A stretch of 35,320 nucleotides of DNA from a virus (Duplodnaviria > Heunggongvirae > Uroviricota > Caudoviricetes): IMG/VR virus record IMGVR_UViG_2606217174_000009. One strand, 5' to 3'. The translations under genes and the position numbers were made by a program. Below, one piece after another: positions 1-35,320 of this stretch. How positions within the stretch are numbered: the first letter of the stretch is position 1; the number at the start of each line of letters is the position of its first letter. The notes beneath the pieces were generated by a model, which was given only the letters and a program-made list of their open reading frames with translations, was not told where the DNA came from and did not search any database.

Positions 1-1287
1 TCATCGTCTCGCTCTGTGGGGCATGTATGGGACACTTTCAGTTAACTCCTTATTGAGCAGTTCTATCTGCCCGATATTGTTATCTTTCATCCATGCTCCG
101 TAAACATTGAAAACCATTTGGGCGTTTGCATGTCCCATCTGGTTTGCGATAAAGCTTGGATTAGCTCCCGCCGATAATGCCCAGCAGGCATAAGTATGCC
201 TGGACTGATAGGCTTTCCTGTGCCGTAGTCCCGCCCGTCTCAATGCCGATGCCCATGAGTCTCTGATGGAGTCTGCTTTGTAGTGGTGGCCTGCCTGCTG
301 GCATTTTTTTACCAGTTGCGGATTAAAAACAAATGTGCATTCATGTCTTACGGTGCGTCCGAACTCACGAAGTTTGACGTCAATTTGATATTGAGTACCA
401 AATCTTGTCATTTCAGCCTGACTTTTCAGGGTATCAACGGCTGGTTGAACAAGATGAATAACACGATCTGTTCCCGCTTCGGTTTTTGGTAGAGTGAACT
501 CACCGAGTTTTGTATAATTACGACGGATAGTCATTGTTTTAGCTTTTAAATCAATATCCTCCCAGGCAAGAGATATCAGCTCACCATGACGAATGCCTGT
601 GTATACTGCTAAAGACCACAGGTTTTTTGTTTGTTGATGGTGGCAAGCATCAATAAAACGAATGAATTCGTCATGTGTGAGCGGATCTGGTTCTGTTCTT
701 GATCTTTTTAATGGTGTAAGACCGTTAAACGGGTTTGATTCTGTGTATCCGTTGTCAGCTGCAAATTGAAACATACCTGCAATTGTCGTCATGTAGTAAT
801 TAACTGTAACTACAGATCGCCCTTTGACAGGAGTTGTCTTGCCGTTCGAGAGATTGTGATACCCGGTCAATAAATCTTTCCTGATAAAGAGTAAATCTTC
901 TTTTGTTACAGATGAAGCCAGTCGATTTTCCCCTATACGAGGGAGCATGTTTCTCACCACAGATTGATACCGATTGAGCGCGTTACCACCTATCTCGATT
1001 TTCTTCAGATCCAGCCATTTTTCGGCAAGTGCCTTAATGGTTATCTCCCTTTTCCCCAGACCGAAGTGTTTCAGATTTGGAGACTCAGGGAACTGCGCAG
1101 CGTAGTCGAAATTCCCCATTCTGATTGCAAAACAAACTGAAGTCCTGAGTTCGCCTGCAATCTTCCGGTTTTTGGCTGTGTCAGGAATACGGAGGTTTTC
1201 TCTGACACGTTTGCCGTTATAGTGAAACCATATGCGGAGTGAGCCGCCATGGTTTTCAACGCCTGTTGGGTATGATGTGTTACTCAT
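1..1287 (-). CDS. int: Phage tyrosine integrase (site-specific recombinase)
   Basis: 428-aa ORF; C-terminal region has tyrosine-recombinase pattern (SRHTYACWALSAG ... GHANAQMVFNVYGAWM); stop codon occupies window positions 1-3, so the attachment site lies outside the window. Confidence 0.9.
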   Translation of the reverse strand: MSNTSYPTGVENHGGSLRIWFHYNGKRVRENLRIPDTAKNRKIAGELRTSVCFAIRMGNFDYAAQFPESPNLKHFGLGKREITIKALAEKWLDLKKIEIGGNALNRYQSVVRNMLPRIGENRLASSVTKEDLLFIRKDLLTGYHNLSNGKTTPVKGRSVVTVNYYMTTIAGMFQFAADNGYTESNPFNGLTPLKRSRTEPDPLTHDEFIRFIDACHHQQTKNLWSLAVYTGIRHGELISLAWEDIDLKAKTMTIRRNYTKLGEFTLPKTEAGTDRVIHLVQPAVDTLKSQAEMTRFGTQYQIDVKLREFGRTVRHECTFVFNPQLVKKCQQAGHHYKADSIRDSWASALRRAGLRHRKAYQSRHTYACWALSAGANPSFIANQMGHANAQMVFNVYGAWMKDNNIGQIELLNKELTESVPYMPHRARR

Positions 1288-1320
1288 TAAACCTCCCAGA
1301 CGTCCAGGAGCATTAACAGG

Positions 1321-1575
1321 TTAACCGGAACTTGCATTTTTGGCACCTGGTTGTTTCTGGTTTTTTATCCACCGCATAATTGCATCTATGTTGTACAGGC
1401 ATTCACTGTTTGGTTTTGGCTCTCCATCCACAGAGAAGTGGATATATTCCCTTCCTAACATCCATGATGTTCTACGTGCTCGCTCGATAGTGCCTGATTT
1501 TAATCCTGTTGCAGCAATTAAGATGCTTTCAGCGCACCATTCACTGGGTGTTATCTGATAGATAATTTGTTGCAT
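1321..1575 (-). CDS. Excisionase-like small protein
   Basis: 84-aa ORF directly upstream of int on the same strand; ATG at 1575 (the ORF-track start at 1590 is TTG); resembles lambdoid putative excisionases from memory only. Confidence 0.55.
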   Translation of the reverse strand: MQQIIYQITPSEWCAESILIAATGLKSGTIERARRTSWMLGREYIHFSVDGEPKPNSECLYNIDAIMRWIKNQKQPGAKNASSG

Positions 1576-1632
1576 AGAATTGCCTTGCAACCGCCGCCAC
1601 TATAGCTGGTGGACGGCGATCAGGGTTGAACA

Positions 1633-4077
1633 TTAAAAATCAGCTTGACTCGGGATCAGTTTTTGCCAGATTGCTGACACGTATTTTGCTTGGTAACGCG
1701 CATCGTGCAGGGCGTTATGGCGTTCACCTTCGAATGGAATAGTCGTTCTGGCATCGAAATCTATCACCAGTCCCAGAGCAACCATCGTTCGTACATCACG
1801 ATCGTTGTTGTAGCGCCACGGACAGGGGATCCCCTGTCGTTCATATGAACGGCGTAAAATTACGTTGTCGAAGTTGGCTCCATTTCCCCACACCTGAACA
1901 AAAAATTCACCGGAGTTTTCGGCGATAAACTCCCTAAACTGCAACAGCGCGTCATCCAACGGGATTTCATTGGTAAGAATGGCGGATTGTGCTTCGCGTG
2001 ACTGTTTCAGCCACCACTTAATGGTGTCCCGATCAATGACTCCGCCTGCGGTTTCCAGATCGATAGTTTTGCTGAATTCTGGTCCCATCTCTCCGGTTAC
2101 CGGATCAAAAAACTTACCGGCTATAGCGTTGACTGGCGCATCAGGATTTTTTCCCATTGTTTCAAGGTCAATCATCAGATGGTGCCACAACCTGCTGGTG
2201 GATGTGACTTTATGATGACAGTTAACCTTAATTAAGGGATTTGCTGTCTCGCCAGTTTCATTATCGCTATCGTGATGCTGATTGCCGCCAGTGTTCTCCT
2301 TGTGTGGATGTTCAGCGCCTTCCATTTCCTCCGGATCATCTTTCTGAACTTCAACCTGATTCTCTTCATCGAATGTTTCCTGGTATGTTGTGTCGTCCAT
2401 CACCGCGCCACAGTCAGGACAGTTACCGCCGCTGGTCTGACCATAGGCGGTGCAAAATTTTTCCACTTCCTGTTGCGCTACTGGTTCAAGCAGTTTCGTT
2501 TCTGGCTCGTTTTGTCGCGCATTTGGGCTGTTTTGTTCTGCATTTTGGTCGTTCTGTTCCGTTTCTTGCTGGTTCTGGTTCACAGAATCGCGGGTTTCAA
2601 TCCCCTTCACCCATTTCGGATCATTCGGGTCGCTAATCCCTTCAACAAATTCTCCACGAGAAGCAGCCAGTAACTTGTCGGCATCAACAGGATTTTGGGG
2701 CGGAATGTTTTTCCGGGCTTCATGGAGTTCTGCCCGCAGTTTCTGATATTTCGCATCAACAGAATTTACCTGTGACTGAGCATCCAGCGGCTGCGTGTCC
2801 TGATGATGTTCAGTTGCATCCGGTTCCACTGTTTCAGCCGTTGCCTGTTCATCTGCCATTGCGCAAGATGGTTGCGGTTTTTTTTCATCATCCTGTTTTT
2901 CTTCTTCTGTTACACGCTGCGGCATCGGGGCAGAGGAGCGACCGCAGGCAATATCCACGATTTCCGGATCAGGGTTGGCATGATCGGTTTCAGTCAGTAC
3001 TTTGTTCAGATATTCAGTGACGTGTGCGGGGATGACCTCGATCCCAATTGGTGCTTCTTTTACGGACGCAACCACGATGGCGCGGGAATAATCCAGCCCG
3101 CCAGGCATGGTGATGAATTTGTCGCGGAAAACAGAAAAGGGCGATTTATTTTCAGCGATAATTTCCTCGATACGTTTAGCGTGTGCCGGATGAAGGTTAT
3201 AAATGTCCACGTCCATTGAACGAGCCAGTACGCCAGTGGCTACGTCGCGCGCCAGTGACGTCAGATCGTGAACGAAACCTTCGCCGCGATCAGTGAGGTT
3301 CCCGCCGCCAGCATTAGCGCCGGAAGCCGTGCGCGTGATGCGTGAAATACGATTTCCTTTCATCCACTCTTTTGTCAGCAGACCGCGATCGGTGTAGTCA
3401 GCGTTCAGGTATGCTTCGATAAAAGATGTCATCAGTCCCAGGTCTGAATTTACTGGGGCTGGGAAAACTTTGTCAGTGTCTCGCACCAGTTTGTACAAAT
3501 CCCGAATCTCCAGCGGTTCGAGTTGCACTGCTTTATTTGAGATGGCCAGCGCGGTAACGGCGGGAAGTTTTTCATCCTGTGCGTTATGTAATGCGCGCAG
3601 TTCGTCCCGTGAAACGTGCGTGACCGGTTTTTTGCTGCCGTGTTGAGCAAGCCAGCGAATGGACAGTTCCTGGCCAGAAATCGGGAGTAGCATATTCTCC
3701 TCAATCTGAGTCATGTCTTCGCCGTTGACATTGGTATTGTCAGTGCTGGCTGGTTTGTCCTGCGCAGGGGGAGAGGGTGCGATAAATACCATTGTGATGC
3801 CATCTTCCCCGCCTTTTTCGTAACGGTTGCAGAATTCCGTATCAAATACGCCTTCAGGGGGCAGGTCATTCACAACGGGTAAATGGACACGGACGGGTTT
3901 TTTAAAGTCGTCTTCATCATAATCGTTGTCATCCATTGCAGTAATGCAGCGTGAGATAGCAACAGATAATTTTTTTGCTGTAGTCCAGTAAAAACCACCT
4001 TTAATTCCCAGGCGTTTTCTGACTTTGTCATTTTTTGCTTCGCAATATAGTGCAAATTCTTCTTTATCAGTGCTCAT
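1633..4077 (-). CDS. Large early-operon exonuclease with C-terminal DnaQ-like 3'-5' exonuclease (DEDDh) domain
   Basis: 814-aa ORF; C-terminus has exo motifs MIDLETMG (D-x-E) and [10 protein letters not shown] (H-x4-D); acidic, low-complexity central region; sits where lambdoid exo/recE normally lies. Confidence 0.65.
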
Positions 4078-4191
4078 TGATAAACCTCATAACTATTTTA
4101 AGGTTGTATGAACCCCTGCCATTTCAGGCATGCTTAATCAGTTGGTATGGCATTAATATGGCTGGTGGGTTATCCAGCCGGTGTTTCGTTA

Positions 4192-4353
4192 TTACAGAGA
4201 TACTTTTTTTAACGGGAGGCATTCGCCGGAAAATTTTTGCTCATCTCTTGCCTGAAGGCAGGTTGCCTTACTGTCATAAATTCCGGTAATCATATTCTGT
4301 GACTCACCTGCTGTAAGAAAAACCGTCATCACCAGTGCAAATGCCGAAGTCAT
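4192..4353 (-). CDS. Hypothetical small protein (53 aa) with hydrophobic N-terminus
   Basis: ATG at 4353 preceded by GGAGAA; starts 1 nt after the stop of the upstream small ORF; below the ORF-track length cutoff, found by manual translation. Confidence 0.3.
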   Translation of the reverse strand: MTSAFALVMTVFLTAGESQNMITGIYDSKATCLQARDEQKFSGECLPLKKVSL

Positions 4354-4538
4354 CGCTGTTCTCCAAAAATGCCAAGTTGAAGAAGAGCAATTCTTGAAAG
4401 TATGGAATTATCATTCAGAAGATAAGGCTCATATTTCCTCATATTAATGGCATCATCAGTGAAGTCTTTATTACTGAGCTGAATGCCAATATTAAAACAA
4501 CCTTCAGACGTATTAACGTTTGGTAATAACGTTTCCAT
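4350..4538 (-). CDS. Hypothetical small protein (62 aa)
   Basis: Internal ATG of ORF 4350..4643 preceded by GAGGA; same strand as the early-left operon. Confidence 0.3.
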   Translation of the reverse strand: METLLPNVNTSEGCFNIGIQLSNKDFTDDAINMRKYEPYLLNDNSILSRIALLQLGIFGEQR

Positions 4539-5138
4539 TATCGCGTCCTCAACAATGAATTTTGTGATGCGGTGCCTGGTGCCTCCAGGTGACGTTAACC
4601 AGTTAACAATTAACGCCGGATACAGAGAATCCACCCATAACACTGTTTTTGGTTTTAACTGTTCCGCGTGCGCTCAGCCGCATTCACCACATCACAAAAT
4701 TCACTTTAAAAAGGGCGGCAGAGCAGTCACGGAGTAAAACTGATACCGCCAAACGTCACCAGAAAATTGATAACAGAGGGCGTTACAGCGGGGTTGTCAC
4801 TTAAGCGTATGGTCAACCTGACAACCCGGTGTCCTCAACGGGGGAAGGAATACCCCCGCCATACTTACCGCCGCGCCATTTCGCGGATTGCCACAACCGG
4901 AAGCGCACGGTCGACGAAAATTTAACGACAGGCTATCTATGAACCAGCTACCTCGCCGTGCGCTTTCGCGTTATGGTCTGACTTTTCAGGGAAATATCCT
5001 TTCAGTAAACTGTCAATGCCGGATGCTCACCCGTGTCCGGCGCACGCACTCCACCTCACCCGTGGAGAACTCCTTAATTACTAACCTTAGCTTTGTTGAT
5101 TAGCTACTAACGCGGGTATGTAATCATTCTGGCAATGC

Positions 5139-5324
5139 TTAATGCCGCTGCTTTTTCCAGATTGGTGATATCCTGCCCAGAGCGGACAGATTTTCAGCCT
5201 GCTTAGCCCTGGCTTCATTAGCCCATTTCAGATCCTGCGCTGCATTAATTTTCTGGCGCATCCACTCATAAAGTTCATCATCGGTATAGTCTGGCGCGAT
5301 GATGACGGGTTCTCGTTTCTGCAT
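5139..5324 (-). CDS. Hypothetical small early protein (61 aa)
   Basis: ATG with GAGG Shine-Dalgarno; same orientation as the leftward operon. Confidence 0.4.
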   Translation of the reverse strand: MQKREPVIIAPDYTDDELYEWMRQKINAAQDLKWANEARAKQAENLSALGRISPIWKKQRH

Positions 5325-5353
5325 ACTGATTCCTCGCGGTGCTGTTTCGCTTA

Positions 5354-5482
5354 TCAGCCGTTAGATTTTGCCGAACTGGAAAGCGCCTGTTTAAATTCGT
5401 TGAAGCTGAGAGCTTCTTCGCCGTCGGCAAGACCTTCGAAGTATTCTTCGTAAGCCTTTTCCATGATTGTGTCGAAATCCAT
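5354..5482 (-). CDS. Hypothetical small acidic protein (42 aa)
   Basis: Manual translation MDFDTIMEKAYEEYFEGLADGEEALSFNEFKQALSSSAKSNG; AGGTGA SD; ATG lies 1 nt after the stop of the upstream gene. Confidence 0.4.
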   Translation of the reverse strand: MDFDTIMEKAYEEYFEGLADGEEALSFNEFKQALSSSAKSNG

Positions 5483-5483
5483 A

Positions 5484-5639
5484 TCACTCACCTGAGTTTC
5501 TTTCCAGCCAGCGACGGGCACCATTTTCGGTTTTAAACGTTTTGCTTTTGGTATACGTCATCGCAGTGAACGTACCGTCCTGGTTGGGGAACACGCCACA
5601 TACCAGAGATTCGCTGTTGCCAAGATCGATAGTATCCAT
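5484..5639 (-). CDS. Hypothetical small protein (51 aa)
   Basis: Internal ATG of ORF 5484..5720 preceded by AAGGGGAAATGAGG; the longer form from 5720 is also possible. Confidence 0.4.
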   Translation of the reverse strand: MDTIDLGNSESLVCGVFPNQDGTFTAMTYTKSKTFKTENGARRWLERNSGE

Positions 5640-5911
5640 GCTGACCTCATTTCCCCTTAACGCCGGGGTAGCGGAACAAAAACCTGCTGCATAGTTATTA
5701 AAGTTGAACCCTGCCGTCATGTTCTTACGCCTCGGGCTGGCTACTTAACCCCTGACCACTGCCGGGTAACTCGAAGTATTGCCCTGCATTCTGTGGGGCG
5801 GGGTGGGTTGGTATGCTGTTAAGGTAACAAGAGTTACCTTTCGAGTCAATACGATGTTGTAAAAGGTACATTTGAGAGCGTGAAAAACCCGCAATGAATG
5901 CGGGTTCTGAC

Positions 5912-6628
5912 TCAGTCTAAGTATTGATGTATTTGTGAAACTTTACCTTTAATGGTGTAACCACCATTCAGTTCGATGGGTTTGTAAAGCGGATTCAGTG
6001 ACAACAGATAGATGTTTGGTCCGTCAATCGCAACTTTTTTTAGTGTTACGTTTGGCGTTCCTTCCAATTGGATTAAGATTATTTTTCCCACCAGTTCTCT
6101 AATGTTACTTGAGCATGGTGTGATCAGCACGGTAGAACCGTCGGGGATGGTTGGGAGGCCGTTAGAGTTTGTCATCGCATCTCCCTCAACATGCAATAAA
6201 AAAGAGTTTTCAGCGGTTTTTGTCATGACATCAACCCAATTCTTAATGCCAGGAATCTCGGTTACTGGACAACTCATATCCCAATAACCAGCCTGTTCCC
6301 ACGTTAAAACGGGCAACCGGGCGATGTTGTCACTAATGTAAGGATACTGATTCAGACGCAGATCATCGGTTTTATCGTGACCGTCCTTTCCATAAAGAAT
6401 CCATTCAGGAGATTTGGAAAGCAATTTTGACAGTAGATGCAAATTCTCACCGTCAGGTTTTGAAGAGCCATTTTCCCATTTTGTTACGGATACACGAGAT
6501 ATGCCGATTGCTTTCGCAACCTGCTGTTGGGTTAATCCAACGTCTTTTCGACGATTCCGAATACGTTCGCTGATAGTGTTTTTCATGTAACCAATGTTAC
6601 TACCAAGTGATGTTGCTATGGTTGACAT
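5912..6628 (-). CDS. CI-like prophage repressor (N-terminal HTH, C-terminal S24 LexA-like peptidase domain)
   Basis: HTH segment GLTQQQVAKAIGISRVSVTKWENG; C-terminal S24-like region; divergent from a cro-like gene; start set at ATG 6628 (MST..., possibly leaderless), alternative ATG at 6586; the ORF-track start at 6685 is TTG. Confidence 0.85.
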   Translation of the reverse strand: MSTIATSLGSNIGYMKNTISERIRNRRKDVGLTQQQVAKAIGISRVSVTKWENGSSKPDGENLHLLSKLLSKSPEWILYGKDGHDKTDDLRLNQYPYISDNIARLPVLTWEQAGYWDMSCPVTEIPGIKNWVDVMTKTAENSFLLHVEGDAMTNSNGLPTIPDGSTVLITPCSSNIRELVGKIILIQLEGTPNVTLKKVAIDGPNIYLLSLNPLYKPIELNGGYTIKGKVSQIHQYLD

Positions 6629-6648
6629 TCCTATGTAACTATTGTTAC
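6587..6648. promoter_or_regulatory. Candidate operator region: two palindromes GTAAC-N4-GTTAC plus a TTGACA -35 hexamer
   Basis: GTAACCAATGTTAC at 6587-6600 and GTAACTATTGTTAC at 6635-6648; TTGACA at 6622-6627 on the plus strand; lies between divergent repressor and cro-like genes. Confidence 0.5.
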
Positions 6649-6677
6649 CCTCCTGCTCGAAATAACAGGAGAGTTTT

Positions 6678-6893
6678 ATGTTCAAAGATGATGTTCTGCG
6701 CTATTTCAAAAAAAAGCGACTAGTAGCTGAGGCTCTTGGAATTTCACATGTGGCTGTTGTGCGGTGGAAAGCAGTTATTCCCAAACTTCGCGCAATGGAA
6801 CTGGATGAAATTACTAACGGTGAATTGAAATACAACCCAGAACTTTACAAGAAGCAGGATAGCACCTCGAACGAAGGAAAGAATGATTCATGA
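6678..6893 (+). CDS. Cro-like HTH regulator
   Basis: 71 aa; HTH segment RLVAEALGISHVAVVRW; AGGAGAG SD; divergent from the repressor. Confidence 0.75.
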   Translation: MFKDDVLRYFKKKRLVAEALGISHVAVVRWKAVIPKLRAMELDEITNGELKYNPELYKKQDSTSNEGKNDS

Positions 6894-7315
6894 AAATCAA
6901 GCATGAACACATCCGCATGGCGATGAATGCCTGGGCGCATCCGGACGGTGAAAAAGTTCCGGCAGCTGAAATAACCAGGGCTTATTTTGAACTGGGTATG
7001 ACGTTCCCGGAACTGTATGACGACAGCCATCCGGAAGCCCTGGCTCGCAATACCCAGAAAATTTTCCGCTGGGTGGAGAAAGACACCCCTGATGCAGTTG
7101 AAAAAATTCAGGCGTTGTTACCAGCGATCGAAAAGGCAATGCCACCTTTGCTGGTGGCCAGAATGCGCAGCCACAGTTCAGCTTATTTTCGGGAGCTGGT
7201 GGAGACGCGGGAGCGACTGGTGAGAGACGCTGATGATTTTGTCGCAGTGGCAATCGCCGGTTTCAATCAGATGAACCGTGGTGGCCCGGCAGGAAATGCT
7301 GTGGCAGTGCATTGA
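6890..7315 (+). CDS. YdaT-like / CII-like early regulator
   Basis: 141-aa ORF overlapping the cro-like stop (ATGA); position and size match a lambdoid cII analogue; family assignment from memory only. Confidence 0.5.
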   Translation: MKIKHEHIRMAMNAWAHPDGEKVPAAEITRAYFELGMTFPELYDDSHPEALARNTQKIFRWVEKDTPDAVEKIQALLPAIEKAMPPLLVARMRSHSSAYFRELVETRERLVRDADDFVAVAIAGFNQMNRGGPAGNAVAVH

Positions 7316-7386
7316 GTGATAATAGCCATATCGAATCGCTTCCGGCAACTCGTGAGTAAAAAGATTCGGTATCAGAAGAGGTGAGT

Positions 7387-8457
7387 ATGGCTAACGCCTG
7401 GCTCAGATTATGGCATGACATGCCAAATGACCCTAAGTGGCGAACAATTGCCAGGGTGTCAGGGCAGCCAATTGCAACAGTGATGGCAGTGTATATCCAC
7501 CTCCTGGTGAGCGCGTCACGAAATGTCACGCGAGGTCACATTGATGTCACGACAGAAGATTTGGCAAGTGCGCTCGACGTGACAGAAGAGGTAATTGATT
7601 CAATTTTGCAGACGATGCAGGGGCGGGGACTTGATGGTGATTTAATCACTGGATGGGAAAAACGCCAGGTGCTGAAAGAGGACAACGGCAATATTTCGCA
7701 AACCGCAAAATCTCCTGCAGAGCGCAAGAGGGCGCAGCGAGAGAGGGAAAGAAAGCGGGAACAAAATGGCGATTGTCACGGCGCGTCACGAAATGTCACG
7801 CACATGTCACGACGAGTCACGACAGATAAAGATACAGATAAAGATACAGATCAAGAAGATCAAAACACTATGGTCCATGGCGTAAAAAACGCCACGAACC
7901 AGGCAGGGGATGTTCAGACCGTCAATCCTGGTCAGCCAGCAGGCACGACACCGGAAGCCGATTCAGCGTATGCGCTGAAAGCCGATTCGGGCGCTGTGCA
8001 GCAGGTGATGACCGCAAGGCCGGAGCAATCACACCAACTGCGGCATCCCGAAGCCGATTCCGCCATTCAGCGGGAAGCCGATCGGGTAGTCCCGGAAAAC
8101 ACCGGGCAGTCTGTGGGACGAGTGGATTATCCGGATGTGTTCGAACAGATCTGGCGGGAGTACCCGTTGCGTGCCGGGGCAAACCCGAAGAAATCCGCTT
8201 TCAGTGCCTGGAAGGCCAGATTACGCGAGGGGGTGCCACCAGAGGCCATGCTGGATGGCGTGAGGCGTTACGCAAGATACCTAGCGGTTACCGGGAAAAC
8301 GGGAACGGAATTTGTTCAGCGAGCGACGACGTTTTTTGGACCGGACCGGAATTTTGAAAACCCCTGGTTGCTCCCGGTAAACGGCACGAACAACCAGCGT
8401 TGTGTGAATCATATTTCTGAACCGGATACCGAAATTCCGCCGGGCTTCAGGGGGTAA
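7387..8457 (+). CDS. Putative replication initiator / replisome organiser carrying internal iterons
   Basis: ATG at 7387 with GAGGTGA SD (ORF-track start 7381 is GTG); lambdoid O-gene position; contains two iteron clusters; highly charged low-complexity middle. Confidence 0.55.
   Translation: MANAWLRLWHDMPNDPKWRTIARVSGQPIATVMAVYIHLLVSASRNVTRGHIDVTTEDLASALDVTEEVIDSILQTMQGRGLDGDLITGWEKRQVLKEDNGNISQTAKSPAERKRAQRERERKREQNGDCHGASRNVTHMSRRVTTDKDTDKDTDQEDQNTMVHGVKNATNQAGDVQTVNPGQPAGTTPEADSAYALKADSGAVQQVMTARPEQSHQLRHPEADSAIQREADRVVPENTGQSVGRVDYPDVFEQIWREYPLRAGANPKKSAFSAWKARLREGVPPEAMLDGVRRYARYLAVTGKTGTEFVQRATTFFGPDRNFENPWLLPVNGTNNQRCVNHISEPDTEIPPGFRG
7511..7551. repeat. Iteron cluster 1: four GTCACG/GTCACA repeats at about 10-bp spacing
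   Basis: Hexamers at 7515, 7525, 7535, 7546; the 21-bp string GCGCGTCACGAAATGTCACGC recurs at 7781-7801. Confidence 0.55.
7771..7853. repeat. Iteron cluster 2: five GTCACG repeats at 10-11-bp spacing, followed by an AT-rich 12-bp tandem repeat
   Basis: GTCACG at 7775, 7785, 7795, 7806, 7816; then CAGATAAAGATA x2 at 7823-7846. Confidence 0.55.
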
Positions 8458-8497
8458 GTGTTTATTTCAGGTCATGAGGTAATTTTCAGGAGGACTT

Positions 8498-8920
8498 GTG
8501 GCAAAAGTATTTACACAAGAAGAGCGAGAAAAAATTAAAGGGCAGGTTGTTGAACTCGTACGCCAGAGTGGGCGTGAGACGTTACGACAACTGGAAGTCA
8601 AGACAGGTGCGACAAGATATCTGATGAGCGTTCTCGCGAGAGAGCTGGTTGCCAGCGGTGATGTATACAATTCTGGTTACGGGTTATTCCCGTCTGAACA
8701 GGCGCGTAAGGACTGGCAAAATGCCCGTAAAAAGCTCTCAAGGGCAAAGCTGAAGAAACCATCTGCGGTTGATCCGGACCTTATCTGGTCATTACCTGAT
8801 GGAGAAATACGTCGTTACGACAGGCATCATAATATAATTTGTACTGAGTGTCGTAAAAGCGAAGTTATGCAGCGCATATTGTCGTTTTATCAGTGGAATG
8901 TTCGGTATTTATTAAAGTGA
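8498..8920 (+). CDS. Hypothetical protein (140 aa)
   Basis: GTG start preceded by AGGAGG; follows the replication gene; no recognisable domain. Confidence 0.5.
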   Translation: MAKVFTQEEREKIKGQVVELVRQSGRETLRQLEVKTGATRYLMSVLARELVASGDVYNSGYGLFPSEQARKDWQNARKKLSRAKLKKPSAVDPDLIWSLPDGEIRRYDRHHNIICTECRKSEVMQRILSFYQWNVRYLLK

Positions 8921-9216
8921 CGAAATTAAAATGCATTAGTTAAGATGTGAATTGACATTTTGTGGCACAGGATAGAGCTATCGTGGTTGTCCGCTTTGTG
9001 CCAGAAGCGGAAGTTAGAAATTATCTGCCAACCGATAAGATGGCTGCCTAAGTCGTAGCGATTCAGCACTGTTTTAGCGGCGCTCGATTGCAAAGTCGTG
9101 CTTTGCTGACTTGCGATTGTGCTCTTTACGAGCAAAGCTTTCAGGTATAGTAAGTGCTAACTGTAGTGTAAAATTATAGGGATAGATGAAGAAAACAACG
9201 AGGCTTTAGCTAATCT

Positions 9217-9238
9217 TTGCAGTTGTGTCTGCTATAAT
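9217..9238 (+). promoter_or_regulatory. Candidate extended -10 promoter (TGCTATAAT) for the KAP cassette
   Basis: TGnTATAAT at 9230-9238 in an AT-rich intergenic region about 80 bp upstream of the 9320 start. Confidence 0.4.
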
Positions 9239-9319
9239 AAGGCGAAATTTTATCTGCATGATTTTGTTTGATTAACTCCGAAAGCCAGCTCTCTCGGTGA
9301 AGATTGGGAAGGGATATCA

Positions 9320-12300
9320 ATGAGTGATGATAGCTATAAATTTCAAAAGTTAACGCCGTTCAGCGATGTTGAGCTGGGTGTATATAAAAATGCGATAGAT
9401 TTTGTTTTTGCCAATAACGATCTAAAAAATGTTGCGATATCAGGGCAATATAGCGCAGGAAAAAGTAGTCTTATCGAATCCTATAAGAAAAGTCATTCAA
9501 ATATAAAGTTTGTTCATATCTCACTTGCTCATTTCAGATCGATTGAGGAAGCTGAAACTAATGAACCAAGTAAAGATATAAATGAAACCGCGTTAGAAGG
9601 TAAAGTTCTTAACCAGTTAATTCACCAAATTAATGCTGATGATATTCCCCAGACACATTTTAAAGTAAAGAAAAAAATAAAAACTAACAACATTGTGATA
9701 AACACCATCTTTACGGTGTTATTTATCGCTATGATACTACATATCACGCTATTTAATAAGTGGGAAAAGTTTGTTTCACTTTTATCTGAAGGTAATATAA
9801 AGACACTACTTACATTATCAACTAAATACGATACGCTTTTAATTAGTGGGTTTATATGTACTATCCTATCTTGTATTTTCATTTACAAGTTAATAAAAAC
9901 TCAAAAGAATCGTAATGTTCTTAAGAAAATAAATTTACAGGGTAATGAAATAGAGATTTTTGAAGAAAGTAACGAGTCTTATTTCGATAGATATTTAAAT
10001 GAAGTATTGTACCTTTTCGAGAACGTTGATGCTGATGCCATTGTTTTTGAAGACATGGACCGTTTTAATAGTAATAACATCTTTGAACGTCTTCATGAGG
10101 TTAACAGACTGGTTAATATTCAACGGGACACAGCAGGGCACAAGAAATCGACGTTACGTTTTATTTACTTGCTTCGTGATGATATCTTCATTTCGAAGGA
10201 TAGAACCAAATTCTTTGATTATATCATTCCAGTTATTCCTGTTGTTGATAGTTCTAACTCTTACGATCAGTTTATCACACATTTTGATGGTGGTGGTATT
10301 CTCAAGTTGTTCAATGAAAGATTTCTACAAGGGATGTCTTTATATATTGATGATATGAGAATATTGAAGAATATTTATAACGAATTTCAAATTTATTATA
10401 ACAAATTAAACACGACAGAACTTGACTGTAATAAAATGTTGGCCATTATTGCCTATAAGAATATTTTCCCAAGAGATTTTAGTGAGTTGCAACTTAATCA
10501 AGGTATGGTTTATACCATATTTAGTGAAAAAGACAACCTTATTATTGAAGAAATAAAGAAAATAGAAAAAGATATTAGAGATAGAAAAAAAGAGATTGAG
10601 GCAATCAATGATGAAATACTCAACTCTAGTCAGGAGGTTGATGCTATATACGATAAGGAATTATCTAGATATAATAATCATCCTCACTATAATCAGGCTG
10701 AGAAAGCTGATATAGCAAAGAGAAGGGCGGCTAGAAAAGAAAGTGTTGAAAATAAATTTAATGGTAAAATAGAAGAAATTAATGAGCTTATATCAAGATC
10801 AAGAGAAAGTTTGGTTGATTCTAGAAACAAAAGACTTAAAGAAGTAATAACTAGAGAAAACATTGATGAAATATTTAAACTCACCTATACCAATGAAATT
10901 GGAGAGGAAAGAGACTTTAATGAAATAAAAAGCAGTGAGTATTTTGACTTGCTTAAATACCTTATTCGTGATGGTTATATTGATGAAACCTATACCGACT
11001 ATATGACCTATTTTTATGAAAATAGCCTGAGTCGAATTGATAAGATGTTTTTACGCAGCATTACCGATCAAAAAGGCAAAGAGTTCACTTATCAACTCAA
11101 GAACCCCAAACTGGTCGTTGCCCGCCTTCGAGAAGTGGATTTTGAACAGGAAGAGGCGCTTAATTTTGATTTATTAGCTTATCTGCTTCAAACGCCAGCC
11201 CAGGTAAACTTAATAAAACGTTTATTCAAACAACTAAGAAAAGATAGAAGAGTTGAGTTTATTCGTGGTTACTTTGAAACTGAGAGGGCTCAGCCTGTCT
11301 TCATTAATCGATTAAATACACAGTGGCCTGAGTTTTTTTCTTATGCGCTGACAGAGAGTGAATTTTCTGCTGATTGGGTTAAACTCTACTCTATAGGCAC
11401 GTTTTATTATTCTGCCAATGACGCCATCGAGGCCATTAATATTGATGATTGTCTGACTGATTACATCTCTGATTCGGCAGGTTATTTAGCAATATCAGAA
11501 CCGAAGGTTGACAAATTAATTAGTGGTTTTAAGTTGCTTAACGTCTCTTTTGTCAGTATTAAATTTGAAAACGCAAATAAAGTACTCTTTGATGCGGTTT
11601 ACCAGCATTCACTTTATGATATTAATTTTTCCAACCTGACCTTAATGCTGAGTAAGGTTTACACGCTTAATAGTGAAGATGATATTCGCCATAAGAACTA
11701 TACACTAGTGATGTCACAACCTGATTCTCCCTTGGCTAGTTATGTTAATAACCATATTAGGGACTATCTGGATATGGTTTTATCTAGTTGTGATGGTTCA
11801 ATCGTGGATGATGAATCCATTGTTTTATCCGTTCTTAATAATGAGGGAATATCTGATGAACAAAAAGGCCAGTATATAAACGCTTTGCAAACTTTCGTGA
11901 CATCTCTGAGTGAGGTTGAGAGCGAATCTTTATGGTCATCTTTGTTGGATAAAGATAGAGCAGTGTGCTCTGAGGAAAATATTGTCTCTTATTTTGAACA
12001 TGTTGATGGACTGGATGACTCACTTATCGAATTTATCAATAGAACTGATGTAGACCTGAATTTTCAAAATATTAATATTGATAACGAGCTTAAAGGTAAA
12101 TTATTTAAATCGATTGTTATCTGTAATGATTTATCAAATGATAAATATGAAAAATTAATTTGCTCACTAAATATTATTTGTAAAACATCCTTTAGCGCTA
12201 GTAATATCGCGAGTGATAAGTTCAAAATATTAGTGGATAAAAATATTATTCGTATGAATGTTGCGCCACTTAATTTCATACGAGATAACTATTCAGAGCA

Positions 12301-12691
12301 ACTTTCCTATTATATTCATAAGAATATCAGGGCATACGTTGAATTAATGACGATTGATAACTTTATTTTGGATGAGGCTATATCAATACTTTCTTGGAAA
12401 GTTGATGATGATTTGAAAGTTAAGCTACTCGAGTTTGTTAAAACTCCGTTGGCTATTTATAGTAAGAATTACTCTCAGGTCGTTAATGACTATATTTTAG
12501 AAAATAATTTTAAACCAGATGAACTTCTAATCTTGACGTCATCTTATAAAACTTGGGGAACCTCTACTCAGTCGCTCATCTTGAGTCGAGCAATACAGGA
12601 TATATCAGCATTGATAGCAAGTCCTAATGATGTTTCTGAACCGTTACTAAAAAAACCTGTTTGTCGCAGAGGGACTGAATATGCAGAATAA
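9320..12691 (+). CDS. KAP-family P-loop NTPase (1123 aa) with transmembrane insert
   Basis: Walker A GQYSAGKS (aa 42-49); two hydrophobic helices (about aa 124-146 and 172-192); Walker B-like IVFEDMDR (aa 241-248); long C-terminal region with a charged coiled-coil-like segment; strongly AT-rich. Confidence 0.8.
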   Translation: MSDDSYKFQKLTPFSDVELGVYKNAIDFVFANNDLKNVAISGQYSAGKSSLIESYKKSHSNIKFVHISLAHFRSIEEAETNEPSKDINETALEGKVLNQLIHQINADDIPQTHFKVKKKIKTNNIVINTIFTVLFIAMILHITLFNKWEKFVSLLSEGNIKTLLTLSTKYDTLLISGFICTILSCIFIYKLIKTQKNRNVLKKINLQGNEIEIFEESNESYFDRYLNEVLYLFENVDADAIVFEDMDRFNSNNIFERLHEVNRLVNIQRDTAGHKKSTLRFIYLLRDDIFISKDRTKFFDYIIPVIPVVDSSNSYDQFITHFDGGGILKLFNERFLQGMSLYIDDMRILKNIYNEFQIYYNKLNTTELDCNKMLAIIAYKNIFPRDFSELQLNQGMVYTIFSEKDNLIIEEIKKIEKDIRDRKKEIEAINDEILNSSQEVDAIYDKELSRYNNHPHYNQAEKADIAKRRAARKESVENKFNGKIEEINELISRSRESLVDSRNKRLKEVITRENIDEIFKLTYTNEIGEERDFNEIKSSEYFDLLKYLIRDGYIDETYTDYMTYFYENSLSRIDKMFLRSITDQKGKEFTYQLKNPKLVVARLREVDFEQEEALNFDLLAYLLQTPAQVNLIKRLFKQLRKDRRVEFIRGYFETERAQPVFINRLNTQWPEFFSYALTESEFSADWVKLYSIGTFYYSANDAIEAINIDDCLTDYISDSAGYLAISEPKVDKLISGFKLLNVSFVSIKFENANKVLFDAVYQHSLYDINFSNLTLMLSKVYTLNSEDDIRHKNYTLVMSQPDSPLASYVNNHIRDYLDMVLSSCDGSIVDDESIVLSVLNNEGISDEQKGQYINALQTFVTSLSEVESESLWSSLLDKDRAVCSEENIVSYFEHVDGLDDSLIEFINRTDVDLNFQNINIDNELKGKLFKSIVICNDLSNDKYEKLICSLNIICKTSFSASNIASDKFKILVDKNIIRMNVAPLNFIRDNYSEQLSYYIHKNIRAYVELMTIDNFILDEAISILSWKVDDDLKVKLLEFVKTPLAIYSKNYSQVVNDYILENNFKPDELLILTSSYKTWGTSTQSLILSRAIQDISALIASPNDVSEPLLKKPVCRRGTEYAE

Positions 12692-12953
12692 AATAGCACT
12701 GCTAATCGCTTTGTTGCCGGGTAAGGATTTGAGTAAGACGACTTGCAAAGAGTATCTTGATCTGCTTGGTTTATCGGAGTTCAGTAAAATTTTGGGGCGA
12801 GGCAAACCTAAAATTGAAGTTGATTCAACTAATCAAAGTTTATTAACAGCATTAAGAGATAACCACTTCTTCTCTGATTTTGAGGTGGATAATGAAAATC
12901 CCACTTATTATAAAATAACAAGGCGGCGCTCTATGTTTGGCTCAGATACATAG
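12681..12953 (+). CDS. Small partner protein (90 aa) overlapping the KAP NTPase stop
   Basis: ATG at 12681 overlaps the KAP stop by 11 nt (translational coupling); same AT-rich composition; no recognisable domain. Confidence 0.55.
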   Translation: MQNKIALLIALLPGKDLSKTTCKEYLDLLGLSEFSKILGRGKPKIEVDSTNQSLLTALRDNHFFSDFEVDNENPTYYKITRRRSMFGSDT

Positions 12954-12976
12954 CATTATGTATTTTTCTACAGTTT

Positions 12977-13003
12977 GGGCACTTTTATAGTGCCCAATTT
13001 TTA
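12977..13003 (+). terminator. Rho-independent terminator after the KAP cassette
   Basis: GGGCACT-TTTAT-AGTGCCC hairpin followed by AATTTTTA. Confidence 0.6.
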
Positions 13004-13601
13004 CGCTGAAACTTACGCAGATAATCTGACTTTTTCCCAGTTGACGAGTACACCTAGGTGTTCGTGAAGCCCTCAGTGTGTTGGGACAGATGCGAGCGTC
13101 CGCTCTTCGCTCAAAGCGGCCTAGAAGGTTAGCTTGCGTCGGACTTGGCGTATTTAAAGAAGTGCTGGTGGTGACTGGTTGTTGTGTTCCATTTCTACAG
13201 AACAAAATCACAGAAACTATACCCAATAGTTGTATTGAATCACTGACGAGACAGCCTCATATTTATCAGGACTGGTGTACGTCCAATACAGGAGGTTGTG
13301 GTGCTGGTTCTCAAATGTGCGCTGGCTATTGCTGCTGTAATGGCAATTTATTGCCTTGCTGTTGTTCTTATGGATCGCCTTTCTGACTGATTTCATATTG
13401 GCGAGGTGACGGGAGTTAAGTAGAATGGCTGCGGGTGCTTGAGGCTATCTGTCTCAGGCATGAACACCAACGGCAGATAGAGAAAAGCCCCAGTTAACAT
13501 TACGCGTCCTGCAAGACGCTTAACATTAATCTGAGGCTCAATCTATGAACGGCAAATCTAGGTTAGCCTCTTACGTGCCGAAAGGCAAGGAGAAGCAGGC
13601 T

Positions 13602-13757
13602 ATGAAGCAGCAAAAGGCGATGTTAATCGCCCTGATCGTCATCTGTTTAACCGTCATAGTGACGGCACTGGTAACGAGGAAAGACCTCTGCGAGGTACGA
13701 ATCCGAACCGGCCAGACGGAGGTCGCTGTCTTCACAGTCTACGAACCTGAGGAGTAA
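13602..13757 (+). CDS. hok: Hok/Gef-family type I toxin
   Basis: 51 aa MKQQKAMLIALIVICLTVIVTALVTRKDLCEVRIRTGQTEVAVFTVYEPEE matches the Hok/Gef family; AAGGAG SD; in-frame upstream ATG at 13545 gives a 70-aa mok-like extension. Confidence 0.85.
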   Translation: MKQQKAMLIALIVICLTVIVTALVTRKDLCEVRIRTGQTEVAVFTVYEPEE

Positions 13758-13825
13758 GAGACCAGGCGGGGGAGAAATCTCCAGCCACCTCTGATGTGTC
13801 AGGCATCCTCAACGCACCCGCACTT

Positions 13826-13846
13826 AACCCGCTTCGGCGGGTTTTT
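13826..13846 (+). terminator. Rho-independent terminator after hok
   Basis: CCCGC-TTCG-GCGGG hairpin plus T-run. Confidence 0.6.
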
Positions 13847-13922
13847 GCATTAGTCTGGTTGACAAAAACAGGAAAATGCGAAAATATAAGGTTTACGAAT
13901 TCTAAAAAAAGCGAAACTTGAA

Positions 13923-14573
13923 ATGAATGAAAATCAGTTAGCTCCTTGTTGGGAATTTCAACCTTATCTTGCTGAAAGCAATGTTCGCCAGTTGTTGGCG
14001 GAGATCGCTAACGTACTTGAGCAGTTGTACTATCATAAGCACGTATTAGACAGCAACTGGTCTGAAGGTGTAAGGGCTTATGATTGGGTCAGAAACCATC
14101 TTATTCAAAATGAAGGCGCAATTCCTGGTCTTAAGATGATTTCCAAGGGGTTGGACTATGTAGTTGCTTTAAATAAAGTTCCGCTACAATTTACCAAAGA
14201 TTGCATTAATAACCCCAAAAAGAAACATCGCCTGCGTCGAAATAAAGTAGAGCATGAGCAGCTTTCATTGTTTGGTGATGTTGAGGCTGAGCAAGATATT
14301 ACATGGCGAGTCATAGCGGAGCCATTTTTATCCGAAGAGGGAGATGGTGAATTAGAGTCCACACTGCCTCGTTGGGAGGTGGCTCTTGTTGGGTTTAATA
14401 TCTATGGTGCTCAGATTAGTATGGTTTCTCATCAATCTACAGCATCAATGCCACTTATGCCCCTTGACGGTAACACACTCCCTGGCGAAGCGGAGATTAA
14501 TAAGGTGTCTCTTCGTCGGCGTACGAAGGATAAAATTTTGGATGTGAGCAGTAATGGAACATCAGGTGAATAA
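13923..14573 (+). CDS. Hypothetical protein (216 aa) coupled to the downstream XRE/ImmA gene
   Basis: AT-rich ORF; 3' end overlaps the downstream gene by 20 nt; TTGACA at 13859-13864 with an AT-rich -10-like hexamer about 18 bp downstream; no recognisable domain. Confidence 0.6.
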   Translation: MNENQLAPCWEFQPYLAESNVRQLLAEIANVLEQLYYHKHVLDSNWSEGVRAYDWVRNHLIQNEGAIPGLKMISKGLDYVVALNKVPLQFTKDCINNPKKKHRLRRNKVEHEQLSLFGDVEAEQDITWRVIAEPFLSEEGDGELESTLPRWEVALVGFNIYGAQISMVSHQSTASMPLMPLDGNTLPGEAEINKVSLRRRTKDKILDVSSNGTSGE

Positions 14574-15657
14574 CTTCACTGAGTATCGAGGCGATAAGCT
14601 CAAACTAGCAAGAATGGCTGTTGGGCTTTCATGTGAAGAGTTGGCCGAAAAAATTGGCAAAACAAAACAATTCGTTAGCAAATTGGAGAAGGGATTTAGG
14701 CCATCAGAGCAATGCCTGGAGTTAATAGCCTCAGCTCTTATGATTAAGCCCGATTTTCTATTTACTGAGCGAAAATATGCTCTGGAAAGCGATGTTTGCC
14801 ATTTTCGGAGTAAGAAGTCCAGGACTCAAACGCTGACTAATAGTGTCTTGGCCAGGGCTGAGATTCTTAATATTATAATTTCTGCTGTTGAAGGTGAAAT
14901 CGAATTCCCTGATGTCAACATACCAGAGCACCCAGGAACTGAATTACTTACCCCGAATGATATTGAGCGAGTGGCAGAAGATTGTCGCCGTGCATGGAAT
15001 CTAGGTCTTGGCCCTATATCATCAATGGTGAAATTGGCGGAGAGTTTGGGGGTAATCGTTGCGCATGTTACGGGAGTCGATGATCGTGTTGATGCATTCA
15101 CTGTTCACAATAACAGGCCTGTTATTATCAGGAACAATGTAAAAAAAAGCATATGTAGATTTCGCTCTGATTTAGGTCATGAGTTAGGGCATTTAGTAAT
15201 GCATGAGGGCATAACTACTGGTGATAAACTTACGGAATCACAAGCTGATCACTTTTCTAGCGCCTTATTGGTTCCTAGGCTATCTTTCATTAAAGAATTT
15301 CCACGAATACGAGGTAAGCAATTCGATTGGAGTGCTCTGGTTGAATTTAAGCTTAGATGGAAAATTAGCCTTAAAATGTGTATTTATCGAGCCAGTGCAT
15401 TAGGACTATTGACCCAGGAACAGGCAAGAACTGGCTATATGCATCTTAATTCTAGAGGGTACACGAGAGTTGAACCAGGTGATGAACTTTTGCGCCACGA
15501 AGAACCAAGTATGCTGTCCGAAGCGATTGACATGCTGGATGATGCAACTTGGTTAAGAATTCTTATGAAAACTGGCTTGAGTCAAGATTTAATTCGTGAG
15601 TTGTTCTCCATCAATCGACCTATTACAAATCCAAGAAATATTTTTCAGATTGTTTGA
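14554..15657 (+). CDS. Fused HTH-XRE / ImmA-IrrE family zinc metallopeptidase
   Basis: N-terminal HTH (LSCEELAEKIGKTKQFVSKLEKG); central HEXXH motif (HELGHLVMHE) typical of ImmA/IrrE (COG2856) peptidases. Confidence 0.8.
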   Translation: MEHQVNNFTEYRGDKLKLARMAVGLSCEELAEKIGKTKQFVSKLEKGFRPSEQCLELIASALMIKPDFLFTERKYALESDVCHFRSKKSRTQTLTNSVLARAEILNIIISAVEGEIEFPDVNIPEHPGTELLTPNDIERVAEDCRRAWNLGLGPISSMVKLAESLGVIVAHVTGVDDRVDAFTVHNNRPVIIRNNVKKSICRFRSDLGHELGHLVMHEGITTGDKLTESQADHFSSALLVPRLSFIKEFPRIRGKQFDWSALVEFKLRWKISLKMCIYRASALGLLTQEQARTGYMHLNSRGYTRVEPGDELLRHEEPSMLSEAIDMLDDATWLRILMKTGLSQDLIRELFSINRPITNPRNIFQIV

Positions 15658-15660
15658 GCA

Positions 15661-15687
15661 TACCCGCTACGGCGGGTTTTGTTTTTT
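15661..15687 (+). terminator. Rho-independent terminator after the XRE/ImmA gene
   Basis: CCCGC-TACG-GCGGG hairpin followed by TTTTGTTTTTT. Confidence 0.55.
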
Positions 15688-15759
15688 CCGGGCTTTTTGG
15701 TTTACAATCCGCACGCCAGCCTGAACAACTGGCACCTGCTGCGCCAGCAGAGAAAAACG

Positions 15760-16038
15760 ATGGCGCACAATACCAAATCACACAATTCTGATAATTCAGC
15801 CGTCTTTGCCAGCAGGCACGGGCGGCGTTTGCACGCATTTAAAACTCGCTGGTATCAGCACCCTCCATGCACTGAAGAACAGGCTGAATGGCTAATTCAG
15901 AGCTACCGCAGACGTGGCTATGAGGTTCAGAAAGATCTCAGCCTCGACCGACTGCACTGGATAATCTCTGTGAGGCTCCCTTACTCCGAGCGCCCACCGC
16001 GTCCATCCCGCACATTCCAGCAACGTATCTGGAGGTAA
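15760..16038 (+). CDS. Hypothetical nin-region protein (92 aa)
   Basis: First ATG of ORF 15679..16038 that lies downstream of the terminator; stop abuts the next gene. Confidence 0.45.
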   Translation: MAHNTKSHNSDNSAVFASRHGRRLHAFKTRWYQHPPCTEEQAEWLIQSYRRRGYEVQKDLSLDRLHWIISVRLPYSERPPRPSRTFQQRIWR

Positions 16039-16039
16039 C

Positions 16040-17089
16040 GTGCGGGTATTACTTCGACCTGTTCTTGTGCCAGAACTCGGGCTGGTGATCGTTAAGCCGG
16101 GCCATGAATCCATGCCGGTATTCCAAAATACCCGGGTACTGGTGGAGCCGGAACCGAAAAGCATGCGTAATCTGCCGTCCGGGGTCGTTCCTGCCGTTCG
16201 CCAGCCGCTGGCGGAGGATAAATCATTACTGCCATTTTTCAGCGACGAACGAGTGATTCGTGCTGCTGGTGGCGCTGGCGCATTGTCTGACTGGTTACTG
16301 CGCCATGTTAAATCCTGCCAGTGGCCACACGGCGATTATCACCACAGTGAAACCGTCATTCACCGTTATGGCGCTGGCGCGATGGTGTTGTGCTGGCACT
16401 GTGACAACCAGCTGCGTGACCAGACATCCGAATCACTCGGGCAACTTGCTCATCAAAACCTGTCAGCATGGATGATTGACGTCATACGCCATGCAATGAA
16501 TGGCACGCAGGAGCGGGAATTGTCGCTGGCTGAATTATCCTGGTGGGCGGTCTGCAATCAGGTGGCGGACGCGCTTCCGGAGGCAGTATTACGTCGTTCT
16601 CTGGGGTTACGTGCGGAAAAAATCCGCTCGGTGTATCGCGAAAGCGACATCATACCGGGAGAGCAGACCGCCACCAGCATACTGAAGCAGCGCACAAAAA
16701 ATATTGCGCCGCCGTCTCACGCCCGCCAGCAACAGAACCCACCACAGGAAAAGACGGTGGTATGCATCACCGTTGATCCGGAGTCTCCGGAATCTTTCAT
16801 GAGGCGACCTAAACGTCGCCGTTGGGTAAATGAGAAATATACGCGCTGGGTGAAGACACAGCCGTGTGCGTGTTGTGGTCAGCCAGCCGACGATCCCCAT
16901 CACCTGATTGGTCACGGTCAGGGAGGGATGGGAACAAAGGCCCACGATATTTTCACGCTACCGTTGTGCCGGGAACATCACAACGAACTTCATGCGGATC
17001 CGCTGGCGTTCGAAGAAAAGCATGGTTCTCAGATTGATTTAATTTTTCGTTTTCTTGATCACGCCTTTGCAACTGGCGTGCTTGGGTAA
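16040..17089 (+). CDS. Lambdoid nin-region protein with C-terminal HNH/zinc-ribbon-like motif (DUF968-like, from memory)
   Basis: GTG start with GGAGG SD; C-terminal CACCGQPADDPHHLIGHG...CREHHNELH motif. Confidence 0.6.
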   Translation: MRVLLRPVLVPELGLVIVKPGHESMPVFQNTRVLVEPEPKSMRNLPSGVVPAVRQPLAEDKSLLPFFSDERVIRAAGGAGALSDWLLRHVKSCQWPHGDYHHSETVIHRYGAGAMVLCWHCDNQLRDQTSESLGQLAHQNLSAWMIDVIRHAMNGTQERELSLAELSWWAVCNQVADALPEAVLRRSLGLRAEKIRSVYRESDIIPGEQTATSILKQRTKNIAPPSHARQQQNPPQEKTVVCITVDPESPESFMRRPKRRRWVNEKYTRWVKTQPCACCGQPADDPHHLIGHGQGGMGTKAHDIFTLPLCREHHNELHADPLAFEEKHGSQIDLIFRFLDHAFATGVLG

Positions 17090-17101
17090 AAGAGGTGACT
17101 G

Positions 17102-17461
17102 ATGCTCATAGATTTGGTTTTACCTTACCCGCCGACGGTGAACACTTACTGGCGACGCCGTGGCAGCACATATTTTATCTCGGAGGAGGGAAAGCGTTAT
17201 CGCCGGGCTGTGGCGCTTATTGTTCGCCAGCAGCGGCTGAAATTAAGCCTGTCCGGAAGGCTGGTGATAAAGGTGATTGCAGAGCCACCGGATAAGCGTC
17301 GTCGCGACCTGGACAACATTCTGAAAGCACCGCTGGATGCGCTGACGCATGCGGGAGTGCTCATTGATGACGAGCAGTTTGATGAAATCAATATTGTACG
17401 TGGTCAGCCAGTATCTGGTGGACGGCTGGGTGTGAAGATTTACAAAATTGAGAGTGAGTGA
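17102..17461 (+). CDS. rusA: RusA Holliday junction resolvase
   Basis: 119 aa; LPYPPTVNTYWRRRG and DKRRRDLDNILKAPLDALTHAGVLIDDEQ match the RusA family; typical nin-region position. Confidence 0.9.
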   Translation: MLIDLVLPYPPTVNTYWRRRGSTYFISEEGKRYRRAVALIVRQQRLKLSLSGRLVIKVIAEPPDKRRRDLDNILKAPLDALTHAGVLIDDEQFDEINIVRGQPVSGGRLGVKIYKIESE

Positions 17462-17469
17462 GCGTAAAT

Positions 17470-18000
17470 ATGATATATCCGGAAATTACAGGCAAAAGCG
17501 GCGAACATTTACGCCTGAACACGCTGGAAGCAGTCTGGATCCAGGGGAAATTACGGATGTGGGGGCGGTGGTCGTATATCGGTGGGGGTAAATCCGGAAA
17601 TATGTTTAACCGGTTACTGGTTTCGAAAAAGCTGACGAAAACAGCAGTTAATGAGGTTTTGCGCAGAATGAAGAAATCCGGGCTGGAAAAACCGGAACTT
17701 GAGGCATTTTTTCGGGATATGACAAGAGGAAAGCAGAAGAGCTGGTTGTCACATTGTACAGACACAGAGGCGTTGATTATTGATCGCGTTATCAGTAAGG
17801 TGCTTGGGGAATATCCCGGGCTAATCAATATTCTCCGGCAAAGGTACGAAGGACGGGGAATGAGTAAGAGAAAAATGGCAGAATGTTTAAATCGTACTCA
17901 CCCGGAATGGTGTTTCAGCACATGTGAGAAACGTATTGCAGGTTGGTTAGCCGTGGCTGAACACATGCTTTATGTACCTATGCACGATTCATTTCGATAA
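17470..18000 (+). CDS. Late-gene antitermination protein Q-like
   Basis: ATG at 17470 (ORF-track start 17458 is GTG inside the rusA stop); WG-W motif (LRMWGRWSY); located between rusA and a tR'-like terminator. Confidence 0.6.
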   Translation: MIYPEITGKSGEHLRLNTLEAVWIQGKLRMWGRWSYIGGGKSGNMFNRLLVSKKLTKTAVNEVLRRMKKSGLEKPELEAFFRDMTRGKQKSWLSHCTDTEALIIDRVISKVLGEYPGLINILRQRYEGRGMSKRKMAECLNRTHPEWCFSTCEKRIAGWLAVAEHMLYVPMHDSFR

Positions 18001-18095
18001 AAAAAGCTTGCTTTTTTACGCAGAAACAGCTTGAATTCCTGTAAGCTTCGCAAAGCTGTATCGCGAGGCGAAATGCAAGTTTTTTCGCACAAGGA

Positions 18096-18118
18096 AGCCA
18101 CCGGAAGGTGGTTTTTTT
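18096..18118 (+). terminator. tR'-like rho-independent terminator downstream of Q
   Basis: GCCACC-GGAA-GGTGG hairpin plus a 7-T run about 100 bp after the Q stop. Confidence 0.6.
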
Positions 18119-18241
18119 GTGTCCGTAATATACAGCAGCGCAATAAATTCGCTGGTGGTCATTAATACCGTTCTTTCAGGTTGCTGGCTTTTTCGACAAG
18201 AGTTATTGGTGTGCCACGTTAACCGGAAAAGGGAAAAAGAC

Positions 18242-35320: not shown

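Follow-up and report, generated by a model that had tools for sequence, protein, structure and literature searches.

A probable new-specificity member of the P22/lambda CI–Cro immunity switches beside a Qin-type operon

The window, by which we mean the whole stretch of 35,320 bp of viral DNA that was analysed, carries a repressor gene on the minus strand (boundary at 6586 or 6628, depending on the start codon) that diverges from a cro-like gene on the plus strand starting at 6678 (Table 1). The 91 bp between them correspond to intergenic distances of 90–93 bp in relatives. The repressor combines an N-terminal HTH_3 domain (Pfam, E 2.2e-16) with a C-terminal, LexA/S24-like Peptidase_S24 domain (E 1.1e-16), and aligns with lambda CI over residues 11–217. 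Rightwards, cro is followed by a gene for a YdaT-family protein. Leftwards, beyond the repressor gene, lies an operon that contains, besides the DicF RNA gene, a DUF1391 (ydfA-like; Pfam) gene, ydfC and dicB, as taken from the annotation of a near-identical locus.

Table 1. Features of the immunity region and its surroundings, in window coordinates
Feature	Position	Strand	Basis or remark
DicF sRNA gene	4713..4764	−	Rfam RF00039, 76.7 bits; within the leftward operon, the putative target of PL/OL control
PL extended −10, TGT+TACCTT	5821..5829	−	17 bp after −35
OL1, third perfect GTAAC-N4-GTTAC	5824..5837		between PL −35 and −10
PL −35 hexamer, TTGACT	5844..5849	−	sequence and relatives
OL2, degenerate, GTACC-TTTT-ACAAC on the minus strand	5856..5869		positional homology with OL2 of L063, L064, L066 and group 1
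Intrinsic terminator, hairpin and T-run after the repressor gene	5883..5907	−	fold −18 kcal/mol, z −5.1
Repressor gene, probable corrected start, 224 aa, MKNTISERIR...	5912..6586	−	start from comparison
O3, GTAAC-N4-GTTAC	6587..6600		adjoins repressor ATG; 1.85 bits per position
Candidate PRM −10-like hexamer, TAACAT	6594..6599	−	inside O3; read from sequence; ends 7 nt before ATG, C at −1
O2, degenerate, GTTGCTATGGTTGA on the plus strand	6612..6625		6/10 arm positions; overlaps PR −35; 1.37 bits per position
PR −35 hexamer, TTGACA	6622..6627	+	geometry relative to O2 alike in all groups
Upstream in-frame ATG, 'MST...'	6626..6628	−	PGAP choice; probably unused
O1, GTAAC-N4-GTTAC	6635..6648		between PR −35 and −10; 1.81 bits per position
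PR extended −10, TGT+TACCCT	6643..6651	+	18 bp after −35; relatives TACCTT or TACTAT
Shine-Dalgarno (SD) sequence AGGAG for cro	6667..6671	+	6 nt before cro ATG
Cro-like gene, 71 aa, P22_Cro family	6678..6893	+	Pfam PF14549, E 2.9e-16; resembles phage 21 Cro sequence
ATGATT-N6-AATCAA	6883..6900		cro/ydaT junction; one mismatch from published YdaT operator
YdaT-family protein gene, functional analogue of CII	6890..7315	+	Pfam PF06254, E 7.4e-10; PMC9986795

A simple sigma-70 consensus scan of positions 5600–7000, which requires four of six matches per hexamer, returned no promoter and did not pick up the terminator that follows the repressor gene either. The PR extended −10 falls below this threshold; the −10 hexamers of PR and PL match three of six consensus positions each and depend on the TGn extension. 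Promoters were placed by hand and by comparison, and the terminator was confirmed by folding, with a hairpin and T-run at the equivalent place in relatives. As read from the sequence, O1 and O2 overlap PR, and PRM is a putative promoter. Placing a promoter in the O1–O2 or O2–O3 spacer was rejected because these spacers are the least conserved stretches.

An earlier note on this DNA had pointed to paired sites, GTAACCAATGTTAC at 6587–6600 and GTAACTATTGTTAC at 6635–6648, 48 bp apart from start to start, with a TTGACA at 6622–6627 between them in the gap of the divergent genes, and all of these are present. It had called the sites perfect 14-bp palindromes, which overstates their symmetry: the inverted repeat comprises the 5-bp arms only, and the central 4 bp, CAAT and TATT, are not self-complementary. 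The search for further GTAAC-N4-GTTAC copies that it proposed uncovered a third perfect site, at 5824–5837, which it had overlooked. The three exact matches in 35,320 bp compare with 0.02 expected, and at least three occurred in none of 100 shuffles. All three flank the repressor gene, the third just past its end in the expected place of a left operator, where it sits beyond the terminator between TTGACT and TACCTT, relatives being arranged likewise. Tolerating one mismatch added no site in the window, and the 16 two-mismatch matches, against about 11 expected, are scattered, with no single one significant. A degenerate middle site at 6612–6625 had also escaped the earlier note, whose picture of two sites has to be given up even as its operator role for the repeats holds: judged from the sequence, the switch is a classical one with a three-site right operator (O1, degenerate O2 and O3) and left operators.

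This layout recurs in related loci. Group 1 is formed by 24 loci in which the repressor has the helix SRVSVTKWE: the window, phages ZF40, AH07 and vB_EcoS-733R5, and genomes of about 15 genera. Sites lie at −62 (O1), −39 (O2) and −14 (O3) from the ATG in 23 of the 24 and 3 bp further upstream in the other (L024), and most of these loci have one or two further sites past the repressor stop. More widely, equivalents of OL1 are found 38–121 bp past that stop in most relatives, and five closer relatives share the operator layout. The window O2, at −39 to −26, has the same offset as better-preserved O2 sites in relatives. In a footprint alignment of 27 distinct related loci, drawn from many Enterobacterales, conservation at the three right operators (Table 1) contrasts with 0.39 bits per position in the O2–O3 spacer; among the E. 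coli alleles examined, variation falls in the spacers and spares O1 and O3 altogether.

Operator arms and recognition helices also change together. Sites of the form GTAGG-N4-CCTAC occur at the same offsets in 18 loci with the helix NRVTVTGWE (group 2). CTAAG-N4-CTTAG sites are found in nine loci with SDVTVGYWE, or SGVAVGYWE in two of them (group 3), and TTAAG-N4-CTTAA sites in phage 21, with SNVAISQWE; the Cro helices change in parallel with operator type and repressor helix. Fixed offsets in 27 distinct loci, covariation between half-site and helix, and overlap with promoter-like elements that face cro and the leftward operon support an operator function of the repeats in a CI-like/Cro-like switch. 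On this comparative evidence they are probably real repressor and Cro operators of an ordinary P22-like prophage switch.

The same loci bear on where the repressor starts. The earlier note had opened the reading frame at an ATG, beginning MST..., for which it saw no obvious SD; this ATG exists at 6628–6626, lacks a usable SD and is the RefSeq/PGAP start, but comparative data speak against it as the real one. On the opposite strand this codon reads CAT, made up of the CA that ends TTGACA, the PR −35 hexamer, and the next T. Many relatives have a TAG stop at the MST codon, those with TTGCTAT there having it in frame, and in 12 of the 24 group-1 loci no in-frame start lies upstream of the MK position. 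Codon positions 1, 2 and 3 hold 1.45, 1.36 and 0.58 bits in the coding part, whereas no third-position wobble is seen in the putative extension, whose peptide shows much weaker conservation than the residues that follow MK. An ATG directly follows the 14-mer in 23/24 group-1 and 18/18 group-2 loci, and the start codon is ATG in every locus of both groups. The N-terminus that begins with MK matches that of P22 C2, which, with all other phage homologues, begins at this position. Tblastn alignments that seemed to back an N-terminal extension were dropped, the 'NIGYM' match being translated operator DNA. Given this overlap and the TAG codons of relatives, the MST start is most likely spurious and merely reflects the PR −35 hexamer of the opposite strand. 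The true start is probably ATG 6586–6584 (MKNT...), 14 codons downstream of the annotated one, which flags a likely systematic 14-codon over-extension in the RefSeq annotation of this gene.

Three other accounts deserve weighing. That the repeats are chance matches, or sites unconnected with a switch that serve, for example, recombination, restriction or methylation, can draw on the shortness of the units (10 specified bases) and on the scattered two-mismatch matches, which exceed the chance rate in the window; it is scarcely credible given three perfect copies where 0.02 are expected, all around the repressor gene, offsets that stay constant over dozens of loci in different genera, and arms that co-vary with the HTH recognition helices. 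The annotated 238-aa product could instead be real, translated from ATG 6628–6626 with O3 and O2 inside its coding sequence and a promoter at or beyond O1. PGAP picks the MST start in all E. coli copies examined, an extension of 14–16 codons, with ATG or GTG at or near the MST codon, is open in every member of the window's clade, and an ATG 14 codons upstream is also found in ZF40, L006, L008 and L009. We nevertheless consider this product improbable: to its overlap with TTGACA+T, the in-frame TAG and absent upstream starts in relatives, the lack of codon periodicity, the poorly conserved peptide and the MK start of P22 C2 and other phage homologues are added the absence of a −10-like element 7 nt upstream of 6628 and a sole purine run (AGGA) that touches the ATG with zero spacing.

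The remaining alternative concerns the repressor transcript. A leaderless mRNA, which the earlier note had suggested, is plausible, but it had been attached to the wrong ATG; the likely one, 6586–6584, adjoins O3. No AGGA, GGAG or GAGG lies within −17 to −4 of this ATG in the window or group 1, and the −10-like hexamer inside O3 has equivalents at the same place, TAGGAT in group 2 and TAAGAT in group 3. Leaderless-type repressor mRNAs have precedents by 5′ RACE in CP-933P paaR2 (PMC8630535) and PY54 cI (PMC4488713). With operators and MKNT start as we place them, the mRNA might still be leadered, its promoter lying upstream of O3 or being a PRE-like one near 6883–6900 that YdaT activates, O3 then acting as a roadblock or a block to translation initiation. 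The candidate PRM has no recognisable −35 match, and in group 2 an AGGA 8 nt upstream of the repressor ATG, at SD distance, makes leadered translation possible; in group 3 the ATG lies about 22 nt (21–34) beyond the operator, often with an SD-like purine run just upstream. The YdaT-operator-like repeat at the cro/ydaT junction (one match in the window against 0.17 expected) recurs at the equivalent position in L066, L064, ZF40, L008 and L009, and marks 6883–6900 as a candidate site for a PRE-like establishment promoter: CP-933P has its YdaT operator, TTGATT-N6-AATCAA, at this junction, together with PRE (PMC9986795). A leadered mRNA is unlikely all the same. An SD that could serve such a transcript is missing from the window and from group 1; the O2–O3 spacer, needed for its −10, is the least conserved stretch; TAnnAT is kept inside O3 in three specificity groups despite differing arm bases; the ATG lies exactly where TAnnAT predicts the start in groups 1 and 2; and PRE-type and leaderless PRM transcripts can coexist, as in lambda.

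Our preferred reading, to which we assign a probability of about 80%, is that 6587–6677, 91 bp in length, forms the right operator/promoter region of a P22-type (lambdoid) prophage immunity switch with a new specificity. We regard it as a putative new-specificity member of the P22/lambda CI–Cro switches because of the fixed offsets, the covariation of half-site and helix, and the phage 21 layout. Dimers of the repressor (P22 C2-like HTH plus S24 domain) would bind GTAAC-N4-GTTAC. With O1 over the extended −10 of PR (TTGACA-N18-TGnTACCCT) and O2 over its −35, occupancy would silence cro, the YdaT-type CII analogue and the replication genes; OL1 and the degenerate OL2 would act likewise at PL (TTGACT-N17-TGnTACCTT), which would drive the ydfA-like/dicF/dicB/exo/xis/int operon. 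O3 would hold the TAACAT of the repressor's own promoter and abut ATG 6586–6584, so that Cro, or excess repressor, bound there would halt repressor synthesis. The maintenance transcript would most probably start within a base of the A of this ATG and be leaderless, like those of lambda cI, CP-933P paaR2 and PY54 cI, and the P22_Cro-family protein would read the same sites as the repressor. Transcripts from PR and PL are predicted to start at about 6658–6660 and about 5812–5814, respectively.

The switch resembles several known systems to different degrees. As in the immC region of P22 and phage 21, left operators follow the repressor gene and 5-bp arms surround a 4-bp centre, xTAAx-N4-xTTAx; the Cro belongs to Pfam P22_Cro, and, of the solved structures, those of P22 C2 (1adr, 2r1j; E about 3e-12) come nearest to the repressor N-terminal domain. 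The window differs from immC in its strongly degenerate O2, its YdaT-type CII analogue and the Ala that replaces the catalytic Ser. Phage 21, with P22-type immunity, also has O1 and O3 48 bp apart from centre to centre and OR3 at the c2 ATG, but its operator arms (TTAAG versus GTAAC in the window), repressor helix (SNVAISQW versus SRVSVTKW) and Cro helix (SDAAVSQW versus SHVAVVRW) are different, its C2 is only about 36% identical to the window repressor, and its 14-mer ends 2 nt before the ATG that the window 14-mer touches.

Lambda shares the divergent repressor and cro, the tripartite OR, the OL beyond the repressor gene, a repressor start without SD and with a −10-like element just upstream, and a C-terminal domain with which the window repressor aligns, including the Ala-Gly cleavage site and Lys. 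The operators are unrelated, with a core of 14 bp in the window versus 17 bp; the window Cro fold family is the all-alpha P22 type, and the window Ala aligns with lambda Ser149. Operator centres in lambda lie at about −19, −42 and −66 from the transcript start, whereas those of the window would lie at −7.5, −32.5 and −55.5 if the transcript starts at the ATG, roughly one helical turn closer. With O2 then near −32.5 rather than about −42, lambda-style activation cannot simply be assumed. The perfect-consensus O3, moreover, leads one to expect strong self-repression, and how a lysogen keeps up repressor synthesis is unexplained by the model.

CP-933P (O157:H7, paaR2/ydaS–ydaT) likewise has a compact intergenic switch (97 bp versus 91 bp in the window) and a YdaT-type CII analogue, and the window carries its one-mismatch copy of the YdaT operator at the same place. 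PaaR2, however, is not an S24-domain protein, the CP-933P repeats are four of 18 bp with another consensus (GTTTAGTAA), and its Cro is of the YdaS type; the window Cro scores 18.5 bits for YdaS_toxin, against a cut-off of 30, and lies above the P22_Cro cut-off. An O157 locus considered for comparing geometry with the RACE-mapped CP-933P promoter was set aside because it belongs to another prophage, whose repressor gene is leadered. The leftward operon, finally, holds the set of E. coli K-12 Qin (DUF1391 (ydfA-like) gene, ydfC, DicF RNA and dicB), and, since this set lies under OL/PL, the window repressor would take the role that DicA has in Qin. DicA itself is short, consists of an HTH domain only and has another operator, whereas the window repressor is full length, its S24 domain altered by a point change of the catalytic Ser.

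Of the features needed for RecA-stimulated self-cleavage, the Ala-Gly site and the Lys are present in the window repressor, but the catalytic Ser is replaced by Ala (GDAM versus GNSM in lambda). This change bears on inducibility and not on operator binding. Ala is the dominant repressor allele in E. coli, with ST131 and O111 strain 11128 among its carriers, and operators, Cro and CII analogue are intact; a natural Ser allele also occurs, as in strain OkiPb01697. A literature search for non-cleavable CI variants returned nothing relevant. We tentatively raise the possibility that this common module is a non-cleavable, SOS-blind switch, kept because it silences toxic early genes, DicB and DicF included; its repressor mRNA would in addition be leaderless, with the strongest operator lying over the start codon. 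If so, any induction would have to bypass self-cleavage, for instance through an antirepressor or a protease.

Of 5,426 complete E. coli genomes, 702 (about 13%) carry this immunity type, ST131 and O111 strains among them. A megablast search against phage genomes retrieved no phage with the immunity region at high identity, the flanks alone being matched, and our literature search met no paper on this immunity type and none with the operator sequence or WP_000103684. The lambda/P22 paradigm is conceptually unchanged by the locus, with two possible exceptions: the Ser-to-Ala repressor and the very tight packing of operator and start codon. The map of operators, promoters and starts proposed here provides a basis for work on superinfection immunity, prophage induction and control of the division inhibitors DicB and DicF.

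A pattern count gave three copies of GTAAC-N4-GTTAC in the window's 35,320 bp, where 0.02 would be expected: the pair O3 and O1, 48 bp apart, and a third copy at 5824-5837, OL1, which the earlier note had overlooked and which emerged from the wider search that it proposed. Allowing one mismatch gave no extra site in the window, and two-mismatch matches were near chance in number. The pair had been described as perfect 14-bp palindromes; inverted symmetry is exact in the 5-bp arms but absent from the central four bases, so that the description was overstated. The TTGACA reported between them is present, as the predicted −35 of PR, the rightward promoter toward cro.

O1 lies between the PR hexamers, supplying the TG and TA of the extended −10, and the degenerate O2 overlaps the −35. 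Transcription is expected to start at about 6658-6660, which would give a cro leader of about 20 nt. At the predicted leftward early promoter, PL, OL1 takes the position that O1 has at PR, a geometry common to all groups of relatives considered here (group 2 having a better −10, TACTAT). A simple consensus promoter scan missed PR and PL because their −10 hexamers match at only 3 of 6 positions. Phage 21 likewise has 48 bp between O1 and O3 and an OR3 adjoining the c2 ATG, making the window's design P22-like.

Features of the switch and its surroundings
Feature	Position	Strand	Detail
Exonuclease, excisionase, integrase	in order left of dicB
DUF1391 (ydfA-like) gene, ydfC, DicF RNA, dicB	in order left of terminator		DicF from Rfam
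Terminator hairpin	directly left of repressor gene		strong
OL1	5824-5837
Predicted PL extended −10	5829-5821	−	TGT+TACCTT, 17 bp after −35
Predicted PL −35	5849-5844	−	TTGACT
OL2	5856-5869		degenerate
Repressor		−	HTH_3 + Peptidase_S24
G-D-A-M codons	6166-6177	−	Ala codon GCG at 6168-6170
O3	6587-6600		GTAACCAATGTTAC
O2	6612-6625		degenerate
Predicted PR −35	6622-6627	+	TTGACA
O1	6635-6648		GTAACTATTGTTAC
Predicted PR extended −10	6643-6651	+	TGT+TACCCT, 18 bp after −35
cro-like gene	6678-6893	+	P22_Cro family; AGGAG Shine-Dalgarno 6 nt upstream
YdaT-family protein	6890-7315	+	downstream of cro-like gene
Replisome organiser, then DUF977 protein	after YdaT-family gene

The nearest phage repressors, those of Pectobacterium ZF40, Pantoea AH07 and E. 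coli vB_EcoS-733R5, have 42-44% identity, and a one-genome-per-species scan for related repressors yielded 55 further loci. Relative to the repressor ATG, GTAAC-type sites stand at −62, −39 and −14, exactly the window's offsets, in 23 of the 24 loci defined by the helix (V/I)SRVSVTKWE (group 1); those of one group-1 locus, L024, are displaced 3 bp upstream. Five closer relatives (repressor identity 67-90%) share the window's layout. Most group-1 loci carry one or two additional sites soon after the repressor stop, downstream of a terminator, flanked by a TTGAC(A/C) −35 and a TAC-initiated −10. Across 27 distinct sequences, information content is 1.81, 1.37 and 1.85 bits per position in O1, O2 and O3, versus 0.39 in the O2-O3 spacer; variation among the examined E. 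coli alleles reaches the spacers but never O1 or O3. The arms co-vary with the recognition helices of both proteins, as would be expected if repressor and Cro read the same operators. Together with the fixed offsets, this comparison favours the earlier proposal that the repeats would be operators common to the CI-like and Cro-like proteins.

Operator arms and recognition helices
Group	Loci	Repressor helix	Cro helix	Operator
Window clade + group 1	24	SRVSVTKW	SH(V/P)AV(V/C)RW	GTAAC-N4-G(T/G)TAC
Group 2	18	NRVTVTGW	SHASVSGW	GTAGG-N4-CCTAC, offsets same
Group 3	9	SDVTVGYW (SGVAVGYW in two)	(S/T)PEA(V/F)YQW	CTAAG-N4-CTTAG
Phage 21 (P22-type immunity)	1	SNVAISQW	SDAAVSQW	TTAAG-N4-CTTAA

Several lines point to ATG 6586-6584 (MKNTISERIR..., 224 aa) as the probable repressor start. 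This codon adjoins the O3 14-mer without a gap in 23 of 24 group-1 and 18 of 18 group-2 loci, and the resulting N-terminus agrees with that of P22 C2. PGAP, and with it the earlier note, chose ATG 6628-6626 (MSTIATS..., 238 aa), and the extension does remain open throughout the window's own clade; yet 12 of 24 group-1 loci lack any in-frame start codon upstream, and TAG stands exactly at the −14 codon in many. The 14 extra codons carry 1.11, 1.31 and 1.36 bits at positions 1, 2 and 3, with no third-position wobble, versus 1.45, 1.36 and 0.58, with wobble, for the first ten codons of the shorter frame, and their peptides are poorly conserved among close relatives compared with the residues that follow. 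ATG 6628-6626 exists because of the PR −35 hexamer on the opposite strand: it complements the CAT of TTGACAT. We consider the 238-aa form improbable. An apparent 'NIGYM' protein similarity, considered as support for it, is O3 translated. The RefSeq/PGAP annotation (5912-6628) would be 14 codons too long in all copies examined (238 aa, for example WP_000103684/6/7), the extra codons being O3, O2 and PR −35 DNA in translation.

The suggestion that the start may be leaderless is improbable at ATG 6628-6626 and plausible at ATG 6586, where we give it a probability of roughly 60%. No Shine-Dalgarno sequence was found 5′ of that ATG; TAACAT (6599-6594), inside O3, ends 7 nt before its A, and a C at −1 makes the context favourable for initiation. 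At the corresponding place group 2 has TAGGAT and group 3 has TAAGAT; the pattern TAnnAT is thus retained despite differing operator arms. The ATG stands exactly at the start predicted from TAnnAT in groups 1 and 2, and about 22 nt (21-34) further on in group 3, often with an SD-like purine run just 5′. By 5′ RACE, CP-933P paaR2 (PMC8630535) and PY54 cI (PMC4488713) mRNAs are leaderless, and both papers also call lambda cI leaderless. Against a leaderless start, no −35 was found for the candidate repressor promoter, the O2 centre would lie at about −32.5, versus −42 in lambda, and the perfect O3 site predicts strong self-repression. A second repressor transcript, with a leader, is likely. The repeat ATGATTCATGAAAATCAA at 6883-6900 (ATGATT-N6-AATCAA) is one mismatch from the YdaT operator TTGATT-N6-AATCAA, which was mapped to the ydaS/ydaT junction of CP-933P (PMC9986795). 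Its place, precisely where cro stops and ydaT starts, is that of the YdaT site and a PRE-like promoter in CP-933P, and it recurs there in ZF40 and four other relatives (L066, L064, L008, L009).

Divergent genes, an HTH and S24 repressor, a P22-type Cro, a tripartite OR and an OL agree with a P22/lambda-type switch; the one departure is that Ala replaces the S24 catalytic Ser. GDAM aligns with lambda CI GNSM at Ser149 (relatives, G(E/D)SM), and the Ala-Gly cleavage site and catalytic Lys are retained. A Salmonella relative shares the Ala of the window and of the ST131, O111 11128 and C8 alleles (those fetched from among the 702 switch-carrying E. coli genomes); 70 of 76 cluster representatives have Ser, as does strain OkiPb01697, which carries a rare E. 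coli allele. The substitution predicts a repressor unable to self-cleave, which the SOS response could not inactivate. Elsewhere, 14554-15657 (+) encodes a protein that joins HTH_3 to a Peptidase_M78 (ImmA/IrrE-like) domain, after an ORF of no assigned function (13923-14573). ImmA-type proteases cut repressors in other mobile elements; a connection with the predicted non-cleavable repressor is pure speculation.

The switch sits in a lambdoid E. coli prophage. Complete E. coli genomes with its 131-bp switch region number 702 of 5,426 and include ST131 and O111:H- 11128; no genome in the phage collection searched carries it. Directly 3′ of the replication genes lies a YobI-like P-loop NTPase (1,123 aa, 9320-12691, +), which may be a defence gene, followed by a hok/sok-type sok RNA (13433-13607, Rfam 107 bits). 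Lysozyme (24004-24537) and Mom-family (27616-28548) genes are enclosed by a pair of oppositely oriented genes for NanS-p-like sialate esterases (SASA + DUF6645; 20414-22396, +, and 29861-31915, −), an arrangement suggesting that the late region is rearranged or that two prophage remnants meet tail to tail. Just 5′ of the first esterase gene are three tRNA genes (19689-19935) and STnc100 (20043-20240).

The leader from PL to the DUF1391 gene (5725-5815, −) contains stretches kept even in the distant relatives L006 and L063, one of them, ...GTTAAGTAGCCAGCC(C/T)GAGGC..., immediately 5′ of that gene's ATG. They may represent a nut-like or some other RNA element; the leader has no Rfam match at the gathering threshold. 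The DicF sRNA gene (4713-4764, −; Rfam 76.7 bits) shares the leftward operon with dicB and ydfC, so the OL/PL operator would have cell-division inhibitors under its control, the role of DicA in Qin. The switch is a new, previously uncharacterised specificity of a well-known type; no surprise to a specialist, its map is useful for annotation of, and work on, these common prophages.

What the first reader, a model, noticed from the sequence alone, without database searches (positions are those of the whole stretch)
7511..7853. Two iteron arrays inside the replication initiator gene mark a likely origin
Seen: nine GTCACG-type hexamers in two clusters (7515-7551 and 7775-7821) spaced at 10-11 bp, a 21-bp exact direct repeat shared between clusters, and an adjacent AT-rich 12-bp tandem repeat (7823-7846). 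Established: lambdoid phages place ori iterons next to an AT-rich unwinding element inside the O gene. Inference: this is the prophage origin and the encoded protein binds these repeats.
Basis: partly seen in the sequence, partly recalled or inferred. Interest (0 to 1): 0.5.

Follow-up and report, generated by a model that had tools for sequence, protein, structure and literature searches.

The report
Prophage replication origin inside initiator gene
The repeats are real and are very probably the replication origin of a common E. coli prophage type, built like the phage lambda origin but belonging to a different, untested initiator family; this is a solid but not surprising result.

Summary
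Nine GTCAC(G/A) hexamers lie on the + strand in two arrays (7515-7551 and 7775-7821) at 10-11 bp spacing. There is a 21-bp exact repeat (7511-7531 = 7781-7801) and an adjacent A-rich 12-bp tandem repeat (7822-7856).

They lie in gene 7387-8457, a "phage replisome organizer". This gene has a winged-helix N-domain, a disordered linker and a small helical C-domain. It is not a lambda O homologue.

I compared 79 relatives from many bacterial phyla (30-99% identity):
- 71 have a phased array in the linker.
- 52 have a second array inside the N-domain coding part.
- The hexamer core changes by clade (GTCACG, GTAACG, GTGACG, GCAACG, CGAACG), but the two arrays of one gene share it.
- The gene's GC minimum follows the linker array in 58 of 71.
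- Synonymous bases inside the hexamers are 97.5% conserved, against 52.5% elsewhere.

The N-domain, both arrays and the AT-rich tract travel together, while the C-domain and the neighbouring genes are swapped.

Best reading: an iteron-type origin, with the linker array plus AT-rich tract as the core and the upstream array as an accessory. Protein binding and origin activity are inferred, not shown. Novelty: a new member of a known kind.

The parts
7387..8457 (+). Replication initiator gene (356 aa, 'phage replisome organizer'). Start ATG at 7387, preceded by AGAGGTGA.
   Evidence: phrog_3729 over the full length, E 8e-254. NCBI names relatives 'phage replisome organizer'. About 98% identical in phages Tritos, Evi, 204576 and vB_EcoS-640R1.
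7387..7665 (+). Coding region of the winged-helix N-domain (aa 1-93). Helices 4-14, 16-25 and 29-45, a loop at 46-55, helices 56-63 and 67-77, and a beta wing at 78-88.
7515..7551 (+). Array A: four hexamers (GTCACG 7515, 7525, 7546; GTCACA 7535) spaced 10,10,11 bp. It encodes the loop ASRNVTRGHIDVT (aa 43-55) just before the helix-turn-helix.
   Evidence: A homologous array is present in 52 of 79 relatives. Third-codon bases inside the hexamers are 0.975 conserved against 0.525 outside.
7578..7583 (-). Single inverted GTCACG copy, within the codons for LDVT (aa 63-66).
   Evidence: It sits at the same offset (192 nt, or 180 nt in genes whose match starts four codons later, plus two at 193) in 19 of 24 GTCACG-group relatives. 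Synonymous constraint there is only moderate, so its status is uncertain.
7775..7821 (+). Array B: five GTCACG hexamers spaced 10,10,11,10 bp, in the linker between the domains (aa 130-145). This is the likely core set of initiator binding sites.
   Evidence: A phased array lies at this place in 71 of 79 relatives, against 5 of 79 for the rest of the gene.
7781..7801 (+). 21-bp exact copy of 7511-7531 (two iteron units, 7 codons). Array B is 21 bp longer here than in relatives that carry three copies (e.g. L088, L098).
   Evidence: Array A of the E. albertii relative (L087) is also expanded by 21 bp, so arrays appear to grow in frame-preserving two-unit steps (inference).
7822..7870 (+). A-rich, AT-rich tract. 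It holds ACAGATAAAGAT 2.9 times (7822-7856) and two GATC sites (7849, 7858), and encodes DKDTDKDTDQEDQ. This is the candidate DNA-unwinding element.
   Evidence: GC 0.33-0.35 and AT skew +0.46 to +0.63. In 58 of 71 relatives the gene-wide GC minimum starts within -10 to +40 nt of the end of array B. Mean GC there is 0.36, against 0.57 for the gene. See also the alignment.
7871..7901 (.). Imperfect hairpin (TGGTCCATGGCGT-AAAAA-ACGCCACGAACCA) directly after the AT-rich tract.
   Evidence: DNA dG -8.7. Not consistently present in relatives: z-scores range from +0.4 to -4.5. Probably not a family feature.
8134..8334 (+). Core of the small helical C-domain (aa 250-316).
8380..8454 (+). C-terminal tail NGTNNQRCVNHISEPDTEIPPGFRG (aa 332-356), which resembles the last 25 residues of host DnaT. 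Possibly a host-contact peptide.
   Evidence: NF002770 DnaT positions 155-179, E 7e-4. PDB 6aep, 2ru8 and 9zbt. Predicted disordered.

Best explanation
The region is the vegetative replication origin of this lambdoid prophage, embedded in the gene of its own initiator.

Proposed mechanism:
1. The initiator's winged-helix N-domain binds the GTCACG hexamers. Because these repeat every 10-11 bp, all sites lie on one face of the helix.
2. An oligomer assembled on array B (7775-7821) destabilises the adjoining A-rich tract (7822-7870).
3. The C-domain, with its DnaT-like tail, brings in the host helicase machinery. No phage helicase or loader gene is present in this module.
4. Array A (7515-7551) lies about 230 bp upstream, inside the coding sequence of the DNA-binding domain. 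It is an accessory set of the same sites, most plausibly building a larger or looped nucleoprotein complex, or serving copy or autoregulatory control.

What is shown here: the repeats, their phasing, their conservation, the concerted change of core in both arrays, the synonymous-site constraint, the AT-rich tract, the winged-helix fold, and the modular inheritance.

What is inferred: that the N-domain is the binding protein, that unwinding starts in the A-rich tract, how the helicase is recruited, and the role of array A.
For: (1) Non-random, phased repeats in the window.

(2) Family survey of 79 full-length relatives at 30-99% N-domain identity. A linker array of at least 3 phased copies is present in 71, and an N-domain array in 52. 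The same test on the rest of the gene succeeds in only 5.

(3) The core differs between clades (GTCACG, GTAACG, GTGACG, GCAACG, CGAACG; the general form is G-N-N-A-C-G-C). Arrays A and B of one gene nevertheless share the core. An automatic test scored 39 of 49 as the same; by my reading most of the 10 'different' calls are register shifts, giving roughly 45 of 49.

(4) Different cores occur in phages of the same host genus: in Pseudomonas, GTCACG in L093, L110 and L112 against CGAACG in L118; in Pantoea and Serratia likewise.

(5) The hexamers fall in all three reading frames (SR, VT, GH). Third-codon bases inside them are 0.975 conserved against 0.525 at other conserved codons (Mann-Whitney p = 6e-6; 24 loci, pairwise amino-acid identity 55-98%). 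The constraint is therefore on the nucleic acid.

(6) The 40 nt after array B average GC 0.36, against 0.57 for the gene. The gene-wide GC minimum lies there in 58 of 71 relatives.

(7) The N-domain, both arrays and the AT-rich tract are inherited as a block while everything else changes. Pseudomonas phage phita81A has the same nine-hexamer layout with an unrelated C-domain and a primase-helicase next door. Of 61 relatives, 17 carry a DnaT-type C-domain instead. Shigella phage 75/02 Stx has the same C-half with another N-domain and no GTCACG array.

(8) The N-domain is a confident winged helix close to the DnaD N-terminal domain.

(9) The layout matches the experimentally defined lambdoid origin, with iterons plus an AT-rich tract in the middle of the initiator gene (PMC7466680).

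(10) The module occurs in sequenced phage genome records (Tritos, Evi and others) and in 1647 of 5426 complete E. coli genomes.
Against: - There is no experimental evidence for binding or for origin activity in any family member. No paper was found and no model phage carries this N-domain.
- No small plasmid uses this module as its only replicon, so there is no natural replication assay.
- No residue of the predicted recognition helix tracks the hexamer core, so the protein-DNA specificity link is unproven.
- Because the arrays lie inside the gene, their co-inheritance with the N-domain is partly physical linkage.
- All copies are on the sense strand, so an RNA-level role is not formally excluded.
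- No DnaA-box or IHF consensus was found in 7300-8000.
Confidence: 0.78

Rival explanations
1. Only array B plus the AT-rich tract is the origin. Array A is a separate control element bound by the same protein, for example an autoregulatory roadblock inside its own gene, or a handcuffing or titration site.
For: Array A is absent from 27 of 79 relatives that still have array B and the AT-rich tract. No AT-rich tract lies next to array A. In lambda, the two iterons nearest the AT-rich tract suffice in vitro (PMC7466680).
Against: Where present, array A is as strongly constrained as array B. It keeps the same core and the same strand. In the GTCACG group the distance between arrays falls in steps of about 10 bp (209, 219, 229, 239). 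That stepping could arise simply from gain or loss of units. This reading overlaps with the best explanation rather than excluding it.
Confidence: 0.3
2. The hexamers are binding sites for a different protein (a phage regulator such as the CII-like or DUF977/Ren-like neighbour, or a host factor) and serve transcription control or exclusion rather than replication.
For: Binding by the initiator has not been shown. No recognition-helix residue tracks the core.
Against: The neighbouring genes differ completely between E. coli, Pseudomonas and Ralstonia members that keep the arrays. Different cores occur within one host genus. The only protein segment shared by all array-bearing loci is the N-domain. 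The conserved adjoining AT-rich tract fits an origin.
Confidence: 0.08
3. The motif acts in the mRNA as a repeated GUCACG element, for translation or stability control.
For: All copies of both arrays are on the sense strand. The constraint on synonymous sites would also fit an RNA element.
Against: A 10-11 nt period equals the helical repeat of duplex DNA and has no obvious meaning in RNA. No Rfam family matches the gene. The adjoining AT-rich tract and the analogy with defined origins favour DNA.
Confidence: 0.04
4. The repeats are a by-product of a repeated peptide or of replication slippage and have no function at the nucleic-acid level.
For: The 21-bp exact repeat encodes ASRNVT twice. The AT-rich tract encodes a low-complexity DKDTD linker.
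Against: The hexamers occupy all three reading frames. The period is not a multiple of 3. Synonymous sites are nearly invariant across genera. Both arrays switch core together between clades.
Confidence: 0.02

Closest known systems
Phage lambda and Stx-phage origin (ori-lambda inside gene O)
   Same: The origin lies in the middle of the initiator gene, in the segment between the DNA-binding N-domain and the partner-binding C-domain. Direct arrays of initiator sites are followed on one side by an AT-rich tract (PMC7466680). N-domain plus origin and C-domain behave as exchangeable modules.
   Different: There is no sequence relationship to lambda O: no Pfam Phage_rep_O hit. The sites have a 6-bp core repeated every 10-11 bp, not 19-bp inverted-repeat iterons. 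There are two arrays about 230 bp apart rather than one. No P-type or DnaC-type loader gene follows the initiator.
Replisome organizers of phages of Gram-positive bacteria (SPP1 G38P with oriL; Pfam Phage_rep_org_N, TIGR01714) and bacterial DnaD
   Different: The profile scores are below the curated cut-offs. The hosts are Proteobacteria and Acidobacteria. The C-domain differs. No helicase-loader or helicase genes follow in this prophage.
Iteron-type plasmid origins and the bipartite ori/crr of satellite phage P4 (from memory, not checked here)
   Same: Phased direct repeats bound by a winged-helix initiator next to an AT-rich unwinding element. In P4, two separated clusters of the same repeat are both used.
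   Different: Plasmid iterons are typically 17-22 bp and lie outside the rep gene. The P4 clusters are kilobases apart, and its initiator is a primase-helicase.

Membership tests
Iteron-type replication origin | Three or more direct repeats of one motif, phased with the DNA helical repeat | tested here: met
   4 + 5 copies at 10-11 bp spacing.
Iteron-type replication origin | Adjacent AT-rich element that can unwind | tested here: met
   GC is 0.33 at 7820-7860. The gene-wide GC minimum follows array B in 58 of 71 relatives. Unwinding itself was not tested.
Iteron-type replication origin | Repeats conserved in relatives and changing together with the initiator lineage | tested here: met
   71 of 79 relatives have the linker array. 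Five core types occur, and the two arrays of one gene share the core. Synonymous-site constraint is strong.
Iteron-type replication origin | Sequence-specific binding by the cognate initiator | not testable with these tools
   Needs EMSA or footprinting.
Iteron-type replication origin | The fragment supports replication when the initiator is supplied | not testable with these tools
   No small natural plasmid with this module was found.
Lambda O / ori-lambda family | Initiator homologous to lambda O (Pfam Phage_rep_O) | tested here: not met
   Pfam scan at E <= 0.01 returns only HTH_Crp_2.
Lambda O / ori-lambda family | 19-bp inverted-repeat iterons | tested here: not met
   The units are 10-11 bp with a non-palindromic 6-bp core.
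Lambda O / ori-lambda family | Origin inside the initiator gene, between the domains | tested here: met
   Array B and the AT-rich tract encode the linker. aa 131-138 are modelled as disordered, and the rest of the linker was not modelled.
Phage replisome organizer, N-terminal region (PF09681 / TIGR01714) | Profile score above the curated cut-off | tested here: not met
   PF09681: 16.9 bits against a cut-off of 23.3. TIGR01714: 16.2 bits against 49.8. The alignments span nearly the whole profile. Only 1 of 61 relatives reaches E <= 0.01.
Phage replisome organizer, N-terminal region (PF09681 / TIGR01714) | DnaD-like winged-helix fold | tested here: met
DnaT (primosomal protein I) | Full-length match to the DnaT model | tested here: not met
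   NF002770 scores 19.3 bits against a cut-off of 201. Only the last 25 residues align. 'Primosomal protein I' in some phage records is therefore a tail-only resemblance.

The most novel reading that the evidence does not exclude
A distinct bipartite origin design used by a whole family of DnaD-like phage initiators. One iteron array is written into the coding sequence of the initiator's own DNA-binding domain and dictates a surface loop there. A second array lies in the linker next to the unwinding element. Two initiator oligomers, one per array of 4-5 sites, would loop the roughly 230 bp between them to open the A-rich tract. In the E. coli version, a DnaT-mimicking C-terminal tail would recruit the host helicase machinery without any phage-encoded loader.
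Probability: 0.2. Interest if true: 0.6.

Novelty: new member of a known kind. Interest (0 to 1): 0.4.

Why it matters
This replication module is present, at 80% coverage or more, in 1647 of 5426 complete E. coli genomes and in prophages of many Proteobacteria. Yet I found no description of its origin, and the databases label the gene inconsistently as O protein, primosomal protein I, replisome organizer or hypothetical.

A defined origin gives three things:
- a handle for typing these prophages;
- a way to predict replication incompatibility between co-resident prophages, from the hexamer core;
- a basis for building origin-plus-Rep vectors.

The hexamer-core variants offer a natural series for studying how a winged-helix initiator changes specificity. 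The dual use of sequence, as an iteron array that also encodes a protein loop, is a clean example of overlapping constraints.

Tried and rejected
- Literature searches for GTCACG iterons and for replisome organizer, iterons and prophage found nothing on this family.
- The Stx-phage 'Eru' papers list Shigella phage 75/02 as type Eru4 but do not discuss origins.
- The plasmid search found only large plasmids or phage-sized circles, so no minimal replicon.
- The second protein search, with the C-domain, returned mostly fragments and frameshifted pieces. The C-domain model is therefore mediocre and its fold matches are weak.
- My 'minus strand' control was meaningless, because a direct repeat is repeated on both strands. 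Only the 'rest of gene' control is used.
- I considered that the loop encoded by array A might itself read the hexamers. I rejected this. Relatives without array A have similar loops but different cores, for example L152 with GTCACG and L154 with GTGACG.
- Helical register between the arrays is not independent evidence. The loci are related, and unit gain or loss moves array ends in 10-bp steps.
- The hairpin after the AT-rich tract is not conserved.
- No DnaA-box or IHF consensus was found, and no Rfam family matches the gene.
- The function of the DnaT tail (residues 154-179) is not defined in the papers I read.

Full report
**1. What is in the sequence**

The region lies in a lambdoid immunity and replication module. 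In order:
- a cI-like repressor (5912-6685, minus strand; HTH_3 plus Peptidase_S24);
- a P22-type Cro (6678-6893);
- a CII/YdaT-like protein (6890-7315);
- a 356-aa protein (7387-8457);
- a DUF977/Ren-like protein (8498-8920).

The 356-aa protein matches phrog_3729 'replication initiation protein' over its whole length. NCBI calls relatives 'phage replisome organizer'.

Inside this gene the + strand carries GTCACG at 7515, 7525, 7546, 7775, 7785, 7795, 7806 and 7816, and GTCACA at 7535. The spacings are 10,10,11 and 10,10,11,10 bp. One inverted copy sits at 7578-7583.

The 21-bp exact repeat is at 7511-7531 and 7781-7801. The copies are 270 bp apart, so they are in the same frame. The tandem repeat ACAGATAAAGAT runs from 7822 to 7856. 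GC falls to 0.33 there, with a strong excess of A on the + strand.

Shuffles of the whole window never reach the observed hexamer count. The local excess is about a hundred-fold.

**2. The repeat is a nucleic-acid feature, not a peptide repeat**

The period of 10-11 bp is not a multiple of three, so the hexamers fall in all three frames: gcG TCA CGa, GTC ACG, gGT CAC Att.

I built a codon alignment of 24 relatives that use GTCACG (pairwise amino-acid identity 55-98%). The third base of codons inside the hexamers is 0.975 conserved. At the other 46 codons whose amino acid is conserved, the figure is 0.525 (Mann-Whitney p = 6e-6). The spacer positions between hexamers vary freely, for example the third bases of R45, R49 and I52 at 0.33-0.42.

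**3. Relatives elsewhere**

The protein is modular.

- Its N-domain (aa 1-138) is 69-70% identical to proteins of Pseudomonas and Aeromonas phages that have unrelated C-terminal halves.
- Its C-terminal half is shared with other lambdoid replication proteins that have unrelated N-domains.

Pseudomonas phage phita81A carries the same motif in the same two places: 4 + 4 copies at equal offsets, plus the inverted copy. This holds despite a different host, a different C-domain and different neighbours. Its next gene is a primase-helicase.

Ralstonia phage Firinga has GCAACG nine times in the same layout.

Shigella phage 75/02 Stx has the window's C-half but another N-domain, and has no GTCACG array.

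A scan of one genome per species gave 80 loci at 30-99% identity. They come from Enterobacterales, Pseudomonadales, Burkholderiales, Xanthomonadales, Sphingomonadales, Rhizobiales, Acidobacteria and others. I analysed 79 full-length genes:
- 71 have at least 3 phased copies of one 5-mer in the linker (offset about 300-480 nt);
- 52 have such an array in the N-domain part (offset about 110-180 nt);
- the rest of the gene passes the same test in only 5.

The core differs by clade: GTCACG, GTAACG, GTGACG, GCAACG or CGAACG. Together these read G-N-N-A-C-G-C. The two arrays of one gene use the same core. My automatic test scored 39 of 49 as the same. By my reading most of the 10 'different' calls are register shifts of one core, which gives about 45 of 49. 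Different cores occur in phages of one host genus.

Directly after the linker array, GC drops from a gene mean of 0.57 to 0.36. In 58 of 71 genes the GC minimum of the whole gene starts within -10 to +40 nt of the end of the array (alignment). This tract encodes a low-complexity acidic and basic linker (DKDKD, DTDTD, EEKREE).

Among 80 near-identical E. coli-type viral contigs, 76 keep the exact nine-copy pattern.

**4. The protein**

An AlphaFold2 model of aa 1-138, built on 61 sequences, has:
- three helices;
- a loop at aa 46-55, which is the part encoded by array A;
- a helix-turn-helix (56-63 and 67-77);
- a beta wing (78-88);
- disorder at aa 96-107 and 131-138, with a lower-confidence helix (110-130) between them.

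PF09681 and TIGR01714 ('phage replisome organizer, N-terminal') align end to end but score below their cut-offs.

The C-domain model is a small helical bundle of moderate confidence. Its only suggestive match is weak, to a DnaD-like protein.

The last 25 residues (…SEPDTEIPPGFRG) match the C-terminal tail of E. coli DnaT. The rest of the protein does not match DnaT. This explains the 'primosomal protein I' label in some phage records.

**5. Interpretation**

The best-supported reading is an iteron-type origin embedded in the initiator gene.

- The near-universal unit is [phased hexamer array] then [A-rich tract], located in the linker. This is the layout shown experimentally for lambdoid origins (PMC7466680).
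- The N-domain, both arrays and the AT-rich tract are inherited as one block while C-domains and neighbouring genes are exchanged.
- Array A is an accessory set of the same sites that arose in part of the family. It is under equally strong constraint where present.

The arrays appear to grow in 21-bp steps, which equal two units and seven codons. The window's array B and the E. albertii array A (L087) each carry such an insertion.

Three things are not shown: that the protein binds, where unwinding starts, and how the helicase is loaded. I found no recognition-helix residue that tracks the core. The loop encoded by array A is a passenger rather than a specificity determinant, because relatives lacking array A have similar loops but different cores.

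**6. Rivals**

- A peptide-repeat origin is contradicted.
- A different binding protein is unlikely, because only the N-domain is common to all array-bearing loci, and because cores differ within a host genus.
- An RNA-level role is not formally excluded, since all copies are on the sense strand. The helical period and the AT-rich tract argue for duplex DNA, and no Rfam family matches.
- Array A could be a control site rather than part of the origin proper. This remains open.

**7. Comparison and novelty**

In function the region resembles ori-lambda and the origins of phage replisome organizers such as SPP1 G38P with oriL (PMC5615212).

It is not a member of the lambda O family. It is a sub-threshold relative of the Gram-positive organizer family.

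I found no publication on the origin of this family, and no model phage carries the N-domain. The module is nevertheless in about 30% of complete E. coli genomes.

I rate it a new member of a known kind. It has a notable variant feature, two arrays with one inside the coding sequence of the DNA-binding domain, and moderate interest.

Noticed in passing
window 7951-8082; L003 1814-1942 and 2659-2720: There is a second repeat family in the same gene. AAGCCGAT occurs four times, at 7955, 7979, 8051 and 8075, within a 36-nt direct repeat. The same motif occurs in Shigella phage 75/02 Stx, which shares only the C-terminal half. There it appears in two different reading frames inside the gene and twice upstream within exact 39-nt repeats (4 found against 0.28 expected). 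It may represent the iterons of the 75/02-type (Eru4) replicon, carried into this chimeric gene.
   Followed up: partly
window 8380-8454: The C-terminal 25 residues mimic the tail of host DnaT. The same tail (60 nt at 98% identity) ends other, unrelated E. coli prophage replication proteins annotated 'replication protein O' (P0169, H119). It therefore looks like a mobile host-contact peptide. Its partner is unknown.
   Followed up: partly
window 8498-12691: No phage helicase or helicase-loader gene follows the initiator. It is followed by a DUF977/Ren-like gene and then an AT-rich 1123-aa YobI-like P-loop NTPase (9320-12691), probably defence cargo. Phage Tritos has a different cargo gene at this place.
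   Followed up: partly
L087 (E. albertii) 1628-1686; L112 (Pseudomonas sp. JAI111) about 1636-1710: Array A is expanded by whole units in some relatives. This inserts extra residues into the loop before the helix-turn-helix: VTTCHGVSLRGH in L087, and a 25-residue insertion in L112. The loop therefore tolerates iteron gain.
   Followed up: partly
window 4713-4764 (-), 13433-13607 (+), 19689-19935 (+), 20043-20240 (+): Rfam matches at gathering score: DicF sRNA, sok antitoxin RNA, three tRNA genes and sRNA STnc100.
   Followed up: no
window 20414-22396 (+) and 29861-31915 (-): Two NanS-like esterase genes (SASA + DUF6645) lie in opposite orientations. A Mom-like gene (27616-28548, minus strand) lies between them. 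This suggests an inversion or a junction of two prophage segments.
   Followed up: no
window 7871-7901: An imperfect hairpin sits directly after the AT-rich tract. It reads as a terminator-like site on the minus strand. It is not conserved across the family.
   Followed up: yes

Follow-up and report, generated by a model that had tools for sequence, protein, structure and literature searches.

Results

A Two-Slot Arrangement Around a hok/sok Locus

The window, a 35,320-nucleotide stretch of viral DNA, very probably carries an accessory-gene hotspot of a Qin-type lambdoid E. coli prophage, located between the replication genes, of which a DUF977 gene is the last, and the DUF968-RusA-Q block. 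Our best explanation of the layout is that a complete and conserved hok/mok/sok locus serves as a landmark with one cassette slot on either side, hereafter slot A (8989-13121) and slot B (13847-15661), and that this is a genuine defence hotspot built of known systems, with no undescribed system among its three modules. The part of the finding most worth following is the pair of boundary palindromes at the ends of slot A.

The three modules are a YobI-family NTPase gene (9320-12953), the hok/mok/sok locus (13433-13757), and a pair of genes whose products are 216 and 367 amino acids long (13923-15657). Gene positions and profile matches confirm the order given in the initial annotation, between replication genes and nin-like/RusA genes. 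The modules adjoin one another and are co-oriented on the (+) strand, as are all other features described here. To the left lies the DUF977 gene (8498-8920; Pfam DUF977, 3e-28), a conserved flank with homologs in 41-46 of 80 related loci. To the right, orf119 and the YdfU-like DUF968 gene (15679-17089; Pfam DUF968, 2.3e-77) are homologous in 72-80 of the same 80 loci and, together with RusA, form the right border of the region (15679-17461).

A hairpin scan of the region returned 12 sites, compared with 5.3 +/- 2.7 in shuffled sequences, and the three best terminator-like hairpins lie directly 3′ of the module ends (12975-12997, 13826-13843, and 15662-15677). Thus, each module does have its own terminator, as had been proposed. 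A further proposal, that every module differs in base composition from the prophage backbone (50-51% GC), holds for the first and third modules (33% and 41%) and fails for the second. The YobI gene has a GC content of 32.7% (GC3 29.7%), and the two genes of the pair have values of 42.5% and 41.0% (GC3 37% and 35%), whereas the hok block, at 52.9%, does not stand out from the backbone.

The initial annotation also anticipated an undescribed system at this position. That candidate was rejected on the strength of matches of all three modules to existing families: Pfam YobI-ATPase (7e-123) and PADLOC Tmn (5.9e-67) for the first, Rfam sok (107 bits) and Pfam Hok (2.4e-22) for the second, and PADLOC RmrA (7e-107) and RmrT (3.6e-24) for the third.

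Variable Slots and a Conserved Landmark in Related Prophages

Two sets of sequences were used for comparison, namely the 80 closest IMG/VR prophage loci, for which the DUF968 gene served as the anchor, and 5426 complete E. coli genomes. Alignment to related prophages, a check recommended at the outset, found the YobI block in 0 of the 80 loci and the RosmerTA block formed by the gene pair in 4, which supports the view that these modules are variable at this position. Of the 80 loci, 64-69 (about 85%) contain the hok block (13400-13845), which is therefore not the variable insertion it had been taken for. Between DUF977 and hok, 28 different contents occur in 40 loci; the interval from hok to orf119 was compared in 68 loci, 26 of them empty, and has 12 contents.

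The slots of relatives hold a CBASS cyclase with SLATT, Hp1-3, PD-Lambda-2_C, an NsnA/DUF262-like protein, or a second type of RosmerTA, and others carry candidate DarTG-class, PD-T7-1, or PDC systems, or nothing. Several large cargo proteins in these relatives are without a PADLOC match. With its conserved flanks, many alternative contents, and enrichment in defence genes, the region is a prophage defence hotspot. The earlier description of a moron or defence island at a variable position is thus correct in that there are two variable slots that hold defence genes in relatives, but the picture of three stacked insertions is not, because hok/sok is conserved.

The same counts bear on whether the three modules might act together as one undescribed multigene system, which we consider highly improbable. 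The modules are adjacent and co-oriented, and Tmn is reported to synergize with other defences (PMC13001434). However, each has its own terminator, each comes from a family whose members are described as self-sufficient, and they occur separately: the YobI gene is found in 32 and RosmerTA in 237 of the 5426 E. coli genomes, whereas all three are found together in none. These co-occurrence counts contradict a joint system.

A Frameshifted Tmn-Like Gene in Slot A

The two open reading frames that were originally listed as a KAP cassette (9320-12691 and 12681-12953) are a single gene of 1210 codons split by one additional A. The run at 12649-12655 contains seven A residues in the window compared with six in intact alleles such as WP_001278661 of E. 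coli PO06101, from which the window gene otherwise differs at three positions. The encoded transmembrane P-loop NTPase matches Pfam YobI-ATPase over residues 22-398 with 411 bits (cut-off 27), and a terminator-like hairpin found by the scan follows the gene (12975-12997). Walker A (GQYSAGKS, residue 42) and a Walker B-like motif (AIVFED, residue 240) bracket two hydrophobic helices at residues 122-148 and 170-193, as judged from a hydropathy scan. This order of Walker A, two membrane helices, and Walker B is the one that defines the Tmn family, whose enterobacterial clades are about 1270 residues long (PMC13001434).

The intact length of 1210 residues and the occurrence of the gene as a stand-alone cassette, borne on a chromosome or a prophage, also resemble Tmn, as do the single large protein and the strong profile matches. 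In contrast, the 1273-position PADLOC Tmn profile aligns only at positions 27-474, corresponding to the N-terminal 430 residues, and similarity to the profile does not extend through the helical C-terminal arms. This limited match indicates that the sensor part is unlike that of the profiled Tmn proteins. Further differences are the frameshift and the rarity of the gene among E. coli genomes. Thus, the YobI gene is a candidate single-gene, Tmn-like defence. By analogy with characterized Tmn proteins, its C-terminal helical arms would sense a phage protein, and ATP turnover would collapse the infected cell.

The frameshift shortens the product from 1210 to 1123 residues, and the loss of the last 87 residues probably impairs the protein unless the additional A is a sequencing error. 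It is quite conceivable, although we lean the other way, that the base was introduced during sequencing or assembly and that the organism itself carries an unbroken gene. Errors in homopolymer length arise often, 28 of the 32 E. coli alleles have the intact span of 3633 nucleotides, and the rest of the gene is nearly identical to the intact allele. Seven A residues are also present in an IMG/VR contig (L097), although this contig is 99.985% identical to the window over 13.6 kb and probably derives from the same source, and hence gives no independent support. Alleles broken independently in other strains (H79, H86, and L139) nonetheless demonstrate that the gene decays.

A Complete hok/mok/sok Locus

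The conserved hok block begins with a promoter-like site (TTGGCG-17-TAGAAT; 13398-13426) immediately 5′ of the hok mRNA leader. The leader and sok antisense RNA region (13433-13607) scores 107 bits with the full Rfam RF01794 model (positions 1-157), for which the gathering score is 59. A mok frame of 70 codons (13545-13757) overlaps, and is in frame with, the 50-codon hok gene (13605-13757; Pfam HOK_GEF, PF01848, 2.4e-22), and a terminator hairpin follows at 13826-13846 (-8.2 kcal/mol, z -3.7). The window therefore holds a complete locus, comprising the Hok/Gef open reading frame, the sok element, the overlapping mok frame, and a 3′ terminator.

These components are shared with hok/sok of plasmid R1, and the locus likewise resembles hokD (relF) of the K-12 Qin prophage, which has the same position relative to ydfU (DUF968). 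In K-12 Qin, relBE-hokD-rem occupies this place, as also described in PMC6379469, and the sok/mok part of hokD was lost to the relBE insertion (PMC6379469). Accordingly, no Rfam sok match is present in K-12 hokD, unlike the complete locus of the window.

A RosmerTA Pair in Slot B

The pair in slot B, initially described as an unknown gene followed by an XRE-ImmA gene, matches the PADLOC RosmerTA models in both members. The upstream gene (13923-14573) encodes the candidate toxin RmrT, a soluble protein of 216 residues (PDLC03929, 3.6e-24 over positions 5-190 of 198). It overlaps by 20 nucleotides with the gene for the 367-residue antitoxin or regulator RmrA (14554-15657; PDLC03943, 7.1e-107), which carries an HTH_3 domain (residues 16-69; Pfam, 8e-9) and a Peptidase_M78 (ImmA/IrrE) domain (residues 176-281; 5e-11) with an intact HExxH motif (HELGH, residues 209-213). 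Near its left end, the cassette has a -35-like TTGACA (13859-13864), which the scan did not call as a full promoter.

RosmerTA is defined by a Zn-peptidase antitoxin and a toxin without known function (bioRxiv 10.1101/2022.05.11.491447; PMC10440598). The two-gene operon, the XRE HTH plus M78 Zn-peptidase architecture of RmrA, and the upstream overlapping toxin gene all agree with the published systems (Millman et al. 2022; Ernits et al. 2023), whereas the soluble RmrT of the window differs from the membrane-depolarizing RmrT of Gordonia phage Kita (PMC10440598). In the window system, RmrA would restrain RmrT and probably autoregulates the rmrT-rmrA operon, and phage infection would free the toxin.

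RmrT matches no Pfam family, and its predicted fold (AF2 model, pLDDT 85) gave no significant match to solved structures. Homologs form 59 clusters among 1.84 billion proteins. A QLSLF motif at residues 113-117 (nucleotides 14259-14273) is invariant in close homologs; among 48 distant homologs, the loose form QLxLx[LF] is present in 30 and the strict form QL[SD]LF in 12, compared with 1% and 0.07% in shuffled sequences. In the better model, the motif lies at the end of a helix with a pLDDT of 75-94 and is not clearly disordered. As a tentative lead, this RmrT family may act through a motif resembling those that bind the beta clamp (DnaN). These data give a first structural and motif description of a soluble RmrT toxin family.

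Defence or Prophage Maintenance

The function of two of the modules, hok/sok and RosmerTA, could be to maintain the prophage and not to provide defence. The locus type hok/sok is a classic post-segregational killing locus, and the copy in the window would kill cells that lose it or in which transcription is shut off. One might therefore regard all three modules as selfish addiction or stabilization elements, namely two toxin-antitoxin loci and a decaying gene, that persist through the killing of cells losing the cryptic prophage and not through protection against phages. Consistent with this, hok/sok is retained in most relatives whatever its neighbors, RosmerTA is likewise a toxin-antitoxin system, the YobI gene is disrupted, and a recent survey found hok genes enriched in prophages and not near defence systems overall (bioRxiv 10.1101/2025.08.07.668861). 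We nevertheless judge this explanation unlikely. Members of both the Tmn (PMC13001434) and RosmerTA (bioRxiv 10.1101/2022.05.11.491447; PMC10440598) families have measured anti-phage activity, which the alleles in the window may share. Moreover, the slots of relatives hold CBASS, DarTG, PD-T7-1, and other defence genes, not addiction modules, and the two roles are not exclusive.

Conserved Elements at the Slot Boundaries

Slot A begins with an L-type 24-nucleotide palindrome, GTCCGCTTTGTGCCAGAAGCGGAA (8989-9012), and ends with a related R-type palindrome of the same length, GTCCGCTCTTCGCTCAAAGCGGCC (13098-13121). These are the only two sites that fit the palindrome pattern in the window, where 0.14 are expected. 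A non-prophage island (L085) has a 4131-nucleotide segment in common with the window (8989-13119; 99.86% identity) whose ends are the L and R palindromes, and shares nothing with the prophage outside of it. Nine relatives keep both palindromes around other cargo, with homology stopping at 9003-9022 and resuming at 13091-13099. The homology breakpoints thus coincide exactly with the boundary elements.

This arrangement recurs well beyond the window. Among the IMG/VR loci there are 55 L-R pairs, with the L type consistently on the left and the R type on the right, and with cargo that includes DarTG, PD-T7-1, PDC-S15, and PDC-S39. In phage P2, the fun(Z) moron lies between the same pair, which also flanks cargo at the Z/fun position in P2-like prophages whose flanks are unrelated to Qin, as well as cassettes in numerous E. 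coli islands. Neighboring cassettes are separated by junctions in which R and L are 18 nucleotides apart, and of the 5426 complete E. coli genomes, 1116 (about a fifth) have the resulting 66-nucleotide R-spacer-L junction. Cargo unrelated to defence includes QueH, a TonB-receptor/ABC cluster, and a NUDIX plus HAD pair, the last being the most frequent Qin-type cargo. Related L/R-like elements were also observed in Alphaproteobacteria.

The L element of the window can form a 7-bp hairpin (-6.7 kcal/mol, z -3.5); the R element folds no better than shuffled sequences (z -0.68). Because this R hairpin is weak and stem position 4 of the elements is often C-A, a requirement for the hairpin is not established. 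Loops are conserved as well as stems.

The right end of slot B is marked by the terminator hairpin 3′ of rmrA (15662-15681; ACCCGCTACGGCGGGTTTTG), which corresponds to the hok terminator on the left (ACCCGCTTCGGCGGGTTTTT). Empty sites have one copy of this terminator and occupied sites have two. In one relative (L083), an unrelated RosmerTA, whose RmrA is 32% identical, lies between the same two copies, and TCTGGTTGACAA directly follows the left hairpin in both cassettes. Slot B is thus delimited by a duplicated hok terminator.

We propose that cassettes are swapped through recombination at the short conserved sequences that bound each slot. The crossover sites, on which an enzyme would act, would be the L/R palindromes in slot A and the duplicated hok terminator hairpin in slot B. 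A different possibility, to which we give limited credence, is ordinary lambdoid mosaicism, in which homologous recombination takes place anywhere in the flanking genes and the palindromes and terminators are incidental regulatory or REP-like intergenic sequences. Identity in the flanks of relatives is 85-99%, sufficient for RecA or RecET recombination; the R element of the window is a weak hairpin; many Qin-type relatives carry no L/R elements at all; no recombinase is linked to these elements; and the repeat that brackets slot B is an ordinary intrinsic terminator. However, mosaicism of this kind does not readily accommodate the YobI cassette in a chromosomal island that shares only the palindrome-to-palindrome segment, nor the same L/R pair around cassettes in P2-like phages. 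The conservation of loops and stems, the fixed left and right positions, and the R-18 nucleotide-L junctions between adjacent cassettes likewise favor exchange at the boundary elements.

A more specific and tentative idea is that the palindromes (GTCCGCTYYGTGCCARAAGCRGAC and GTCCGCTYYTCGCTCAAAGCRGAC) might serve as the termini of a dedicated and as yet uncharacterized cassette-mobilization system, integron-like or hairpin-transposon-like, with a putative recombinase. If so, self-contained cassettes for defence and other accessory functions would be shuttled among the Z/fun site of P2, the slot in Qin-type lambdoid prophages, and islands that are chromosomal or of the P4 type. Neither an IntI-type integrase nor attI was found beside slot A or B or in the annotated islands L085, L328, and L329. 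A gene annotated as a site-specific integrase, of unassigned type, lies 2 kb away in L329.

Discussion

The existence of a hotspot here is itself unsurprising, given that defence hotspots are known in prophages and that each of the three cargos can be placed in a named family. The finding is useful for other reasons. The relBE-hokD arrangement of K-12 can now be seen as one filling of a two-slot hotspot common in Qin-type prophages. The hotspot can also be mined for new systems among the large cargo proteins of relatives that have no PADLOC match. Furthermore, the palindromes that slot A has in common with the fun(Z) moron of P2 offer a concrete way to test how defence cassettes pass from one mobile element to another, unrelated one.

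Lambdoid morons, reportedly described by Juhala, Hendrix, and coworkers in 2000, are said to be promoter-gene-terminator units between backbone genes. The modules examined here resemble them in having their own terminators, deviating GC content, and a position in an intergenic gap, and in being absent from close relatives. To our knowledge, the classical description of morons includes neither conserved boundary repeats nor a single site reused by dozens of cargos, whereas the hotspot described here has both.

An analogy, and only an analogy, can be drawn with integron cassettes and their attC sites, since self-contained or promoter-less cassettes lie between short structured repeats and meet in repeat-spacer-repeat junctions. 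The arrays of the window type are not integrons, as they have no adjoining IntI-type integrase or attI. In addition, attC sites are conserved in structure, whereas the L/R elements are conserved in sequence.

A close parallel to slot A is the Z/fun locus of P2, on which Nilsson et al. reportedly published in 2004. The palindromes at the ends of slot A also lie on either side of fun(Z). More broadly, the region is similar to the defence hotspots of P2 and P4, where unrelated defence cassettes replace each other at a fixed position in a temperate phage (Rousset et al. 2022). That study proposed recombination at cos ends, did not mention palindromes, and explicitly left open how defence cassettes are transferred between elements. 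In contrast to the P2 and P4 hotspots, the one described here belongs to a Qin-type lambdoid phage, follows the replication genes rather than lying beside cos or tail genes, and consists of two slots arranged around a toxin-antitoxin landmark.

Gene Content and Variability of the Accessory Region

The DNA examined here is an E. coli prophage of the lambdoid Qin/Rac type. The annotated order in close relatives is integrase, excisionase, exonuclease, dicB/ydfD, DicF, repressor/Cro, a YdaT-like protein, a replication protein, and DUF977, followed by the accessory region and then by DUF968 (ydfU), RusA, an antiterminator, a DNA methyltransferase, tRNAs, and lysis genes. The first 13.6 kb of the window recur at the same coordinates, with 99.985% identity, in an IMG/VR contig (L097). 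RNA features of the prophage comprise DicF (4713-4764, minus strand), one strong and one weak copy of STnc100 (4506-4715, minus strand, and 20043-20240, plus strand), a sub-threshold AgvB/AsxR-like match (20240-20299, minus strand), and three tRNA genes located 3′ of the methyltransferase gene (19689-19935, plus strand).

The initial annotation proposed three stacked accessory modules, and the ORFs it listed are indeed found between DUF977 (8498-8920) and orf119/DUF968 (15679-17089). These modules are a YobI/Tmn-like gene (9320-12953), a hok/mok/sok locus (13433-13757), and a RosmerTA pair (13923-15657). Each was said to have its own terminator, and the region's three top-ranked terminator-like hairpins lie directly 3′ of the modules (12975-12997, 13826-13843, and 15662-15677), in a scan that returned 12 sites versus 5.3 ± 2.7 in shuffled sequences. 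The further proposal of a deviating base composition holds strongly for the YobI gene (GC 32.7%, GC3 29.7%) and moderately for RosmerTA (GC 41-42.5%, GC3 35-37%), but not for hok (52.9% GC versus 50-51% in the backbone). The hok/sok locus is better counted with the prophage backbone.

To survey relatives, the 80 closest IMG/VR loci were collected with the DUF968 protein as anchor, and homology to the window was mapped across them. Of these loci, 64-69 have the hok block (13400-13845), four have the RosmerTA block, and none has the YobI block, with sharp homology breaks near 9000, at 13100 or 13400, at 13845, and near 15660. Therefore, given these data and the GC values, neither is composition uniform across the region nor is the same gene set found in all relatives. 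Slot A, between DUF977 and hok, is 1.09 to 6.5 kb long and comes in 28 sequence types among 40 loci. Slot B, between hok and orf119, has 12 types among 68 loci, 26 of which carry an empty gap of 85-86 nt.

In relatives, these slots are occupied by a CBASS cyclase with a SLATT effector, PADLOC Hp1-3, PD-Lambda-2_C, an Mrr-like nuclease, a protein resembling DUF262/NsnA, and another RosmerTA that is unrelated to the one in the window. The slots also contain genes that do not look defensive (Ea22-like, NUDIX plus HAD, and QueH). In K-12 Qin, slot A is filled by flxA/ydfV and relBE, and slot B by rem. The complete 6.8-kb three-module arrangement is found in none of 5426 complete E. coli genomes. 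Thus, the region was rightly seen as a defense island, as the slots of its relatives vary and contain recognized defense genes. The hope that it holds an undescribed system was not borne out, because each module matches a known family (Pfam, PADLOC, or Rfam). We consider it very probable that the region is best described as a hotspot of known systems.

Several large proteins (430-667 aa) encoded in the slots of relatives have no PADLOC match (L056 3268-6609, L043 7509-8849, L109 1532-3223, and L134 7660-9306), and these are candidates for unrecognized defense genes.

The Three Modules

The YobI/Tmn-like gene matches Pfam YobI-ATPase (7e-123) and, over its N-terminal 430 residues only, the PADLOC Tmn profile (5.9e-67). 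In its product, a Walker A motif at residue 42 precedes two hydrophobic helices (122-148 and 170-193), which are followed by the Walker B-like sequence AIVFED at 240. Tmn/YobI proteins are defined by this arrangement, in which Walker A/B are conserved, two membrane helices lie within the P-loop domain, and the helical C-terminus varies (PMC13001434). From what is known of the family, such a protein would sense a phage protein, and its ATP turnover would then arrest the infected cell (PMC13001434).

A 90-aa ORF (12681-12953) had been taken as the second gene of a “KAP cassette.” The reading of the 1123-aa and 90-aa ORFs as two genes was rejected upon comparison with E. coli PO06101, whose allele is intact (1210 aa), as the shorter ORF is in fact the frameshifted YobI C-terminus. 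Compared to this allele, the window carries three substitutions and one extra A in an A-run (12649-12655), which is A7 versus A6 in intact alleles. The A7 run may reflect a true pseudogene, slippage, or an error in sequencing; a genuine frameshift would cost the protein its last 87 residues. Few complete E. coli genomes carry the gene (32 of 5426, in every case on the chromosome), and in 28 of these 32 genomes it spans 3633 nt, as in the intact allele.

The second module encodes Hok (Pfam, 2.4e-22), a 70-codon mok in frame, and a full-length Rfam match to sok. Hok would be translated once synthesis of the unstable Sok RNA stops. In the Qin prophage of E. coli K-12 (L084 9120-9873), relBE lies directly upstream of hokD, in slot A, and a search of hokD for sok RNA gave no match. 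This agrees with the published interpretation that K-12 hokD was truncated by the insertion of relBE (PMC6379469). The window shows the uninterrupted, ancestral hok/mok/sok.

In the third module, RmrT matches PADLOC PDLC03929 (3.6e-24) and RmrA matches PDLC03943 (7e-107). The two genes overlap by 20 nt, and RmrA combines an XRE helix-turn-helix domain with an M78 peptidase carrying HELGH. [quoted passage not shown] RmrA probably neutralizes RmrT and represses the operon, and infection would set RmrT free. RosmerTA of the type in the window is present in 237 of 5426 complete E. coli genomes.

RmrT is soluble and belongs to a small family, which forms 59 clusters (50% identity) in a set of 1.84 billion proteins. 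It matches no Pfam or NCBIfam family and no PDB sequence. A first AF2 model was poor (pLDDT 64), and a second, based on a 48-sequence alignment (pLDDT 85, pTM 0.76), places two long helices ahead of a six-stranded sheet; a Foldseek comparison with the PDB returned nothing at E ≤ 0.001. The PD-(D/E)xK catalytic motif is not conserved in the homologue alignment, where conservation reaches 90% or more only at D43, E110, and R129, and the idea that RmrT is a nuclease is therefore weak. The sequence QLSLF (aa 113-117; 14259-14273), which follows the invariant E110, is invariant in close homologues. In distant homologues, QLxLF or QLxLx[LF] is found in 30 of 48 under a loose search versus 1% of shuffles, and in 12 of 48 under a strict search versus 0.07%. 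We take this motif to resemble the beta-clamp-binding consensus (compare the SocB toxin), and the sequence likeness is offered as a lead rather than a result.

Boundaries of the Two Slots

In some strains, the YobI gene resides in a chromosomal, non-prophage island adjoining ydeP/ydeQ, near ABC-three-component and AAA-ATPase genes. The segment common to the window and this island (8989-13119; L085 6670-10799; 99.86% identity) has at its ends two related 24-nt palindromes, called L (GTCCGCTTTGTGCCAGAAGCGGAA, 8989-9012, left end) and R (GTCCGCTCTTCGCTCAAAGCGGCC, 13098-13121, right end). The pattern TCCGCT-N5-14-AGCGG occurs in the 35-kb window only at L and R, with 0.14 occurrences expected. Nine Qin-type relatives keep both elements and their flanks around different cargo, namely CBASS, Hp1-3, NUDIX plus HAD, a DUF262 protein, an Mrr-like nuclease, and genes without an assigned identity.

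L folds into a hairpin of 7 bp (z -3.5); the R copy in the window does not stand out. Covariation counts for the palindrome stems were not used as evidence because the search pattern itself constrains the sequences. Neither element has a T-run after it, and a role as intrinsic terminators was rejected on this basis. The elements match no Rfam family even at E ≤ 5, and their sequences were not found printed in the literature searched. Upstream of L, TGGCACAG (8963-8970) is complementary to the L loop TGTGCCA (8998-9004), and the same upstream motif (TATGGCACAGAGTAAAGCC...) precedes L elements in P2-like phages. Therefore, the conserved unit may extend beyond 24 nt and have more structure.

A search of the slot A types for an empty version with one hybrid palindrome found none. 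The shortest type (1089 nt; L008 7647-8735, also L012, L019, and L032) carries QueH (epoxyqueuosine reductase) behind a degenerate L, with no R. In Qin-type prophages, L and R most often enclose a pair of NUDIX and HAD hydrolases (L026 7533-8836 and nine further loci, such as L104 and L157), for which there is no PADLOC match.

Slot B has a different boundary. Empty sites read ...CTTAACCCGCTTCGGCGGGTTTTGTTTTTTCC... with a single terminator, whereas RosmerTA in the window is flanked by two copies of the hok terminator hairpin (13826-13846 and 15662-15681). In a relative (L083), a different RosmerTA lies between the same two hairpin copies, its RmrA being 32% identical and its RmrT belonging to another PADLOC family; TCTGGTTGACAA follows the left copy in both. 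The slot B cassette thus resembles a classic moron, with a terminator that matches the one already in place.

Gene identities can be assigned, the slots are variable, and homology breakpoints coincide exactly with short conserved elements. Slot A cassettes might be swapped at the L and R palindromes, and those of slot B at the duplicated terminator. The agent could be a site-specific enzyme or short-homology annealing, the latter, we suggest, by proteins such as those of RecET type in the prophage. We give roughly even chances that the boundary elements are the actual crossover points.

L and R Elements beyond Qin-Type Prophages

A scan of IMG/VR with the L consensus matched more than 120 stretches. 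Among the matches listed, about half of the stored loci are not Qin-type, and many are P2-like prophages in which an L-R pair is flanked by the genes for tail-fibre assembly and tail sheath. The 80 stored loci among these matches contain 55 L-R pairs with cargo of 0.54-5.4 kb, including DarT plus DarG, PD-T7-1, PDC-S15, and PDC-S39. Neighboring cassettes are divided by an R-(~18 nt)-L junction. Of 5426 complete E. coli genomes, 1116 contain a 66-nt consensus of this junction at 80% coverage or more; a genome may have matches of any kind at as many as seven places, and these are always unannotated. In a P4/CP4-type island of E. coli FDAARGOS_1373 (L329, ~12001-12065), the junction lies between a hypothetical gene and a TonB-dependent receptor/ABC transporter cluster; L and R therefore also flank non-defense cargo.

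When one genome per species was scanned (loci L206-L285), the L-type 24-mer GTCCGCTTTGTGCCAAAAGCGGAC turned up in many Enterobacterales and, unexpectedly, in many Alphaproteobacteria (Xanthobacteraceae, Pseudolabrys, Rhizobium, and others). In the latter, it usually follows by about 20 nt a second palindrome, GTCCGCTTTACCCCCAAAAGCGGAC, with another loop, and it is repeated many times in some metagenome-assembled genomes.

Repeats at the Z/fun locus of P2 may have been noticed 20 years ago, as the title of work by Nilsson and colleagues suggests. Rousset et al. cite this work (Nilsson et al. 2004) for the variable loci of P2, and papers that cite it are without detail on repeats. In phage P2 (AF063097), an L-type element (15335-15358) and a degenerate R-type element (17432-17455) flank fun(Z), the old T5-exclusion moron. 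The arrangement described here is a further case of a prophage defense hotspot, at the exact place of relBE-hokD in K-12, and the boundary palindromes that it has in common with P2 fun(Z) are its most interesting and least explained feature.

Follow-up and report, generated by a model that had tools for sequence, protein, structure and literature searches.

The window, that is, the whole 35,320-nucleotide stretch of viral DNA analysed here, carries at positions 8988-13119 what, from the comparison of its copies, is a mobile single-gene cassette, and the large gene of this cassette encodes a divergent transmembrane P-loop NTPase of the YobI/Tmn family. The explanation proposed with good confidence is that a mobile Tmn/YobI single-gene cassette, frameshifted in this copy, rides as cargo in a lambdoid-prophage defence hotspot and would, by homology, provide defence of the Tmn-25 type. 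The tempting annotation as a two-gene system, an NTPase with a small partner, is thereby corrected to one frameshifted gene. All features described below lie on the + strand.

The large open reading frame (ORF; 9320-12691, 1123 aa) is truncated and consists of residues 1-1111 of an intact 1210-aa YobI/Tmn-family protein followed by 12 out-of-frame residues, as established from the ORF list, family scans and comparison with the intact protein. The sequence-only reading had described in it a Walker A motif, two hydrophobic helices and a Walker B-like motif, all of which are borne out, positions included, by the ORF list and Kyte-Doolittle hydropathy. Walker A (GQYSAGKS, aa 42-49) lies at 9443-9466 and the Walker B-like motif (IVFEDMDR, aa 241-248) at 10040-10063. 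When the entire large protein was scanned (19-residue window, threshold 1.6), exactly two segments exceeded the threshold, aa 122-148 (9683-9763) and aa 170-193 (9827-9898), and these transmembrane helices both lie between Walker A and Walker B and coincide with helices of an AlphaFold2 model.

In the Pfam scan, PF20693 (YobI-like P-loop NTPase, score cut-off 27 bits) matches aa 22-398 (9383-10513) with 411.2 bits and E = 7e-123, covering model positions 1-363 of 363, and the intact E. coli protein (WP_001278661.1) is named "YobI family P-loop NTPase" in RefSeq. The comparison with YobI of Bacillus subtilis was made via this Pfam model, which the protein fits over the whole domain; to our knowledge, the function of B. 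subtilis YobI is uncharacterised. The protein had been placed in the KAP family, of which the P-loop NTPase with two transmembrane helices between the Walker motifs stands, but Pfam KAP_NTPase (PF07693) gives no match to the large protein at E <= 1 and PF20693 takes its place. KAP NTPases (PF07693; PifA of the F plasmid; EF_KAP and relatives, PMC13552941) are likewise membrane-associated P-loop NTPases with transmembrane helices in or near the NTPase domain and with variable C-terminal regions fused to it, and several of them give phage defence (PMC13552941). YobI/Tmn is treated as a family distinct from KAP in PMC13001434, and Tmn is termed a KAP-family NTPase in PMC11846954. Neither ORF had a meaningful match in NCBIfam or PHROGs, no relative of the large protein turned up when PDB sequences were searched with a profile, and a literature search for WP_001278661 found no mention of it.

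The cassette had also been called an uncharacterised system, which is no longer tenable: the family is Tmn/YobI, and Tmn has been known since 2020, its defence being credited to Gao et al. 2020 in PMC11846954, and a mechanistic study of Tmn-25 and related variants from E. coli plasmids and chromosomes followed in 2026 (PMC13001434). For Tmn-25 and a few variants only, that work describes Walker-A-dependent phage protection, a decameric membrane complex, trigger-induced ATP turnover, Mg2+ export and plasmolysis (PMC13001434). By homology, the subfamily of the window protein is a divergent relative of this experimentally characterised single-gene defence. A PADLOC search with both products had been suggested, and in it the large protein matches the Tmn model with E = 5.9e-67 and the product of the 90-aa ORF matches none. 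The best stretch of the Tmn profile is positions 27-474 of 1273 (about 35%), the C-terminal 770 aa of the large protein alone give no match to the profile, and the coverage is likewise partial in eight diverse subfamily members. The published Tmn clades were defined with a filter of at least 50% profile coverage, which the subfamily, because its match is confined to positions 27-474, would probably fail. BLASTP pairs aa 4-612 of the protein at 26% identity (E = 5e-55) with a plasmid-borne "anti-phage transmembrane ATPase" that fits the PADLOC Tmn model end to end (2056 bits), detection being limited to the first 612 residues; a subfamily profile of 116 non-redundant full-length homologues aligns with the same plasmid Tmn over residues 19-1067 (406 bits, E = 1.5e-125).

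Nine residues whose mutation abolished defence by Tmn-25, G66, K67, Y262, D276, R279, N297, K325, F326 and R374 (PMC13001434), are all conserved here, as G47, K48, Y231, D245, R248, N266, K297, F298 and R347, the first two in Walker A and D245 and R248 in Walker B. This mapping comes from a profile-guided alignment in which the Tmn-25 numbering was tied to plasmid Tmn (15 of 15 residues at offset -2). In contrast to these NTPase residues, F506 and Y541 of the Tmn-25 proximal arm, which are needed there, are not conserved or not alignable. The window protein and Tmn share the YobI-type P-loop domain with two transmembrane helices between the Walker motifs, a coiled-coil arm followed by an ARM/HEAT-like α-solenoid (here in the AlphaFold2 model), a similar length of about 1200 aa, and the occurrence as a single gene on mobile elements without a conserved operon. 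They differ, however, in the low identity mentioned above and in the arms, on which trigger specificity depends in Tmn and which have no sequence relation to those of the window protein; in addition, the window gene is prophage- or island-borne, has 33% GC and is a frameshifted copy.

The AlphaFold2 model was made on P0095, a near-identical partial record covering residues 32-1210, and has a mean pLDDT of 82, exceeding 90 throughout its C-terminal half; it consists of the NTPase domain, a coiled coil and a solenoid with about 45 helices. At model residues 373-471, long helices pair up to form the predicted coiled-coil region (about aa 404-502; 10529-10825), which would correspond to the Tmn proximal arm in the architecture of PMC13001434. 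They are followed by about 45 short helices up to model residue 1149, mostly with pLDDT above 90, and this predicted all-α solenoid (10919-12860; about aa 534-1180 in the numbering of the intact protein) would correspond to the distal arm according to the AlphaFold2 model, fold search and profile alignment. The top PDB fold matches found with Foldseek are all ARM/HEAT solenoids, although weak, with none at E <= 1e-3. The C-terminal arm alone, used as a query, gave 1251 clusters at 50% identity, and the subfamily ranges from Fusobacterium and Firmicutes through to Enterobacterales.

The cassette was seen in four contexts: a lambdoid prophage and a tRNA-Asn island in E. coli, an integrase island in Klebsiella and a P4-like island in Pectobacterium. 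Each time there is a single CDS with differing neighbours, and no neighbour gene is conserved across the four. With 32 carriers among 5426 E. coli genomes, its distribution is rare and patchy, and neither the gene DNA nor the protein has a match among 50,697 phage genome records. In lambdoid prophages, the slot lies between the DUF977 gene and hokD and is a defence hotspot with more than 20 alternative cargo types in related phages; PADLOC families match 9 of 20 cargo proteins of the slot, including CBASS cyclase, AbiH, PD-T7-1, PDC-S15, PDC-S33 and PDC-S39, and about half of the sampled cargo proteins, having no known defence match, are candidates for discovery. The proposal of a horizontally acquired moron, richer in AT than its surroundings, holds up well, as the gene (32.7% GC against 49.1% in the remainder of the window) is low-GC cargo in a variable prophage slot. 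The further suggestion of an anti-phage module can be raised from plausible to very probable for the cassette gene on the strength of Tmn homology and the defence-rich slot.

The cassette is flanked by 22-nt motifs of the form GTCCGCT-N10-AGCGG, which also flank or separate alternative cargoes of the lambdoid slot and accompany the cassette into unrelated islands. The left border motif, GTCCGCTTTGTGCCAGAAGCGG, lies at 8989-9010, where homology with the Klebsiella and Pectobacterium island copies begins (8988/8989), and the right one, GTCCGCTCTTCGCTCAAAGCGG, at 13098-13119, homology to other contexts stopping at 13104-13121. P2-like phages and P4-like satellites (PMC9122126) likewise have defence hotspots, fixed slots flanked by conserved phage genes and filled with many alternative, mostly defensive, low-GC cassettes, but the slot of the window is lambdoid, lies between DUF977 and hokD and is bounded by a repeated 22-nt motif; no description of it was found in the literature searched. 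A tentative alternative, given a limited chance, is that the large YobI subfamily forms a functionally distinct branch missed by Tmn phylogenies and profiles, with its own triggers and possibly a different output, and/or that the 22-nt motifs are dedicated cassette-exchange sites and not mere linker homology.

The second ORF of the cassette (12681-12953, 90 aa) had been regarded as a coupled partner of the large one. It does exist and its start overlaps the stop of the 1123-aa ORF by 11 nt, but it is no separate gene, being the C-terminus of one protein in relatives. Undisrupted E. coli copies encode one 1210-aa protein with the same C-terminal residues as the 90-aa ORF (annotation of two records), and both complete-genome records with annotation that were examined have one CDS of 3633 nt for the gene. 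The difference resides in a homopolymer at 12649-12655, which is A7 in the window and A6 in the single E. coli copy compared base by base. None of the 32 complete E. coli genomes with cassette DNA (99.9% identical) has the extra A, the aligned span being one base shorter there than in the window (two in one record). The window ORF has no substitution relative to the intact protein over residues 1-1111 and diverges only past the frameshift; the frame changes at residue 1112, by which the last 99 residues are displaced from the main frame and the solenoid is broken. Because of the extra A, the 90-aa ORF is separate from the main ORF; its product is identical with residues 1121-1210 of the intact form (ORF list, alignment and AlphaFold2 model) and contains the last four helices and the β-hairpin of the modelled solenoid.

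Close database homologues (n = 120) are mostly of 1207-1210 aa, with a few shorter or partial, and all 68 distant homologues (36-52% identity) have a contiguous tail of 91-103 aa. On these alignments, the 90-aa ORF represents the C-terminal end of the large protein, cut off by the frameshift, and not an independent gene, and the window allele, because one extra A shifts the frame at residue 1112, is truncated and probably inactivated. Two other interpretations were rejected: programmed frameshifting, the relatives all reading through with one A fewer, and the 1210-aa form as a derived fusion, the distant homologues all being single proteins. The frameshift is invisible without comparative data and so escaped the sequence-only reading. 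The gene callers of the source assembly annotated the 90-aa ORF as a gene, and several assemblies list this artefact among their deposited proteins; its exact product also occurs, for instance, in a record of Klebsiella variicola, where the gene may likewise be disrupted.

That the extra A arose as an error of sequencing or assembly, the strain in reality holding an intact, functional 1210-aa gene, is improbable. Homopolymer length differences are a classic type of sequencing error, and here a single base differs within such a run, is seen in none of the 32 complete genomes and follows 1111 residues free of substitution; the exact 1123-aa product is, however, present in three GenBank protein accessions from E. 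coli assemblies (KDT81612.1, KDU42574.1 and KDU47550.1), in a separately made Logan assembly of run SRR1186646 and on an IMG/VR contig, records which are not proven independent because the samples may be clonally related and share a sequencing platform. Equally improbable is a functional split allele, in which the 1123-aa body and the 90-aa tail would both be made, by termination-reinitiation at ATGCAGAATAA, and then reassemble. The break falls between two model helices, the 90-aa ORF begins exactly at a helix start (model residue 1090) and the Shine-Dalgarno-like GAGGG stands 7 nt 5' of its ATG, all of which would suit such a split, but the split is private to one small lineage, nine junction residues are lost and 12 foreign ones gained, and other copies of the gene are broken differently (by IS66, by IS5/IS903, by another indel and as a 464+649 split), unrelated disruptions that fit decay and not a selected split.

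Somewhat less probable still is a non-defence role of the membrane NTPase for the mobile element, for example in addiction, membrane remodelling or envelope exclusion. The sensor arms are indeed unlike those of the validated Tmn; nevertheless, the homology to a validated defence protein with conserved catalytic residues, the rare and patchy carriage, the movement of the gene among prophages, satellite-like elements and integrase islands, and the other cargoes of the slot, which are largely defence genes, all argue for defence. Finally, a genuine two-gene system of a KAP-type membrane NTPase and a translationally coupled 90-aa partner, for which the overlap, the GAGGG and the gene-caller annotation would speak, is very improbable in view of the contiguous in-frame C-terminus in all 68 distant homologues, the missing extra A in all 32 complete E. 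coli genomes with the cassette and the lack of any family match of its own for the 90-aa ORF in Pfam, PADLOC, NCBIfam and PHROGs scans.

In the proposed explanation, that of a frameshifted Tmn/YobI cassette, the intact 1210-aa product would have an N-terminal ATPase domain anchored in the inner membrane by the two-helix hairpin between Walker A and Walker B, followed by the coiled-coil arm and the long ARM/HEAT-like α-solenoid arm. By homology to Tmn-25, the arms would recognise a protein of the infecting phage; ATP hydrolysis would then be stimulated, with ion export, plasmolysis and growth arrest as the consequences, so that the phage could no longer replicate and the population of lysogens would be protected. 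For the window protein, trigger, oligomeric state and ion-export output are extrapolated from Tmn-25. In the window, the extra A would leave a truncated, probably inactive gene whose last 90 codons appear as a spurious partner ORF. A widespread low-GC YobI subfamily is placed in this way beside Tmn, whose mechanism was recently worked out, and because its catalytic residues are conserved and its sensor arms completely different, the subfamily is a candidate for studying how trigger specificity depends on the sequence of the arms.

The gene is preceded by a conserved non-coding leader (8988-9319), which travels with it when copies are compared and in E. coli is found solely together with the NTPase gene; Rfam gave no match to this stretch of 330 nt, even with the limit set at E <= 1. 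Of the promoter that had been assigned to the cassette, the extended -10-like box TGCTATAAT at 9230-9238 is present, with the same letters in the Klebsiella copy and TGCTATAGT in Pectobacterium, but no clear -35 element is recognisable near it and the promoter scan made no call there, and the box is regarded as a putative promoter. Downstream, the hairpin terminator is corroborated by a scan call at 12975-12997 with a T-run (intrinsic-terminator-like element, 12975-13003), folding at -9.7 kcal/mol with z = -5.8. The right border motif was also considered as a strong hairpin, which was rejected, its folding being no better than that of shuffles (z = -0.9), unlike the left border motif, which has a modestly stable fold.

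The large open reading frame of the cassette (9320..12691, plus strand, 1123 aa by ORF call) has, on motif inspection, Walker A at residues 42-49 (GQYSAGKS) and a Walker B-like sequence at residues 241-248 (IVFEDMDR). The only segments that exceed the Kyte-Doolittle transmembrane threshold are residues 122-148 and 170-193, both between the Walker motifs; the sequence-only reading had located all of these elements correctly. Its assignment of the protein to the KAP family in the strict sense is not borne out, since the Pfam scan of the large protein gives no KAP_NTPase match at E <= 1 and gives instead PF20693 (YobI-like P-loop NTPase), a full-length match at residues 22-398 (E = 7e-123, 411 bits). 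Nor is the family uncharacterised, as had been tentatively suggested: PADLOC identifies Tmn, a known defence family, at E = 5.9e-67, the match covering only residues 9-439, that is, profile positions 27-474 of 1273. In a 2026 preprint (PMC13001434), Tmn is described as a YobI-family transmembrane NTPase which has two transmembrane helices inserted in its P-loop domain, forms a decameric membrane complex and is encoded by a lone, self-contained gene with no conserved operon. Its cytosolic arms, a coiled-coil 'proximal' arm and an ARM/HEAT-like solenoid 'distal' arm, bind the phage trigger RIIB of T2, and the response consists of ATP turnover, Mg2+ export and plasmolysis (PMC13001434).

For comparison, a plasmid-borne 'anti-phage transmembrane ATPase' of 1271 aa was taken as Tmn; its match to the PADLOC Tmn profile spans the full length (2056 bits), and all 15 residues mutated in Tmn-25, a characterised variant, fit it at offset -2. 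By BLASTP it is 26% identical to the intact form of the window protein at residues 4-612 (E = 5e-55). A profile of the window protein, made from 116 non-redundant full-length homologues, aligns to residues 19-1067 of the plasmid Tmn (406 bits, E = 1.5e-125), which indicates that homology reaches well into the distal arm. The nine NTPase-domain positions at which mutation abolishes defence by Tmn-25 are all conserved here (G47, K48, Y231, D245, R248, N266, K297, F298 and R347), while in the proximal arm R544 is retained but Y541 differs, and F506 lies within an insert that does not align. The subfamily protein has every architectural and catalytic feature of Tmn that could be tested, and lacks only a full-length match to the current detection profile. 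It is very probably a divergent member of the Tmn/YobI family.

Of 5426 complete E. coli genomes, 32 carry the 4-kb region at 99.9% identity, and the one record examined has a single RefSeq coding sequence of 3633 nt, whose product is WP_001278661.1, a 'YobI family P-loop NTPase' of 1210 aa. Over residues 1-1111 the window protein does not differ from this intact protein, and it diverges only past a run of adenines; base-by-base alignment with one relative gives seven adenines in the window (12649-12655) versus six, the sole difference in the relevant stretch, and the extra base is missing from all 32 complete genomes. The 90-aa ORF (12681..12953, plus strand) does start within the large ORF, the overlap at the stop being 11 nt, but it is exactly the final 90 residues of WP_001278661.1, and so, judged from the sequences, it is a frameshift product of one gene and not a coupled partner gene. 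Close database relatives (n = 120; Escherichia, Shigella, Klebsiella, Serratia, Yersinia, Pectobacterium, Enterobacter and Morganella) nearly all have 1207-1210 aa, with a few shorter or partial, and all 68 distant homologues (36-52% identity; Fusobacterium, Cetobacterium, Ruminococcus and metagenomes) continue without a break for 91-103 residues beyond the position equivalent to the frameshift. These lengths show the single-protein state to be ancestral. The 32 genomes and 68 homologues contradict a two-gene system, and the gene is a frameshifted additional member of a known defence family rather than a novel two-gene system.

The frameshift is probably real within a small lineage: the exact 1123-aa product occurs under three GenBank protein accessions, on one IMG/VR contig and, independently, in the Logan assembly of run SRR1186646; an error of a shared sequencing platform may instead have produced the extra A. 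Contig JNMI01000006.1 of GCA_000700265.1, 100% identical to window 8001-14500, is probably the source of the window.

The structure was modelled with AlphaFold2 from a near-identical partial record, P0095, corresponding to residues 32-1210 of the intact protein, with an alignment of 74 sequences. In the model (mean pLDDT 82, above 90 across most of the C-terminal half) an alpha/beta NTPase core with two long hydrophobic helices leads into a coiled coil; after a small alpha/beta element comes a solenoid of some 45 helices, with a beta-hairpin at its end. Searches of the PDB by structure and by sequence gave no significant relative; the best fold matches there are weak and uniformly ARM/HEAT (BRAT1, condensin HEAT subunits, importin-alpha and beta-catenin). 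In model numbering the frameshift is at residue 1081, and the 90-aa ORF opens with the helix that starts at 1090, so that the final four or five helices are predicted to be lost together with the beta-hairpin. Missing this conserved C-terminal piece, the window allele is likelier to be inactive than active, and that it is split yet functional is quite improbable.

Other copies are also disrupted. In two complete genomes the 4-kb region is interrupted by IS66 or IS5/IS903, in a third the gene has a different indel, and in another viral contig it is divided as 464+649 aa; the disrupted-copy records are NZ_CP010134.1 (H1), NZ_CP126348.1 (H9), NZ_CP151038.1 (H49), IMG/VR contig L125 and the window. 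Repeated independent disruption (IS66, IS5/IS903, two indels and the 464+649-aa split) suggests that the gene is costly or frequently counter-selected. Furthermore, a protein deposited from Klebsiella variicola consists of exactly the 90-aa sequence, and one from Atlantibacter hermannii, also of 90 aa, falls in the same protein cluster, suggesting that disrupted copies elsewhere may give rise to the same small ORF call.

By analogy with Tmn-25, the intact protein would form an oligomer anchored in the membrane, and binding of a phage protein by its cytosolic arms would stimulate ATP hydrolysis; ion export, plasmolysis and growth arrest would follow and block phage replication. The chance that this detailed output holds for the subfamily is about even, and the trigger is probably different from RIIB because the arms are unrelated in sequence. 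What the analysis itself shows is family membership as judged by domain and motifs, by topology and catalytic residues and by the predicted architecture, together with single-gene status, frameshift, cassette mobility and hotspot context.

The C-terminal arm alone (residues 613-1109) matches 1251 clusters at 50% identity (E <= 1e-3); among the matches listed, the full-length ones have about 1200 aa and align at the equivalent position, and the shorter ones are apparent fragments. In eight diverse members of the subfamily, the PADLOC Tmn profile is matched only at positions of about 20-488 of 1273. Since the ten Tmn clades of PMC13001434 were built from PADLOC calls covering at least 50% of the profile, this subfamily was probably left out of them. 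RefSeq naming also differs, the plasmid type being 'anti-phage transmembrane ATPase' and the window type only 'YobI family P-loop NTPase'. Current Tmn detection reaches only the N-terminus of a large YobI branch.

DNA identity to gene copies in other islands delimits the cassette as a discrete unit. The common region is window 8988-13104 in a Klebsiella integrase/AlpA/methylase island (96.8%), 8989-13112 in a Pectobacterium P4-like island (integrase, AlpA, DUF927 primase) adjoining a ParE toxin-antitoxin pair (93.7%) and 8994-13121 in an E. coli tRNA-Asn integrase island (95.5%), and no neighbour gene is common to these islands and the prophage. A 330-nt non-coding leader (8988-9319) accompanies the gene in every one of these contexts, with 93-97% identity between genera, and in E. 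coli occurs only alongside this gene; it has no Rfam match and is a candidate promoter, regulatory RNA or recombination site. The cassette had been given its own promoter, and the box TGCTATAAT does exist at 9230-9238, but it is only plausible as an extended -10 promoter because it has no recognisable -35 and is absent from the consensus promoter scan. At the proposed terminator the scan calls a terminator-like element, a GC-rich hairpin of 9 bp with a T-run behind it (12975-13003, plus strand), far more stable than shuffled sequence (-9.7 kcal/mol, z = -5.8). AT-richness is confirmed, the gene having 32.7% GC against 49.1% in the remainder of the window.

Both ends of the cassette carry, in direct orientation, a 22-nt motif of the form GTCCGCT-N10-AGCGG: GTCCGCTTTGTGCCAGAAGCGG at 8989-9010 and GTCCGCTCTTCGCTCAAAGCGG at 13098-13119. 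In the 35-kb window, GTCCGCT-N(6-14)-AGCGG occurs exactly twice, at these borders (0.02 expected by shuffling; none of 100 shuffles reached two). Further copies lie at 7669-7690 of locus L003, at 1102-1123 and 2110-2131 of L008, and in the IMG/VR loci L013-L132. On its way into the Klebsiella and Pectobacterium islands the cassette takes along the left copy and, from the right copy, the 7-mer, and the motif may be a cassette-exchange or linker site.

The slot between the end of the DUF977 gene (8920) and sok/hok (13433) has variable cargo in lambdoid prophages; in other E. coli prophages it holds QueH, or a 269-aa hypothetical protein and an IS481 element. A left-junction scan of IMG/VR gave at least 120 contigs. 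Among the matches listed, intervals with both flanks fall into 21 size classes of 0.9-5.9 kb, mostly of low GC, over 39 fully resolved contigs. The right-hand motif, which lay outside the search pattern, is present in 23 of the 39 contigs among the matches listed whose right flank starts just after its position; both motifs are present in 19 of them, the same pair flanking alternative cargoes, and three, including L042 and L016, have an extra copy within the interval. Nine of 20 representative cargo proteins among the matches listed are matched by PADLOC: a CBASS cyclase, AbiH, PD-T7-1 (twice), PDC-S15, PDC-S33, PDC-S39, NsnA/PD-T4-2-like and Hp2. The 11 without a PADLOC match, including an 834-aa protein (L090), a 463-aa protein (L111) and a 417+379-aa pair (L051, L029), are candidate novel defence genes. 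Such company of defence genes favours reading the cassette as a defence element and also upholds the view of it as a moron at a hotspot. The motif-bounded defence slot and the large YobI branch are by-products more interesting than the frameshifted gene.

The window is a mosaic lambdoid prophage. It opens with a 428-aa ORF (1..1287, minus strand) which corresponds, by position only, to the integrase gene at the rspB-adjoining end of L001, a related E. coli prophage copy. The antisense sRNA DicF (4713-4764, minus strand; Rfam, 76.7 bits) is consistent with an early region of Qin/Rac type that has dicB-like genes. Other landmarks are an S24-type repressor, a Cro-like protein, YdaT, a replisome-organiser-like gene (7381-8457) and, left of the cassette, the DUF977 gene (8498-8920). 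Directly 3' of the cassette is a hok/sok type I toxin-antitoxin (13433-13757; Rfam sok 107 bits; Hok ORF 13545-13757), separated from it in L001 by an IS3, and then come a DUF968 protein and the Q antiterminator (17458-18000). The ORFs 13923-14573 and 14554-15657 overlap; one product, of 216 aa, has no family match and the other, of 367 aa, is HTH_3 + Peptidase_M78 (ImmA/IrrE-like), and the pair may be a further accessory or regulatory module just past the hotspot. An N6/N4 DNA methylase gene (18590-19648), three tRNA genes (19689-19935) and the sRNA STnc100 (20043-20240) follow 3' of the Q antiterminator, a layout reminiscent of Stx-type lambdoid late regions. The right third (features at 20414-22396, plus strand, and 27616-28548, 29861-31915 and 34238-35320, minus strand) has two paralogous esterase-like proteins (SASA sialate O-acetylesterase domain + DUF6645) in opposite orientations, and between and beyond them the minus strand has genes for a Mom-family protein and Baseplate_J. 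This part therefore resembles a second prophage, or the remnant of one, that adjoins the lambdoid prophage in the opposite orientation.

Follow-up and report, generated by a model that had tools for sequence, protein, structure and literature searches.

The hok/sok cassette is a textbook system whose members occur on plasmids, on chromosomes and in prophages, and the closest relative of the locus described here has already been characterised experimentally. This relative, hokW-sokW, is a type I toxin-antitoxin (TA) system in which the toxic HokW is neutralised by sokW, transcribed from its own promoter, and both RNAs have been detected by northern blot (PMC8621323). Toxicity of Hok, its neutralisation by Sok, the instability of Sok and the stability of hok mRNA have been reported for hokW-sokW (PMC8621323) as well as for hok/sok of plasmid R1 (PMC9841398). 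For R1, the regulatory scheme comprises the tac/fbi, ucb/SD-mok, tac/ucb and SD-mok/dcb pairings together with a metastable 5′ hairpin (PMC9841398). In addition, the enrichment of hok genes in prophages has been surveyed and published.

Here, we describe a locus of this kind in a tailed-virus sequence of 35,320 nucleotides, the whole of which is referred to as the window.

Extent and elements of the cassette

With a probability of roughly 90%, the segment 13398-13848 holds an intact and self-contained type I TA cassette (hok/mok/sok) of the hokW/hokD lineage, carried as a moron-like insert. This reading draws on the elements themselves (Table 1), on both predicted conformations of the mRNA, on covariation between tac and fbi, and on homology to an experimentally validated locus. 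A preliminary description had placed a hok-type type I toxin locus at 13545-13846 inside a prophage. Its identification of the locus is supported, the locus carrying both mok and sok, and the elements it listed were recovered at their positions, but its extent was too small: the hok promoter and the mRNA 5′ end near 13433 lie upstream of that interval, so the locus begins at about 13398 and runs to about 13848.

The 51-aa product of hok, MKQQKAMLIALIVICLTVIVTALVTRKDLCEVRIRTGQTEVAVFTVYEPEE, was confirmed as a Hok/Gef protein by a match to PF01848 (HOK_GEF; E 2.6e-22; 78.6 bits, cut-off 22) that spans profile positions 1-42 of 42. The other elements of the preliminary description were likewise recovered, namely the AAGGAG Shine-Dalgarno (SD) sequence of hok, read directly from the sequence, the in-frame upstream ATG at 13545, which opens a 70-aa ORF sharing its stop with hok, and the terminator at 13826-13846, which consists of a stem at 13826-13843 and a T run. 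No premature stop or frameshift was seen in the hok and mok ORFs in the window sequence. The hok SD overlaps the -35 element of the candidate sok promoter, which lies on the opposite strand.

Table 1. Features of the hok/mok/sok cassette in window coordinates
Feature	Position	Strand	Description
hok promoter	13398..13426	+	-35 TTGGCG, 17-nt spacer, -10 TAGAAT; 9/12 consensus matches
Full-length hok mRNA, predicted	13433..13848	+	~416 nt; 5′ end at RF01794 position 1, 3′ end at the intrinsic terminator
tac (translational activator)	13433..13444	+	GGGUGCUUGAGG; pairs with fbi (full-length) or ucb (truncated)
Sok antisense RNA, predicted	13483..13553	-	71 nt; coordinates from the sokW misc_RNA of AF125520 and AP000422
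ucb / anti-SD box	13485..13493	+	AAGCCCCAG; pairs with the mok SD region (full-length) or tac (truncated)
Sok target hairpin	13533..13570	+	mok SD GAGG (13533-13536) paired to dcb (13565-13570); mok start and variable loop inside
mok reading frame	13545..13757	+	70 codons, in frame with hok; aligns with mokW of 933W and VT2-Sakai
sok promoter, candidate	13560..13588	-	-35 TTGCCT (reverse complement of 13583-13588), 17-nt spacer, -10 TAACCT (reverse complement of 13560-13565)
hok Shine-Dalgarno	13587..13592	+	AAGGAG, 9 nt before ATG 13602
hok toxin gene	13602..13757	+	ATG 13602, stop 13757, 51 aa; Pfam HOK_GEF
fbi (fold-back inhibition)	13807..13819	+	CCUCAACGCACCC; pairs with 13433-13444 in the MFE fold
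Intrinsic terminator of hok mRNA	13826..13848	+	Stem 13826-13843, 7 bp (5 G-C), TTCG loop, T run

The match to known cassettes is far beyond chance. A covariance-model search with RF01794 gave 107 bits, compared with a gathering score of 59, and dozens of copies in phages and prophages share 94-100% identity with the region, among them an identical 476-nt copy in IMG/VR (L066). In an alignment of 74 relatives, the conserved block reaches from the hok -10 element to the terminator, and nucleotide diversity is 0.014-0.05 inside the cassette (very low in the functional elements) compared with about 0.5 in the flanks. The very low diversity of the functional elements indicates purifying selection. 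In close relatives the gene is named hokD by PGAP, a name that reflects protein identity only; where that annotation offers a mere "hokD" CDS, the window holds a whole hok/mok/sok unit, and coordinates can be given for all of its regulatory elements.

With regard to transcription signals, the hok promoter was the sole sigma-70-like site reported by a consensus scan of 13250-14000. Its -10 element and the bases that follow are invariant in 933W, Sakai and Rac, whereas the -35 element, which is not part of the conserved block, varies from copy to copy, so that the strength of this promoter is uncertain. The scan, with a threshold of 9/12, returned no promoter on the minus strand; the sok site, which was placed by homology and by direct reading of the sequence, scores 7/12 and is weak by consensus. 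However, its -35 element and spacer are almost invariant across the 74 relatives, and in sokW, the 94%-identical counterpart, a promoter mutation is reported to have abolished antitoxin activity (PMC8621323).

Predicted RNA conformations and proposed antisense control

The predicted hok mRNA starts 7 nt past the hok -10 element, and its full-length form folds with a minimum free energy of -164 kcal/mol (z -5.85 against shuffled sequences). In the full-length MFE fold, tac pairs with fbi and the mok SD is sequestered by ucb. In the MFE fold of a truncated form (13433-13803), a tac/ucb stem and an SD-mok/dcb hairpin appear instead, both coinciding with the RF01794 consensus structure, whose third hairpin is the Sok target hairpin. 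In nascent transcripts of 30-50 nt, tac was folded into a metastable hairpin at 13435-13461. All three predicted states match the R1 scheme (PMC9841398). They are thermodynamic predictions in which the MFE structure has a low ensemble frequency, 0.0016 for the full-length and 0.0006 for the truncated RNA.

The tac/fbi pairing is also visible in evolutionary comparison. Its duplex energy of -21.5 kcal/mol was equalled by 1 of 200 shuffles, and complementarity at stop+45 to +56 recurs in 16 lineages with compensatory changes. In the core helix, 96.4% of cells are paired, compared with 30-61% when the partner is slid, and pair 4 is U-A in eight sequences, C-G in six and unpaired in none. This formal count is limited to six core pairs, as aligned by MAFFT, which did not place a one-base bulge in fbi. 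The outer helix was tabulated in a hand-set register, which leans towards structure; there, pairs 11 and 12 show G-C to A-U double changes. The signal was drawn from Photorhabdus, Pantoea, Citrobacter and plasmid loci, and among close chromosomal and phage homologues, in which the GGGUGC/GCACCC core is invariant, covariation was uninformative.

The preliminary description had noted that hok loci are regulated by an antisense Sok RNA but had not located the sok promoter; a positional homologue of sok can be predicted on the minus strand. It is placed at 13553 to 13483 because the sokW annotations of 933W and VT2-Sakai align to this segment; the start site at 13553 is carried over from the database annotation and falls 7 nt past the candidate -10 element TAACCT. 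The predicted RNA overlaps the first 9 nt of mok, and its fold consists of an unpaired 5′ tail together with a long hairpin and a U tract, UUUUCUCU (-31.9 kcal/mol, z -5.75). The covariance-model search that had been suggested for Sok did give the RF01794 hit, but on the hok sense strand and not on the antisense strand. The hit covers window positions 13433-13607 and model positions 1-157 of 157, from the predicted mRNA 5′ end to the hok ATG. The same model matches 17 diverged hok loci, each match being on the sense strand with its end at the hok ATG, and at its match in a Vibrio plasmid locus (L135) a script found no Hok ORF. Since the matches in the window and in the 17 loci are all on the sense strand, RF01794, although named 'sok', describes the hok mRNA leader and was rejected as direct evidence for an antisense RNA.

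By analogy with R1 hok/sok and hokW-sokW of Sp5, we infer that both RNAs are transcribed, that the mRNA is processed at its 3′ end, that translation of mok and hok is coupled and that Hok is toxic, and a mechanism can be proposed. Briefly, a weak promoter would yield a stable hok mRNA that is silent in translation as long as tac and fbi are paired and the mok SD is held by ucb. Slow 3′ trimming would remove fbi, allow tac to pair with ucb and release the mok SD and start into the target hairpin, which could then be either translated or captured by Sok. Translation would pass through mok, to which that of hok is coupled; mok translation is proposed, again by analogy, to be needed for hok translation. 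Sok, as a short and unstable RNA, would bind the target hairpin through its free 5′ tail, and the duplex would block translation of mok and hok before being degraded. If Sok synthesis stopped, possibly through loss of the element, shut-off of transcription or prophage induction, the stable mRNA pool would give rise to Hok, which would enter the inner membrane and depolarise or kill the cell.

Prophage setting, sequence variation and possible roles

The prophage context assumed at the outset is borne out by genes for an integrase, a RecE-like exonuclease, DicF, CI, CII, replication proteins, RusA, Q and a lysozyme, and the cassette lies in the early-right (nin-like) region of this lambdoid prophage. 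Its upstream neighbour encodes a Tmn-like YobI P-loop NTPase (9320-12691; PADLOC Tmn, 5.9e-67), and a RosmerTA-like pair (RmrT, 3.6e-24; RmrA, 7e-107) follows directly downstream. In the closest genome, the upstream cargo is swapped while hok and RmrTA are retained.

The cassette may serve in prophage addiction, in lysis assistance on induction, or in abortive infection, and its position in an accessory-gene hotspot, between the Tmn-like gene and the RosmerTA-like pair, bears on the choice among addiction, lysis timing and phage exclusion. Anti-phage abortive infection as the selected role, instead of addiction or lysis assistance, would leave the mechanism unchanged: a superinfecting phage would stop host transcription, Sok would decay, and Hok would kill the cell before progeny are made. 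The defence-type genes on both sides argue for this role, as does the exchange of upstream cargo next to a retained hok and RmrTA, which is expected in a defence hotspot; moreover, hok/sok of R1 is reported to lower the plating of T4, according to passages of PMC8621323 and PMC10305079 that cite this result. On the other hand, a large survey states that hok shows no enrichment in the vicinity of defence systems (10.1101/2025.08.07.668861), and the single study that addressed the closest homologue directly described a positive effect on release of its own phage, not exclusion (PMC8621323). We therefore regard abortive infection as the selected role as somewhat unlikely.

A second alternative concerns the toxin itself, namely that the active product is a 70-aa Mok-Hok fusion initiated at ATG 13545, instead of or besides the 51-aa Hok. 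The mok frame runs continuously into hok, its GAGG SD (13533-13536) lies 8 nt before the start codon, and the frame relation to hok is kept in 16 of 23 variants of the target hairpin. However, relatives including Rac and Kluyvera have mok and hok in different frames, and in another group mok is 19 codons long and its end overlaps the start of hok in the sequence ATGA. In addition, codons 2-5 of mok are hypervariable, with a diversity of 0.40, and hok has a strong SD, AAGGAG, of its own. While the mok start codon is kept in close relatives, the variable frame and the hypervariable codons indicate that the conserved feature is translation into the hok initiation region and not the Mok peptide. 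A fusion product is accordingly improbable, and the 51-aa Hok is preferred as the toxin.

The variability around the mok start was observed as a feature of its own: the Sok 5′ tail and target loop are hypervariable between otherwise near-identical cassettes. Over 12-25 nt comprising these two elements, diversity reaches 0.30-0.40, compared with 0.024 at hok third-codon positions. The 74 unique sequences contain the 23 hairpin variants, all of which maintain the target hairpin through compensatory changes in the inner stem, and tail-target pairing is predicted to be orthogonal. No paper on this hypervariability was found in the literature set that was searched. Within the cassette, fast evolution is confined to the stretch used for antisense recognition, which suggests that prophage copies residing together fall into specificity classes. 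It is conceivable, at somewhat less than even odds, that diversifying selection drives prophage hok/sok cassettes towards mutually non-cross-reacting antisense 'incompatibility groups', in which case each co-resident prophage would keep its own addiction or trigger circuit. Among the genomes with two or more full copies, three of four carry copies with different Sok tails, an observation that was rejected as evidence for such classes because, with 23 variants, random pairs are estimated to differ in about 87% of cases.

That the locus is a decayed or silent remnant, similar to several chromosomal loci of E. coli K-12 in which the ORF survives and regulation or expression is lost, is highly improbable: truncated K-12-type hokD copies do exist, some relatives carry frame-disrupting indels (e.g., L063, length 212) and the sok promoter is weak by consensus, but in the window all regulatory elements are present and in register, the ORFs are intact, the cassette is identical or 98% identical to many phage copies, and its diversity relative to the flanks points to purifying selection.

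Comparison with known hok/sok systems

The intact cassette can be set beside four groups of described loci. One group consists of hokC (gef)/mokC and further hok loci on Escherichia chromosomes (L017-L024), which share about 74% nucleotide identity over leader and toxin and have the same tac/fbi type, but differ in their Hok subtype (MKQHKAMIVAL...) and in their chromosomal location outside a prophage.

The hok/sok (parB) locus of R1 has the same architecture and the same predicted RNA conformational switch as the window, and in an R1-type locus (L133) RF01794 also matches the sense strand. The candidate sok promoter of the window is positioned as in R1, across dcb and the hok SD. The differences lie in the carrier, a plasmid compared with a prophage, in the toxin, as R1 Hok is only about 40% identical to Hok of the window, and in tac/fbi, which reads GGCGC/GCGCC in R1 and GGGUGC/GCACCC in the window, a compensatory difference. 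The R1 mok frame is presumably out of frame with hok. With regard to promoter position, the delta-pSok mutation of R1 lies in dcb (PMC9841398).

In the Qin prophage of E. coli K-12, hokD (relF) encodes a Hok that is identical to that of the window at 50 of 51 residues, and K-12-type loci share the 3′ UTR, fbi and terminator with the window. In four such copies (L008, L040, L109 and L113), the match begins no earlier than about 13588, at the hok SD, and the sequence before it is unrelated; we take this sequence to be the end of relE. These copies therefore have no hok promoter, tac, ucb, mok start or sok. The K-12 hokD/relF locus type has hok downstream of relBE without a leader, mok or sok of its own. 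The window copy, judged by its sequence, has the full leader and represents the intact form, outside that locus type.

The closest system is hokW-mokW-sokW of the Stx2 phages 933W and VT2-Sakai (Sp5) of E. coli O157; between the hok -10 element and a point just past fbi, nucleotide identity is about 94%. The layout is alike: mok has 70 codons and is in frame with hok, Hok has 51 aa, and Sok, with a length of 71 nt, overlaps the mok start by 9 nt. The two cassettes also agree in the sequences of tac, ucb, dcb and fbi. HokW and Hok of the window agree at 47 of 51 residues, the four differences being C-terminal. In 933W, homology stops just past fbi and the terminator hairpin of the window is absent; the 933W cassette lies near the right end by L0134-L0136, whereas that of the window is in the nin-like region. 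A further difference lies at the Sok 5′ tail and target loop, where mok codons 2-5 read NGKS in the window and LNTC in 933W, and the tail is GCCGUUCAUAGAUU in the window and GUUCAGCAUGGAUU in 933W. Cross-pairing of the 14-nt tails between the two is predicted to be weak (-5.7 and -9.2 kcal/mol, compared with about -23 kcal/mol for the cognate pairs). On these sequence grounds, the window appears to carry the same kind of cassette as hokW-sokW, but as a different specificity variant that falls outside the hokW-sokW subgroup.

The cassette and its limits

By its sequence, the locus is a complete member of the textbook hok/mok/sok family of type I toxin-antitoxin cassettes, in which hok is the toxin gene, mok an upstream overlapping reading frame and sok an antisense RNA gene, and it is nearly identical to a characterised homologue. 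The preliminary description of a hok-type type I toxin locus within a prophage is supported. Public records already carry annotation of the cassette. Pfam HOK_GEF matches the 51-aa protein across the full profile (E 2.6e-22, 78.6 bits, cut-off 22), and the hok ORF contains neither a frameshift nor an internal stop. The proposed Shine-Dalgarno sequence (SD), in-frame upstream ATG with a 70-aa mok-like extension, and terminator at 13826-13846 were likewise recovered (see table). The proposed span of 13545-13846 holds for these internal elements but not for its start, since the locus begins further 5' (~13398-13848).

A consensus promoter scan of 13250-14000 returned no sigma-70-like site other than the hok promoter. 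Across 74 aligned, distinct close relatives, conservation sets in at the -10/start site (~13420-13433) and is lost just past the terminator (~13845), pairwise diversity being 0.48-0.57 in the flanks and 0.014-0.10 in the cassette interior. These limits, together with the promoter and terminator positions, point to a self-contained unit at ~13398-13848.

Features of the hok cassette and its surroundings
Feature	Coordinates	Strand	Remarks
Integrase	1-1287	-	
RecE-like exonuclease	1633-4077	-	
DicF sRNA	4713-4764	-	76.7 bits
CI-like repressor	5912-6685	-	
CII-like activator	6890-7315		
Replication initiator	7381-8457		
YobI-like P-loop NTPase	9320-12691	+	1123 aa; Pfam 7e-123; flanks hok upstream
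Hydrophobic ORF, 30 codons	13298-13390	+	GTG start, AGGAGG ahead; MVLVLKCALAIAAVMAIYCLAVVLMDRLSD
hok cassette		+	after replication initiator, before DUF968/HNH gene; strand as early-right genes
hok promoter, sigma-70-like	13398-13426	+	TTGGCG-17-TAGAAT
Predicted Sok RNA	13553-13483	-	
mok ORF, 70 codons	ATG 13545, stop shared with hok (13757)	+	in frame with hok
Predicted sok promoter	-35 13583-13588, -10 13560-13565	-	TTGCCT, 17-nt spacer, TAACCT (reverse complements); directly 5' of Sok
hok SD	13587-13592	+	AAGGAG, 9 nt 5' of ATG
hok ORF, 51 codons	ATG 13602, end 13757	+	MKQQKAMLIALIVICLTVIVTALVTRKDLCEVRIRTGQTEVAVFTVYEPEE
Terminator	13826-13843	+	G+C-rich hairpin, then T run
RosmerTA-like pair	13923-15657	+	two overlapping genes, directly 3' of hok terminator
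DUF968/HNH gene	16040-17089		
RusA	17102-17461		
Q	17458-18000		followed in order by methyltransferase, three tRNAs, STnc100, NanS-like esterase, lysozyme
Three tRNA genes	19689-19935	+	
STnc100 sRNA	20043-20240	+	135.7 bits

The predicted antisense RNA and the folding of the leader

A covariance-model search had been proposed for locating Sok. The Rfam model RF01794, named 'sok antitoxin (CssrC)', does match (107 bits, gathering score 59), but on the hok sense strand, and thus to the leader; the match begins at 13433, 7 bases past the hok promoter, and ends at 13607, at the hok start codon. The 17 hits in diverged loci are all on the sense strand too, and all 18 terminate at the hok ATG. RF01794 was therefore rejected as independent proof of an antisense gene. 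It is good evidence for a hok leader and describes the hok mRNA leader, not the antisense RNA, so that strand calls built on it mislabel the antitoxin.

The antisense Sok RNA had been expected opposite the leader, its promoter unseen by eye. Coordinates transferred by alignment from sokW, the antisense gene of the homologous locus in phages 933W and VT2-Sakai (Sp5), place a predicted Sok that overlaps the first 9 nt of mok and starts 7 nt beyond the -10 of a candidate promoter. This promoter has just 7/12 consensus matches, which would account for its being overlooked by both the first reading and the scan; its -35 and spacer are nearly invariant in the 74-sequence alignment. On the hok strand it overlaps dcb, the partner of the mok SD, and its -35 overlaps the hok SD. 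The position over dcb agrees with plasmid R1, in which a Sok promoter mutation is situated in dcb (PMC9841398). The predicted Sok fold (-31.9 kcal/mol, z -5.75; 0/200 shuffles equally stable) leaves ~8-13 nt free as a 5' tail and contains a long imperfect hairpin as well as a UUUUCUCU tract.

In the R1 scheme, full-length hok mRNA is closed by a stem between the 5' element tac and the 3' fold-back inhibition element fbi, which links the two UTRs, while ucb, the upstream box, holds the mok SD; 3' trimming yields tac/ucb and mok SD/dcb pairing, in which form the mRNA is translatable and binds Sok, and nascent RNA forms a metastable hairpin containing tac (PMC9841398). Unconstrained folding of the window sequence recovered counterparts predicted for all three states. 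In the full-length fold (13433-13848, z -5.85), 13433-13444 pair with 13807-13819, and C/G pairs join 13486-13493 to GAGG at 13533-13536. In the truncated fold (13433-13803), whose structure equals the RF01794 consensus, 13433-13440 pair with 13485-13491, while 13533-13570 fold into a hairpin with GAGGCU against AGCCUC. The first 30-50 nt of the transcript form a hairpin at 13435-13461 (-16.9 kcal/mol). Being thermodynamic predictions whose ensemble frequencies are low, these folds draw their weight from agreement with the published scheme.

Among close homologues the tac/fbi core does not vary. In 16/16 lineages, with 5' ends set by the Rfam model, the first 12-14 nt have a complementary stretch 45-56 nt past the hok stop, at -17 to -26 kcal/mol. 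Of 200 shuffled 5' ends, few if any pair as well in most lineages, and 28-48 do so in three. The core changes in a compensatory manner, from GGGUGC/GCACCC (window type) to GGGCGC/GCGCCC (Photorhabdus, Pantoea) and GGCGC/GCGCC (R1-type plasmids). A formal count gives 8 sequences with U-A and 6 with C-G at pair 4, none being unpaired there, and has 96.4% of core cells paired, compared with 30-61% when the partner is slid. In the outer helix, with the register set by hand, A-U replaces G-C at position 12 in Photorhabdus and at position 11 in Citrobacter. Since these changes may reflect few evolutionary events, they support the helix qualitatively. The target hairpin over the mok start carries many more compensatory changes; apart from one variant whose outer pair is broken, all of its 23 variants fold into a hairpin at -11.5 to -15.5 kcal/mol.

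A variable recognition region and the mok frame

The cassette has a single variable patch, 13538-13562, which contains mok codons 2-5, the Sok 5' tail, and the target hairpin's loop and inner stem. Diversity here is 0.30-0.40, compared with 0.053 for the remaining leader, 0.027 for the remainder of mok and 0.024 for hok third-codon positions, and the 23 hairpin variants occur among 74 unique relatives. For the 14-nt Sok tails of five variants, predicted pairing is -21.5 to -23.5 kcal/mol with the own target and -4.5 to -13.5 kcal/mol with those of others, so that tail-target pairing is predicted to be orthogonal. Diversifying selection for Sok specificities that do not cross-react could produce this pattern, and would parallel the way in which plasmid antisense RNAs determine incompatibility. 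Relaxed constraint on the loop, with the rest of the cassette under strong structural constraint, could produce it too. Co-resident cassette copies mostly differ in Sok tail, but with so many variants chance would give the same outcome. A limited literature search found no paper on Sok-tail hypervariability.

The mok frame coincides with that of hok in the window and 933W, but phage Rac, Kluyvera and others have a long mok that is out of frame. In a third arrangement, a common variant (8 unique sequences; equivalent to window 13545-13604), a 19-codon mok ends in a TGA overlapping the hok ATG (ATGA). The hypervariable codons 2-5 read NGKS, LYTR, SHKC, LNTC, LDTC, TCTR and others. Because both peptide and frame vary, a Mok-Hok fusion product is disfavoured as a requirement, and the conserved feature would be translation into the hok initiation region, rather than the Mok peptide.

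Prophage setting and known relatives

By its gene order, the window is a lambdoid prophage. The N-terminal 440 aa of the YobI-like NTPase match the PADLOC Tmn defence model (5.9e-67), and the protein has no match in PHROG. Downstream, the RmrT-like (216 aa, 3.6e-24) and RmrA-like (367 aa, HTH and M78 peptidase domains, 7e-107) proteins resemble the RosmerTA defence pair. The closest E. coli genome has three unrelated genes in place of the NTPase and keeps hok and RmrTA; 933W and Rac carry the same cassette in different contexts. The swapped cargo and varied contexts amount to moron-like behaviour in an accessory/defence hotspot.

The hydrophobic ORF just 5' of the hok promoter has no Pfam match; four phages, Tritos, Evi, mEp460_ev081 and HannyBb, carry it at the same place with 83-100% identity, three of them without annotation. 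The tRNAs and STnc100 sit between the methyltransferase and NanS-like esterase genes. Paralogous SASA-esterase/DUF6645 (NanS-like) genes lie in opposite orientation (20414-22396, +; 29861-31915, -), and with the Mom-family gene (27616-28548, -) and the Mu Gp48-like gene (33687-34247, -) they suggest a second segment of phage origin adjoining the lambdoid one.

Some portion of a 2.2-kb query around the cassette is matched in 4960/5426 complete E. coli genomes. One IMG/VR contig (L066) is 100% identical to the cassette across 476 nt, and PGAP annotation in the closest complete E. coli genomes, where identity reaches 99.1%, is limited to 'hokD: type I toxin-antitoxin system toxin HokD'. Elsewhere, a hok leader in Erwinia sp. 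CGal63 (L046 150-297) lies ~95 nt from three CRISPR-DR4 repeats, and Photorhabdus temperata has two tandem hok leaders ~630 nt apart (L033 456-603, 1085-1233).

The cassettes of 933W and VT2-Sakai (Sp5) are ~94% identical to that of the window, and their records list a 70-codon mokW, a 51-codon hokW and the antisense sokW of 71 nt. Experimentally, hokW-sokW is a type I system: growth stops when HokW is expressed, sokW driven by its own promoter blocks the arrest, and mutation of that promoter brings toxicity back (PMC8621323). Mitomycin C treatment leads to loss of sokW RNA and to a RecA-dependent appearance of HokW in the inner membrane, and deletion of the locus halves Sp5 release (PMC8621323). 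More generally, according to a recent survey, hok is ~four-fold enriched in prophages and found in 9.3% of Escherichia phages (10.1101/2025.08.07.668861).

The window Hok protein is identical to K-12-type HokD at 50/51 positions and to HokW at 47/51. In four K-12-type hokD loci (L008, L040, L109, L113; the K-12 copy is in the Qin prophage), homology begins abruptly at ~13588, within the hok SD, and runs to the terminator, with unrelated sequence upstream; hok, fbi and the terminator are retained, and the promoter, tac, mok start and sok are lacking. Pedersen and Gerdes (1999) reportedly described hokD as being without upstream regulatory elements. As the K-12 homology starts only at the hok SD, the window copy is the intact form of the leaderless hokD that survives in K-12.

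What the first reader, a model, noticed from the sequence alone, without database searches (positions are those of the whole stretch)
13859..15687. Unknown 216-aa protein translationally coupled to a fused HTH-XRE/ImmA-IrrE metallopeptidase
Seen: a 216-aa ORF with no recognisable domain overlaps by 20 nt a 367-aa protein with an N-terminal HTH and a HEXXH motif (HELGHLVMHE). The pair is AT-rich, has a TTGACA -35 hexamer upstream and a hairpin terminator downstream. Established: XRE/ImmA (COG2856) proteins act as protease-controlled switches in anti-repression and in toxin-antitoxin or abortive-infection modules. Inference: the upstream protein is a candidate effector or toxin held in check by the XRE/ImmA protein.
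Basis: partly seen in the sequence, partly recalled or inferred. Interest (0 to 1): 0.7.

Follow-up and report, generated by a model that had tools for sequence, protein, structure and literature searches.

The report
Prophage RosmerTA toxin-antitoxin defence cassette
The two genes are a RosmerTA toxin-antitoxin / anti-phage cassette, a kind of system already catalogued, sitting as an add-on gene block in an E. coli lambdoid prophage; its toxin carries a textbook beta-sliding-clamp-binding motif, which suggests that it kills by blocking DNA replication.

Summary
A 216-aa ORF (13923-14573) overlaps by 20 nt a 367-aa HTH + M78/ImmA-IrrE protein (14554-15657). The pair has its own conserved promoter-like site and its own terminator.

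The pair is not an unknown. PADLOC calls the genes RmrT (E 3.6e-24) and RmrA (E 7e-107), so this is a RosmerTA system. It is a discrete 1.87-kb block between hok/sok and the DUF968/RusA genes of a lambdoid prophage, and 237 of 5426 complete E. coli genomes carry it.

Distant toxin relatives (20-40% identity) always sit directly upstream of an HTH-M78 gene (7 of 7 loci checked). HExxH is kept in 79 of 80 RmrA relatives.

Two new leads, both inferred:
- The toxin has QLSLF, the canonical beta-clamp-binding motif, conserved in position across the family. The RipA family, whose S. pneumoniae member targets DnaN, has Q[IL]xLEL at the equivalent place in 33 of 35 members.
- RmrA has a nearly invariant [F/Y]-R dipeptide at about the position where CapP cleaves CapH (F82/R83).

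Likely mechanism: a clamp-poisoning toxin held in check by a self-cleaving repressor-protease antitoxin.

The parts
13845..15712 (+). Whole RosmerTA cassette: a promoter, two genes and a terminator, inserted as an add-on block (moron) between the hokD terminator and the conserved downstream prophage genes.
   Evidence: blastn against a near-identical prophage that lacks the pair (L002) puts the breakpoints at 13844/13845 and 15712/15713. L002 holds 324 nt of AT-rich non-coding DNA in this slot.
13857..13887 (+). Promoter-like region and possible operator: TTGACA at 13859-13864, then TGcGAAAAT / AAATAT.
   Evidence: GGTTGACA-N13-AAAATGCGAAAATAT is invariant in the E. coli, Xenorhabdus and Proteus cassettes. 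The strict sigma-70 scan did not call it. A 27-nt direct repeat lies at 13857-13883 and 13890-13916.
13923..14573 (+). rmrT, 216 aa. Putative toxin of PADLOC family PDLC03929 / phrog_5786.
   Evidence: The family has 34 clusters at 50% identity among 1.8 billion proteins. AF2 model: pLDDT 79, pTM 0.71, an alpha/beta core and a disordered tail from about residue 172. No transmembrane segment.
14259..14273 (+). Codons for Q113-L-S-L-F117, an exact match to the beta-clamp-binding motif consensus QL[S/D]LF.
   Evidence: Read directly from the sequence. Invariant in 13 of 13 close homologues and conserved in position across the family. An exact match arises in 2.6e-4 of shuffles. Q113 and L116 are among the 13 best conserved columns. 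It lies in a local pLDDT dip.
14554..15657 (+). rmrA, 367 aa. Antitoxin/repressor that fuses an XRE HTH to an M78 (ImmA/IrrE) Zn-peptidase.
   Evidence: PADLOC RmrA PDLC03943 at E 7e-107. Pfam. 29% identical (E 3e-35) to the experimentally verified E. coli OLC-716 RmrA.
14599..14760 (+). HTH_3 DNA-binding domain, residues 16-69.
   Evidence: Pfam E 8e-9. Matches the 434 repressor and SinR in the PDB. Matches the PADLOC capH model.
14803..14808 (+). F84-R85, a nearly invariant aromatic-Arg dipeptide in the linker after the HTH. Candidate (self-)cleavage site.
   Evidence: Aromatic in 77 of 80 and Arg in 78 of 80 RmrA relatives. CapP cleaves CapH between F82 and R83 (paper 10.64898/2026.05.16.725639). 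capH model positions 8-68 align to RmrA residues 13-72.
15079..15396 (+). Peptidase_M78 domain, residues 176-281. HELGH is at 15178-15192 and the third Zn-ligand candidate E228 at 15235-15237.
   Evidence: Pfam. HExxH in 79 of 80, E228 in 80 of 80 and F234 in 80 of 80 relatives.
15662..15687 (+). Intrinsic-terminator-like hairpin (ACCCGC-TACG-GCGGGT) with a T tract, ending the cassette.
   Evidence: The stem is nearly identical to that of the hokD terminator at 13826-13843.

Best explanation
The pair is a RosmerTA-type toxin-antitoxin / anti-phage module carried as a self-contained add-on block in the late-regulatory ('nin') region of an E. coli lambdoid prophage.

Shown by homology and context: rmrT (216 aa) and rmrA (367 aa; XRE HTH plus M78 Zn-peptidase) form one tightly coupled operon with its own conserved promoter and terminator.

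Inferred working model, with my probability for each step:
1. In the lysogen, RmrA represses the operon through its HTH and keeps RmrT harmless, probably together with ClpXP. This follows what is reported for Rosmer toxins in S. pneumoniae, E. coli E101 and Pectobacteriaceae (about 0.8 that RmrT is a toxin neutralised by RmrA).
2. Free RmrT binds the hydrophobic cleft of the beta sliding clamp (DnaN) through its exposed QLSLF motif. This displaces polymerases and stalls replication of the host, and of phages that use the host replisome (about 0.5).
3. The trigger is loss or self-cleavage of RmrA. By analogy with CapP/CapH and IrrE/DdrO, the M78 domain would be activated by an infection or DNA-damage signal such as ssDNA and would cut at the invariant F84|R85 behind the HTH (about 0.35).
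For: Membership:
- PADLOC RmrT at E 3.6e-24 and RmrA at E 7e-107.
- RmrA is 29% identical (E 3e-35) to the verified OLC-716 RmrA.

Functional linkage:
- 7 of 7 distant RmrT relatives have an HTH+M78 gene immediately downstream, in prophage, integrative-element and Tn7-like contexts.
- 63 of 80 RmrA loci across phyla have an abutting upstream ORF of 150-300 aa.

Cassette nature: presence/absence polymorphism with exact breakpoints, and a conserved promoter block.

Protease integrity: HExxH in 79 of 80 and E228 in 80 of 80 relatives.

Clamp hypothesis:
- An exact QLSLF, found in 2.6e-4 of shuffles.
- It is invariant in close homologues while the two residues before it vary.
- The published consensus is met by 22 of 37 family members at the same column.
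- It is met by 21 of 63 upstream toxin candidates, against 4.4 +/- 1.95 in shuffles, 8% of control ORFs and 0 of 52 downstream ORFs.
- The RipA (spr1630) family meets it in 33 of 35 members, inside a predicted disordered loop. RipA has been shown genetically and by two-hybrid to target the DnaN pocket (PMC12795458).
- Both AF2 models have the same order of secondary-structure elements.

ClpXP link.

Cleavage-site analogy.
Against: - Nothing here tests toxicity, neutralisation, defence or clamp binding.
- About 40% of family members deviate from the published clamp-motif consensus. The motif is short and degenerate: 9% of shuffles of this protein meet the loose consensus.
- The enrichment counts homologous proteins, so it measures conservation, not independent events.
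- Profile-profile comparison with the RipA family and with the verified OLC-716 RmrT is not significant, at E 0.11 and 0.13. Common ancestry of the toxins is therefore unproven.
- In the AF2 model part of the motif is helical (residues 108-115) and may pack on the core.
- Another Rosmer toxin (phage Kita) depolarises membranes, so Rosmer toxins do not all share one mechanism.
- The F-R dipeptide could be structural.
Confidence: 0.8

Rival explanations
1. It is a RosmerTA module, but the toxin acts by another mechanism: an unrecognised enzyme (for example a nuclease) or another protein target. In that case QLSLF is a structural element.
For: - Nearly invariant polar residues D43, E110 and R129 could form an active site.
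- The RipA-family model gives repeated weak hits to EcoRV-type endonucleases, E about 0.03 and TM about 0.25.
- Rosmer toxins are heterogeneous.
- Part of the motif is modelled as helix.
Against: - No significant fold or sequence match to any enzyme.
- I could not find a PD-(D/E)XK-like signature in the alignment.
- A conserved glutamine in a low-confidence loop is typical of a linear binding motif.
- The RipA precedent points to DnaN.
Confidence: 0.3
2. It is a plain addiction or stabilisation TA module of the prophage with no anti-phage role.
For: Vmi480/Vmi470 and RipAB were characterised as TA systems without any phage phenotype. rmrA is essential in Pectobacteriaceae under laboratory conditions.
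Against: - Two Rosmer systems protect against phages.
- The cassette sits beside a Tmn-type defence gene (PADLOC E 6e-67), in a variable cargo slot.
- The two roles are not mutually exclusive.
Confidence: 0.2
3. It is an ImmR/ImmA-like or CapH/CapP-like regulatory switch that controls prophage induction or a neighbouring operon. The 216-aa protein would then be an unrelated passenger.
For: RmrA matches the capP (E 1.9e-14) and capH (E 1e-5) models, and it shares the HTH plus M78 architecture.
Against: - The prophage has its own immunity region elsewhere.
- The cassette is absent from otherwise near-identical prophages.
- The upstream partner co-occurs in 7 of 7 distant loci in unrelated contexts.
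- Terminators flank the pair, so read-through control of neighbouring genes is unlikely.
Confidence: 0.04

Closest known systems
RosmerTA (RmrT/RmrA), verified system of E. coli OLC-716 (Millman et al. 2022)
   Same: - Two co-oriented genes.
- A toxin of about 200-240 aa with no Pfam domain.
- A 370-aa antitoxin with an N-terminal HTH and a Zn-peptidase; RmrA is 29% identical at E 3e-35.
- Both toxins have a clamp-motif-like sequence at 52-60% of their length: QLSLF here, QLKLDL in OLC-716.
   Different: The toxins show no detectable sequence similarity and belong to different PADLOC models, PDLC03929 against PDLC03935. The variant in this window has not been tested.
RipAB (Spr1630/Spr1629) of S. 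pneumoniae; NCBIfam NF052238 / NF052239
   Same: - Rosmer-type pair with the toxin gene first.
- The antitoxin is homologous (NF052239 at E 2e-44).
- The toxin model has the same order of secondary-structure elements, and a Q-phi-x-L-x-L motif at the equivalent loop.
- RipA targets the DnaN cleft and depends on ClpX.
   Different: RmrA scores 152 bits against a cut-off of 335. RmrT does not hit NF052238. hhalign between the toxin families gives E 0.11. The hosts are Firmicutes, and RipAB has a role in competence.
Vmi480/Vmi470 (Vibrio mimicus MGIVmi1) and E101_02645/02644 (E. coli E101 prophage)
   Same: - A toxin-first pair: a 198-aa toxin of unknown fold plus a 362-aa HTH + Zn-peptidase antitoxin. 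Toxicity and neutralisation were shown.
- The E101 pair makes clpP essential.
- Vibrio members of the window's toxin family exist (P0029, P0035).
   Different: I could not obtain these sequences, so membership of the same toxin family is untested. The accessions differ from those in this window (WP_032253520.1 / WP_032253521.1).
CapH/CapP regulators of CBASS, and IrrE(PprI)/DdrO and ImmA/ImmR
   Same: - An XRE HTH repressor plus an M78 metallopeptidase.
- CapP and IrrE are activated by ssDNA and cleave the repressor.
[quoted passage not shown]
   Different: Here the repressor and the protease are one polypeptide. The controlled gene is a toxin in the same operon. The protein has no detected GAF domain, and cleavage has not been shown.
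SocAB of Caulobacter crescentus
   Same: The toxin blocks replication by binding the beta-clamp cleft through a clamp-binding motif, and ClpXP keeps it in check.
   Different: There is no sequence relationship. SocA is a ClpXP adaptor, not an HTH-peptidase.

Membership tests
RosmerTA | Two adjacent co-oriented genes, RmrT and RmrA, in one operon | tested here: met
   20-nt overlap, one promoter-like site and one terminator. RefSeq annotates both genes.
RosmerTA | RmrA carries a Zn-peptidase (M78/ImmA-IrrE) domain with HExxH, usually with an N-terminal HTH | tested here: met
   Pfam PF06114 at E 5e-11 and PF01381 at E 8e-9. PADLOC RmrA at E 7e-107. HExxH in 79 of 80 relatives.
RosmerTA | The partner matches a catalogued RmrT family | tested here: met
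   PDLC03929 at E 3.6e-24, covering model positions 5-190 of 198. Distant family members hit the same model at E 1e-20 to 3e-72.
RosmerTA | RmrT is toxic alone and is neutralised by RmrA (rmrA cannot be deleted) | not testable with these tools
   Shown only for other pairs.
RosmerTA | Protects against phage infection | not testable with these tools
   Shown for the OLC-716 and phage Kita systems.
RipAB / spr1630-spr1629 (NCBIfam equivalogs) | Score above the curated cut-offs of NF052239 (antitoxin) and NF052238 (toxin) | tested here: not met
   RmrA scores 152 bits against a cut-off of 335, and RmrT has no hit. The control loci L061 and L082 pass both models.
Beta-clamp-binding proteins | A clamp-binding motif QL[S/D]LF or Q-phi-x-[LM]-(x)-[FL] in an accessible segment | tested here: met
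   QLSLF at residues 113-117, in a local pLDDT dip. Accessibility is only inferred.
Beta-clamp-binding proteins | Physical binding to the DnaN hydrophobic cleft | not testable with these tools
   A complex prediction with DnaN was not possible, because only single chains from this window can be submitted.
CapH/CapP or ImmR/ImmA regulatory pair | Separate repressor and protease genes that control an adjacent operon or element | tested here: not met
   The two are fused in one 367-aa protein. The cassette is bounded by terminators and is absent from sister prophages. One relative (L004) does have them split.
Membrane-depolarising RmrT (phage Kita type) | A predicted transmembrane segment in the toxin | tested here: not met
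   The maximum Kyte-Doolittle value over 19 residues is 0.98.

The most novel reading that the evidence does not exclude
Most Rosmer toxins, including this E. coli prophage RmrT and the experimentally verified OLC-716 RmrT, are beta-sliding-clamp poisons. They share one fold and present a canonical clamp-binding motif on a flexible loop. Their RmrA antitoxins are single-chain CapH-CapP equivalents that inactivate themselves by cutting at an invariant aromatic-Arg site when infection or DNA damage is sensed. No paper in the searched library reports either point.
Probability: 0.4. Interest if true: 0.6.

Novelty: already known. Interest (0 to 1): 0.38.

Why it matters
As a locus it is ordinary. 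It is one more RosmerTA cassette in a prophage cargo slot, identical to RefSeq proteins and detectable with the standard defence-system libraries.

Its value lies in mechanism. RosmerTA is widespread, yet how its 'unknown-function' toxins kill, and how the protease antitoxin is switched, is largely open. The exact QLSLF here, the same type of motif at the same place in the DnaN-targeting RipA family and in other RmrT families, and the CapH-like F|R site in RmrA together turn both questions into simple experiments: motif mutants, clamp binding, dnaN suppressors and cleavage assays.

If the model holds, it would unite RipAB, Vmi480/470, the E101 clpP-essentiality module and RosmerTA under one mechanism, namely clamp poisoning kept in check by ClpXP and a self-cleaving repressor-protease. 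It would also offer a natural clamp inhibitor scaffold.

Tried and rejected
- Pfam and NCBIfam gave nothing for the 216-aa protein.
- A profile search of PDB sequences gave one chance hit at E 0.21.
- BLASTP and hhalign against the verified OLC-716 RmrT showed no similarity.
- hhalign against the RipA family gave E 0.17 with 2 sequences and E 0.11 with 35. The single best local match was motif on motif, but it is not significant.
- Foldseek of the RipA-family model gave only weak EcoRV-like hits. I rejected these as evidence for a nuclease.
- Deposited phage genomes had no DNA or protein match. Plasmids had 5 hits, 2 of them E. coli.
- I tried to place Vmi480 in the family by tblastn of a Vibrio member (P0035) against plasmids. 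The pLP12 vector is not in the collection. The E101 and Spr1630 sequences themselves could not be retrieved.
The narrower alignment A3 worked.
- A membrane-toxin reading was rejected because there is no transmembrane segment.
- A prophage-immunity-switch reading was rejected on context.
Full report
OBSERVATION. The window holds a 216-aa ORF at 13923-14573 and a 367-aa ORF at 14554-15657 on the + strand, overlapping by 20 nt. The second protein has an HTH_3 domain (residues 16-69) and a Peptidase_M78 domain (176-281) with HELGH at 209-213. TTGACA lies at 13859-13864, and a hairpin with a T tract at 15662-15687. GC is 0.41-0.43, against about 0.5 in the flanks. The strict sigma-70 scan did not call the promoter. 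However, the block GGTTGACA-N13-AAAATGCGAAAATAT is invariant in the homologous cassettes of E. coli, Xenorhabdus and Proteus, while the flanking DNA is unrelated. That is a good footprint for a promoter or operator.

IDENTITY. Pfam and NCBIfam find nothing in the 216-aa protein. PADLOC identifies it as RmrT (PDLC03929, E 3.6e-24) and its partner as RmrA (PDLC03943, E 7e-107). PHROGs places them in phrog_5786 (unknown function) and phrog_2439.

RosmerTA was named by Millman et al. [quoted passage not shown] The rmrA deletion could not be transformed. Ernits et al. 2023 describe diverse RmrT toxins paired with the ImmA-type RmrA, usually carrying a small N-terminal HTH, with the toxin gene first in 58% of cases.

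The verified E. coli OLC-716 sequences are in Millman's supplement. Its RmrA is 29% identical to the one here over 300 residues (E 3e-35). Its RmrT is unrelated in sequence and belongs to another PADLOC model. This fits the known toxin diversity.

CONTEXT. The window is a lambdoid prophage. It contains an integrase, an exonuclease, DicF RNA, an immunity region, replication genes, DUF977, a Tmn/YobI NTPase, hok/sok, the pair, DUF968, RusA, a Q-like gene, a methyltransferase, three tRNAs and lysis genes.

The DNA is 100% identical to E. coli 14EC001, where the proteins are WP_032253520.1 ('hypothetical') and WP_032253521.1 ('HTH domain-containing'). At least 80% of the query is present in 237 of 5426 complete E. 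coli genomes.

Five genomes carry the same Tmn-hok backbone without the pair. Alignment with one of them (L002) places the breakpoints at 13844/13845, directly after the hokD terminator stem, and at 15712/15713. That genome has 324 nt of AT-rich filler in the slot. In other strains the gene upstream of hokD is an alpha/beta hydrolase or QueH. The pair is therefore a discrete, exchangeable 1.87-kb block with its own promoter and terminator. It was not found in deposited phage genomes.

CONSERVATION OF THE PAIR. An exhaustive HMMER search found only 34 clusters at 50% identity among 1.8 billion proteins, all about 190-225 aa. For seven members at 20-30% identity I fetched the loci. They come from Vibrio, Aeromonas, metagenomes, a Tn7-like element and integrase-linked islands. 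All seven have an HTH+Peptidase_M78 gene immediately downstream, with spacing from a 50-nt overlap to a 14-nt gap. One has the HTH and the protease as two ORFs. HExxH is present in every partner.

A scan of 185,579 species genomes with an RmrA alignment returned 80 loci across phyla. Of these, 63 have a 150-300-aa ORF abutting RmrA upstream, and 14 of those belong to this toxin family. In the 80 RmrA relatives HExxH is kept in 79, E228 in 80 and F234 in 80.

THE TOXIN. An AF2 model built from a 37-sequence alignment is confident (pLDDT 79, pTM 0.71). Its elements run helix 18-36, helix 51-62, three strands (70-92), short helices (101-115), a lower-confidence loop, three strands (127-171), then a disordered tail. 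Foldseek finds no similar solved or viral structure. There is no transmembrane segment, so it is unlike the membrane-depolarising phage Kita RmrT.

THE MOTIF. Residues 113-117 read QLSLF. This is the canonical bacterial beta-clamp-binding pentapeptide QL[S/D]LF (PMC9690074). The revised consensus is Q-phi-x-[L/M]-[F/L] or Q-phi-x-[L/M]-x-[F/L], and the Pol III motifs are QADMF and QVELEF.
- An exact match arises in 2.6e-4 of shuffles of this protein.
- It is invariant in all 13 homologues at 61-93% identity, although the two residues before it vary freely.
- Variants occupy the same column in distant members: QISIF, QLTLF, QLPLF, QLSLL, QLSLPL, QMSLEL.
- E110, Q113 and L116 are among the 13 best conserved columns in 25 non-redundant sequences.

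THE MOTIF IN OTHER ROSMER TOXINS. Among the 63 upstream toxin candidates, 21 meet the published consensus. Shuffles give 4.4 +/- 1.95 (maximum 10 in 500), other ORFs of the same loci give 8%, and downstream ORFs give 0 of 52. Nearly all motifs lie at 51-64% of the protein length, and they occur in 7 of 14 sequence clusters. A looser Q-x-x-[LM]-F count gives 31 of 63, with forms such as QADLF, QSDMF and QPGLF. The verified OLC-716 RmrT has QLKLDL at residue 143.

These counts are over homologous proteins. They show conservation of a positioned motif, not independent origins.

LINK TO A TESTED TOXIN. RmrA weakly matches NCBIfam 'spr1629 family repressor/antitoxin' (E 2e-44, below the cut-off). 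Three of the 80 loci pass that model. The genes upstream of the two I scanned (L061, L082) pass NF052238, 'spr1630 family ClpXP-sensitive toxin'.

Spr1630/Spr1629 is RipAB of S. pneumoniae, which its authors assign to the Rosmer family. RipA toxicity is suppressed by seven substitutions in the hydrophobic pocket of DnaN. RipA binds DnaN in two-hybrid and split-luciferase assays, and neutralisation needs ClpX (PMC12795458). That paper mentions no motif.

In 35 diverse RipA-family proteins, 33 carry Q[IL]xLEL or QLxLF at the equivalent position, with L145 and L147 invariant. In an AF2 model (pLDDT 68, pTM 0.72) this segment lies in a disordered loop at residues 136-154. The order of elements is the same as in the window's toxin: two helices, three strands, helix, motif loop, three strands.

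Profile-profile comparison of the two toxin families is not significant (E 0.11), although its single best local match is motif on motif. So this pair works like RipAB but is not a member of that equivalog family.

OTHER ROSMER-TYPE PAIRS. A Rosmer-type pair in E. coli E101 makes clpP essential. In three Pectobacteriaceae, rmrA is essential, and clpX is essential only where RosmerTA is present. SocB of Caulobacter is an unrelated, ClpXP-controlled toxin that binds the clamp through a clamp-binding motif.

THE ANTITOXIN. RmrA also matches the PADLOC capP (E 1.9e-14) and capH (E 1e-5) models. CapH is an HTH repressor that the M78 peptidase CapP cleaves when CapP binds ssDNA, and the cut is between F82 and R83. 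IrrE/PprI behaves similarly.

RmrA has CHFR at residues 82-85, about 14 residues after the HTH. Across 80 relatives, position 84 is aromatic in 77 and position 85 is Arg in 78, as conserved as the zinc ligands. capH model positions 8-68 align with RmrA 13-72, so F84-R85 falls within about 3 residues of the CapH site.

I infer that RmrA is a single-chain equivalent of CapH plus CapP, and that F84|R85 is a candidate self-cleavage site. This is analogy, not demonstration.

MECHANISM PROPOSED.
- Shown: one operon, a conserved pair, an intact metalloprotease motif, membership of RosmerTA by profile, and block-like mobility.
- Inferred from family knowledge: RmrT is toxic, and RmrA neutralises it and autoregulates the operon with help from ClpXP.
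- Inferred from sequence here: RmrT poisons the beta clamp through QLSLF, and RmrA is inactivated by signal-dependent cleavage at F84|R85.

The outcome would be replication arrest, acting as abortive infection or prophage-encoded exclusion.

VERDICT. The system is already known and is detected by the standard defence libraries, so the locus itself is of low novelty. The clamp-motif and cleavage-site leads are new as far as the searched literature shows. They are cheap to test and give the finding moderate interest.

Noticed in passing
window 9320-12953: The Tmn/YobI-type P-loop NTPase defence gene (PADLOC Tmn, E 6e-67) is split into a 1123-aa ORF and a 90-aa ORF by one extra A in an A-run at about 12649-12655. 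The otherwise 99.8% identical gene in NZ_CM132280 is intact at 1210 aa. This is either a pseudogene or a homopolymer sequencing error.
   Followed up: yes
window 13433-13843: A hok/sok type I toxin-antitoxin locus lies directly upstream: Rfam sok at 107 bits, a hokD-like ORF at 13545-13757, and a terminator at 13826-13843. Three defence or addiction elements (Tmn, hok/sok, RosmerTA) therefore sit side by side.
   Followed up: partly
window 13826-13843 and 15662-15677: The hokD terminator and the cassette's own terminator have almost the same stem (CCCGC-TTCG-GCGGG against CCCGC-TACG-GCGGG). The cassette starts exactly after the first stem. This may be a short-homology recombination site for swapping cargo blocks.
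   Followed up: partly
window 13857-13916: A 27-nt imperfect direct repeat, GGTTGACAAAAACAGGAAAATGCGAAA and GGTTTACGAATTCTAAAAAAAGCGAAA, spaced 33 nt apart, spans the promoter and leader. These could be operator half-sites for the RmrA HTH. The second copy is not conserved in Xenorhabdus or Proteus.
   Followed up: partly
L004 2910-4036: In one metagenomic relative the antitoxin is split into a 152-aa HTH protein, which still carries the CHFR site, and a 223-aa M78 protein. This resembles CapH/CapP, or it may be a frameshift.
   Followed up: no
L005 1-5705; L006-L008: The same toxin family with its RmrA travels as cargo of a Tn7-like element (TnsB-like transposase with a Mu-transposase C-terminal domain, TniB, TniQ). 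It also lies next to integrases, RecT/YqaJ and DNA polymerase A genes in Vibrio and other genomes.
   Followed up: no
model m28e8a50358c7 (RipA family): The top 11 Foldseek PDB hits are all EcoRV restriction endonuclease, with NhoI also listed, but at E 0.03-0.4 and TM about 0.25. This may be a faint echo of a PD-(D/E)XK-like alpha/beta core. It is not significant.
   Followed up: partly
window 4713-4764 (-), 19689-19938, 20043-20240: DicF sRNA, a cluster of three tRNAs and the sRNA STnc100 are present. ARAGORN calls the first tRNA Met(CAT), while RefSeq annotates the homologue as tRNA-Ile. All are typical cargo of Qin/Rac-like prophages.
   Followed up: no
RmrT residues 172-216 (window 14436-14570): The disordered C-terminal tail keeps a conserved L-P-x3-E-I ... 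R-R pattern across the family. It could be a degron, an RmrA docking site or a cleavage site.
   Followed up: no
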